A stretch of DNA of 63,908 nucleotides, filler included, from Octopus bimaculoides (lineage: Eukaryota), in NCBI RefSeq assembly GCF_001194135.2. It is 5 parts of 4 records of this genome, joined end to end, with 100 filler letters (N's around TTAATTAATTAA, not from the genome) between each part and the next. Parts side by side here need not be neighbours in the genome. Positions count along the whole stretch, not along the records: positions 1 to 20,456 come from NC_068990.1; 4 more parts are not named here. One strand, 5' to 3'. The translations under genes and the position numbers were made by a program. The notes under the pieces are model-generated. The model ran no database searches. It was not told where the DNA came from and saw nothing but the letters and a program-made list of their open reading frames with translations. Positions 1 to 63,908 of the stretch are shown in pieces; positions within the stretch are counted from its first letter, which is position 1, and the number at the start of each line of letters is the position of its first letter.

Positions 1-483
1 TATGTATGCATGTATGTATGTATGCATGTATGTATGCATGTATGTATATATGTATGTATGCATGTATGCATGTATGTATGTGACATTTTGGTGGGTGTAT
101 GCACATGAATGATGACATTATGACTGGTCACTTTTCACTTTCAAAGACTAGTAGAATAAGATATCTCTTATTTGAAAACAAGGTAAAGGTTGACAGAAGG
201 AAAGGCATTTGGCTGTAAATTACTGCCTCAGATAAGTTCCTGTCCACCCTAAAAACAGCCTTAGAATGAAGTGATGAATGAATATTGTACTATAACAGAC
301 AGCATTTCAAACCAATGAAGATGTTACAGAATGGAAGGTGAGAGACATTAATATATCCAAGGTCAGCAGTCAGCTTTTTCATAGCTCGTTACCAGATCAT
401 TTCCTGATAACCTTGGTATTTTAATGAATCATGGTGTACATTAGTAACAAACAAAGCCTGCTTAAATCATCAATCTTATAGAT

Positions 484-877
484 CAGTGGTTTTTAATCAA
501 TTTTTTTTTCTTATCTCTGGGCCCCTTTGATTACCATCTTAATCAGGAGGACCTCCATAGCCATTCCTTGTTTAAAAGATAGTTTAATAATACTTCATTT
601 AAAATTCCTATTTTGTTTTTCACACCTTCACTTGCATAGGCTTGCAATAGAACTCAATAAAAGAACATGTTTCCATGACAGGAAACATATTGAACTATGT
701 TAAGCATTAAAGAAAGAAGCCTGGTTGTTTCTTGCAATAAATATGTCTAAGGCAAAAATTTTTTTATGGACATTTAAAATACTATTGTGGATCTTCAATT
801 TACCATTTTGTTTGCTTGAACCCATCAAATCTTATATGGACCTCAGGGGTCATATGAACCCAGGTTGAGAACCACTG
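484..877. mobile_element. hAT-type MITE (non-autonomous DNA transposon)
   Basis: Termini CAGTGGTTTTTAA (484) and TTGAGAACCACTG (ends 877) form an imperfect 13-bp TIR of the CAGTGGTTCTCAA type typical of hAT/Charlie MITEs. No coding capacity. An 8-bp TSD is not recognisable. Confidence 0.6.
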
Positions 878-2601
878 ATATCAAATGATCCAGCCAACAT
901 TAACAACGCAGAGTTATCAGGATGCTCAACAGAGGGCACCACTAGACACAAAGTGCCACACATCACTTTATATTTTTCCCCTAGTATAAAGTAACATTTA
1001 TCACTACTGCGCATTTGGTGTTGCTATCACCCCAGAACAAGGCCCTGGAAGCAGCTCTATTTCATAAATAAAATATACAGTTCTGCTTTTGTCTTTAGTA
1101 TGCAGAAAGAGTAGACAAATGGTTGAGGTGAAAGGGAACTAACCTAAAGGTCAGTAGCTCTCACTGTATTACCTGGAACAGAAATTCAACTCTCCATCAA
1201 ATCTTCCATAGTCAATTCCACCATATCCATTTTACCCTCAATGACCAACTCTACCAGGCTCTCATTGGTCAAATCTACTTACCCTTAATGACCAAATCCA
1301 TCAATCTCTTAATGATCAAACCAACTTAGCCCTCAGTGGTCAAATTTACCAAGCCATTAATGATAAAATTCACACAGCCCTAATGGTCAAGATGATTTAA
1401 TGATTTAATCCTCAATGGATTAAATGCATGCCCTTCATGTTACCAGCCACTTTACAGAGTATACCATGTGTGTCACTGACACCAGACAGGCAGTCTTGGC
1501 CTCGTTAGTTTGACTCCAGAGGTCGCATCTCTGGTATGACTAAAAAAGTCTCTTTTGTCCTGCATTGTCTGTGTTTTTTTTGTTTTTTTTTTTTCCTCCA
1601 CACAACTGGTTGAGTAAAAAGAGGCATTTTCTATCATATCATTACTTATGTTTTGCCAACACTTATGCAGTATGCTGGAACAAAGAAAGAACGATAGTGA
1701 ATTTTTATTATATAGACCAAAGAATAGGGGTCAGTGATCACTGAAAAGGTTTTTGAGGTCCATTCCTGACTGGTGAGATTGACGCAGTTAATGCTTAAAT
1801 TTATCACCATAGCAACAAAATAAATTTGATAGCAACAAACAACAGAACAACAATTGGTTCTAAGGATCTTGACTGACTGGGAAATTAGACTTGATAATGA
1901 CTTATCAGAACCAGTATCATCTATCTAGATACTATCAGAAGTAGCCACTGGAAAAAAATATCAAATCTGGATAAGACATATCCAATGAGTTTGATGTGAC
2001 CACTAGCTACATTTTCCACTTAATGCCCTAAACAAGTTTACTCACAATGTACCAGGAAAACATGATACGATGGCTACCTATCTCATCTGGAAAATATGTA
2101 AAGAAATGAGGGCCTCAATAGATAAAAGAAAATCCCAATTCTTTATTTATTGAGGACCTCGTGTTCCTGAATGAAAATTGTGTGATTGTCTAGAAAATGA
2201 AAATTTCAATATTTCCTATCAGAATTTGTAATCAGTAGAGTCAGTGTTTACAGGTTTCTAGTGAACTAGTCACGGGCTACTACTTTTCTGGTAGTAACAA
2301 GGATTAGGTATTGACTAATATTATGCAGAACAAATATTTCAAGGGATCTCATTCACAAAGGGCCAGTTTTTAAAGTTTTCTTATAATTTTTTTGTTAATG
2401 GAGATTGTCAAAAACCACACAAAGACATTTATATACAACTGTCTTCTACACATTTTCCAGTTCCCAGATCTCTGATTCCACCCACATGGTACTGGTCAAC
2501 CAAGGCTAGTCTAGAAGGCAATACAGAATGAGATGAATCACAGAGCTAGATGGTTGCAACATGAACTGCTTAAACACATAGCCACATTCTTGATCATAAA
2601 T

Positions 2602-2982
2602 ATCTTTTATCTTTTGCTTGTTCCAGTCATTAGACTGTGGCCATGCTGGAACACTACCTTCAAGAATTTAAGTCAAATGAATTGCCCCCAGTACTTATTT
2701 TGTTTTAAGCAGTCTCTTTTGCCAAACCACTAAGTTACGGGAGACACAAATATACCATTACCAGTTGTCAGGAAGTGGTGGAGGCAAACACCAGCACAAT
2801 GACACACACACACATATACAACCGGCTTCTTTCAGTTTCCATCTATCAAATCCAATCACAAGGCTTTGGTTGACCAGAGGGTATAGTAGAAGACACTTGC
2901 CCAAGGTGCCATGCTGTGGGACTGAACCCAAAACCATGTGGATGGGAAGCAAACTTCTTGCCACACGGCCATATCTGTGCCT
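2602..2982 (-). mobile_element. SINE family A, full-length copy (tRNA-like head)
   Basis: Homologous by eye to copies at 51899-52283, 52391-52780 and 62235-62620. The minus strand has a B-box-like GGTTCAGTCCC head, an internal (TG)n tract and a conserved tail. Confidence 0.8.
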
Positions 2983-4681
2983 GTATACATAAAAAATATA
3001 GAAACAAACTACACTAGTGTTGTTATAAGAAACAAAAAGATGTTGGTATATTTACTGATGTGGCCTGACCAACAGACAGTAAGACTTCAGCAAAAGAGAT
3101 TGAAAATGGTGAGATTCTCCTGCTTATGCAAATACACAGCAATAAAAGGAGTAAGGGTGAACCACCCTAATATTGTTATAAGCAACAAGATACCCAGTTC
3201 TTGATCAACAGTAAAATAAGACTGAAGAATTCTTCAAAAGTAAACACAGATATAAAAATATTCAGAGATGCGAAAGATTGTTTCAAGAATAATGGTTATT
3301 ATGAAACAATAGGAAGCAGTGAAGCATGATGCAAAACAGAAAATTGAAAAACTGCCATATGTGAAATTCAAAAGAAAATGCTTTGAGGAAGTGTCTGTAT
3401 TCTTTGCAAAATATTATCAATAATATTTAAAGAAAGTAAAAACATTAAATAATAAATTTGCTTAAATATAGAGTAAATGAATGACTGCAATAAAGTAGAG
3501 AATGGGTACAATGTCCACAACAAAAAATGATAGTAGCGAGTTAATTACTAAATATTGATACGAAATGGCTATAATGTTGTGAATAAGTGAATTGGAAAAC
3601 TAAGGAATTACACTAACCTAATTGTTGACTGGAAATCATTATTGGTAGTTAAAGAATGTGTTGGCTATAATGATGATGATGATGATGATGATGATGGTGG
3701 TGGTAGTTTCTTTATTTTTGCTACCCAGGGTGACAAATGATGGGGGTCAATCGCAAAAAGATGCAGAAGATGTGAAGATTTATCTAGAAAAATCAAAGGC
3801 AAAAGAAGTGAAACATTAAATATAAGTTTACCTTTTTGATTACACAAACATTTTTTTCTTCAAAGATGACTATGTTCTTCGGTACCTGGGTACAGAAGTA
3901 AGCATGGAACTGAGTGAGCAGTTGTGTTTGTGATTTGCTATTGCTAAGGGTGAGGATGACATAGCAGGGTGGATTTCTTCTGAGTGGAGTTTGATCGGTA
4001 GTGGTGGTGGTGGTGGTGGTGGGGAGCAGTTGTTCCAAGGATGTCTGATGATATTGTTGCTGTTGTCGCTGTTGAGGTCATTATTTTTATTGTTGCTGTT
4101 GTTGTTGTTGCTGCTTCTGTTGTAGTAATTTTTTACTGCCCCTCCTGTTTCTGTTATTGATGTTGTTTATTCTGTTGATATCATGTTGCTGCTGATATCA
4201 TTTCAGTATATTTATTTATTTACTTATTTATTTTTCCTTCAATTTTCGTTGCATCTCGCAACCTTTTCAGTAGAAAAATAAGTAAGTAAATGAGTGGAAA
4301 CTTTACCAGTAAGTGTGTTAAATAATAAGGCACTAAAAGAGAATGACTCTCCCCAGACGCAACAAAATATGCTTCAACACACGAAGTCACATAAAGAATC
4401 TTGCAAACCAAATCCAGAAACGAAGTTTATTTAGTTATTAATTTAGTTATTTATGGTTGATGTTGGTTTTGTTGAGGTTGATTTTGCTCTGACTATGGAG
4501 TCAAAAGGAATGCAGGTCTTATCTTTCTTTCTATTGCTTTTATAAGCAGAAATCTCTAAGATATATGGTATGTTGCATGCATAGCATCTTGGTTTTTCTA
4601 ATTCTCAATACTACAGACAGTTGTGTCCCATTTAGAAATATGAAAAGGTTGATGCTTTTCACTGTTTTCAGTTTCTCTTTG

Positions 4682-4915
4682 TATTCATCATCATCATCAT
4701 CATCATCATCTAGTGTTTTAAATTTGGTTTTTGTCCCCATAAACAGGATGGCCGAATCTACCTCAATGTCATAGCAACCGAGGTAGGCAGGTGCAGCCCA
4801 CCCCAACCTTTGGGCTGGCTGGTACCCATTCTCCTTTGCTATCATGAGGATTTTTTGGAGGTGGATTTTCTATGGGGAGCATGCCCTTTCTTACCCCCAA
4901 CCTCGGTTTCTTGAT
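4682..4915 (-). mobile_element. Degenerate SINE/LINE 3' end with (GAT)n tail
   Basis: Ends in a (CAT)n tract at 4685-4710. Similar in style to the + strand remnant at about 50085-50275 (ggaagggcac...gtagaaacc...gacgatgatg). Confidence 0.4.
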
Positions 4916-5352
4916 ATGTGTGGTCCTGAGACCAAATCCTCTATCATGATTTTAAAGAAATGTGGTGGAAAACTAACTCAGAAAGGCAGGGACATTACTC
5001 CCTGAGACCCCTTTCGGAGCCCCCTACCCTACTGCTGCTGCTGCTTCTGTGGTTGATGCTGTTTATACTATTTCAGTTGCTGCTGATATAGTTTCATAAG
5101 GCCTAACTAATCCAAAATACACCTAGCATCTTTGCTAGCCACTGTTGAGACGATTTGTCTCGCTCTGATATATATTGTGCTTTTAAACACAGTGTGTCCT
5201 TAAGATATGTTAACTCTGCATAGGTACCACATTACCTTGTCTTTCAATGATGTTTTTACATTAAGTATGATACACAAATGGCTCTCTCTCTCTCTCCCTA
5301 TATATATATATATATATATATATCAGAATAAGTAACATGATATCAAGAGGTG

Positions 5353-5440
5353 ATGCAAGATGACCATTTCAAATAGATCCATTTAATTGAACAATGCAAT
5401 CATTATATAAATTTAAATGCAGGTCTATCCTCAGCTGCAT
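5353..5440 (-). ncRNA. Putative type-I hammerhead ribozyme with long stem II (copy 1)
   Basis: Minus strand reads AUGCAG-CUGAGGA-[57 nt]-GAAA-UGGUCA-UC-UUGCAU. Stem I is 6 bp (one G-U), stem III is AUG/CAU, triplet AUC. It lies in a repeat shared with about 24270-24440. Confidence 0.6.
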
Positions 5441-5618
5441 AAATAAATAAACAGAATTTTTTAATCAGTTGGACATATTAATATAATTCTACTCAAATTC
5501 TCTAATAGAGCAAAAAGAGGGAAAAATTGCTTATTTTGATTTTATTCACCTTACTTTGAGTTGTACGGATAATACTGCACTAACTTGGTGCTTCAACTTA
5601 AGTACCTAATTCAACCGA

Positions 5619-5688
<70 letters not shown>

Positions 5689-6010
5689 ATAGATAGGTAC
5701 ATACACAGTTGAATGAAGGCACATGGTGTAGTGTTTGGGGATGTCCCACTCATGATTGTAAGACTGTGGTTTCCTGGACTGTGAGGTATATGTGTTGTTG
5801 AGTAAAAAACACTTCATTTCCCATTGCATCAAATCCACTCAGCACTAAATGAGTTCCACCAATATCTTGGAATTAACTCTGTGAAAGACAGGTCTACTGT
5901 TCAGTGAGTTGTGGTGGGGCAGTTGTAATATCAATCACTTATACACCATGGGAACCAGGGTAAGCTTTGGCCTTATACATCCTTGGGCTCATGAAAAACC
6001 TACGGTATAC

Positions 6011-6090
<80 letters not shown>

Positions 6091-6635
6091 TACCTTCTTT
6101 TAGTTTCTGTGTGTGTACATGATATATAGTATTTTATAGAAGCTGAGAAACTTCACAGACTGTTACTCATATTTCACTTAATTATTATATAGAATTGAAC
6201 TTTTGGAACAATACAATGGTTTATATACAATTTTAAATAATGAAATGGTTATTCTTTGGCAAATAATCAAATAAACATTTAAAGCTGATTAGACAAAGGG
6301 TTATAACATTTCAGAATTAATTGAATCTGTTAGATAATATGACTGACTATTTATGTAAAGCAATATAAATATCAAATAGAAATAAAATACAGTTGAATAA
6401 AACTAATCACAAGCCATTGGCACAGGGTAATAGTTATAATATTTACAGCCAAAGAAAAATTGCAGGCGAGAATCATTTTAGTATTAGTGCATTGGAAAAA
6501 TGCTTTCCATCATATATTCTGGCTATTTATGTCCTGAGTTCAATTCCAACTTCGTCTTTCATTCTTTCATGGTTGATAAAATAAAGTACTAGTCAGATAC
6601 TGGGGTTGATTTAATCAACTAACTCCTTCCCAGAA

Positions 6636-6929
6636 TTCTTTATTTCCAATATCTTTGGTTTGTTGCATGAATTGACCATGTAATTCTTCCTCTTTTCAGG
6701 TATTTATCCTTTCATTATTCCTTCTGTTCTTGAATTCTCCTACAGTTTCAGTAAATATTTTGATATTTCTAGCTGCCAATAATGTACTTTCTTAAGCTTG
6801 CTTCCTAAACACATGGTTCTGGGTTCAGTTCCACTGTGGGGCAGATTAGGCAAGTGCCTTCTGCTATAGCCTCAGGCCGACCAAAGCCTTGTGAGTGGAT
6901 ATGGTAAGTTGTATTCTTTTTATTCTTTT
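6636..6929 (+). repeat. Direct duplication of 7884-8197 (Dong-like fragment fused to SINE A head)
   Basis: ttctttatttccaatatctttgg...gagtggatatggtaagt is near-identical at 6636-6909 and 7884-8157, including the same LINE/SINE junction. Confidence 0.85.
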
Positions 6930-7174
6930 GCTTGTGTTAGAAACAATATTTATTAAGGGCATTGGATTGGCAGAATCAGAGCATCAGAAAAAAATCCCTT
7001 ATTGTATTTGTTCTGAATTCAAATCTAGTCAAAGCCAAAAGCCAACTTTACCTTTCATTCTTTGGAGGTTCATAAAATCAAGTATCAATCAAGTACTAGG
7101 GTAGATGTCTCAACTAAACACGCTGGTCGTGTACCTAAATTAGAAGCCATCATTATTTTTATTATTAAAGCTAT

Positions 7175-8030
7175 AACATGCTGCATTAGTTAGCAGGTTT
7201 GGTGAAAACAGATCCCTTCAAATCTCAAGAATCTTTCAAAGAATTCTTGCAGAAGACAGAATTGCACTTTTCTACTGGTCAATAATGCAAGTCTCAATTC
7301 CAATATCCTTCAGCCTCTTACGTAGCATTTAGGGTGCTATGCCAAGTGCACCAATTACCACAGGAAGAATTGTCATCTTAATATCTTAATCTTCCATAAT
7401 CTCTCCACCTCTCTAACTAGGTATCCACTCAATTATCATATGGTATTGTGAAGTCTATAATCTGTCACTGTTCTTTTTCTTTTTTCTTCACTCCTCTACA
7501 ATCATATACAGACCTCTTGCTTCAATATTATAATCAGAGATAATGGAGAAATTACAGAAAATTCTGTAATTATTATTTTCCATCCGGCTCAAGTTCATAC
7601 CACATTTTGCTACTTTGAATCCATACAATCAAGCTAACAGTTCAATGCACTCTTTTACCTACTTAGTCATGTCTGCACTGATACTCTTTTTGTGCCAGTT
7701 TATTGCATCACCTAAGAGATGGCTAATGCTTTTGTCTCTTTTTCCCACAAATTCTGCATTTGTTCTCTGAGTTTTATCCCTCTTTGTCTTTATCAAATTC
7801 ATTCTAATGGCTTGTTCCAAAGTGGTTATAATTATTGATTTGGTTTCTCGCTTCAGATTTCAATCTATTAGCCACAACCAGAGTTCTTTATTTCCAATAT
7901 CTTTGGTTTGTTGCATGAATTGACCATGTAATTCTTCCTCTTTTCAGGTATTTATCCTTTCGTTATTCCTTCTGTTCTTGAATTCTCTTACAGTTTCAGT
8001 AAATATTTTGATATTTCTAGTGGCCACTAA
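7175..8030 (-). mobile_element. R4/Dong-like non-LTR retrotransposon, degraded 3' part (REL endonuclease region)
   Basis: Broken minus-strand frames give QIIDFTIPYDN, ILPVVIGALGIAP and LRKRLKDIGIE, matching the better-preserved ORF at 33296-33844. Short (AAT) tail at about 7150-7170. Confidence 0.7.
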
Positions 8031-8301
8031 TATACTTTCTTAAGCTTGCTTCCCAAACACATGGTTCTGGGTTCAGTTCTACTGTGTGGCAGATTAGGCA
8101 AGTGCCTTCTACTATAGCCGCAGGCCGACCAAAGATTTTTGAGTGGATATGGTAAGTGGATACTGAAAGAAGCCCGTCGTATTCTTTTTATTCTTTTATT
8201 CTTTTATTTGTTTCAGTCGTTTGATTGTGGCCATGCTGGAGCACCACCTTCAAATGTATGTATGTGTATGTATATATGTATATATATGTATATATATATA
8301 C

Positions 8302-8538
8302 ATCCCTACAAGTCAATCAGGTCCATCACCAGGGACATGAGAGTGTCTAAGTTTCTTATCAGGTAGGTAGTGCATGAAGACATTCAGTATTCTTCATAGA
8401 AGATGAGAAAGGGCCNNNNNNNNNNATGAAGACATTCAGTATTCTTCATAGAAGATGAGAAAGGGCCAATTTTTATCCCAAGCCATCAAAGACAAGAGAA
8501 AAGACTGCACTACGAAGCTTTTGAACAAACTCAAGCAT
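8302..8538 (+). repeat. Duplicated internal fragment of the adjacent maT transposase (8965-9149)
   Basis: 185 bp near-identical to 8965-9149 once the 42-bp overlap around the 10-N gap (8416-8425) is removed. Flanked by (TA)n on both sides. Confidence 0.8.
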
Positions 8539-8714
8539 GTATATATATGTATATATATATATATATATACATACATATGCATATACAAGGTGCAATGTGT
8601 AAATTGTTGCTATATTATAGTTTTAATCTTATGCATGCACATTGTTTGTTTTTGATTTTGTTGACTACACAGTATAGTAGGGTCAGTTGGACACCGACTG
8701 AAAAAAACAGCACC

Positions 8715-9577
8715 ATGTCACAATTCAATCTGCCAGAAATTTGGAAGCGACATGCTATACTGCTTGGCATTTGCACCAGAAGCTCCAATACAAACATTTC
8801 AGAGTGTTTGGGTGTCAGTCTGAGGATAGTGCAGAGGATCTGGAAAGAGTTGGATGAGTCTAATGGTGATTACGAAGGTACAGCAGCTTGGAAAACTGAC
8901 TCTGATTGTTCTGATCAGAAAAGAACTGAATTTGTTGATGAGATCCAGGCTATGATTGACAACGATCCCTACAAGTCAATCAGGTCCATCACCAGGGACA
9001 TGAGAGTGTCTAAGTTTCTTATCAGGTAGGTAGTGCATGAAGACATTCAGTATTCTTCATACACGATGAGAAAGGGCCAACTTTTATCCCAAGCCATCAA
9101 AGACAAGAGAAAAGACTGCACTACGAAGCTTTTGAACAAACTCAAGCATCACCTGTAACTAAACATGCTTTGGTTTTTCTCAGATGAAATTTCTGCCAGG
9201 ATCAGATGGTGAACATACAGAACAACCATTGGTTTACTGTGTCCCCAAAACATGTACCAAGAGGGATAAAAATCAAACATCTAGTCAACATCATGGGGTT
9301 TGGAGTGATTACTAATAATGGTGACATTATGCCTCCATTCATCTTCCCACGCGGCCTTAGACTCAACACAGAGGCCTACATCAAGTGCTTGAAGGAGATA
9401 GTGCAGCTCTGAGTCAAGAGGGTGGCTGCTGGAAGACCCTATGTCTGGCAACAGGACTCTGCACCATGTCACACAAGCAGGAGAACTCAGTCATGGCTGT
9501 CAGACAATTTCTGCAACCACATCACCCCTAACATCTTGCCACCTAACTCCCCAGGCTGCAACCCCCTTGATTATTAT
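8715..9577 (+). pseudogene. Tc1/mariner superfamily, maT (DD37D) transposase pseudogene
   Basis: Joined frames: MSQFNLPEIWKRHAILLG (HTH region)...WFFSDE...VWQQDSAPCHTSRRTQSWL...PPNSPGCNPLDYY. There are 37 residues between the 2nd and 3rd Asp. Stops and a frameshift are present and the 3' end is truncated. Confidence 0.9.
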
Positions 9578-9811
9578 GATGATGATAATGTGAATATCTT
9601 TTGTTCATTATCATTTTTGCATTGACAAGAAAACTAAAAGACAGGTGATTTTTCAAACAACGACTTTTGCAATATTTGTTCTCGACCGAGTTACTGACAG
9701 TTCCTTGTAACTCATGCCAACAGAAATTTCATGAACCAGTGGATGGCCCATTCAAGGCCTGCAACCAACACTAATATTGCTTACAAATTGTAACATAAAA
9801 TTATGAAGGTC

Positions 9812-10110
9812 TGTGATTTAGTTGTTTGTGTATTCAGCTCATAATCATTGTGTCCTTGAGCAAGACACTTTATTTTACATTGCTTCAATCCACTCGGCTA
9901 GCAAAGGTGAATTGTACATGTAGTTCAATGGGCCAGCTTTGTCACATTTGGTGTGTCACATTTGGTGTGTCACACTGAATATCCATGACAACTACGTTAA
10001 GGGTACATATGTCTGTGGAACGCTCAGCCACTTGCACATTAATCTCATAAGCAGATTGTTCCATTGATTAGATCAACTGGAATGTTTATCGTCATAACTG
10101 ATAGAATACC
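9812..10110 (+). mobile_element. SINE family B copy
   Basis: Homologous to 28450-29000 (tattcagctca...gtgtccttgagcaagacac...ctacgttaaggg...gatcaactgg). Confidence 0.7.
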
Positions 10111-10510
10111 CCAGACAACTACATGAAATGAAATAAACAAACTACAGGTCAACTGTACCTTCTATTTATCGATTCAGAGGTCACACTAAAATAAGTATGA
10201 GTAATATAGTAGACATGATCTAAATGAATATAGGATTCCCCATTCCCTGCCCATCCACCTTTACCATTTTCTGAATAAAGGAAAAAAAAATTGATCTTCT
10301 GCTGAGAGTCAAAAGAAATTAAAATTAATGCATTTCTGAGAAAATTATGTGTGTAATACTATCTGATATTATTTATTTTATCTCGTCAAAAAGATTATAA
10401 ATTGACATGAATAATTTTTGGTAGTTTTCTGGTTTTGCTATTTTTTTCTTTTTGATTTTTGCTAAAGTATATAGCATATAAGAGGGTGGGGGGATAATTT
10501 CAGTAATGTA

Positions 10511-10555
<45 letters not shown>

Positions 10556-10979
10556 TGTGTGATATTTATTCACATAATGGCTTATATTGTTTCATGGCCA
10601 ATAGATGTATATGATGGATATTCAGATATTGAGCAATAAATTTCAGTGATATCTCTGGTTACATCTTAACAGATAGAAATATTGACTGCCTCTGGCAAGA
10701 AAAAAAAAAGAAAAGAAAAATAAAGGAAAGTAAACTCTTCTCTAAATATAGTCCATATATAGAAAAGAAGCGAAAATGGCTTGTTGTTCTAGAACAACTG
10801 GTCAATGTAACACAGTGGTAGCAATTGGTACATTCTTCTACTGATACAGCTATTCTGAGTTTAATAGCTGAAGCAGATTCTCAAAATGAATGCACAGCTG
10901 TAGATATTCAAAAACATTTGTTCAAAGTCATTTTTATTCCATTCTCTTCACTTTGTTCTGTACATTATTTTTGCATGCA

Positions 10980-11020
<41 letters not shown>

Positions 11021-11067
11021 CTATATATAAATTTTTTTTCTCCGTGTTTTTCTCCTTGTCTCCATAT

Positions 11068-11104
11068 TCTTTCTGTTGAAGAGCGTAGCTCGAAACGTCA
11101 AAGA
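11068..11104 (+). ncRNA. Minimal hammerhead-like motif, A6U core variant (CUGUUGA)
   Basis: UCUUU-CUGUUGA-A-GAG(CGUAG)CUC-GAAA-CG-UC-AAAGA. Perfect 5-bp stem I, 3-bp stem II, palindromic ACGU stem III, triplet GUC. A 5'-truncated family copy lies at about 13514-13650. Confidence 0.6.
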
Positions 11105-11399
11105 CTTTCCGTATTCCCGAGCGTCATACTAATATATACTTTTGTTATTTACACCACCTGTCCTCGTCTGTTGTTATTATTTGTATATTCTCCCATATAT
11201 ATATATATATATANNNNNNNNNNNNNNNNNNNNNNNNNNNNNNNNNNNNNNNNNNNNNNNNNNNNNNNNNNNNNNNNNNNNNNNNNNNATATATATGTAT
11301 TATATATATATATATTTGCATAGTAAAAGATTATTTGTTTCACACATGATATTGAGACTATATAGATTTTATCACATTTCTAGGTAATTTGACATCAGG

Positions 11400-12065
11400 A
11401 AGATGTCATTGACCTACAGCACCACTCTCTTTTGAAAACACAAGGACTGCTCGTAGAGTTCAAACTTGTTCACTTTCCATGGGTATGCTTGAGTACTCAG
11501 GAGAAGAGTCAATGAGATCACTCCAACTCAAGTGGAGACCTGGCAGAAAGTGGAAGGTTGAGAAGGATGCAGCAAAGGAGAGCCTCAAGGCTGGAGAAAT
11601 AACAGGATACATACAACTGAATAAGCATAGACTAGGTTCAATAAAGTAGAGGTCAAGAACAAACTCATTGGAATGAGATCAATGCTGTATGGAGTGGATA
11701 ATTGTGAACACAAAACAAACCTTCTAGAATGGAAAAAATAATCCTGAAATTATCAGCAAGAATCAGCAATATAGTACATTATTCACTTTCATCAAAACAA
11801 GCAGTTTTCATTGAATTTATGATGGCATATGAAAGCAGAATAGAGGAAATGCATATCTATATGACTGAGAAGTTTGTCAGTGTAGCCCTCTACTTGAGAG
11901 GATCTAACTTCCAAGTCAATGTCAAAGTCAAAGGTGGAAGCAAGGAGTTTTGTAGGTAAGTCTGCTTATGGTCTCATGAAACATCTCTCAGTTTCTGAGG
12001 AGAAAAGAGAACTGAAACTCTAAACGCAAGGGCAAAAGCAACCAAAAACTGTTCTGTTGAAGGAA
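11400..12065 (+). mobile_element. Hero-like (R2 superfamily) non-LTR retrotransposon, degraded C-terminal REL region
   Basis: Frames give LKWRPGRKWKVE and KQAVFIEFMMAYESRIEEMHIYMTEKF...GSNFQV, resembling the Hero-clade GRKW and IELTVPWEERIEEAHERK..KY motifs. Many stops. Confidence 0.6.
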
Positions 12066-12395
12066 GAATGAAAGTGAACTTCAGAAGTTATAACTTTACC
12101 CTACGTACAACTGATGTCTCATACAGAAATGTATCTTGGTTCTGGGACACCTTACCACCAAGTAAGAGCACATTAAAATACACAGAGACCAAGCACCTAC
12201 ATAAGAGAGGGTTTCTTTTCCGAAGACCTTCTGTTGTTCAGCTCTCTCAAGATTTTCTTACTATCTATCTATCTATATATATAGATCACATCTTGTGTCT
12301 ATTAAGACCTAAAATGTTCACAACATGAAATATAGCAGCATACCAAAAACGCGAGGGTGGGCAAGACATTTAAAATCACCTAAAAAAGCATTATT

Positions 12396-12460
12396 AAACA
12401 GGAACTAGTTTCGGATTTAACAAATTCTTACCATTTGTCTATTCCTCATCAGCCTGATTT
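12396..12460 (-). ncRNA. Putative minimal type-I hammerhead ribozyme, canonical core
   Basis: Minus strand reads AAAUCAGG-CUGAUGA-GGAAUAGACAAAU(GGUAAGA)AUUUGUUAAAUCC-GAAA-CUAG-UU-CCUGUUU. Stem I is CAGG/CCUG with further pairs, stem II is 13 bp with 2 mismatches, palindrome ACUAGU, triplet GUU. Confidence 0.75.
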
Positions 12461-13295
12461 GTAATTTAACCGTAATCATCAGAATCGTATACAGAGTTGC
12501 CCACCGCCATGGGTGTGCGTGCATATGGTTCTGCTAATTACAGCTTAATGGTAAAATTCAAAAGTCTTCGTTTTGGCGCGCTAATTCCAGGAATATATCC
12601 GCAGAAAATATTTACTGCATCATATATTCAGTATGAGAACATGGGCAATGGGTAAAATATTATTATAAAATCTGGTAATTAGTCATATATTAATTAATAT
12701 CGATTAATTATCAGGAGGCCAGCACATGTAAAGGTACATTTTTAAAAAATAACGTCGACCACTNNNNNNNNNNNNNNNNNNNNNNNNNNNNNNNNNNNNN
12801 NNNNNNNNNNNNNNNNNNNNNNNNNNNNNNNNNNNNNNNNNNNNNNNNNNNNNNNNNNNNNNNNNNNNNNNNNNNNNNNNNNNNNNNNNNNNNNNNNNNN
12901 NNNNNNNNNNNNNNNNNNNNNNNNNNNNNNNNNNNNNNNNNNNNNNNNNNNNNNNNNNNNNNNNNNNNNNNNNNNNNNNNNNNNNNNNNNNNNNNNNNNN
13001 NNNNNNNNNNNNNNNNNNNNNNNNNNNNNNNNNNNNNNNNNNNNNNNNNNNNNNNNNNNNNNNNNNNNNNNNNNNNNNNNNNNNNNNNNNNNNNNNNNNN
13101 NNNNNNNNNNNNNNNNNNNNNNNNNNNNNNNNNNNNNNNNNNNNNNNNNNNNNNNNNNNNNNNNNNNNNNNNNNNNNNNNNNNNNNNNNNNNNNNNNNNN
13201 NNNNNNNNNNNNNNNNNNNNNNNCCAAGGTGCCACACAGTGGTATTGAATCCAGAAGCATGTGGTTGGTGACCAAGCTACTTACCACACAACCAC

Positions 13296-13326
<31 letters not shown>

Positions 13327-13708
13327 GCAATAAGAAAATGGAGGGGATTAATAGGTGGTATTCATCAACTTGCAGACATTGTATTATGTCAATTTACTTG
13401 TTTATTTGTTTGCTAAAAGGACAATAATAACAATATACAAACACATGTGACATATTATGTCATATCAGTAATTATAAAAATGACATATAGTGACAGAAAT
13501 CCAGCAGTATATTGGAGCGTAGGCTCAAAACGTAAAAGACTTTCTCACTTCCCAACCATTAAACTAACATATCTGTTTGTTTTTTAAACACTCGTCTTCG
13601 TCTTTTGTTTTGTATGTTTTTTTTTTTGTAAATTCCAATTATATCTATACATATAAATTTAACATGGGCGATTCTTTCTTGTATATTTTCTTGAATATAT
13701 ATTTATAC

Positions 13709-13751
13709 TCCAGACTGATGACGAGCAAAGACCCAGAAACATGTCTCTGGA
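13709..13751 (+). ncRNA. Putative minimal type-I hammerhead ribozyme
   Basis: UCCAGA-CUGAUGA-CGAGCAAAGACCCA-GAAA-CAUG-UC-UCUGGA. Perfect 6-bp stem I, palindrome ACAUGU, triplet GUC. Stem II is weakened by mismatches. Confidence 0.65.
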
Positions 13752-13918
13752 TGCAGACTTAGCTAAGTGGAGGTGATTGTCTCCCGCTTGTAAACATAAG
13801 GACACAGGAAATGTGTCAAGGCTGGCAGGAAGCGGTGCTGCTTCCTATAGCTAAATAGCAGTAGTATTATTCCCTTCATGGGACTGTCACATTAAGTTGA
13901 CAGCATACAACTACTATA
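13709..13918 (+). mobile_element. Hammerhead-bearing short repeat, partial copy (same family as 18711-19175)
   Basis: Colinear with 19027-19178 followed by the reverse complement of 18763-18821. Confidence 0.8.
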
Positions 13919-14194
13919 TATATAAAACATATATTCTATCTTTTACTTGTTTCAGTCATTAGACTGCAGCCATGCTTGTGCAACACACACATATATATAT
14001 AGACAGACAGATATATATATGTATGTATGTATGTATGTGAGTATGTATGTATGTATGTATGTATGTATGTATGTATTTATGCATACATTTATGTATGTAA
14101 GTGTGTATATGTACATACAAGCACATAACTGCAAAACAAAGCAGAGAAAATAGCACCTGAATAGCAAAGGTAGAGTTATACAAGGAGTTTTGCT

Positions 14195-14610
14195 GAAAGT
14201 GAAAAACTTTTCAGTTCAAATTCTGACGAGGTCGACTTTGCTTTTCATCCTTTTGGGGTCAATAAATTAAGTACCTGTTGCATACTAGGATCGATTTAAT
14301 CGACTGTCCTTCTCCCCCAAAATTTTGGGCCATGTGCCTAGAGTAGAATATTTATATGCTTATAAATTTTTAATATTTATTAATATTTATTTGCTTATTA
14401 AGTGAGCCAACACAACCATTAGTATGATGGATAAAATGCTTAGTGGCATTTTGTCCATCTTTGTGTTCTGAGTTCAAATTCCACCGAGGTCAACTTTGCC
14501 TTTCATCCTTACAGTGTCCATGAAATAAGCACCAGTTGTGCACTGGTGTCGATGTAATTGACTGCCTCCCCTCCCACCAAAATTCAAGCCTTTGCCTATA
14601 ATAAAAGAGA
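14195..14610 (+). mobile_element. Two tandem SINE family C copies
   Basis: gagttcaaattcc.ccgaggtc.actttgcctttcatcc motif occurs at about 14215 and 14470. Other copies lie at about 17470, 22195(-), 28710(-), 39780 and 61750(-). Confidence 0.75.
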
Positions 14611-15589
14611 ATATCTGCTTGCTTATTTGTCACCTGATTTTCTCTGTAGAATTTAAAACAATTTCTTTGTTCTAAAAGTTCCATTTGTAAACTTTTTTCA
14701 CTTACTATAAAACTACACTCACACACATACACATACAAATATGAGTATATGTGTGTGTGGAGGGGGATACACACATGTACACGCATGTATGCATATATGT
14801 GTGCATGTGTATATGTGGTATGGATGAGAAAAAGAGAAAAAGATAAATGCATTTCTATGCTAAATTGCATCAAACACAAGAACCAATATAAAGACTTGCA
14901 ATGGAAAGTATAAACTATTATAAACTAGAGTCACATCTAACACACTGTATCTCAAGTCACATCTGCAAAACACTCAGTATCTCTAAGCAGTTGTCCTCAT
15001 AGAATAACAAATATTGTTTTTATTTTTTCAAGTAAATTATTACTTGAATACACACAGAATATCAAATTTAGTGTGGCAAGAAATTATGTTCTACCACAAA
15101 ACCAGTGCAAATACAATTTTACAATTTTCTCTTTATAGATCTCATAAACACACTTACGATGTGATTTTTATTATGGTGCATCAATATTTATTGTACTTAT
15201 CTGTCACCAATAACTGCACTAATATGCTGCACTTGTCAACAGTAAATATTATAGCATGTCAAAGAATACTTGCAGCAATATGCAAGAGATTTTTTTTACA
15301 CAAGTATAAACATTTGTAAGGATGTGTCAACAGCAGATTTTACTATTACACATTCAATTGTTAAACTAATATAGAATATAATTAAAACATAATCAACAGA
15401 TATTACAATAATGTGTCAAGATCAGTTACGCCAATACACAACGGTTATTTCAGCAAACTGACATGAATCATGTTAGGATTTCTGACTTTGATGCAATCTT
15501 TCTCTTCTGTCTTTTATCTTTTATTGCTGAAGCAACATGCTGAGGTACTGCCTTTTAGTGTGATTGATTTAGTTTCCTGTATTGTTTCT

Positions 15590-15950
15590 AGTGAAGTAAC
15601 GAGTTGCACAGAGCTGCTCTTCTTTGTGTCTCCTGCTGTGCTGTGGGTTCATCCTACAGATAAAAATATATTCAAATGTTCTATGAAAATCACCACATTT
15701 ACACTTCAGAGATCTCTAAAGCTGTTACAATACTGGGTCCTTATTCTAGATAGAGATGAGATCTTTGGCTCTAAGTACTATTCACTGCCATCCAGTTTGG
15801 TGCTTTCTATAGCTTTCATTTCCAACGTTGGGAGCTAGACCTTCTACGATCTTCCATATATAAATCACTGCATATTTTTTGAGTTTTCTCTCAAGGCAGT
15901 AGAACTTCAGTCCCTTAGCTTCTCCCAGTCACTGATCTGCTGCATCAAAT
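15590..15950 (-). mobile_element. CR1/L2-like LINE, degraded 3' end
   Basis: Minus frame KLKKYAVIYIWKIVEGLAPNVG resembles the ERRRERY.IIY.WKILEGL.PN motif C-terminal to LINE RT domains. Confidence 0.55.
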
Positions 15951-17728
15951 CAATTTTTTTTTGTGTAATGCCATTGGCAAAACTGAAGTGTTTAAGGGGA
16001 CAGAGTGAAGCCAATTAAATATAGCATTTCATATCATTGACCCAAGAAGGATAAAATGTAATGGTGACCTCTTCAGATTTGAACTCAGTCAATAAATAGA
16101 TGTTACTAACTGCTACAGGGTTTTAGATGGTGTAGGTCATCGTTGAGCCTCTCAGAAGGCTGTGATCTCGTTATAGTAAACCTGGATGAAGAACATATAC
16201 AAGCAAGGTTGTAACTTTAAACACGTTTATTGTGGCCACACATATATACACAATGGAATGATAAATAGAATGGTTGGTGTGTAAAGGTTATGGTCTTCTG
16301 TGCTATGCTCCTATCTGCAAGCTGGCCTGTGGCATAAGATAGAGCCAGTCAAGTTGCGTCCTCATAGCTTGCATATCCATACAGAAAATGAGTAAGAGAT
16401 GAGGTCACGTGTATGGACCTTAATGTCAAGCAACGCCCTCTATATCTGTATAGCCAGCTTGTTTACCCACTGTCAAGGGCGAGTAATGTGCCTACAAGGT
16501 ATTTTGTTTAGCATTTTACTAATTCTACCAAATCTTTAAGCTGGTGATAAGTTAGCAGAATTATCAGTGTTAGACAAAATGACTTACAGTGTGTATTCTA
16601 ACTCTTTACATTTTGTGTTCAAAACCCACTAAGATCAAATTTATTTATCATCCTTCCTGGGTCAATAAAATAATGTCCCTGTCCAGGGTAGTGGAACAGC
16701 AGAATTGTTAGCATATTAGCCAAAATGGCATACAGTATTTTTTCCAGCTTTCCACATTCTGGGTTTATTTGTGATGACATTAGTGACAAGCTGTACCAGG
16801 CTTTGATTTCCCTCGGACAACAGCAGTAGCCTGGAACTAGGAGGCTTGCTGCATTGGCAAAGACTAGTCTTCCGTTATCAAAAAATAAAAACAATTCCAT
16901 GTCTGCAACCTGAACAGGAACTTCCTAGGTGCAGATGGTTAACACTGACAATTAGTCAAAGCATGGCACATGCTACCAGGTCATACACACTTGTAAGTAG
17001 TAGCTATGGGTGTTTTTTTTTTTTTTCACTAAGCCAACATTAACTGCAATATTATAGACTAATTTGTTTGACGTGAAAATCAGATGCAGCATGTGTAATA
17101 TATATTTATCATGTCAACATTAACTGATGCAGCACTGTGCACCCTATATGTGATGTATCAGAATTAGCTGCAACATTGCATAATCTATATTTGATGTGTT
17201 ATCATTATCAGCAATATCAGAAAACCTATATTTGATCTGTCAGCATGAATCATTGTTTTTTGCAAAATACATTTTGATGTTTTAACTATATTTTGTAGTA
17301 AATATTCAGTTGCACCTGTATGTCCATGCATCAACTATGGCCGAAACCATTTTATATTCACACATGTACAACATATTTTAGTATTTCAAGAAGGGCTGCA
17401 AAATGTTTCATCACAGATTTTATGCATCAATATCAAGTGCAGTTTTAGGGCAACAATCTGACTGAATCGTTACCATGCAGGGCAAAATGCTTAGTGGCAT
17501 TTCGTCCATTCTTACATTTCAAATTCAAATACTGCCACAGTCGACTTTACCTTTCATCCTTTTGGGGTCGATAAAATAAGTACCAGTTGAGCACCGAGAT
17601 TGAAATAAACAACTTAGCCCCTTCCCTGAAATCTTTGTGCCAAAACTTGAAACCAATATCATGTGCAGTTTAGGTGACATGCTTAATCCTTAGCATGTCA
17701 GATAAAATGCTTAGTCATTATAGTAGGT

Positions 17729-18280
17729 AACACCTACTTCCAATACAGCGGTGCAGTATATAAACAGATTTCAAGTCTACCAATGGAATCCACCCTCTCT
17801 GGCCTGCTTGCCATCTCATACATGGACTAATTTGAATGCATGGCACTAAACACCTGCTACCCAAGCATATTCTTCTCAAAGCATATTAGTAATATCTTGA
17901 TGCTCACCTGCTCCTGGGAAGAGGTGACTGCTATATATCAAAACTTCAACAACCAACCACATCAAATTCCAAATTGAACACCCAGACGAGTTCAGAATTC
18001 TCTTTCTACTAGATTTCCAATTCTATATCACAGAGAAGGGTTTCATTTATATGAAACCTTAATAGAAAAGCAGCCAGTAGAAATCTATTTGTGCACTATG
18101 AATCAGCCTTGTCCCCAGAGCTAAAGCTGAATGAGATCACACATATACGAGACAGAAAAGCAGAAAAGCAATGGACAAAGCTACCAACACCAAGTGGTTC
18201 CACAGGAACTTAGCACACAATGGCTATCTGCAATCTGCATCCATGAAACAGGCATTCAGTACAATAAGGGGACTGAATAG
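17729..18280 (+). mobile_element. Penelope-like element reverse transcriptase remnant
   Basis: NTYFQYSGAVYKQISSLPMESTLSGLLAISYMD, HIKFQIEHPDEFRILFLLDF and RKAASRNLFVHYESALS match PLE RT motifs (YFQF.G..Y.Q..G..MGSPLS, IKFT.E...L.FLD, RK......YLHY.S). Stops and frameshifts present. Confidence 0.8.
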
Positions 18281-18710
18281 AAGTGTGAATGAGTAAATCA
18301 AAGAGTTTCAACAAGCTCAAGAGATGGATCAGGCAAACAAATGAATGACCATTGATGAGATGGCATGTTTTCTTCAAATTAGTCATGGTTCTGCTTATAA
18401 ATCATCCATGATAACGTTTGCTTATGTAAAGTCTGGATGAGATGGGTGCTAAGAGTGCTTACGAAAATGCATAAGCACAACTGAGTGGAGATCTGTCAAT
18501 GATTATTCAACTACTGCAACAATGAAGGTAAAGCTTTACTGAAGAGAATAGTCACAGGAGATGAGACCTGGGTCCATGACTTTGAGCCAAGACTCTAAAG
18601 GCAGAATATAAAGTCAAAACACTTGTAATCACCAGTAGAAAAGAAATTCAAGACTCTACCATCTGCAGAAAAGGTGATACTAACTGTTTTATGGGAGGCA
18701 ATACTTGAAT

Positions 18711-19175
18711 TAGAAATAATACATTTCTAAATCTCTCAGAGAGACTTAAGCAGTAGTGATGCAATAAAGTAGTTGTATACTGCCAACTTAACGTGGCAGT
18801 CCCAATAAGGGAATATATTACTGCTATTTAGCCCTAGGAAGCTGGACCGCTTCCTGTCGACCTTGACACATTTCCTGTGTCCTTATCGCATCACTACTGC
18901 TTAAGTCTCTCTGAGAGATTTAGAAATGTATTATTTCTAATTTTTGTAATCAGTGAATGTGTTTCACTGAAATAATATATGTTTGCGAGAGTTGGACAGA
19001 CTTCTTCAACCAGCTGGTCATGCTACTTCAGGCTGATGACGAGCAAAGACTCAGAAACATGTCCATGAATGCAGGCTAGGCTGGGTGGAGGAGTTTGTTT
19101 CCCCTTCGCAAACATAAGGACACAGGAAATGCATCAAGGCCGACAGGAAGCGGTCCAGCTTCTTAGGGCTAAATA
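18711..19175 (+). mobile_element. Hammerhead-bearing retro-insertion (retrozyme-like or Penelope pLTR-like) with inverted 5' segment
   Basis: 13-bp TSD GCAATACTTGAAT at 18698-18710 and 19176-19188. Perfect 52-bp inverted repeat 18711-18762/18888-18939 and 65-bp inverted repeat 18822-18886/19114-19178 (4 mismatches). Hammerhead at 19027-19069. Confidence 0.85.
19027..19069 (+). ncRNA. Putative minimal type-I hammerhead ribozyme
   Basis: UUCAGG-CUGAUGA-C-GAG(CAAAGA)CUC-A-GAAA-CAUG-UC-CAUGAA. Stem I has 5/6 pairs, stem II 3 bp, palindrome ACAUGU, triplet GUC. Confidence 0.7.
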
Positions 19176-19697
19176 GCAATACTTGAATGTTATCTGGAAA
19201 AGGGATCTACAATCACCAGTGAAGGCTATAGTGAAATGCTAGCCAAGAAACTGAAACCATCAATTCACACCAAACGCTAGGGTCTGTTGTCAAAGCAATA
19301 TTGTTGTATGACAACACACACCCACATACTGCCATGACAACACACACCCATGTTCTGTCACCCACATCATTGAAACTATTGATATACATATATATATCGC
19401 TACATAAGTATGTATATGTATGTAGGATGAGCATGTGTGTGTTTCTTCTTGTCCTGTTGTGAGCACATTAATTGTAAACAAAAGCCACCGTCTTATAAAA
19501 ACAGTGTCACTTATTAGCAATCTTCAGTGAAAACTTGTGTGATAAAGGTGTCATTTATTATTCACACACTAGAAGAAATATTAGCTTACTTGGAACCAGG
19601 TGAAGAGGATTGATAAAAGGAAGAAAATTTGGCCATGGAATAATCTACTTCGACACAGTTTTGTCTGATCAATACAAATGCGAAAAAGTAGACATGA

Positions 19698-19744
19698 TTG
19701 TGATGATGATGATGATGATGATGATGAGGAGGAGGAGGAGGAGG

Positions 19745-19792
<48 letters not shown>

Positions 19793-19925
19793 ATGATGAT
19801 GATGGGGCCGGCGGCGGTGGTGGCGATGATGACAATGACAATGATGATGATGATGACAATGACAACGGTGATGATGATTATGATGACGATGACAAGAATG
19901 ATGATTATGATGATGATAGTGATGA
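19698..19925. repeat. Compound trinucleotide microsatellite (GAT/GAG/GAC/GGC)n
   Basis: Directly visible. It produces the poly-D, poly-H and poly-M pseudo-ORFs in the ORF track. Confidence 0.95.
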
Positions 19926-19964
19926 TATCTATCTACCAATTTATCTGTGTGTGTGTGTGTGTGC

Positions 19965-20004
<40 letters not shown>

Positions 20005-20644
20005 ATATTGATAAATAAATGTTACTTGAAGTCATATGCAACCAATTTTACAATAAAGCACATTATTAAAATTCATTGTTGCATTAGTGAAAAGGCTGAA
20101 CACAGCCAAAACAATGGCTGTTTTACTTTGCTCATTTTTACCCCCCCTTCTATTTTGATATGCCATTTGCATTGAAATATATTTGAATGTTTATTGTGCT
20201 AGGGGCCAGTAATATTTCGAGGTCATTAGGGGCCTGAGCCCTTAAACTCTATTGTAATATCATTAACTAAAATCAATATGTGAGTTTGCAGGAAAACATG
20301 CTGTAAATTCAGTGTACTAGAAGAGGTGAACTCTGATGTGTGCATGTGTGTATGTATGCCTCTGTGAGTGTGTGATGTGTGTGTGTGTGTGTGTGTGTGT
20401 GCATGTGTGTATGTATGCATCTGTGAGTGTGTGATGTGTGTGTGTGTGTGTGTGTGNNNNNNNNNNNNNNNNNNNNNNNNNNNNNNNNNNNNNNNNNNNN
20501 TTAATTAATTAANNNNNNNNNNNNNNNNNNNNNNNNNNNNNNNNNNNNNNNNNNNNAGACAGACAGACAGACAAAGAGAGAAAGTGATGATAGATAATAG
20601 TTAGGTACGGATGTAGGTAGGTGCATAGGTAATACGGACCGACA

Positions 20645-20690
<46 letters not shown>

Positions 20691-21084
20691 TACACAAACT
20701 TATACGCATAGACAAACTAAAACGCGGTCATACAAGGCAGCAGAAGTACACACACAAACACACACACATACACAAGCACACGGACACGCTGGCACGCACA
20801 CACAAACACACACACACATGCAGCAAAATCTCAAACAGACAAACGCGACCTCTATAACGCACCAAGTCATTGAGAAGGTTGCAAGATGCAACGAAAGTGC
20901 TCTGACTAACTAAAACAAAACAATCAAATGTTTGATAAGTGAATGGAATTGAACCAGTGTGTGTGCTAATTATATTGGTATAATGACTCTCCCTAGACTC
21001 AACAAAATTTGCTTCAACACACGAATTCACATAAAATATCTTGCAAACCAGATACAGAAACGAAGTATATATATATATATATAT

Positions 21085-21133
<49 letters not shown>

Positions 21134-21260
21134 GAGAAAGAGAGACGAATGTAGTGACGCAGTTTACAAATATCAACTGAAGTAAAATACTTTTGGGAAG
21201 CGTGCAGCATACAAGATACAAATATGATAGAATGCCGGGTGACAGCGCTGAGCCGGGATT

Positions 21261-21306
<46 letters not shown>

Positions 21307-21308
<2 letters not shown>

Positions 21309-21793
21309 ACCTTGTTACTAGTTCAAATGTGCTTGAAATATATTCGAACCCCATAAAAATTAACTCATTGTATTTTGTCGTGGAGAAAACTTTCTGCTAT
21401 AGACAAATAGGTGTAAAAGCACAGAGTTAGCCCAGGCCTTCCCTAACCAGACTGCGGGATGCATGCATTTCGGAGCGGTTATATCTTCTCCAGCCATAGA
21501 GACCGGAAAGGTAGGCGCTGGCTTCTGACACGAGAGACCAGTGTATCAGAATAAGGACCTGTCTCTTGTTTCATATCGCAGCGTCTGATTTTCCGGTCTT
21601 AGTCACTCAAGAGGAAATAACCACTCCGAAATGAATACATCTCACTGTCAGTTTAGAGAACGCTCTGGGTTGACTCGGTGTATTTACATATATTTGTCTA
21701 CAGCGAGAAGTTTTCTCCATGACAAAATGCAAGCAATGGCTTTCTTATGCGTTCGAATATGCCTGAAGCATATTTGAACTGGAAACAAGTTTG
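21307..21793. mobile_element. Fold-back MITE with ~130-bp imperfect TIRs and TA TSD (Tc1/mariner-type)
   Basis: Left end CAACCTTGTTACTAGTTCAAATGTGCTT... matches the reverse complement of right end ...AAGCATATTTGAACTGGAAACAAGTTTG. Flanked by TA at 21305-06 and 21794-95. Internal inverted pair CATTTCGGAGCGGTTA/TAACCACTCCGAAATG. Confidence 0.8.
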
Positions 21794-22194
21794 TATAAAT
21801 ACGATAGTTTTTCACAAATATAATAATGGTGACATTTCTTTACCTAAACAATATATTTCTAATTTTCGTGATCATTATGGTACAAGAAGTAGAATCTTGT
21901 TTAAATCATGTCACATACATCAATGAAAACAAGAAAAGCACTGTAAAAGTGTCATGCTCTTTTATCACACGCTGTCAGAATCTTCAATGAGTACATTATG
22001 AATAATAGATTCAGACTCTTGCATATCAACATTCTCTCACGAGGATTCTGTCAAAGCTGTCATAAGACAGCGTGTGCCATAAAGTTGAAGAGGGATATTT
22101 TTGGGGAATCGATTTCGCAATGCATTTTCTATGAAGTCTTGAAATCCACTCGTTTCTTGCACACTGCAAATATATATATATATTATATTGCCCG

Positions 22195-22400
22195 CAGGGG
22201 GCCGAAAATAGAGGGGACAAATAAGGAATTAAGTCGATTACATCGACCCTAGTGCGTAACTGGTACTTATTTAATCGACCCCGAAAGGATGAAAGGCGAA
22301 TTTGCCCTCGGCGGAATTTGAACTCAGAACAGAATTTGAATTCAGACAAAATACCGCTAAGCATTTCTCCCGGCGTGCTAACGTTTCTCAACGCAAATAA
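22195..22400 (-). mobile_element. SINE family C copy
   Basis: Reverse complement of the family C motif; homologous to 28710-28940. Confidence 0.75.
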
Positions 22401-24297
22401 GGAAGGCTTGAACGTCATAGAATCTCATTTTCCACTACGAAATTTATAGAACAATAGCATAAAACACCATTGAAATGAAAAACTTTCGTTAACTTAGAAA
22501 ATACGAACAAAAAACCTCATATGTGTGCATATGTATATTCATACAGACACACACATACACGCGCGCGCGCGTACGTGCGTGCACACATTTATAAGTATTA
22601 AATATATAGTAAGCATATTTACTGTAAGGATCATTAAAGAGATTATCTAACAATAATTATGAGATGAGCAAAAAAACAGCGAGTAATATATAAATTCCAA
22701 GCGTGTTTCGGCATTATTATGACCTTATCAGCGAAGAATAGACTTCACCGAAATAATTAAAACAATAGTTGTAAATGAGTTGAGTTATTTTGGAAAAGTT
22801 TGGTTTTCTGTAATCACAATTATTTTCTAGCTACCTTTTGATGTTTACTTTCAATTAAATACGTTAATGTTAACTTAAATATTAATTTATAGCCTTGAGT
22901 CTGAGAAAGGGATTTATATACGGAGAAATTTTTATAGAAGTAAATTTTTCAACATCAACCTGTTTACAGAGAAATAAATGAGAAAAGTATATAATATTCG
23001 TTTCAGTATTATTCACCGAATTTATAAAAAATGTATTTCAAGTGGAAATAAACACGGATTAATATGTTATTTGAGTATATGTTCTTGATTATTGAAGTCA
23101 TAAAAAAATTGTAATATAAAATAAGAATTTTATACACATCTATTCAATTAAACAGAGAACATTTTTTTAATGTAAATAATAGTAAATAAAACAGAAAACT
23201 AACAAAGAATGTTTATTTGTTCATTGTAGTGTATAATGTGATAGGTTCCTTAATGTTCACATTCGTCGTAAAAACCTACATTAATTTCACAGTGCAAATA
23301 TTGAGAAAACGAAATTACGTCGGAGGAACTACAATACATTTTAAATGTAAAATAAAACACAAATATACACAATGGAAATAGCAACAAATAAAACTAATTA
23401 TCTAAGGCAATATTTTGTCCGGTCCTATATTTTGAAATAATTGATTTCTTTCGAAAAGGAAAACAACAACAATGACAACAACCACAACAACAATCTATTG
23501 AATTAATCTTGTATATTGATTGTACTTATTTTATTGATCTCAAGGGAACATAAAGCAAAGTTGATTCCAGTAGGATTCGAACTAGAAGCATAGAAGAGAT
23601 TATCAAATTTTGTTAGATATTAATTCTGGTGTGCAACTGTTTCTGTTATCTACAATATAGAAAGTCACAGAAACAGCAGATAAAAAAACAACACAAAAAA
23701 AACAAAACAAAACAAAAGCAAAACAAAACAAAACAAAACAAAAAAGTTGTGGGTTCGATAGTGATCTGGAAAAGGTAGAAATCAATATATTTCTTTCGTT
23801 TTCAAACAGGATACTTGTCAAGTACAATTTATGGAAAATAAAATTTCAGTCACGTTTATGCATTTCACGAATCTCTCTCTCTCTCCCTCTCTCTCCCCTC
23901 TCCCTCTCTCTCCCCTCTCCTTCTCTCTCCCCTCTCCCTCTCTCTCCCCTCTCCCNNNNNNNNNNNNNNNNNNNNNNNNNNNNNNNNNNNNNNNNNNNNN
24001 NNNNNNNNNNNNNNNNNNNNNNNNNNNNNNNNNNNNNNNNNNNNNNNNNNNNNNNNNNNNNNNNNNNNNNNNNNNNNNNNNNNNNNNNNNNNNNNNNNNN
24101 NNNNNNNNNNNNNNNNNNNNNNNNNNNNNNNNNNNNNNNNNNNNNNNNNNNNNNNNNNNCTCCCTCTATCCCCCCTCCCCCTCTCTCTGTATACATACAT
24201 ACATACATATATATTGTGCGTGTGTGAGTGTGTAGGTATATATTCAGTATTATATATATATATATATCAACATAAGCAACGAGGATATCCAGAGGTA

Positions 24298-24385
24298 ATG
24301 CAGTACGATCGTTTCAAGCAACTCCATTTAATTGAACAATACAATCATTACGTCAATTTGAATGCAGAACAATCCTCAGCTGCAT
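24298..24385 (-). ncRNA. Putative type-I hammerhead ribozyme with long stem II (copy 2, best preserved)
   Basis: Minus strand reads AUGCAG-CUGAGGA-[57 nt]-GAAA-CGAUCG-UA-CUGCAU. Perfect 6-bp stem I, 8-nt palindrome ACGAUCGU, triplet GUA. The insert folds imperfectly (AAUUGA/UCAAUU, CAUU/AAUG). Confidence 0.75.
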
Positions 24386-24915
24386 AAAGACATAGAATTT
24401 AATTAAATTAAAACAGATGGACACATTAATATAATTTTACCTAAAATCTCCAAGAAGGTAAGGAGATAGACAAAGAAAATGCAGTCTTCACTTCAGCTTA
24501 GAAGCTACTAAGGTATCAGGAAGAAAGACTTATTACATCACTGTTTTATGGGATCAGTTTTAATTTATAGACTAGAATATCAGATCTTTGTATATCTAAG
24601 GCCAAAAGAACAAGGAGCAGTGCCTGTTAGGAAATGGGCTGAGGGAGTCGACAGAAATCATAGTGGGTATGGTCATAAAAAACTATCAAAATTTATTTGA
24701 AGCAATATAATGAGATTTGGTAAAGGAAATCTTAAATCAAGATGTTAACTGACAATTAAAGGGGCAAGCCACTAGTAGACCATTGATAATGAAATAGGGG
24801 AAATCTTATCACGTGGTACTATAGTTAAATATTTTAAACAATATTGCCATATTGTATAAAGTTAACATTTAGGGCTATTCAGAAGATTATAAAGAATATT
24901 ATAACAAAAGAATAA

Positions 24916-25058
24916 AAATAAGTTTAGTGGCATTCCTAGCGTTATTGTCCTCAATACGGGTTAAGCTGACCCACTAAACCATTAAATAAATGCGTTATTG
25001 ACACTTCTTTCCCAGATTCGAAGGAATAATATTACTTCCACATCACTTTATAACATCC
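24916..25058 (+). repeat. 143-bp direct repeat, copy 1 (copy 2 at 26337-26479)
   Basis: aaataagtttagt.gcattc.tagcg...ttataacatcc is present twice, 1421 bp apart, with few substitutions. Confidence 0.9.
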
Positions 25059-25634
25059 GGTTAACGGATTATGTTTACTACCCAAGGATTAGGCGATGAA
25101 ATTAAACTGGGAAAAGGATTAGGGCTGATGCGAAAAATGAAAAAGAGGGCGTCTCATCTGGCTCTCTAACAATTTCGCCAATCAACCACCCTGGACAATA
25201 TTTTATTCTATTGAACCCGAAAATATGAAAGGCAAAGTTGACTTAGCCGAGATTTGAGCTCGAAGCGCAGTGGGCGGAACAAATACTTCAAGACGCTAGC
25301 TCCTACATTTTAACTACCCTGCCAGCTCATCATCTAGAAATTATAAGATGCAGGATTTCTATACCACTCAACACTACAATTACGCTGCTACAACACAACT
25401 CTAGGCTTTGAAGGAACTTCTGTGTGGTTGTTCAACTTGTTAGAAATGGCAGTCAAATCTCGACCAAAGAAGATACATTGGACAATGAGGTCATGGGTTC
25501 CTGCAAAATACAAAATTGACATGATCAGGCTGGAATGGTTTTGACCATACATCCTCTCTATTTAGGGTTAAACAACAATAAAAACAACATTACATTTATC
25601 ACCAGCACCAATGACCACCGCCACCACCACCACC

Positions 25635-25683
<49 letters not shown>

Positions 25684-26336
25684 TTGCTGCTACTGCACAG
25701 TGGTACCAATAATGAAAATTCAAGAACTTACATCTACGTTCAATCCCGGATGGTTGAACAGTAACAGGTGCAGGAGCAGCAGTAGCAACAACGATAACAA
25801 CAAGAGCGACAACAATAACGGGTGCCACGACCACCACGACAACAACAATGATAACTGAAATTGCAACAGCAACAACAGGAAGATCAGTGGCAGCAGATGA
25901 AGAAACGTATATATGGTATCAAACACACTTAATCTAGTTTGTATAAACTAATATTCATGAGTATTAGTTTATGCAAATCCGACAGCTGCGATATCACAAA
26001 GCAACGACACAACATGGTGCTGTAAAAGAAGGAGTTGCGAAAATACACCACATGATAACCAAGTGGTAAGACTGGAGCAATATTTTATTAGGGAGAAAGT
26101 ATCGTCAATTATTTAATGACCGACTCTTGTTAATTATATGAAGAAGGTATGATCATAAAATTTTTTCTTCAGTTAAAGTCTATTTTTCATTAAATTTCAT
26201 TATTTGATTAATTAAAATTTCTAGGTTGTCTGCTCTTTTAATTCTTCTTGGTTTTGTGTATCTTAGTAACTAGCGCCTACCTTACAATATGTTGTCCATA
26301 AACACCTATAAAATTTATTGAGCGAAATATATGTCC

Positions 26337-26479
26337 AAATAAGTTTAGTAGCATTCATAGCGTTATTGTTCCTAATACGGGTTAAGCTTACCCAGTAAAC
26401 CATTAAATAAATGCGTTATTGACACTTCTTTCCCAGATTCGAAGGAATAATATTACTTCCACATCAGTTTATAACATCC
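26337..26479 (+). repeat. 143-bp direct repeat, copy 2
   Basis: See 24916-25058. Confidence 0.9.
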
Positions 26480-28449
26480 CGAATGTATCATCCAACGACA
26501 GTGGGGAACTGACAATCAAAGCCACATAAGGCAATAATATAAAAGCAACAACCCACCCACCTCTGGTTCAACTCTCTTCAGCTATTATGTTTCATATAAA
26601 CCATGAACATAACATATGCTAAAGTAAAAACTAACTGAAGTCAGTAAATATATCTAAAGGCGCCGCTAACTGGGGATAACTGAAAAACGAATAGCACCAG
26701 TCCTAGATCTCATTACGTACGTACGTACGTACGTACGTATGTATGTATGTATGTATGTTTGTATGTATGCATGTATGTATCTATGTATTGATGACTGGAA
26801 GCGTGTTTGTGTGTGTATCCAAACATATGTATATGTATTTGTGCGTGTTCATATGTATTTGTATATTTAATAAGCCTGGTTTTCACGTTGTAAATGAATG
26901 TGGGTCCACTTGTCTTTACAGCCAGTCATTTCTATGGCCATAAATTCGATATTTGACATTTACAATAGAATCAAATTTCTCATTGTAGACAAAAAACACG
27001 TGTAAAAGTGGTGGAGGGTGAAAGGAAAAGGCTACATATAAATACATACATATATACATATATACATGCATACAAATGTGTGTATATATATATGTATANN
27101 NNNNNNNNNNNNNNNNNNNNNNNNNNNNNNNNNNNNNNNNNNNNNNNNNNNNNNNNNNNNNNNNNNNNNNNNNNNNNNNNNNNNNNNNNNNNNNNNNNNN
27201 NNNNNNNNNNNNNNNNNNNNNNNNNNNNNNNNNNNNNNNNNNNNNNNNNNNNNNNNNNNNNNNNNNTATATATATGTACTTGTATGCATGAATGCATATA
27301 TGTGTGTATTCATGTATGAGCAAGTATGTGTGTGTGTGTATACATATACATGCAACGATACTTAAATATTTGTATGTATGTACATATACATGTACACTCA
27401 CATACACGGATGTATATTTTTAGAAAGAGAGAAAGAGAGAGAAAGAGAGAGATTGGGGAAGGGGGAAGGGAGAAAAATGATATATATCATTTTGTTTCCA
27501 ATAAAGAATTATTGCTTACTATAATGACAGAAATGCTGATGAGAAGAAATAAATTCTGTGCCAAACCGCGGGTTGTCAGATATTAAACGACAACAAAACG
27601 CTCTGAGTGAAAATTGGTTCTATAAAATCTGATAGCGCACTTTAAGTTACCTTTTCTAGCCAAAACTAGAAGCTACCGTATCTCTCACAGATTATACATT
27701 TATGTCATAAATAAATGAAATATGTCTTTACATCATGTAGACGTGCACGTTATAAAAAGCGTCGGGGTAGATACAACTAGAGTGGATTTTGATCATGGTA
27801 GTGTGCTTTGTTAGAGTTGATCTCGTGCTGAAATCTACAGGTTATAGTAGTTCAAAATTAACTAGAGTCTAACCGATCGTGACAATTGTAACGATAAAAA
27901 CTGAACTGCTTTTTACTCGTTGCTTAGCCAGAGGCCAACTCATGAAGAATACTTCTGATCTCTGTCTACTAGTTTTGACTTTACCATGGTGGCTGAATCG
28001 TTAGAGTACCAGACAGAATGCCTTGCATCATTTGTTCCGGTTCTTTAAATTCTTATTCAAACGCTGCCGAGCATTGCCTTTCTCCCCTCCGGGATAGATA
28101 AAATAAAGTACCTGTCCAAGTACTAGGATGGTTGGTACTGATGAACATCTTACACTTAAAAATTCCTGGCTTTGTACTTAAATCAGATACAATTATTTTA
28201 TAATGGAATGATGTTATTTAGGGGTGGGGAGATTTAGTTGCTATTTCTAGTGGAAAGAACGAACGCGTAAGAACTCACTCGTTTAACGCTAAAGGAAACA
28301 AAGACACGTGGACGAGCGGTTTGGGTATTCAGCTCATAATCATAAGGTCGTGAGTTCAATTTTCTGGATCGTGTGGTGCGAAGTGTTCTTGAGTAAATCC
28401 TTTCATTTCATGGTGTTCCCGTTTATTCAGTTAGTGAAGGGGATTGGTT

Positions 28450-29000
28450 TCGTGGTTTGAGTATTCAACTCAGGATTTTAAGGTCGTGAGTTTGATTCAT
28501 GACGGCACGTTATATCCTTGAGCAAGGCGCTGTATTTCATGCTGCTCTAATCTACTTAGTTGGCAAGAAGGAGTTGTGCCTGTAATTCAAAAAGCCTTAC
28601 TGTGTCACATTCTGTGTCACGATGTAACTCCCTGAGAAATACGTTAAAGTTACGCGTGTCTGTGGAGTGCTCAGCCACTTGATCGTAAATTTTACGAGTA
28701 GGCTGTTCTTATTTCTTTATTGCCCACAAGGGGCTGAACAGAGAGGAGACAAACAAGGACAGACAAAGGCATTAAGTCGATTAGATCGACCCCAGTGTGT
28801 AACTGGTACTCAATTTATCGATCCCAAAAGGATGAAAGGCAAAGTCAACCTCGGCGGAATTTGAACTCAGAACGTAGCGGAAGACGAAATACTGCTAAGA
28901 ATTGCGCCCGGCGTGCTATCGATTCTGCCAGCTCGCCGCTGGCTGTTCTGTTGATCGGATCAACTACAACATTCGTCAACGTAACCGACGGAGTGCCAGT
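28450..29000 (+). mobile_element. SINE family B interrupted by a minus-strand SINE family C (28710-28940)
   Basis: 9-bp TSD GGCTGTTCT at 28701-28709 and 28941-28949 flanks the nested copy. Family B sequence resumes after it. Confidence 0.8.
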
Positions 29001-30445
29001 TTAAGTTTATTCAGCTGCAAATAAGTATCAACAGGATACTGGAGCATCTGTTTCATTCTGTACGTGCTGCTAAATCAAAAGTAAAAGAAATGATGTGTCT
29101 ATGTCTGCTAGGTGGTGGTGGTGGGGCAATAAAATCAAGTATCAATCAAGTACTAGGATTGATCTTATCGACAAATCCCCTTTCTCAAAATTTCTGGCTT
29201 TGTACTCATGTTACAATTATTTCATTTTATGTCTAGTTCCATTGCACAATCGTCCTGATCTCTGTGTGTCTCGGCTTTATGCCGTAAAAGTACTGTGCGT
29301 AATATGAGAAGACCAGATGTGTGATTTTCTCTATTTTATAAATATATTCTAGTCCAGGCGTTTTGGTTATGCATTTACCCGAATCTTTCTTTAATCATCC
29401 CCATAACACACATTTTTAATGGAACAATTTGTCTCTTCAGTACCCACCTTCTGGTCACCTCTATATTCAAATTATAATGTTAAATCAAGACTAGTCCGAG
29501 AATAGCGATGATATATTTAATGATAAATTACTTAGTATAGTAGAGGCAAATTTATATTAAAATTTGTGTGACCTTGGAATATTAAATTTGGCCTGACCAC
29601 TTCGTCAGGGGAAGCTTAATGTCCCAGTTTTTAGATGACTTTGCTCGTTACATTTAGAGCTACATTACTGAAATTTGACACCAGCATGACGACCGAGAAA
29701 CATTTCTTCTAATGGTTTTTACAGTAATATCCGATTGATTTGATTCTGTCTCACTGTGTATTTCAAATTGACATATCCAACACTGTGTGCATTTTCTCCT
29801 TAACTGATATTTTTATGGTGTATTTTCATAGTGCTGACATAAATTCCAGTATCTATATTTCATATTGATAGCATAATTTCGAGTTAATAACCATAAATGC
29901 TGCCTTTATTGTGGCTATTTTACACAAATTTCAGATTTATAGCTATGAGATAAATTCACGTTTTCTCTCACACTGTGATTTTTCATCATTTGTGAACAGC
30001 AGCATCGCTGGTTACAGATTCTCAGTGGATTAATCACTGGTTCACTCTGGCTGTAATAGCGTGAGTGACCGAAGAATTGTCTGTGAAATTCGAATGGAAC
30101 AAATATCACATGTTATTTTTGTTTGAAAGCGTCGGTTTATCATTTTTACTTGCGGATATTTACTTCATTCACTGACTTGCAATGACGAAAGATACCCTGG
30201 TACTCGTACATTCTCGCATCCACGCTCACCTTAGCGTACACACGAACACATGCACCCATGAAAATAGAAATCCATCCATATATACATTTATATGTGCATG
30301 TGTGTATGTATTTATGCATGTATGTATATATATATATATATATATNNNNNNNNNNNNNNNNNNNNNNNNNNNNNNNNNNNNNNNNNNNNTTAATTAATTA
30401 ANNNNNNNNNNNNNNNNNNNNNNNNNNNNNNNNNNNNNNNNNNNN

Positions 30446-32540
30446 TGTCATTGTTCAACGTCAGTGTGGTTCTCCATGATCTCATACTTACAGATAAAAA
30501 GTTTCGCAGAGTAGGAGCTATTTTATACATTTCCAGACATTTCCTAATCCAGCTATGTAGTAGGCTATCAAAGGCCTTTTTATAGTCTATCCAGGTTATT
30601 GACAAGTTTTTGTGTGGCTTGTGACAATCTTCTAAGATCATCTTATTGATGAGTAGCTGATCTTTACAACCATAAGATCCACGTTTACATCCCTTTTGCT
30701 CATTAGGGAATATGCTACTTTCTATTAAAAAACTAATGGTTTACTCAGTTAGGACGGATGTTAGCGTCTTATACATTGTTGTTAAGCAGGTTATGGGTCG
30801 ATAATTTTTTGGTTCGTTTGTTTCCTCATCTTTTGGAAGCAGGAATGTTAAACCATTAACTAGCCAAGAGGGTTTCAATCTAGGATTTTGTAAAACATCG
30901 TTGTAAAGTTTTGTTAGCAGTTCATGGCTCTCTGGGAAGGCATTCAACCAGAAGTTAGGAATTTTATCCTTTCCTGGAGCCTTCCATTTGCTTGACCTCC
31001 CGAGAGCAGATCTTATATCTTCTACCTTGATCCCCTCCTACTTTTGCTCCTCTAAGGAGTCTAAGTCTATAGATATTCTATCAATCCAAGGGGCCTTTTC
31101 ATTGTGTGTTTTATCTTCTGCCCAGATTTTATTCCAAAATTCCTGTACTTCTTCTTTTGATGGGACAGACTTTATTGTTACTGGTGTTTTCCCTATCTTC
31201 CTGTAGAAATTTTGGGGGTTATTTTTGAACCTGTTATTATCTCTGAAGAATCTAACACGTTTTTCATACCTTGCTATGCGGGCAGCTTTAGCACATACCT
31301 TTTGCTTGATGGTTTCTATGGTGGCATCAATGTCAACTATGGTTTTCATATTATATTTTTTCTTTAGTTTTTGGGCCTTTGTAGGTTTGATACTCTTGTC
31401 AAATTTAAGGTTTTTCAAACATTCTATGTCAGATCTTAGTAGCTTTATTTGGTGTTGAATGCGCTCTTGCCAAGAAGGCTTTTTGTGGGAGTGTTGTCGT
31501 TTTCTAATCTTTTCACCACATAGAATCGTTGAGATTTTTGCAGATGCATATTACAGGTGGTTGAGATCTGTAATATCAACATCATTAGCAGAAATTATAT
31601 CCTTAAGTGCAAGGCGGATTTTACCAATTATTTNNNNNNNNNNNNNNNNNNNNNNNNNNNNNNNNNNNNNNNNNNNNNNNNNNNNNNNNNNNNNNNNNNN
31701 NNNNNNNNNNNNNNNNNNNNNNNNNNNNNNNNNNNNNNNNNNNNNNNNNNNNNNNNNNNNNNNNNNNNNNNNNNNNNNNNNNNNNNNNNNNNNNNNNNNN
31801 NNNNNNNNNNNNNNNNNNNNNNNNNNNNNNNNNNNNNNNNNNNNNNNNNNNNNNNNNNNNNNNNNNNNNNNNNNNNNNNNNNNNNNNNNNNNNNNNNNNN
31901 NNNNNNNNNNNNNNNNNNNNNNNNNNNNNNNNNNNNNNNNNNNNNNNNNNNNNNNNNNNNNNNNNNNNNNNNNNNNNNNNNNNNNNNNNNNNNNNNNNNN
32001 NNNNNNNNNNNNNNNNNNNNNNNNNNNNNNNNNNNNNNNNNNNNNNNNNNNNNNNNNNNNNNNNNNNNNNNNNNNNNNNNNNNNNNNNNNNNNNNNNNNN
32101 NNNNNNNNNNNNNNNNNNNNNNNNNNNNNNNNNNNNNNNNNNNNNNNNNNNNNNNNNNNNNNNNNNNNNNNNNNNNNNNNNNNNNNNNNNNNNNNNNNNN
32201 NNNNNNNNNNNNNNNNNNNNNNNNNNNNNNNNNNNNNNNNNNNNNNNNNNNNNNNNNNNNNNNNNNNNNNNNNNNNNNNNNNNNNNNNNNNNNNNNNNNN
32301 NNNNNNNNNNNNNNNNNNNNNNNNNNNNNNNNNNNNNNNNNNNNNNNNNNNNNNNNNNNNNNNNNNNNNNNNNNNNNNNNNNNNNNNNNATTTTCAATCA
32401 CCTTTTGTTTTGAACTTGAGAAAGACAGACGTTCTGTCGAAATATTGTTCAAAGAATAAAACATCTATACAATCGAATCGCACTCTTCGTCTTGACTATT
32501 TACCTCCGTGAAGAGTAACGTCAATCCTTTTTTAAATTAT
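30446..32540 (-). mobile_element. R4/Dong-like non-LTR retrotransposon, 5' region and RT N-terminal part (gapped)
   Basis: Minus ORFs include YEKRVRFFRDNNRFKNNPQNFYRKIG, PSWLVNGLTFLLPK...PKNYRPITCLTTMYKTLT and [26 protein letters not shown] (RT domains 0-3). Segment 32390-32540 is the probable 5' end beyond the gap. Confidence 0.85.
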
Positions 32541-32572
32541 TAATATTATTATTATTATTATTATTATTATTA

Positions 32573-32606
<34 letters not shown>

Positions 32607-32924
32607 CATCATCATTGGGTGAAGAAAGAGCAGCACATGCCACCAAAATGACACTAGAGTAAAATATAGGAAGCCCAATATACTTATCATGACTACATGT
32701 ATGATAAGGGTACACCAGGTATATGCATCACAACCACATGTGCGCAACATGGTAATCCTATATCAAGATAAACAGCGCATGACCTTGCAGGTGGAGCCCA
32801 TTTAGAATTTTCTTCAGACTGAGTAGCCCATTCTGTTCCAGAGGTCCCTGAATTAGGTTTGTTTAAGAATGATGAACAAAACACTCGAGTTCCCAAAGGT
32901 GAATTATAAAAATCTCAAAGAATT

Positions 32925-33147
32925 TCACTCAACACATCGCTATGATGCTTCCCCACTATTTCTGTTCGTGATCAGAGACATTCTCTACTGGTTAAGGTCA
33001 AACAACTGACAAGCAAATCTGTGATAATGAGCAGAAGATTTGCTGTAGCCCATCGTCTATACCAAGACAAAACAATGTACATGATAACACTTCCAATCAA
33101 TTAAGATCAGAAGCCATGAGAGCCACTACCCGGTAGTGCATCAGGGC
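32925..33147 (-). mobile_element. SINE-like repeat (family D)
   Basis: Recognised repeat (minus strand ccctgatgcactacc..gtggctctcatggcttctgatcttaa...) that abuts the (TAA)n tail of the Dong-like copy. Only one copy in the window. Confidence 0.5.
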
Positions 33148-33225
33148 ATTTATTATTATTATTATTATGATTATTATAATAATAATTATTATTATTATTG
33201 TTATTAGTAGTAGTCGTAGTAGTAT

Positions 33226-34058
33226 TCCTTCATAACATAGTGTAGGTAAAAACGCATCAGAGTCTTAAGTCATCTGTCAAGTCACAGCTAGGACCTCAGA
33301 CAGATAATACTTTCCTTAAGATGTGCGCTTTGGCCATGAAGGCTGCTTTTTGCAAGACATCAATCTTGCATGGGATTTCCAGTTGCCTTAAGAAGTCTTG
33401 AAGTTTCAATGGGATTGAGCCTAACGCTCCGATCTCCACTGGTATCACTTTTACATTACCCTCTCGCATTCCAAACAATCTCGCCATTTCCACTTTTATT
33501 TCGGAGTATTGGTGGTTTTTTCCAACCCCTTTACTCACAATATTGTAGTCATTTGGTATGGCTGCATCAATGATCTGACAGTATTTGTCTCTCTTATTCA
33601 ATATGACAATATCCGGCCGACGGTGTTCGACAACACGATCCGTCTGAAAATCATAGTCCCAGAGTATCGTTACTTTTCCATCTTCCTGCATAACTTTACT
33701 TGGTACATGCTCGTACCAGTTCTCTGTTACTTCATATTGGTATTTATGGCATAAAAGCCAATGAAGATACACACACACTTTATCGTGGCGGTGCTCGTAT
33801 TCCTTTTCTGCTCGGCTCTCACATCCACTTATCAAGTGGGTCACATTTCCACACCCTTTCCACAGTCTTCATTTCAGGGTGTCAGAAGTTGTATAGATAT
33901 TATACTTCCCTGAATGGGTAGCGAGAGCCTGGTCTTATGCAGCAATGATCAGGCTCTCAGTGGTACGCTTCAATTCACCTCGCTCCAGCCATGCCCACGA
34001 TGCTGTATTAACCTTAACGTCCTGTTTATTCCTTTCAAACTGTCCATGCATTCTTATT
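33226..34058 (-). mobile_element. R4/Dong-like non-LTR retrotransposon, C-terminal zinc knuckle/REL endonuclease and 3' UTR
   Basis: ORF 33296-33844: HLISGC...HRHDKV, ILWDYDFQTDRVVEHRRPDIVILNK, IIDAAIP, VIPVEIGALG (REL motifs). Followed by a ~70-nt 3' UTR and a (TAC)n(TAA)n tail. Confidence 0.9.
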
Positions 34059-34547
34059 NNNNNNNNNNNNNNNNNNNNNNNNNNNNNNNNNNNNNNNNNN
34101 NNNNNNNNNNNNNNNNNNNNNNNNNNNNNNNNNNNNNNNNNNNNNNNNNNNNNNNNNNNNNNNNNNNNNNNNNNNNNNNNNNNNNNNNNNNNNNNNNNNN
34201 NNNNNNNNNNNNNNNNNNNNNNNNNNNNNNNNNNNNNNNNNNNNNNNNNNNNNNNNNNNNNNNNNNNNNNNNNNNNNNNNNNNNNNNNNNNNNNNNNNNN
34301 NNNNNNNNNNNNNNNNNNNNNNNNNNNNNNNNNNNNNNNNNNNNNNNNNNNNNNNNNNNNNNNNNNNNNNNNNNNNNNNNNNNNNNNNNNNNNNNNNNNN
34401 NNNNNNNNNNNNNNNNNNNNNNNNNNNNNNNNNNNNNNNNNNNNNNNNNNNNNNNNNNNNNNNNNNNNNNNNNNNNNNNNNNNNNNNNNNNNNNNNNAAC
34501 CCTCCTCCTCCCCCTCCTCCTCCTCCTCCTCATCATCATCATCATAT

Positions 34548-34860
34548 GCAAACTCACAGCTTACTGTTCTGGGTTTGATGGAAAGTGTCAGTTGTCCACA
34601 GCCAGCAAGGTGACACTTGTTTGCTGTTTATACTTCAAGAACCCTTGCGTCCCAAGAATTCTTGCGTTCCAAGAATTCTTGCGTTCCAAGCAATGCTGTT
34701 TTCTTTTAGGTGTTCTACCTTCACACTTTTACCAATCGTTTTCGGTCATATTGGTAGTTGAGTGCTAATACATCCAAATGCACCAATTACTATTGGTATC
34801 ACCTCTACTCTCTTCATTGACCACAACCTTCGTATTTCCTACTTCAAATAGTCATGGTTG
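34548..34860 (-). mobile_element. R4/Dong-like 5'-truncated 3' end
   Basis: Minus frame EIRRLWSMKRVEVIPIVIGAFGCIS...KVEHL. Contains a local 17-bp tandem repeat (caagaattcttgcgttc). Bounded by (ATT/GTT)n and (CAT/CCT)n tracts. Confidence 0.75.
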
Positions 34861-34866
34861 TTTAAC

Positions 34867-34906
<40 letters not shown>

Positions 34907-35537
34907 GTTGTTGTTGTTGTTGTTGTTTAATTATTACTGTAGTTGTTATTGTTGTTGTTTTTGTTGTTGCTCTTTTTTGAAAAACACTGAAAATATTCAA
35001 ATTGATATATCAAAAATGAATATTAATTTTCCCCTTCTTAATTAGGAATATTACTATACATGTCTGTGCCACTGAAGCTATAAAATGTACAACACTGTAA
35101 TCTGTCAGTTTCTGCGCTGGTACGTCTCTAGCTTTAAAACCAGTTGCTACATAGAATAAACACGACCTTCTTAGCGTCAAAACCACCCATCTAAATGAGA
35201 TTTCTCAGATACAGCGGCGCAAGATCCCTACCACCAAATTCCCGACACTACAATGTCCCTAAACTACGATAAAATAGAATCGTTTCAAGTGGCTAGTAAT
35301 CTTATTTAAATGTACTTTATTATTCAATATGTAAGCTAAAAGAGAATAGAACCTTAATGCTTCCACTCTCTACTAGAAAGCATTTCACATTATTGATGTT
35401 ATTAACAACACTTAGAAAAATGAATTTCATAACGTTTATATACCTGCTCAAATTTTATAATCTTTGTTTCTTGTCAAATCACATAGGAATTTCTATGTTG
35501 ATCTGAAACGCATTCAGAGTTCTCTTTATTGTTACAG

Positions 35538-35695
35538 CTATCTCGGAAATAATAACCTTCTGAGGTGTGGATGTCACTTGCCAGCCTTCGTAAATCATGT
35601 TAAAAACGTCTATAACAGAACTGTGAATGTCCATGGCACGTGTCAGGAAAGCTCAGAGAAACGATTACCTATACTGAATTATTCGCAATGTCAAA
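35538..35695 (+). CDS. Exon: LRR C-terminal cap (LRRCT) of an adhesion-type GPCR
   Basis: Acceptor tctttattgttacAG, donor A|GTTAAT. The 158-nt exon (phase 2 to 1) encodes YLGNNNLLRCGCHLPAFVNHVKNVYNRTVNVHGTCQESSEKRLPILNYSQCQ, with the four-Cys LRRCT pattern (N...CxC...C...C). Confidence 0.75.
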
Positions 35696-36275
35696 GTTAA
35701 TAAAATTCTCGTTTCTTCTTTTCTTTTCTTATTAACACTAAGAAAATCCGGGTTCTTCTCTGAAGCTTACAATATAATATTTTATGAAACGGAAACTATA
35801 GATAAAGATATGAGAAATAAGCGTTTTACCATTCGCACGCTTTACATTCACATATTCTCTCTAATGAAATTATAGATTCAACTGTATCACACATACCATC
35901 AACGGCACACACACATGCAAAGCAAAGCAGTGGGTGCAAGAGTGAATGTGTGAGGGAACTTGTGAGTATGCACATGTGCGTGTGTGTATGTGTTTGAAGA
36001 GTAAGTGTGCATAAATATGTATGAGTCTATGTACCAGTAGTGTGTATATATTTGTATGTGTGTGTCAAAGATAGAATATCCAGTGGGACAAAGTTGTGTG
36101 TTTGTGTGTGTGAGTGTGTAATAAAGTGTGAAGAGAGTAACTGTGGTACCGAAGTGAGATATGTAGGTAGAAACTGTGGTCTAGCGTGTGAAGTTTGCAT
36201 AAAGTGTAAATGTTGGCATAGGGACAATTAATGTGTAGATGTGGGTCGGTAAGAGTGATGCTACGGAGGAGAGAC

Positions 36276-36335
36276 GAAGAAAACGAAGTAGAGAGGAAGA
36301 AAACGAAGTAGAGAGGAAGAAAACGAAGTAGAGAG
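36276..36335 (+). repeat. Three tandem copies of a 20-bp unit (gaagaaaacgaagtagagag)
   Basis: Directly visible, perfect units. Confidence 0.95.
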
Positions 36336-37019
36336 GTAAAGTATATTTTTAGCGATTAGCCAGGAAGACGGTCAATGCTCAGGATCATTCACAAGGCTGC
36401 TGTGATTGGTTGGAGGAAAGTAGGAAGATATCCTGAAATCAAAGACATGCCTTGATTGTTTACAACAGAGAAGACTCCGGCATAANNNNNNNNNNNNNNN
36501 NNNNNNNNNNNNNNNNNNNNNNNNNNNNNNNNNNNNNNNNNNNNNNNNNNNNNNNNNNNNNNNNNNNNNNNNNNNNNNNNNNNNNNNNNNNNNNNNNNNN
36601 NNNNNNNNNNNNNNNNNNNNNNNNNNNNNNNNNNNNNNNNNNNNNNNNNNNNNNNNNNNNNNNNNNNNNNNNNNNNNNNNNNNNNNNNNNNNNNNNNNNN
36701 NNNNNNNNNNNNNNNNNNNNNNNNNNNNNNNNNNNNNNNNNNNNNNNNNNNNNNNNNNNNNNNNNNNNNNNNNNNNNNNNNNNNNNNNNNNNNNNNNNNN
36801 NNNNNNNNNNNNNNNNNNNNNNNNNNNNNNNNNNNNNNNNNNNNNNNNNNNNNNNNNNNNNNNNNNNNNNNNNNNNNNNNNNNNNNNNNNNNNNNNNNNN
36901 NNNNNNNNNNNNNNNNNNNNNNNNNNNNNNNNNNNNNNNNNNNNNNNNNNNNNNNNNNNNNNNNNNNNNNNNNNNNNNNNNNNNNNNNNNNNNNNCCTGA
37001 TTTCATTGTGGGCCACCAT

Positions 37020-37707
37020 CATGAAATTAAACACAAAGAGCGACTATTATCACTGACAGAATACAATATCGCAAAGGCATATTCCAAGGGGACAACCTCG
37101 TTGTGATGTTGCTTATACTTTCTGTAAACCCCATGTCATTCATGTTATGGATATCTCGTTGGTTCACAAGGAAACAGAAATACCAAAATTGAACACTGTT
37201 TCTGTGTGGATAACTTAAAACTTTATGCAAAGAATATGGATGAGATGAAAAAGAGCCCAGACCAAGTTACAACATTCTCAAAAAATGTAGGTTTGGAGAT
37301 TGTTCAGGATAAATGTTATATGGTTGTCAAAAGGGGTAAAACTGTAAACCAGACTAGCAACATCACCATCAATGACTGTTTCCCCTATATCTGAAGTGGA
37401 ATGTTACAGATATCTAGGGGTGCATGAAAATATATCACACAACAGCACCTGTAGCAAAACAAATGTTTTTTTTTACAGGTACCATTGTGTTACAGGTGTC
37501 ATTAAGTTACAGGTACCATTACAGTATAAACAAAGAACATTACAGCTCAATAAATAAAATTTGAACCTCAGAAATCTATGCATTCAATAAAACATTGGCC
37601 CACCACGTGTTTGCTGTGCAAGTACTCATATTAACATTTGGGCTGTTTTATTGGACACTTGATGAGATCCGAGCGGTTTATGTGAAAACCCAGAAAATAC
37701 TGACAAG
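37020..37707 (+). mobile_element. R4/Dong-like RT core remnant (intronic)
   Basis: IQYRKGIFQGDNLVVMLLILSVNPMS and HCFCVDNLKLYAK are degenerate GIFQGDSLSP and YMDD motifs; also FYWTLDEIRAVYVKTQKILT. Confidence 0.8.
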
Positions 37708-37903
37708 NNNNNNNNNNNNNNNNNNNNNNNNNNNNNNNNNNNNNNNNNNNNNNNNNNNNNNNNNNNNNNNNNNNNNNNNNNNNNNNNNNNNNNNNNNNNN
37801 NNNNNNNCCACCACCACCACCATTACTACTACTACTACTACTACTACTACTGCTGCTTTCTATTATTGGCTTCTCTCATATCTACATATTGTTTCTTATT
37901 CAG

Positions 37904-38018
37904 TGGTTTGTGATGAAAGCACAACATCAGCTAACAATCGAACTTTCTATTGGCCAATGACAAAAGTAGGAACTACTGCAGAGATCCCATGTCATGCACA
38001 TGTAGCCACAAGATACTG
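37904..38018 (+). CDS. Exon: HormR (hormone-receptor) domain, first part, adhesion-type GPCR
   Basis: Acceptor gtttcttattcAG, donor TG|GTTGGT. The 115-nt exon (phase 1 to 2) encodes VCDESTTSANNRTFYWPMTKVGTTAEIPCHAHVATRY(C), matching C...WP.T..G.....PC....A.R.C. Confidence 0.85.
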
Positions 38019-38952
38019 GTTGGTTTATTTTGATTTATCTCTACTCAAATTTTGAAGTTTTTCAGCGCCATCCTATTGTGAATGTTACTTGGTAGCGTAA
38101 ATAACAGCTAGATGGATTAACACGATAGAATTAAATGTCCATCGGTTGCAATATTTTCTCCCAGCATTTTTACATTTTATATATTATTTGATATAATTTA
38201 GCCTTTTCCTAACTACCTAGATTTGCTTTGTCGCGAATATTATACAAAGCTTTCATTTCATTCGTTTTTATATTCTGAGTTCAAATATTATTTATTCAAT
38301 TTTAGGATTACTCTAGAGCTATATATCATGCTAGTATATATGTTGGTCATCCTGGGATTTGATTCATCACAGACTACGAAACACGGTCAGGCTTCTGTCC
38401 TTTCTACCACGTTATTCCACAGGTTAAGCATCTAAATTGTTCCTCTCAGAGACTGGGCTTTATTAGTTTTAAGATAAGATCACTTGAAGGAATTACGCAA
38501 ATCTGTGCATATGTAGGGAAATATACATAAATCCATTAGTGCCGCTGTTGCTACTGATGTCTTTGATGGCGAAATATTAGCAACTAATACCCCCATTCAA
38601 TTTGAACTAACAACCTAATTCCTTAATATTGCATCACATATACCATTCCAAACAATCTTGTATTGAATAATCATAAAATCAACAAATTATTGTAAATAAA
38701 AGCAGATGCAGGAATATTGTTTTAATATCTGAACTCTAGTTAGAAAATATTTGACATTAGTTTTGAGGAAAAGGAACAGGAGTAAATAATAGATTTCTCC
38801 CCAAATTGCATTACACCATTTATCCTCCTTTCACTAAATTATGAGTTCAAATCACAACCAGATCGAAGGTTTCTTATATTCGTTTGTGATTGATGAAATA
38901 CCGCTAAGAATGAATAAACTCGACTGGCAATATTTAACATTTATTTTTTCAG

Positions 38953-39121
38953 TTCTCTCAAAACGGTGGGACATCCAGAAATGGCATCAAGTCAAAACAT
39001 GTCAACACAAAAGTGTTCACCGTTTACTGGTATCTGGCAAGAGGCAGACATGTCTCAATGTTACAATACAGAACAGATCACTCAAGGACTAAAGGATATC
39101 GAAAGTGAAGGCATTGATGAA
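38953..39121 (+). CDS. Exon: HormR domain, second part, adhesion-type GPCR
   Basis: Acceptor ttattttttcAG. The first base T completes TG|T (Cys) from the previous exon. Encodes SLKTVGHPEMASSQNMSTQKCSPFTGIWQEADMSQCYNTEQITQGLKDIESEGIDE (G.W...D.S.C motif). The 3' boundary is uncertain (GAA|GTTGAG, or A|GTGAAG at 39104). Confidence 0.8.
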
Positions 39122-40082
39122 GTTGAGCGAGCAAATGTTTTTGAATGACTTTTGCAGTAGTAGAAGTAGCAAAATGAGAAGAAGTATGTTTGAGAGTGTG
39201 TGTTTAATTACGACCACTCTGGTGGGGTCTGTGAGTGTGTATGTGTGTGTCTTTCTATGTCTATTCCATTCTGACCATTCTCTCTTTGTTTATTTGTATG
39301 TGTGTGGTTGCGTTTGTAATTACAATGATCTATGAAAAGGTGATGCACCGTATTCTCCCGTTTGGGTTCTCCAGGAATGTGTCCATCTCGTTCAACGGCA
39401 AATCATTTGACTCACTTATGGAAACATTATGAATGAATTTATTACTTTAGGGAGTTGAGTTTATTATTGTAATATCGTAAAAATCACGTTCATACACATT
39501 CTGCAGATAGTCTGAGCAGATAGAGAAGCAGAAAAACAACAGGGATATTGCGGGTACATACACCTGTGCATACACTACGTTGGAGTGGTAGTTGTAGAAT
39601 ATTCAAATATTCAATGACGTACCCTACATGTCTGTTTGTCATAGAATATAAGCAATTTACTTCTCTCAAATGTTATGGCACTGTAAAATTGAATAGACTT
39701 TCATATGCATTTAATGATGTGATGATTTAAATTTCTCATTAGACCATCATAAAACTTATCAATATTAATCCTTAAATTAGGCGGTGAGCTGACAGAATCG
39801 TTAGCAGACCGGAAAAAATACTTATCAGTCCTTCGTCTGTCTTTACGTTCTTAGTTCGAATTCCGCCGAGATTGACTTTGATTTTCATCATATCTGTGAC
39901 GATAAAATAAGTGCCAGTTGACCACTGGGTCAATGTAATCAACTTATCCCCTACACCGAATCTGCTGGTCACGTGCCAATATTTGAAACCTGTATTATTC
40001 CTTTTATTATGCCCTTTTATTTAGACGATTTTTCATTCCATGTTCATTTCATTTATTCTTTGAAATATTCTCTGTCTCTCCC

Positions 40083-40131
<49 letters not shown>

Positions 40132-40164
40132 TATCACAGATAAAATCAAACTCCACAACATGGT

Positions 40165-41470
40165 GAAAAAGAGTAAAAGGGAGTACCTGTGGCGAGTGAG
40201 CAAATTATTGGGTTGAAAGCTGAATGCTAGAAACATAATTTCGGCGACAAACTCGCACGCAGTCACCATAGTTCGGTATGACGTTGGAAAACTGAAGTGG
40301 ACAGAGGAAAAGCTAAAGGAGATGGACAGGAAGTGAAGAAAGGTCCTAATGTTGCATGGAACGCATCATCCACGAGCAGACATTGATCGCCTAGACACGA
40401 AAAGAGCGAATGGAGGAAGAAGACTGATAAGTGGGGGAGACTGCGTGCGTATCGAACTCGAGGGCTTAATGAGATACCGAGCCCAAAGTAAGGAAACTTT
40501 GCTAGTGACAGTTAGGAACGAGGGAGTGTTGAAAGCAGGAAAATGAGGGAAGAAACACAAAAAGGAATGAAGAAGAATTACGCAAGAAGGGAGGACACAG
40601 TCAATTTCCATATAACAACAGAAGTTTCTGGAAAAAAATAGGTGGGATTTGTTAATGAAAAAAACCCCAAAGAAAGAGACCGAGAACACTATATTGGCAA
40701 CGCAAGAGTTTTCTTTGGCCACAAACTGGAGGGTGAACATCAGAAAGAGCAAGTGTCCCCGATGTGCTGCATCTGTAATAGAGTTGATGAAACCATTATC
40801 CATATCACGAACNNNNNNNNNNNNNNNNNNNNNNNNNNNNNNNNNNNNNNNNNNNNNNNNNNNNNNCACTATAAGTTTCGACGAAACGACTAGATATCAA
40901 AAGATCTACATTGGAAAATATGTGAAAAGTGGGGACCAGAGAAAATCAAGACGTAGTATGAGCACAAACCGCAGAGAGTGGCAGAGTCGGAGACAAGCAA
41001 AATCCTCTGGGATTTCCGAATCCAAACATATTAGGTGCTAGAGCATAACAGACCGGACCTAGTAGTGGGAGACAAGGTACACCACATATGCTATATAGAT
41101 GTTGTTGCATGCTCCGTTGAAACACAAATTGTGAAGAGGTGAATCGAAAAAAAAAGATAAATGCAACCCTCTTAAGTATGAAATAGCCCAATTATGGAAA
41201 ATGAAGAAGTGCCAATTATTGTTGGGTTCTTGGGAACTGCATCATCAGGTACGAAGGGGAATATAAAAGAAATTAGAATAAAGTGCCCCGTAGAACTGTT
41301 ACAAAATGTTCGTCTCCTTGGCACGGCCTCAATACACATGAAAGTATTAGATAGGGGAAAAGAATGAATAGCATGCTAGCCTAGGCTGCAGGTAGTAAGC
41401 CCACTACGCATGCAAGCCTCCATGAACTCCTACAAAACCTGTGATAAAGAGAAATAATATAAATCAAAAT
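40165..41470 (+). mobile_element. R4/Dong-like 3' half, degraded
   Basis: KLNARNIISATNSHAVTIVRY, HGTHHPRADIDRLDTKRANGGRRL, SKCPRC, PIIVGFLG-type motifs, then a 3' UTR. Confidence 0.8.
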
Positions 41471-41489
41471 AAAGAAATTTGACAAAATT

Positions 41490-42675
41490 TAATAAGTTGT
41501 TGAAAATATATGGAGCTCAACATCCGAAAGCTGATATCAACCGACTGTACTTAAGGAAATACCAATGTGGAAGAGACTTAATAGCAGTAGAAGAATGTGT
41601 ACAGTTGGAAAACATGTTTAGCTTAGCATTTACAGAGCAGCACAGAAAAACGTCTAAAGACTGAATAAAAAAACACGTGATTAAGCGCGTAATAAGAGAG
41701 AAGAACAAGAATGAGATACAAAGGGAGAACATCGGACAGACTGAAAAGAAACCCCTGCATACAAGCACCACTGAAGACATGGTGAGGCACTGGAGACGTA
41801 GAGGAGGAGATCCACTTTTGGAGAGTCTCTGAAGACGTATGAGGAACAACATCTTGGGCTTGGTAAAAAAAGGCTCATTTAATAAAAATATACAGAGAAC
41901 GTAATTGTAGCAGCCCAAAACCGAGAGATAAAAATAAGTTGAGAAAAAATATGGAGAGAATGTGTCAGAAAAATGTAGAACCTGTGGAACTTAGAACGAG
42001 ACAGTGGCACACATTGTGAGAAAATGGCCCATGTTGGCAAAGGAACAATATTAGAAATGGAGGCACGGCAGTGTTGTAAAAGTTTTACACTGGAAAATGT
42101 ACCAGAAATGTGGATTTGGAGCTGGAAACACAAGGGACAATTATCGATTCGAAAGAGTACTGGAGTTGGAGAAATGTAAGACTTTGTTGAACTGTTCTAT
42201 TCAAACGGACAATAAGTGAGAAAATGAAAGGCCGGCAATTATAGATAAAGAAAGGCGAATCTGCTTACTAATCAACCCATTATGCTTGATTACAGGATCG
42301 TAAAGAAAGAGGATGAAAAACAAAAAAAAAAAAANNNNNNNNNNAAAAAAAAAAAAAAAAAAAATACACAATCCCTTAAAATTTGAAATAGGAAGGATTT
42401 GGAGCATGTGAACAGTGAAGGTGGTGCCTATAAAACAGTAAGTAACGATAGACAGATAGAAACAAATGGCTGAAGGAGATTGGAATAGAATGCTCGGTAG
42501 AGCACCTTACAGAATTTTTGTCTGTTAGGGACAGCAAGGATTTTCAGGAGTGTTCTATGTACTTTAAAGACAGCTGAAAATTTGTGGATACCAGAGTTTA
42601 CAGGTATTAATTTGTTACCCATATAAATATTACCAGGAATAAGACCAAACTTGAGCCAAACCAAGATAATAATAA
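41490..42675 (+). mobile_element. Second, tandem R4/Dong-like 3' half, more degraded
   Basis: YGAQHPKADINRLYLRKYQCGRDL, a KCRTCG zinc-knuckle remnant and KWLKEIGIECSVEHL. Ends in gataataataa. Confidence 0.75.
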
Positions 42676-44572
42676 CATATGTAGTAGATTCGAATATGAT
42701 CTCCCATTCTATCCCAGAGGTACTGCATTGCGATTCAATATAAATTTCGTAATGTAGTCTTACTCATAACCCTCGTATTTATATATATATTCCTAATTAA
42801 TTTTCAGATGTTTGTAGTTGCTATGTCTTTAAAACTGTGATCGGTTCTCTCTACCAGCCTGTTGACTCATGTGTCCTGTCCTCCCATAGGTACNNNNNNN
42901 NNNCTTTAAAACTGTGATCGGTTCTCTCTACCAGCCTGTTGACTCATGTGTCCTGTCCTCCCATAGGTACACCCTCTACGATCGCAAATTAGGCTAATAA
43001 TTTAGTTATTAACTGTGAGTAATTTGGTGAAACACTTGCGTTTGCATATGTTACTCATGATACTTAATCAATTGTATTTTGTTATGCAACAGACATAGTT
43101 CGCTCTGCATATTGTTTGTACGTATGTACGTTTATCATTACACTCATCTGTGCGTATATCTCTGTATTTCTCTATCCATATCTCACTATCCATATATCTC
43201 TCTATCTATATCACCCTATCCATCCCTATCTATCTCTCTATCTATCTGTATGTATTTATTCGTCTATGTATTATCTATCTCTATCTTATTTGTCCAATTA
43301 GGTAGCTTTCTCTCCCTCTCTCTCTATATCTTACTCTATTGTTTTCACTTTAAGTTCAATCGTCATTGTTTTGACTCTACGTTTTCAATCACTATTTAAA
43401 AACAACAACGACAAATTACTGACAGAAAGAAGTTCGCAATTACTGATGAAAGTAATTTTATACATAATTTACTGACAAAAGTACCCTCATAAATGTTACT
43501 TTAATCCGTACACTTCGTTAAATTTGTCTACAATTTTCTTATTTTACTTTGCAATGTTTTGTGTTATTTTGTTGTTGACAGAATTACTAAGACAAGTAAG
43601 GTCACAATTTACTGACAGAAGTAACTTCAAAAATGCCACTTCAAAAAGCCTAAATTTAGCGACGCGAGAGAGAAAACGCCAGAAATTTTTCTTCCTGAAA
43701 GCGATTCTCCTTCCAAGCAATAATACTCCTCTTCTTTGCACACATTGTCTTCATCGCACACAGATCGTCCCATCTTTAGGTTAATCAAATTAATAAAACC
43801 AGTTTAGATATTTCTTTTGCGTTCTCCTTTACTATGATTTTGTTATTGTCACTTTCCTTGTAACTGTACCGTTTCTGTTTCAAAACCCATTAAAATGGCC
43901 TTTGGGTGGTTTTGCGGTGCTGGAAAAGATTAATCATATTCTAATCAATTTTAATGGGAAAATTCATTTGTAAGATGAGTAAATCGTGAAACTTCCTTTT
44001 CTGTTGTAATTTACTCTGCTTTCTTTTTCTGAAGAAGAGTTGTGTCCAAATGTCAAACTTTCTGTCCTTCCCTTCCATGTACCATGTCCACGCGTTGCTG
44101 TTTTTCTTGCTGTCGTTTTCTTTCATTTTTTTTAATAACTATATACATATATACGTACACATATATGCATACATACATAAATTTACATATGTATATATAC
44201 ATGTATATATACATATACATATGTATATATACATGTATATATATATATATNNNNNNNNNNNNNNNNNNNNNNNNNNNNNNNNNNNNNNNNNNNNNNNNNN
44301 NNNNNNNNNNNNNNNNNNNNNNNNNNNNNNNNNNNNNNNNNNNNNNNNNNACGATAGAAAAATTATTTTGAACGCTAGTTAGATATGAAGGAGAGACAAC
44401 CAAATCACGTCTTCTCTAAAGGAAGGCAGGAAATAGAAAGAAAGAATCCCTTTCCCCAAGTGTCAGCGAGGAGGGGGTCAAGGAGGAGGAGTGAGAGAGA
44501 GAGGGAACGGTGAAAGGGAGAGAATAATAGGGCGGGTTTGGGAGAGTAAAACAGAAAGGATGAAGAACAAGA

Positions 44573-44608
<36 letters not shown>

Positions 44609-44676
44609 GACTGTGACCAAATTATCTGACACATTTGTGGCTTTAATGAAAGTAAAATTCTGCGACAGCATAATTC

Positions 44677-45121
44677 GGCATTTGGGGTACGTACTTCTTC
44701 GAAGAGGACAGTATTACAGTGACTGTGAACTCTGATCGATATTGTGTAATGCTAGAGACTTTTCTGAAACCCATATTGAATGAGCTTCACAATAGGGACA
44801 ATGTTTGGTTTCAATGTTTGGGTTCAACAGCCCACACTTCTCGACGTGTGATGGACATTTTGAGGGACATGTTGCCCGGTCATTTGATCTCATTGCGCAA
44901 TGACATCGGTTAGCCGATCACCTAATTCGAACCCGTGCGATTTTTTTCTGTGGTCATACATGAAATCAGAGTTATACACTCATCGTACTCGATCTATTGA
45001 ACAATTAAAATATGCCATTCGTCAAGAAATTGCTGCCGTTCTAATTATGGACAACTTTCGTGAACGCCTTCGACAGTGTGTAGACAGGAACGGTACCCAC
45101 GTGACTGATTTAATTTTAAAA
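44677..45121 (+). pseudogene. Tc1/mariner superfamily transposase fragment, DD41D-like spacing
   Basis: GTYFFEEDSITVTVNSDRYCVML...NVWFQ..GSTAHTS...RSPNSNPCDFFLWSYMKS. Spacing between the degenerate 2nd Asp position and the 3rd Asp is about 41 if a 2-nt deletion is allowed. Confidence 0.75.
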
Positions 45122-45260
45122 CCAATTGAAACAAATGAAACATTTCCAAAAATAAGAACACATTTTTCGTTCTTTACTCTATTTTGCTCTTATTAAATCT
45201 ACAAATAAGTCGAATCATTTTAAATGCATATCCTAATGCATGTGTTTTGTGTGTTTTCAG

Positions 45261-45431
45261 ATGACTGCAATGGCATAGCGAAATATATAACTTCCATGTT
45301 CCCGATATTAAAGTAACTTAGAGTCATGGACAGACGGGATGAGTTACTCTCAATCATATTTGAGAGTGATGAACATCGCCGTTTTGCTATTTTCTTGGGT
45401 TGGCAACCTCACGGACCCACCTGCGTTCAAG
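45261..45431 (+). other. Candidate 171-nt exon with strong splice sites; function unknown
   Basis: Acceptor tgtgttttcAG and donor AAG|GTAAGT. The phase 1-1 frame is open except for one TAA at 45314-45316. No recognised domain. Confidence 0.35.
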
Positions 45432-45580
45432 GTAAGTACATGACTCCAAGTTGATTTAACACCAGTAATATGAGAATTATATTCTCCGCTATGTAATTGC
45501 AGCCACCGGAAAATATACAAAGCATATACATTAGTATATGTAATTGATGATATTCATTATGCTATATAATACATTTTCTT

Positions 45581-45612
<32 letters not shown>

Positions 45613-45754
45613 AACACAAACACACACACACACATTTCTACATTCATTCTCATTTCTACCTTCATTCTCTTGTTTCCCTCCAAATTCCCTATCTTCTTCT
45701 TTTCTATAATACTTCAATATTTTGAACTCAAATATTTACCTCTATGTAATCATC

Positions 45755-45803
45755 TCACAACTGATGAAGGGATATCCATAATATCCTAGAAACAGCTGTA
45801 TGA
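45755..45803 (+). ncRNA. Putative minimal type-I hammerhead, stem I degraded
   Basis: CUGAUGA-AGGGAUAU(CCAUA)AUAUCCUA-GAAA-CAGCUG-UA. Stem II is 7 bp, palindrome ACAGCUGU, triplet GUA. Stem I pairing is poor (UCACAA vs UGA). Confidence 0.5.
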
Positions 45804-46139
45804 CTATATCTATATATTTTCCCTTATAAATGTCCTGAAAACTCCTAACAGCCTTGGCTTTGTTATCTCATTTTTTCTAATATATATGTGTGTGTATGTG
45901 TGTGTGTATGTATGTATGTATGTATGTATGTCATTGTTAAATTTTATTTGAAGATTTCTTGCCAATAGGAAAAGAGGCGGTTTCTAACCTAGATCCAAGG
46001 TTCCTTCACTAGAATTTCAACATTATCAACAGGGTATTTTTGCTTGTTTGTATGTATATGTACAGATCTTCATGACTTGCTTCATGTATGTATTCTGATG
46101 CATATACTTGCATGTCTACACATGCTTATATATATTTAA

Positions 46140-47228
46140 ATAATAACATTTTGTAAAATTTCACAGATCTTATTGTTTCAGCGATGGACTGCATTTGTAG
46201 TCTTCTAATTGGTTTTCTCTTTTCTGGTTTTGAGGAACCTAATTTCTCAACACTGGAATTTAGGTAGTGTTACATATCCTAAGACCCCAATAATTACAGG
46301 TATAAAATCTGAACTTGTAATTTGGAAAGACTAACTGCAGATGTCACAATAGTTCTGCGTAGGTGTTCTCTTCTTCACTGATCTTCAGCTTGTGTTAACA
46401 TCCGCTTGGCAGCTAATTTCCACAACTGTGCACAGTTTCTTTTCTCTGTCCCCAATTATCATATTAGGTCTGTTATTCTTGCATTTTATTGATGTCTTCA
46501 TTGAGACATCCCACCAGTACTCCTTTTTATTATGAGTAGTTGTGGCTTCTGTGGGTTCTTATTTCTTTGCCCTCGGGTTTATCCTCCAGACCGATTTCCT
46601 TGTAAAGTGTCCTAGCTACAATATCATATCATATCGATATATAATACTGTGATGACATTTTCCAACAACTGCCTTTTTACTGCTTTTCCTGCATCTACAT
46701 CCCTTTTGGCGTCAGGTACTTGGTTGATATTTCCTGTTCCTGAATTGCAAACACATACCCTTCAAAGTGGGAGGTAGTAATTCTGTTATTGGTTCATCAT
46801 GAACTTCTTTGATGATCGATGTTAATATCATCTCGGAACTTTCTGCTAACATATCCATGCATAGTCTTCTGCTCATATAAGTTCATCCTTTCATCTGCTG
46901 ATACGTTGCAGTAGAGTCGTGCAAATTCTTTACGCATGTATTCTAGGTTATCGGACAAAGTGTGTTGCTCAAGTAGTTGTCTTCTAAGTCTTATGATATT
47001 ATCAGTCTCATGTATGCAAACTTGGTCAAGGAATGCACTTCGATATTTAGTGGTGAAAAGATGTTGCCGAAGGGATATGATGCGATATTCAAAGGCATTG
47101 TGGATCGGTGTAAAGCCTCTGCCGCCTTGGTTTCGTTTTAGGTAGAGGCAGTCTACGTCACTGTTTATGTGCAAATGATGTGTGCTTGTTAGTATTTTTT
47201 GTGTTTTGACATCAATGTGTCTATGAAG
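46140..47228 (-). mobile_element. R4/Dong-like 3' half, degraded
   Basis: ORF 46797-47174 HINSDVDCLYLKRNQGGRGF...KTMHG, followed by broken REL motifs. Confidence 0.8.
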
Positions 47229-47280
47229 ATATGTATGTATGTATGTATGTATTTATGTATGTATGTATGTATGTATGTAT

Positions 47281-48510
47281 CAAAGGCATTTGTTAAATCA
47301 ATGAATACCTGGACAAGATCCATATTCTGCTCATAGCACTTCTCCTGCATCTGTCTTGCTGTGAAAATCATATCCATTGTCCCTCTACCAGATCGGAAGC
47401 CACATAGAGATTCAGATAGGACATCATTTACGAGACACCAATTCAGACTGGCAAGAAGAATATTTGCCAGAACCTTGCCAGCAGCTGATAGTAGAGCAAT
47501 ACCTCTNNNNNNNNNNNNNNNNNNNNNNNNNNNNNNNNNNNNNNNNNNNNNNNNNNNNNNNNNNNNNNNNNNNNNNNNNNNNNNNNNNNNNNNNNNNNNN
47601 NNNNNNNNNNNNNNNNNNNNNNNNNNNNNNNNNNNNNNNNNNNNNNNNNNNNNNNNNNNNNNNNNNNNNNNNNNNNNNNNNNNNNNNNNNNNNNNNNNNN
47701 NNNNNNNNNNNNNNNNNNNNNNNNNNNNNNNNNNNNNNNNNNNNNNNNNNNNNNNNNNNNNNNNNNNNNNNNNNNNNNNNNNNNNNNNNNNNNNNNNNNN
47801 NNNNNNNNNNNNNNNNNNNNNNNNNNNNNNNNNNNNNNNNNNNNNNNNNNNNNNNNNNNNNNNNNNNNNNNNNNNNNNNNNNNNNNNNNNNNNNNNNNNN
47901 NNNNNNNNNNNNNNNNNNNNNNNNNNNNNNNNNNNNNNNNNNNNNNNNNNNNNNNNNNNNNNNNNNNNNNNNNNNNNNNNNNNNNNNNNNNNNNNNNNNN
48001 NNNNNNNNNNNNNNNNNNNNNNNNNNNNNNNNNNNNNNNNNNNNNNNNNNNNNNNNNNNNNNNNNNNNNNNNNNNNNNNNNNNNNNNNNNNNNNNNNNNN
48101 NNNNNNNNNNNNNNNNNNNNNNNNNNNNNNNNNNNNNNNNNNNNNNNNNNNNNNNNNNNNNNNNNNNNNNNNNNNNNNNNNNNNNNNNNNNNNNNNNNNN
48201 NNNNNNNNNNNNNNNNNNNNNNNNNNNNNNNNNNNNNNNNNNNNNNNNNNNNNNNNNNNNNNNNNNNNNNNNNNNNNNNNNNNNNNNNNNNNNNNNNNNN
48301 NNNNNNNNNNNNNNNNNNNNNNNNNNNNNNNNNNNNNNNNNNNNNNNNNNNNNNNNNNNNNNNNNNNNGCAGTCATGTATGCTTGTCAAAAGCAGGGCTC
48401 ATTAGCCACCAACAGAGCCGCAAGTACAAAATATAAGTTAGTCCTAGAGCGCACAATGTTCCTGAAGGTCGGCAATGGTCTTCCTCCATCACGAATGGAT
48501 GGACATCATC
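47281..48510 (-). mobile_element. RTE-clade LINE remnant (RT fragment 47281-47505; probable 5' region 48370-48510 across the gap)
   Basis: RGIALLSAAGKVLANILL...ESLCGFRSGRGTMDMIFTARQMQEKCYEQNMDLVQVFIDLTNAFD is a classic RTE RT segment. Linkage of the 5' part is inferred. Confidence 0.8.
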
Positions 48511-49154
48511 ATGTATGTATGTATGTATATATGTATGTATGTATGTAGGTAGGTAAGTAGGTATATATGTACGTATGTATAACGTAAAAGAGAGGAATTT
48601 AAATCTGGGCAAGTAACCTACTAGTAATCTAATATAATCCGGATCTGCCTAACCACATCGAATGGCAGGTGATATTCAGAATTATTTAAGATAAACAATT
48701 AAACGGCACTCGATAGGCAAATACGGAGTTCGAATCATTGGTTTTCATGTAACATACAGAGTATATGGCCCAGACGTCATTAAAACGAATGAAGTATCAT
48801 ACATCTTTCAGAATATTCGTTGCAGTATTATTCTCATCAATCAAAGTTTTACTCTCATTTATTGAGAATAATGCTGTAAGAAAGAAATTTTGGAGATGTA
48901 TAATCCTCCATTTTTCTGTCGAAATGATGGCAGAGCAAAGTGAAATGAAATGCTTTGCCCAAGAACAAAACGCAACGCCCGTTCAGAGAATCGATACCTC
49001 GATTTCGCAATCGTCAGTGCAACACTATAACCACTAAGCCATGCACCTTCATTGTATTACATATATATATATATNNNNNNNNNNNNNNNNNNNNNNNNNN
49101 NNNNNNNNNNNNNNNNNNTTAATTAATTAANNNNNNNNNNNNNNNNNNNNNNNN

Positions 49155-49535
49155 NNNNNNNNNNNNNNNNNNNNTACATGCGTACATACGAACATACATA
49201 CATATATTACGTGCGTATGTACTTACGTACGTAGGTACGTACATATGTACATACATACATTACGTACATACATACATATATACGTACATTAGGTACGGAC
49301 GTACGTACGTACATACGTACAATTGTACATACATACATACATTACGTAAGTACGTACGTACATACGAACGTTATGTAGGTACATACGTTACGTACGTACA
49401 TACGCACATACCTACGTACATACATACATACATAACGTACGTACGTACATATGTAAATACGTACATACATACTTACATACATATATTACGTACGTGCGTA
49501 CACACGTACATAAATAGATACATACATACGTACAT
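49155..49535. repeat. Complex (TACG/TACA)n satellite
   Basis: About 380 bp of interleaved tacg/taca units with many TACGTA palindromes. A shorter tract lies at 26716-26740. Confidence 0.9.
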
Positions 49536-63138: not shown

Positions 63139-63297
63139 AGCTGTTGTTTTTAGCAGTTTTCGAGATGGTTTAGCAGCTCTTTATTGGCTTGATTGTCATT
63201 TTTGTTGTTGTTAATAGTGGTGGCAGTGATATAGTTAATGTTAGTAGTAATGCTGGTAGCGCTGGTGCATGTAGCAGTAGTGATAGCAGTAATGGTT

Positions 63298-63334
<37 letters not shown>

Positions 63335-63413
63335 GAGTAGTAGTAATAGTAGTAGTGCCTGTTGTTTACTGCTTATGGTAATTATAAAGATGATTACGAT
63401 GAAAATGATGACA

Positions 63414-63444
<31 letters not shown>

Positions 63445-63490
63445 CAATGATGATAATGATGGTGATGATGATGATAATGATGGCGATCAC
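63024..63490. repeat. (AG)n tract followed by compound (AGT/GAT)n microsatellite
   Basis: Directly visible. Source of the poly-I/L/S/D pseudo-ORFs. Confidence 0.95.
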
Positions 63491-63603
63491 ATCATTGCTA
63501 TACTTCCTTTAACAGCCACATTAAAGTCATATAATGTACAGAGTGCAGTGTCATCCATTGGTCAATATATTTCATTAATATTTCACACACATGCACACCC
63601 AGA

Positions 63604-63675
<72 letters not shown>

Positions 63676-63868
63676 GTGTGATACAATTTCATATCATATG
63701 ATTGGATAAATTTGATACTCTTTAAATACCTAATTACAAAAATATCACTTCTTCAATTTATTGATATCTGAAACTTTCTCTTGAACTTTCTCCCTGAAAC
63801 ATTATTAGTTTTGTATTACTTTAGGGACAACCAGATATTCCAGTAAGAGGGGTCTTTTGTTGTTGTTT

Positions 63869-63908
<40 letters not shown>

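What the first reader, a model, noticed from the sequence alone, without database searches (positions are those of the whole stretch)
18698..19188. Retrozyme-like ~350-nt hammerhead element with evidence of a tandem or circular template, inserted into a mariner fossil
Seen: a 465-bp insert splits a mariner transposase and is flanked by a 13-bp TSD (GCAATACTTGAAT). Its forward part (18888-19178) reads A-X-hammerhead-Y-B. Its inverted part (reverse complement of 18711-18886) reads B-M-A, so the sequence after B continues through 59 nt (M) and returns to A. The template was therefore a head-to-tail repeat or circle of about 291+59 = 350 nt with one type-I hammerhead per unit. The independent copy at 13709-13918 confirms the B-M junction. 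The inversion junction has TAT microhomology (18884-18886). Established: non-LTR retrozymes (roughly 150-450-nt tandem units with type-I hammerheads that give circular RNAs) are known from some metazoans, and Penelope-like elements carry minimal hammerheads in pLTRs and often insert with an inverted truncated pLTR. Inference: this is a non-autonomous, PLE-mobilised, self-cleaving element family in a cephalopod. I cannot tell whether it has been described.
Basis: partly seen in the sequence, partly recalled or inferred. Interest (0 to 1): 0.9.

Follow-up and report, generated by a model that had tools for sequence, protein, structure and literature searches.

The report
Hammerhead retrozyme copy inside mariner fossil
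A 465-bp piece of a small, non-coding retroelement that carries a hammerhead ribozyme (a 'retrozyme', a kind already known from mussels, corals and salamanders) sits inside a dead mariner transposon, and the arrangement of its two halves shows it was copied from a template longer than one 350-nt unit; it is a clear example of a known class, not a new class.

Summary
A 465-bp insert (18711-19175/8) flanked by an exact 13-bp duplication splits a mariner transposase. Homologous transposases align up to residue 156 on the left and from residue 160 on the right. The insert is an inverted part (B-M-A) joined to a forward part (A-X-hammerhead-Y-B). Together with a second, independent copy (13706-13918, hammerhead-Y-B-M), the three pieces close a 350-nt circle, so the template was longer than one unit or circular.

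Rfam finds no hammerhead. However, a covariance model built only from four experimentally characterised animal retrozyme ribozymes ranks the two window motifs first and second in the 20 kb (E=1.4e-5 and 0.004). Helix I shows two compensatory changes between the copies. The reconstructed circle folds far better than shuffles (z=-5.6).

The inverted-plus-forward layout, variable ends, microhomologies and AT-rich targets fit mobilisation by Penelope-like-element machinery, but no reverse transcriptase is in the window.

Not testable here: tandem arrays, family consensus, self-cleavage, circular RNA, host species. Both copies have a C·A mismatch at the base of helix II.

Verdict: a new member of a known kind (non-LTR retrozyme). 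Interest is moderate.

The parts
18698..18710 (.). Left copy of the target-site duplication GCAATACTTGAAT. Its last 3 nt (AAT) are also the end of the inverted element copy (microhomology).
   Evidence: D1, 100%
18711..18886 (-). Inverted partial copy, read on the minus strand as B (18886-18822), M (18821-18763), A (18762-18711). It contains no hammerhead.
   Evidence: unit dimer positions 227-405, 97.8% over 179 nt
18883..18886 (.). Inversion junction. The 4-nt overlap TTAT is shared by the end of the inverted part and the start of the forward part.
   Evidence: arms I1 and I2 overlap at 18883-18886
18887..19178 (+). Forward partial copy: A (18888-18942), X, hammerhead, Y, B (19114-19178). 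It ends 115 nt after the ribozyme cut site.
19027..19069 (+). Type-I hammerhead motif UUCAGG-CUGAUGA-CGAG-CAAAGA-CUCA-GAAAC-AU-GUC|CAUGAA. The predicted cut is 19063|19064. Helix III is the palindrome ACAUGU (dimer type). There is a C·A mismatch at 10.1/11.1.
   Evidence: 17.4 bits, E=0.0037, rank 2 of the window; descriptor, 0.009 expected by chance
18978..19116 (+). Long imperfect hairpin that extends helix I and carries the hammerhead at its tip.
   Evidence: I3: 37-nt arms, 73% complementary; -59.3 kcal/mol, z=-5.65
19176..19188 (.). Right copy of the target-site duplication. Its first 3 nt (GCA) are also the last 3 nt of segment B (microhomology).
   Evidence: (the other copies continue GCAGTA...)
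13706..13918 (+). Independent, older, 5'-truncated copy: hammerhead (13709-13751, cut 13745|13746), Y, B (13796-13860), M. It starts at the 5' strand of helix I, ends 173 nt after the cut site, and lies in AT-rich/(TA)n sequence.
   Evidence: 83% to unit positions 137-349; 25.7 bits, E=1.4e-5, rank 1
18300..18700 (+). Mariner transposase fossil, part upstream of the insertion (frameshifts and stops present).
   Evidence: P0001 residues 23-156
19179..19348 (+). Mariner transposase fossil, part downstream of the insertion.
   Evidence: P0001 residues 160-212

Best explanation
The insert is one integration event of a small (~350 nt), non-coding, highly structured retroelement. Each unit carries one type-I hammerhead ribozyme, so it is a non-LTR 'retrozyme'-type element.

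Shown:
- The unit order is A-X-HHR-Y-B-M-(A), closed on itself.
- The insert consists of an inverted B-M-A piece abutting a forward A-X-HHR-Y-B piece.
- The insert is flanked by a 13-bp target duplication inside a mariner ORF.
- A second insertion of the same family, 5' truncated, lies 5 kb away.

Inferred mechanism:
- A staggered double nick (7-13 bp stagger) was made in the target.
- Both 3'-OH ends primed reverse transcription on element RNA. Each annealed by 3 nt of microhomology at an internal site: GCA at unit position ~294 for the bottom strand, AAT at unit position ~55 for the top strand.
- The bottom-strand cDNA ran back 300 nt across the uncleaved hammerhead to the M/A border. The top-strand cDNA ran back 179 nt through A, M and B.
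- The two cDNA ends annealed through TTAT/ATAA and were sealed.

The two cDNAs together cover 410 nt of a 350-nt cycle, and one of them crosses the ribozyme cut site. The template was therefore a multimeric transcript of a tandem array or a circular RNA, not a self-cleaved linear monomer.

Priming from both strands, internal initiation, variable 3' ends, an inverted truncated copy at the 5' side and AT-rich targets are properties of Penelope-like-element RT/GIY-YIG machinery. That machinery is the most likely mobiliser.

The ribozyme's helix III is only the palindrome ACAUGU. It is therefore expected to cleave as a dimer in multimeric transcripts, releasing unit-length RNA that can be circularised.
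For: Repeat anatomy and TSD.

Clean empty site in the mariner ORF.

Hammerhead identity:
- Model R1 was built only from coral, mussel and two axolotl retrozyme ribozymes (sequences from supplementary Table 2 of PMC7229834). It ranks 13709-13751 (25.7 bits, E=1.4e-5) and 19027-19069 (17.4 bits, E=0.0037) first and second in 20.4 kb on both strands.
- A relaxed descriptor is expected 0.009 times per shuffled window.
- GAAACAUGUC is identical to the axolotl Ax330 ribozyme.
- Helices I (6 bp), II (4 bp) and III (1-2 bp, palindromic) have the sizes given for canonical metazoan type-I hammerheads (PMC4209133).
- Helix I has two compensatory double changes between the copies (G-C to A-U, U-A to C-G). 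P is about 0.003 at the mean 17% divergence.
- The M hairpin has one more compensatory change, C-G to U-A.

Structure: the circular unit folds at -113.3 kcal/mol against -83.8±5.3 for shuffles, z=-5.6.

Non-coding: there is no stop-free stretch over 59 aa in the unit and no protein relatives. GC is 41.7%.

PLE signatures from the literature:
- Both strands are cleaved and extended, RT initiates internally, and there are two alternative start sites (the 'tail') (PMC11167929).
- An inverted 5'-truncated copy lies at the 5' side, TSDs vary in length, and there is a (TA)n target bias (PMC8557442).

Here the 3' ends lie 115 and 173 nt after the cut site, and the second copy sits in (TA)n-like sequence.
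Against: - Rfam's hammerhead families give no match, even at E<=10 on 121-141-nt slices.
- Both copies have C·A instead of the highly conserved G10.1-C11.1 pair. The second copy also has an A·C mismatch in helix II. The copies in hand may therefore be catalytically dead. CpG decay of an ancestral CUCG is plausible (window CpG o/e 0.25) but not shown.
- No tandem array of the unit is in the window. No other copy could be retrieved from any collection. The 350-nt cycle therefore rests on three pieces from two loci.
- No RT or GIY-YIG remnant was found in the window.
- Three different cDNA start points (unit positions ~55, ~294, ~345) are more than the two adjacent sites reported for the anole PLE.
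- With the local divergence of helix I (42%) instead of the mean, the covariation P rises to about 0.10.
Confidence: 0.65

Rival explanations
1. The pieces are heavily 5'-truncated insertions of an autonomous Penelope-like element. What looks like a 350-nt unit is the pseudo-LTR region of that element (possibly internally repeated), not a separate non-autonomous family.
For: Hammerheads sit in PLE pseudo-LTRs. PLE insertions are typically 5' truncated, partly tandem, and carry an inverted truncated copy at the 5' side. Retrozymes and pLTRs are sequence-related in Xenopus. The distance from cut site to 3' end (115 nt) is on the scale reported for the anole PLE (85-92 nt).
Against: B-M-A is contiguous in the inverted part and A...B is contiguous in the forward part, so the cycle closes in 350 nt with no room for a 2.5-kb ORF. 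No RT/EN remnant flanks either copy. The ribozyme has the canonical architecture (helix I 6 bp, helix II 4 bp). It lacks the long helix II and short helix I of the PLE minimal hammerheads.
Confidence: 0.15
2. A SINE-like or other LINE-dependent retroposon that happens to contain a hammerhead-like string. The inversion would be ordinary L1-type twin priming.
For: Twin priming by LINE machinery gives the same inverted-plus-forward layout with TSD and junction microhomology (established for L1; my own knowledge). Rfam does not call a hammerhead. The core has a 10.1/11.1 mismatch.
Against: There is no tRNA/5S/7SL-like head and no poly(A) or simple-repeat tail at any of the three 3' ends. The 3' ends are internal and differ between copies. 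An independent model of validated retrozyme ribozymes finds both motifs as the top hits, and helix I covaries. A linear retroposon does not explain the circular permutation.
Confidence: 0.08
3. DNA-level event: fragments of a tandem satellite, or of extrachromosomal circular DNA derived from it, were captured during repair of a break in the mariner, with no reverse transcription.
For: Circular permutation and microhomology at all three junctions are also what end-joining of satellite or eccDNA fragments would give. Retrozyme multimers behave like satellites.
Against: An exact 13-bp target duplication points to staggered nicks and fill-in, not break repair. A second dispersed, 5'-truncated copy lies in AT-rich DNA. 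The two parts overlap in A, as expected for two cDNAs copied from the same template.
Confidence: 0.07

Closest known systems
Metazoan non-LTR retrozymes (Cervera & de la Pena 2020, PMC7229834), e.g. the Mytilus galloprovincialis 350-390-bp repeats, coral 220-240-bp repeats and axolotl 330/350-bp repeats
   Same: Unit size (350 nt). One type-I hammerhead per unit, with a 6-bp helix I, 4-bp helix II and a minimal palindromic helix III. GC below 45%. No ORF, LTR, PBS or PPT. TSD longer than 4 bp. Highly self-paired predicted RNA. The GAAACAUGUC segment is identical to axolotl Ax330.
   Different: No tandem array is seen here; only a 1.17-unit permuted insertion and a truncated monomer. There is no sequence similarity outside the ribozyme core. 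The 10.1/11.1 position is C·A (the axolotl Ax353 ribozyme has U·U there). Expression, cleavage and circles are untested. The inverted-plus-forward layout is not described for retrozymes in the papers read.
Penelope-like elements: pseudo-LTRs with hammerheads and complex tandem/inverted insertions (PMC4209133, PMC8557442, PMC11167929)
   Same: Inverted truncated copy at the 5' side of a forward copy. Variable TSD. 5' truncation. AT-rich/(TA)n targets. 3' ends at alternative internal sites roughly 100-170 nt downstream of the ribozyme. Palindromic helix III that implies dimeric cleavage.
   Different: No RT/GIY-YIG ORF: the unit closes in 350 nt. Helix II is short (PLE minimal hammerheads have 7-8 bp). 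The spacing of the alternative 3' ends (about 51-60 nt) is larger than the 30-40-bp PLE 'tail'.
L1 twin priming (inversion with 5' truncation)
   Same: Both ends of a staggered break prime cDNA synthesis. The result is an inverted 5' segment joined to a forward 3' segment through microhomology, inside one TSD.
   Different: No poly(A). Priming is at internal RNA sites. The inverted segment lies downstream of, not upstream of, the forward segment unless the template is circular or multimeric.
Classical hammerhead satellites/SINEs of animals (newt satellite 2, Schistosoma Sm-alpha)
   Same: Type-I hammerhead with a weak helix III that is active as a dimer. A 6-nt loop 2 beginning CAAA (my own recollection for Sm-alpha, not tested here).
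   Different: No sequence homology was tested or available. Sm-alpha is a tRNA-related SINE, and no such head is present here.
Plant LTR retrozymes (PMC4918200)
   Same: Non-autonomous, hammerhead-bearing, with circular RNA intermediates.
   Different: Plant elements have type-III ribozymes in LTRs, PBS/PPT, 4-bp TSDs, 600-1000 nt and high GC. None of these features is present here.

Membership tests
Non-LTR retrozyme (metazoan) | Type-I hammerhead with the conserved core CUGANGA / GAAAY / RUH and foldable helices I-III | tested here: met
   The core is present in both copies. Model R1, built from four validated retrozyme ribozymes, gives E=1.4e-5 and 0.0037, ranks 1 and 2. The descriptor is expected 0.009 times by chance. 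Caveat: C·A at 10.1/11.1.
Non-LTR retrozyme (metazoan) | Head-to-tail tandem repeats of 150-450 bp (dimers to multimers) in the genome | tested here: inconclusive
   No tandem array is in the window. A template longer than one unit is inferred from the closed cycle A..B / B-M-A / B-M.
Non-LTR retrozyme (metazoan) | Low GC (<45-50%), no ORF, no LTR/PBS/PPT | tested here: met
   GC is 41.7%. The longest stop-free stretch is 59 aa, with no homologues. There are no terminal direct repeats other than the permutation.
Non-LTR retrozyme (metazoan) | TSD, when present, longer than 4 bp | tested here: met
   13 bp exact, or 7-13 bp allowing for the microhomologies.
Non-LTR retrozyme (metazoan) | Highly self-paired unit RNA | tested here: met
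   Circular fold -113.3 kcal/mol, z=-5.6, 62% of bases paired.
Non-LTR retrozyme (metazoan) | Self-cleavage and accumulation of unit-length linear and circular RNA | not testable with these tools
   Needs transcription assays and host RNA.
Penelope-like element (autonomous copy or its pLTR) | Adjacent ORF with telomerase-like RT and GIY-YIG endonuclease | tested here: not met
   The unit closes in 350 nt. There is no Pfam RT/GIY-YIG in stop-free fragments of 55 aa or more in the window.
Penelope-like element (autonomous copy or its pLTR) | Insertion signatures: inverted 5'-truncated copy at the 5' side, variable TSD, alternative internal 3' ends, AT-rich/microsatellite target | tested here: met
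   compared with PMC8557442 and PMC11167929. These features show use of PLE-like machinery, not membership.
Rfam hammerhead families (clan of Hammerhead_1, _3, _II, HH9, HH10) | Match to a curated covariance model | tested here: not met
   No hammerhead match at E<=1 on the window or at E<=10 on short slices.
SINE | Pol III-type head (tRNA, 5S, 7SL) and LINE-type 3' tail | tested here: not met
   ARAGORN finds nothing. Rfam gives no small-RNA match in the element. There is no A-rich or simple-repeat tail.
mariner (host of the insertion) | Transposase_1 DDE domain in one frame across the reconstructed empty site | tested here: met
   Pfam PF01359, E=1.4e-6. Homologues at E=8e-38. tblastn is contiguous across the site.

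The most novel reading that the evidence does not exclude
The insertion preserves the moment of integration of an animal retrozyme. Two cDNAs were primed from both strands of one staggered break, by 3-nt microhomology at internal sites, on a circular (or multimeric) ribozyme RNA, and were then joined by microhomology. If genome-wide copies show the same layout and the same clustered start points, this would be the first junction-level description of how retrozymes are integrated by Penelope-type enzymes. It would also come from a lineage in which they have not been reported in the literature searched.
Probability: 0.35. Interest if true: 0.6.

Novelty: new member of a known kind. Interest (0 to 1): 0.4.

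Why it matters
How animal retrozymes integrate is proposed but not documented at the level of junctions. This insertion has an unambiguous empty site (a readable mariner ORF), an exact TSD and three mapped microhomologies. It therefore gives concrete, testable predictions:
- Both strands prime.
- Initiation is internal, 115-173 nt after the ribozyme.
- The template is uncleaved and longer than one unit.

It also adds a structurally canonical type-I hammerhead family in a CpG-depleted invertebrate-like genome. That family can be used to seed a genome-wide search. The class itself, and its link to Penelope-like elements, is already in the literature, so the gain is incremental.

Tried and rejected
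- Rfam cmscan on the whole piece and on two short slices gave no hammerhead. The microRNA 'hits' are (TATG)n/(TA)n microsatellites.
- An exact 18-mer from the ribozyme was scanned in IMG/VR and JGI metagenomes. It gave 35 loci, all chance matches with no flanking similarity.
- A 24-specified-base pattern from segment B was scanned in bacterial/archaeal genomes and IMG/VR, with no match.
- A 122-aa conceptual translation across X-HHR-Y-B-M-A was searched against 5.8 billion proteins, hoping to reach ORFs called on host contigs. There were no hits.
- An exact look-up of a window ORF found nothing on record.
- Relatives of the neighbouring Tc1-like transposase were used to reach host-like DNA. 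Two ENA contigs (ERZ21867824, L036/L037, 41 kb) share that transposon at 77-80% nt identity but contain no copy of the unit. The host species stays unidentified.
This was replaced by stop-free fragments, which gave no RT/EN.
- The MAFFT alignment of the six ribozymes (A3) misplaced the 3' strands, so it was not used for pair counting.
- Cofolding of the 43-nt motifs shows only that the palindrome pairs; it is not decisive.
- Rejected: two successive insertions (there is no internal TSD).
- Rejected: a simple fold-back or inversion. The inverted repeats cross rather than nest, and A is duplicated.
- Rejected: B as a terminal direct repeat of a linear element. In the second copy B is followed by M.
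- The A arms being identical while the B arms differ at 4 sites was considered as evidence for two different units of a multimer. All four differences are transitions and two lie in one former CpG, so post-insertion decay explains them equally well.
Full report
**Observation**

The region was read directly and scanned for repeats. An exact 13-nt direct repeat, GCAATACTTGAAT, lies at 18698-18710 and 19176-19188.

Between the two copies there are two pairs of inverted repeats that cross each other:
- 18708-18767 pairs with 18883-18942 (segment A).
- 18819-18886 pairs with 19114-19181 (segment B).

A simple fold-back or an inversion cannot produce crossing arms. A circular permutation can.

I then searched it against the piece.
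- As a dimer, the unit matches the inverted part colinearly over 179 nt at 97.8% (unit positions 227-405).
- It matches a second locus, 13706-13919, over unit positions 137-349 at 83%.

The three-way alignment shows that the second copy continues from B into M, just as the inverted part does. The three contiguities A-X-HHR-Y-B, B-M-A and HHR-Y-B-M therefore close a cycle of 350 nt.

**The mariner host**

I removed the insert and one copy of the repeat. This gives a continuous reading frame (...VLWEAILECYLEKG...) that hits Pfam Transposase_1 across the junction (E=1.4e-6).

The fossil finds mariner transposases in the protein database (best E=8e-38, 56-59% identity). In tblastn, five of them align up to 18700 and resume at 19179. 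For P0001 this is residues 53-156 and then 160-199, with the frame change expected for 478 nt. This proves a single insertion with a target-site duplication.

**Is it a hammerhead?**

Rfam says no. No hammerhead family appears at E<=1 on the piece or at E<=10 on slices of 121-141 nt.

By eye the motif is UUCAGG-CUGAUGA-CGAG-CAAAGA-CUCA-GAAAC-AU-GUC|CAUGAA.
- Helix I is open, so it is type I.
- Helix II and helix III are closed by loops.
- Helix III is reduced to the palindrome ACAUGU.

I ran two independent tests.
- A relaxed descriptor (core boxes; helix II of at least 3 bp; helix I of at least 5 of 6 bp) matches once in the piece. It is expected 0.009 times per dinucleotide shuffle (9 of 1000 shuffles). 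The descriptor was written after seeing the motif.
- I took the four retrozyme constructs of Cervera & de la Pena (coral Amil224, mussel Mg353, axolotl Ax353 and Ax330; supplementary Table 2 of PMC7229834). I aligned their ribozymes and built a covariance model with the textbook structure. I searched the 20.4 kb with filters off.

The two best hits of that search are 13709-13751 (25.7 bits, E=1.4e-5) and 19027-19069 (17.4 bits, E=0.0037). The model had seen no window sequence.

The architecture matches what PMC4209133 gives for canonical metazoan type-I hammerheads: helix I 6 bp, helix II 4 bp, helix III 1-2 bp with a palindromic loop. The GAAACAUGUC stretch equals that of axolotl Ax330, whose monomer cleaves poorly.

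Between the two window copies, helix I changes G-C to A-U and U-A to C-G, and repairs a G·A to G-C. Two compensatory doubles in 6 pairs have P of about 0.003 at the mean divergence of 17%. P is about 0.10 if the local divergence of 42% is assumed.

Weak points:
- Both copies have C opposite A at 10.1/11.1, where G-C is highly conserved.
- The older copy has a further A·C in helix II.

The window is strongly CpG-depleted (o/e 0.25), and most differences among the copies are CG to TG/CA. An ancestral CUCG, giving a 4-bp CGAG/CUCG helix II, is therefore plausible but not shown. A U·U mismatch at the same position exists in an axolotl retrozyme ribozyme that still cleaves weakly.

**Other structure**

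- The hammerhead sits at the tip of a long imperfect hairpin, 18978-19116 (-59.3 kcal/mol, z=-5.65).
- The whole unit folded as a circle gives -113.3 kcal/mol against -83.8±5.3 for shuffles (z=-5.6). It consists of a string of hairpins.
- The hairpin in M keeps pairing through a C-G to U-A change between copies.
- The hairpin in B keeps its stem while its loop changes.
- The unit has 41.7% GC, no stop-free stretch over 59 aa, no protein relatives, no tRNA-like or other small-RNA head and no A-rich tail.

**Mechanism**

The geometry fits two cDNAs primed from the two 3' ends of a staggered break.

- The right end of the insert is ...AAATAGCA, followed by the duplication. GCA is shared between element and target, and the other copies continue GCAGTA.
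- The left end is the duplication followed by TAGAAATAA..., with AAT shared.
- The bottom-strand cDNA therefore started at unit position ~294 and ran back 300 nt, through the uncleaved ribozyme, to the last bases of M.
- The top-strand cDNA started at position ~55 and ran back 179 nt through A, M and B.
- Their ends overlap by TTAT (18883-18886).

Together the two cDNAs span 410 nt of a 350-nt cycle. They overlap in A (55/55 identical). No linear monomer, whatever its ends, can hold both, so the template was multimeric or circular.

The B arms differ at 4 of 65 positions. All four are transitions, and two lie in one former CpG. This does not discriminate between two units of a multimer and later decay.

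The second copy is 5' truncated exactly at the 5' strand of helix I. It ends in an AC-rich stretch just after the M hairpin, 173 nt after its cut site, and is embedded in (TA)n-like sequence. The forward copy ends 115 nt after its cut site.

**Who mobilised it**

The papers read give the following properties for Penelope-like elements:
- The purified anole enzyme cleaves and extends both target strands.
- It starts reverse transcription at internal, non-homologous sites about 85-92 nt past the ribozyme cut site, at two alternative positions (the 'tail').
- It prefers AT-rich DNA (PMC11167929).
- Genomic copies are 5' truncated, partly tandem, often have an inverted truncated copy at the 5' side, have variable TSDs, and favour microsatellites (PMC8557442).

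Every one of these signatures has a counterpart here.

The window itself holds no RT or GIY-YIG remnant in stop-free fragments of 55 aa or more. The rest of the genome could not be reached, so mobilisation by a PLE is an inference.

**Comparison and novelty**

- Non-LTR retrozymes are tandem units of 150-450 bp with a type-I hammerhead, low GC and TSDs over 4 bp. They are expressed as circular RNAs. They are described in cnidarians, a mussel (350-390 bp), an axolotl and many invertebrate phyla (PMC7229834).
- A 2026 preprint argues that they derive from PLE pseudo-LTRs.
- The literature library holds no report of hammerhead retrozymes in octopus or other cephalopods. However, I could not establish that the window is cephalopod.
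- The element passes the retrozyme features that can be tested on 20 kb. It leaves open the tandem arrays and the RNA biology.
- It is a new member of a known kind. What is unusual is only the clarity of the integration scar.

**External searches that failed**

- Ribozyme and B-segment patterns were scanned in viral, metagenome and prokaryote collections. They gave chance hits only or none.
- A translated-frame search gave nothing.
- An exact ORF look-up gave nothing.
- Two ENA contigs were reached through the neighbouring Tc1-like transposon. They share that transposon at 77-80% nt identity but contain no copy of the unit.

Noticed in passing
window 12397-12458, minus strand (context 12270-12763): A third, unrelated hammerhead-like motif: AUCAGG-CUGAUGA-GG[29 nt, long imperfect helix II]CC-GAAAC-UA-GUU|CCUGUU. 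It has a canonical G10.1-C11.1 pair and the palindrome ACUAGU. It scores 12.9 bits (E=0.077) with model R1. It shares no homology with the 350-nt unit beyond 15 nt of helix I and core. The surrounding sequence is unusually CpG-rich. It ends about 117 nt after the predicted cut, at a (TA)n(GATA)n microsatellite, and runs 5' into the assembly gap. It may be a PLE pseudo-LTR or a second retrozyme family.
   Followed up: partly
window 8430-9622 (+), with a partial duplicate at 8302-8538: Fossil of a Tc1-like (DDE_3) transposase with a few frameshifts and stops. The best relatives are 70-71% identical proteins from a Logan assembly and from ENA assembly ERZ21867824. The DNA is 77-80% identical to two contigs of that assembly. 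Part of the element is duplicated just upstream, next to a 10-N gap at 8416-8425.
   Followed up: partly
window 12764-13223, 11214-11288, 8416-8425: Runs of N (assembly gaps). The largest, 460 N, lies between the third hammerhead-like motif and the second retrozyme copy. PLE-type tandem/inverted insertions are said to break short-read assemblies.
   Followed up: no
window 2816-2966, 6794-6909, 8042-8182, 13224-13289: A short dispersed repeat family (77-81% identical copies, both orientations). In addition, a 280-nt direct repeat at 94.6% lies at 6630-6909 and 7878-8157. The copies share a conceptual peptide GYSRRHLP..P..GTEP.TM..GSKL. Identity not determined.
   Followed up: no
window 14206-14324, 14433-14584, 17484-17594 (and weakly 16622-16700): Another dispersed repeat family (76-83% identical). 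Its minus-strand translation repeats the motif YFIDP.RMKGKVDLGG. There is no Pfam match.
   Followed up: no
window 1-81, 5619-5684, 6011-6088, 14014-14108, 19701-19926, 20337-20456: Dense microsatellites: (TATG)n, (ATCT)n, (CA)39, (TGA)75, (TG)n. They account for all the sub-threshold microRNA 'matches' in Rfam and for the long His/Asp/Met-rich pseudo-ORFs at 19586-20175.
   Followed up: yes
whole piece 1-20456: GC is 35.9%. CpG observed/expected is 0.25, with TpG+CpA at 1.39. This is strong methylation-type CpG decay, and it shapes the differences among the retrozyme copies.
   Followed up: yes
window 18698-18710 and the empty site: If the shared GCA is assigned to the element, the bottom-strand primer ends ...AAGTATT-3'. 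That means cleavage just after a 5'-ATT-3', the motif preferred by the anole PLE endonuclease. The top-strand end (...GAAT-3') does not fit as neatly. This is a single site with no statistics.
   Followed up: no
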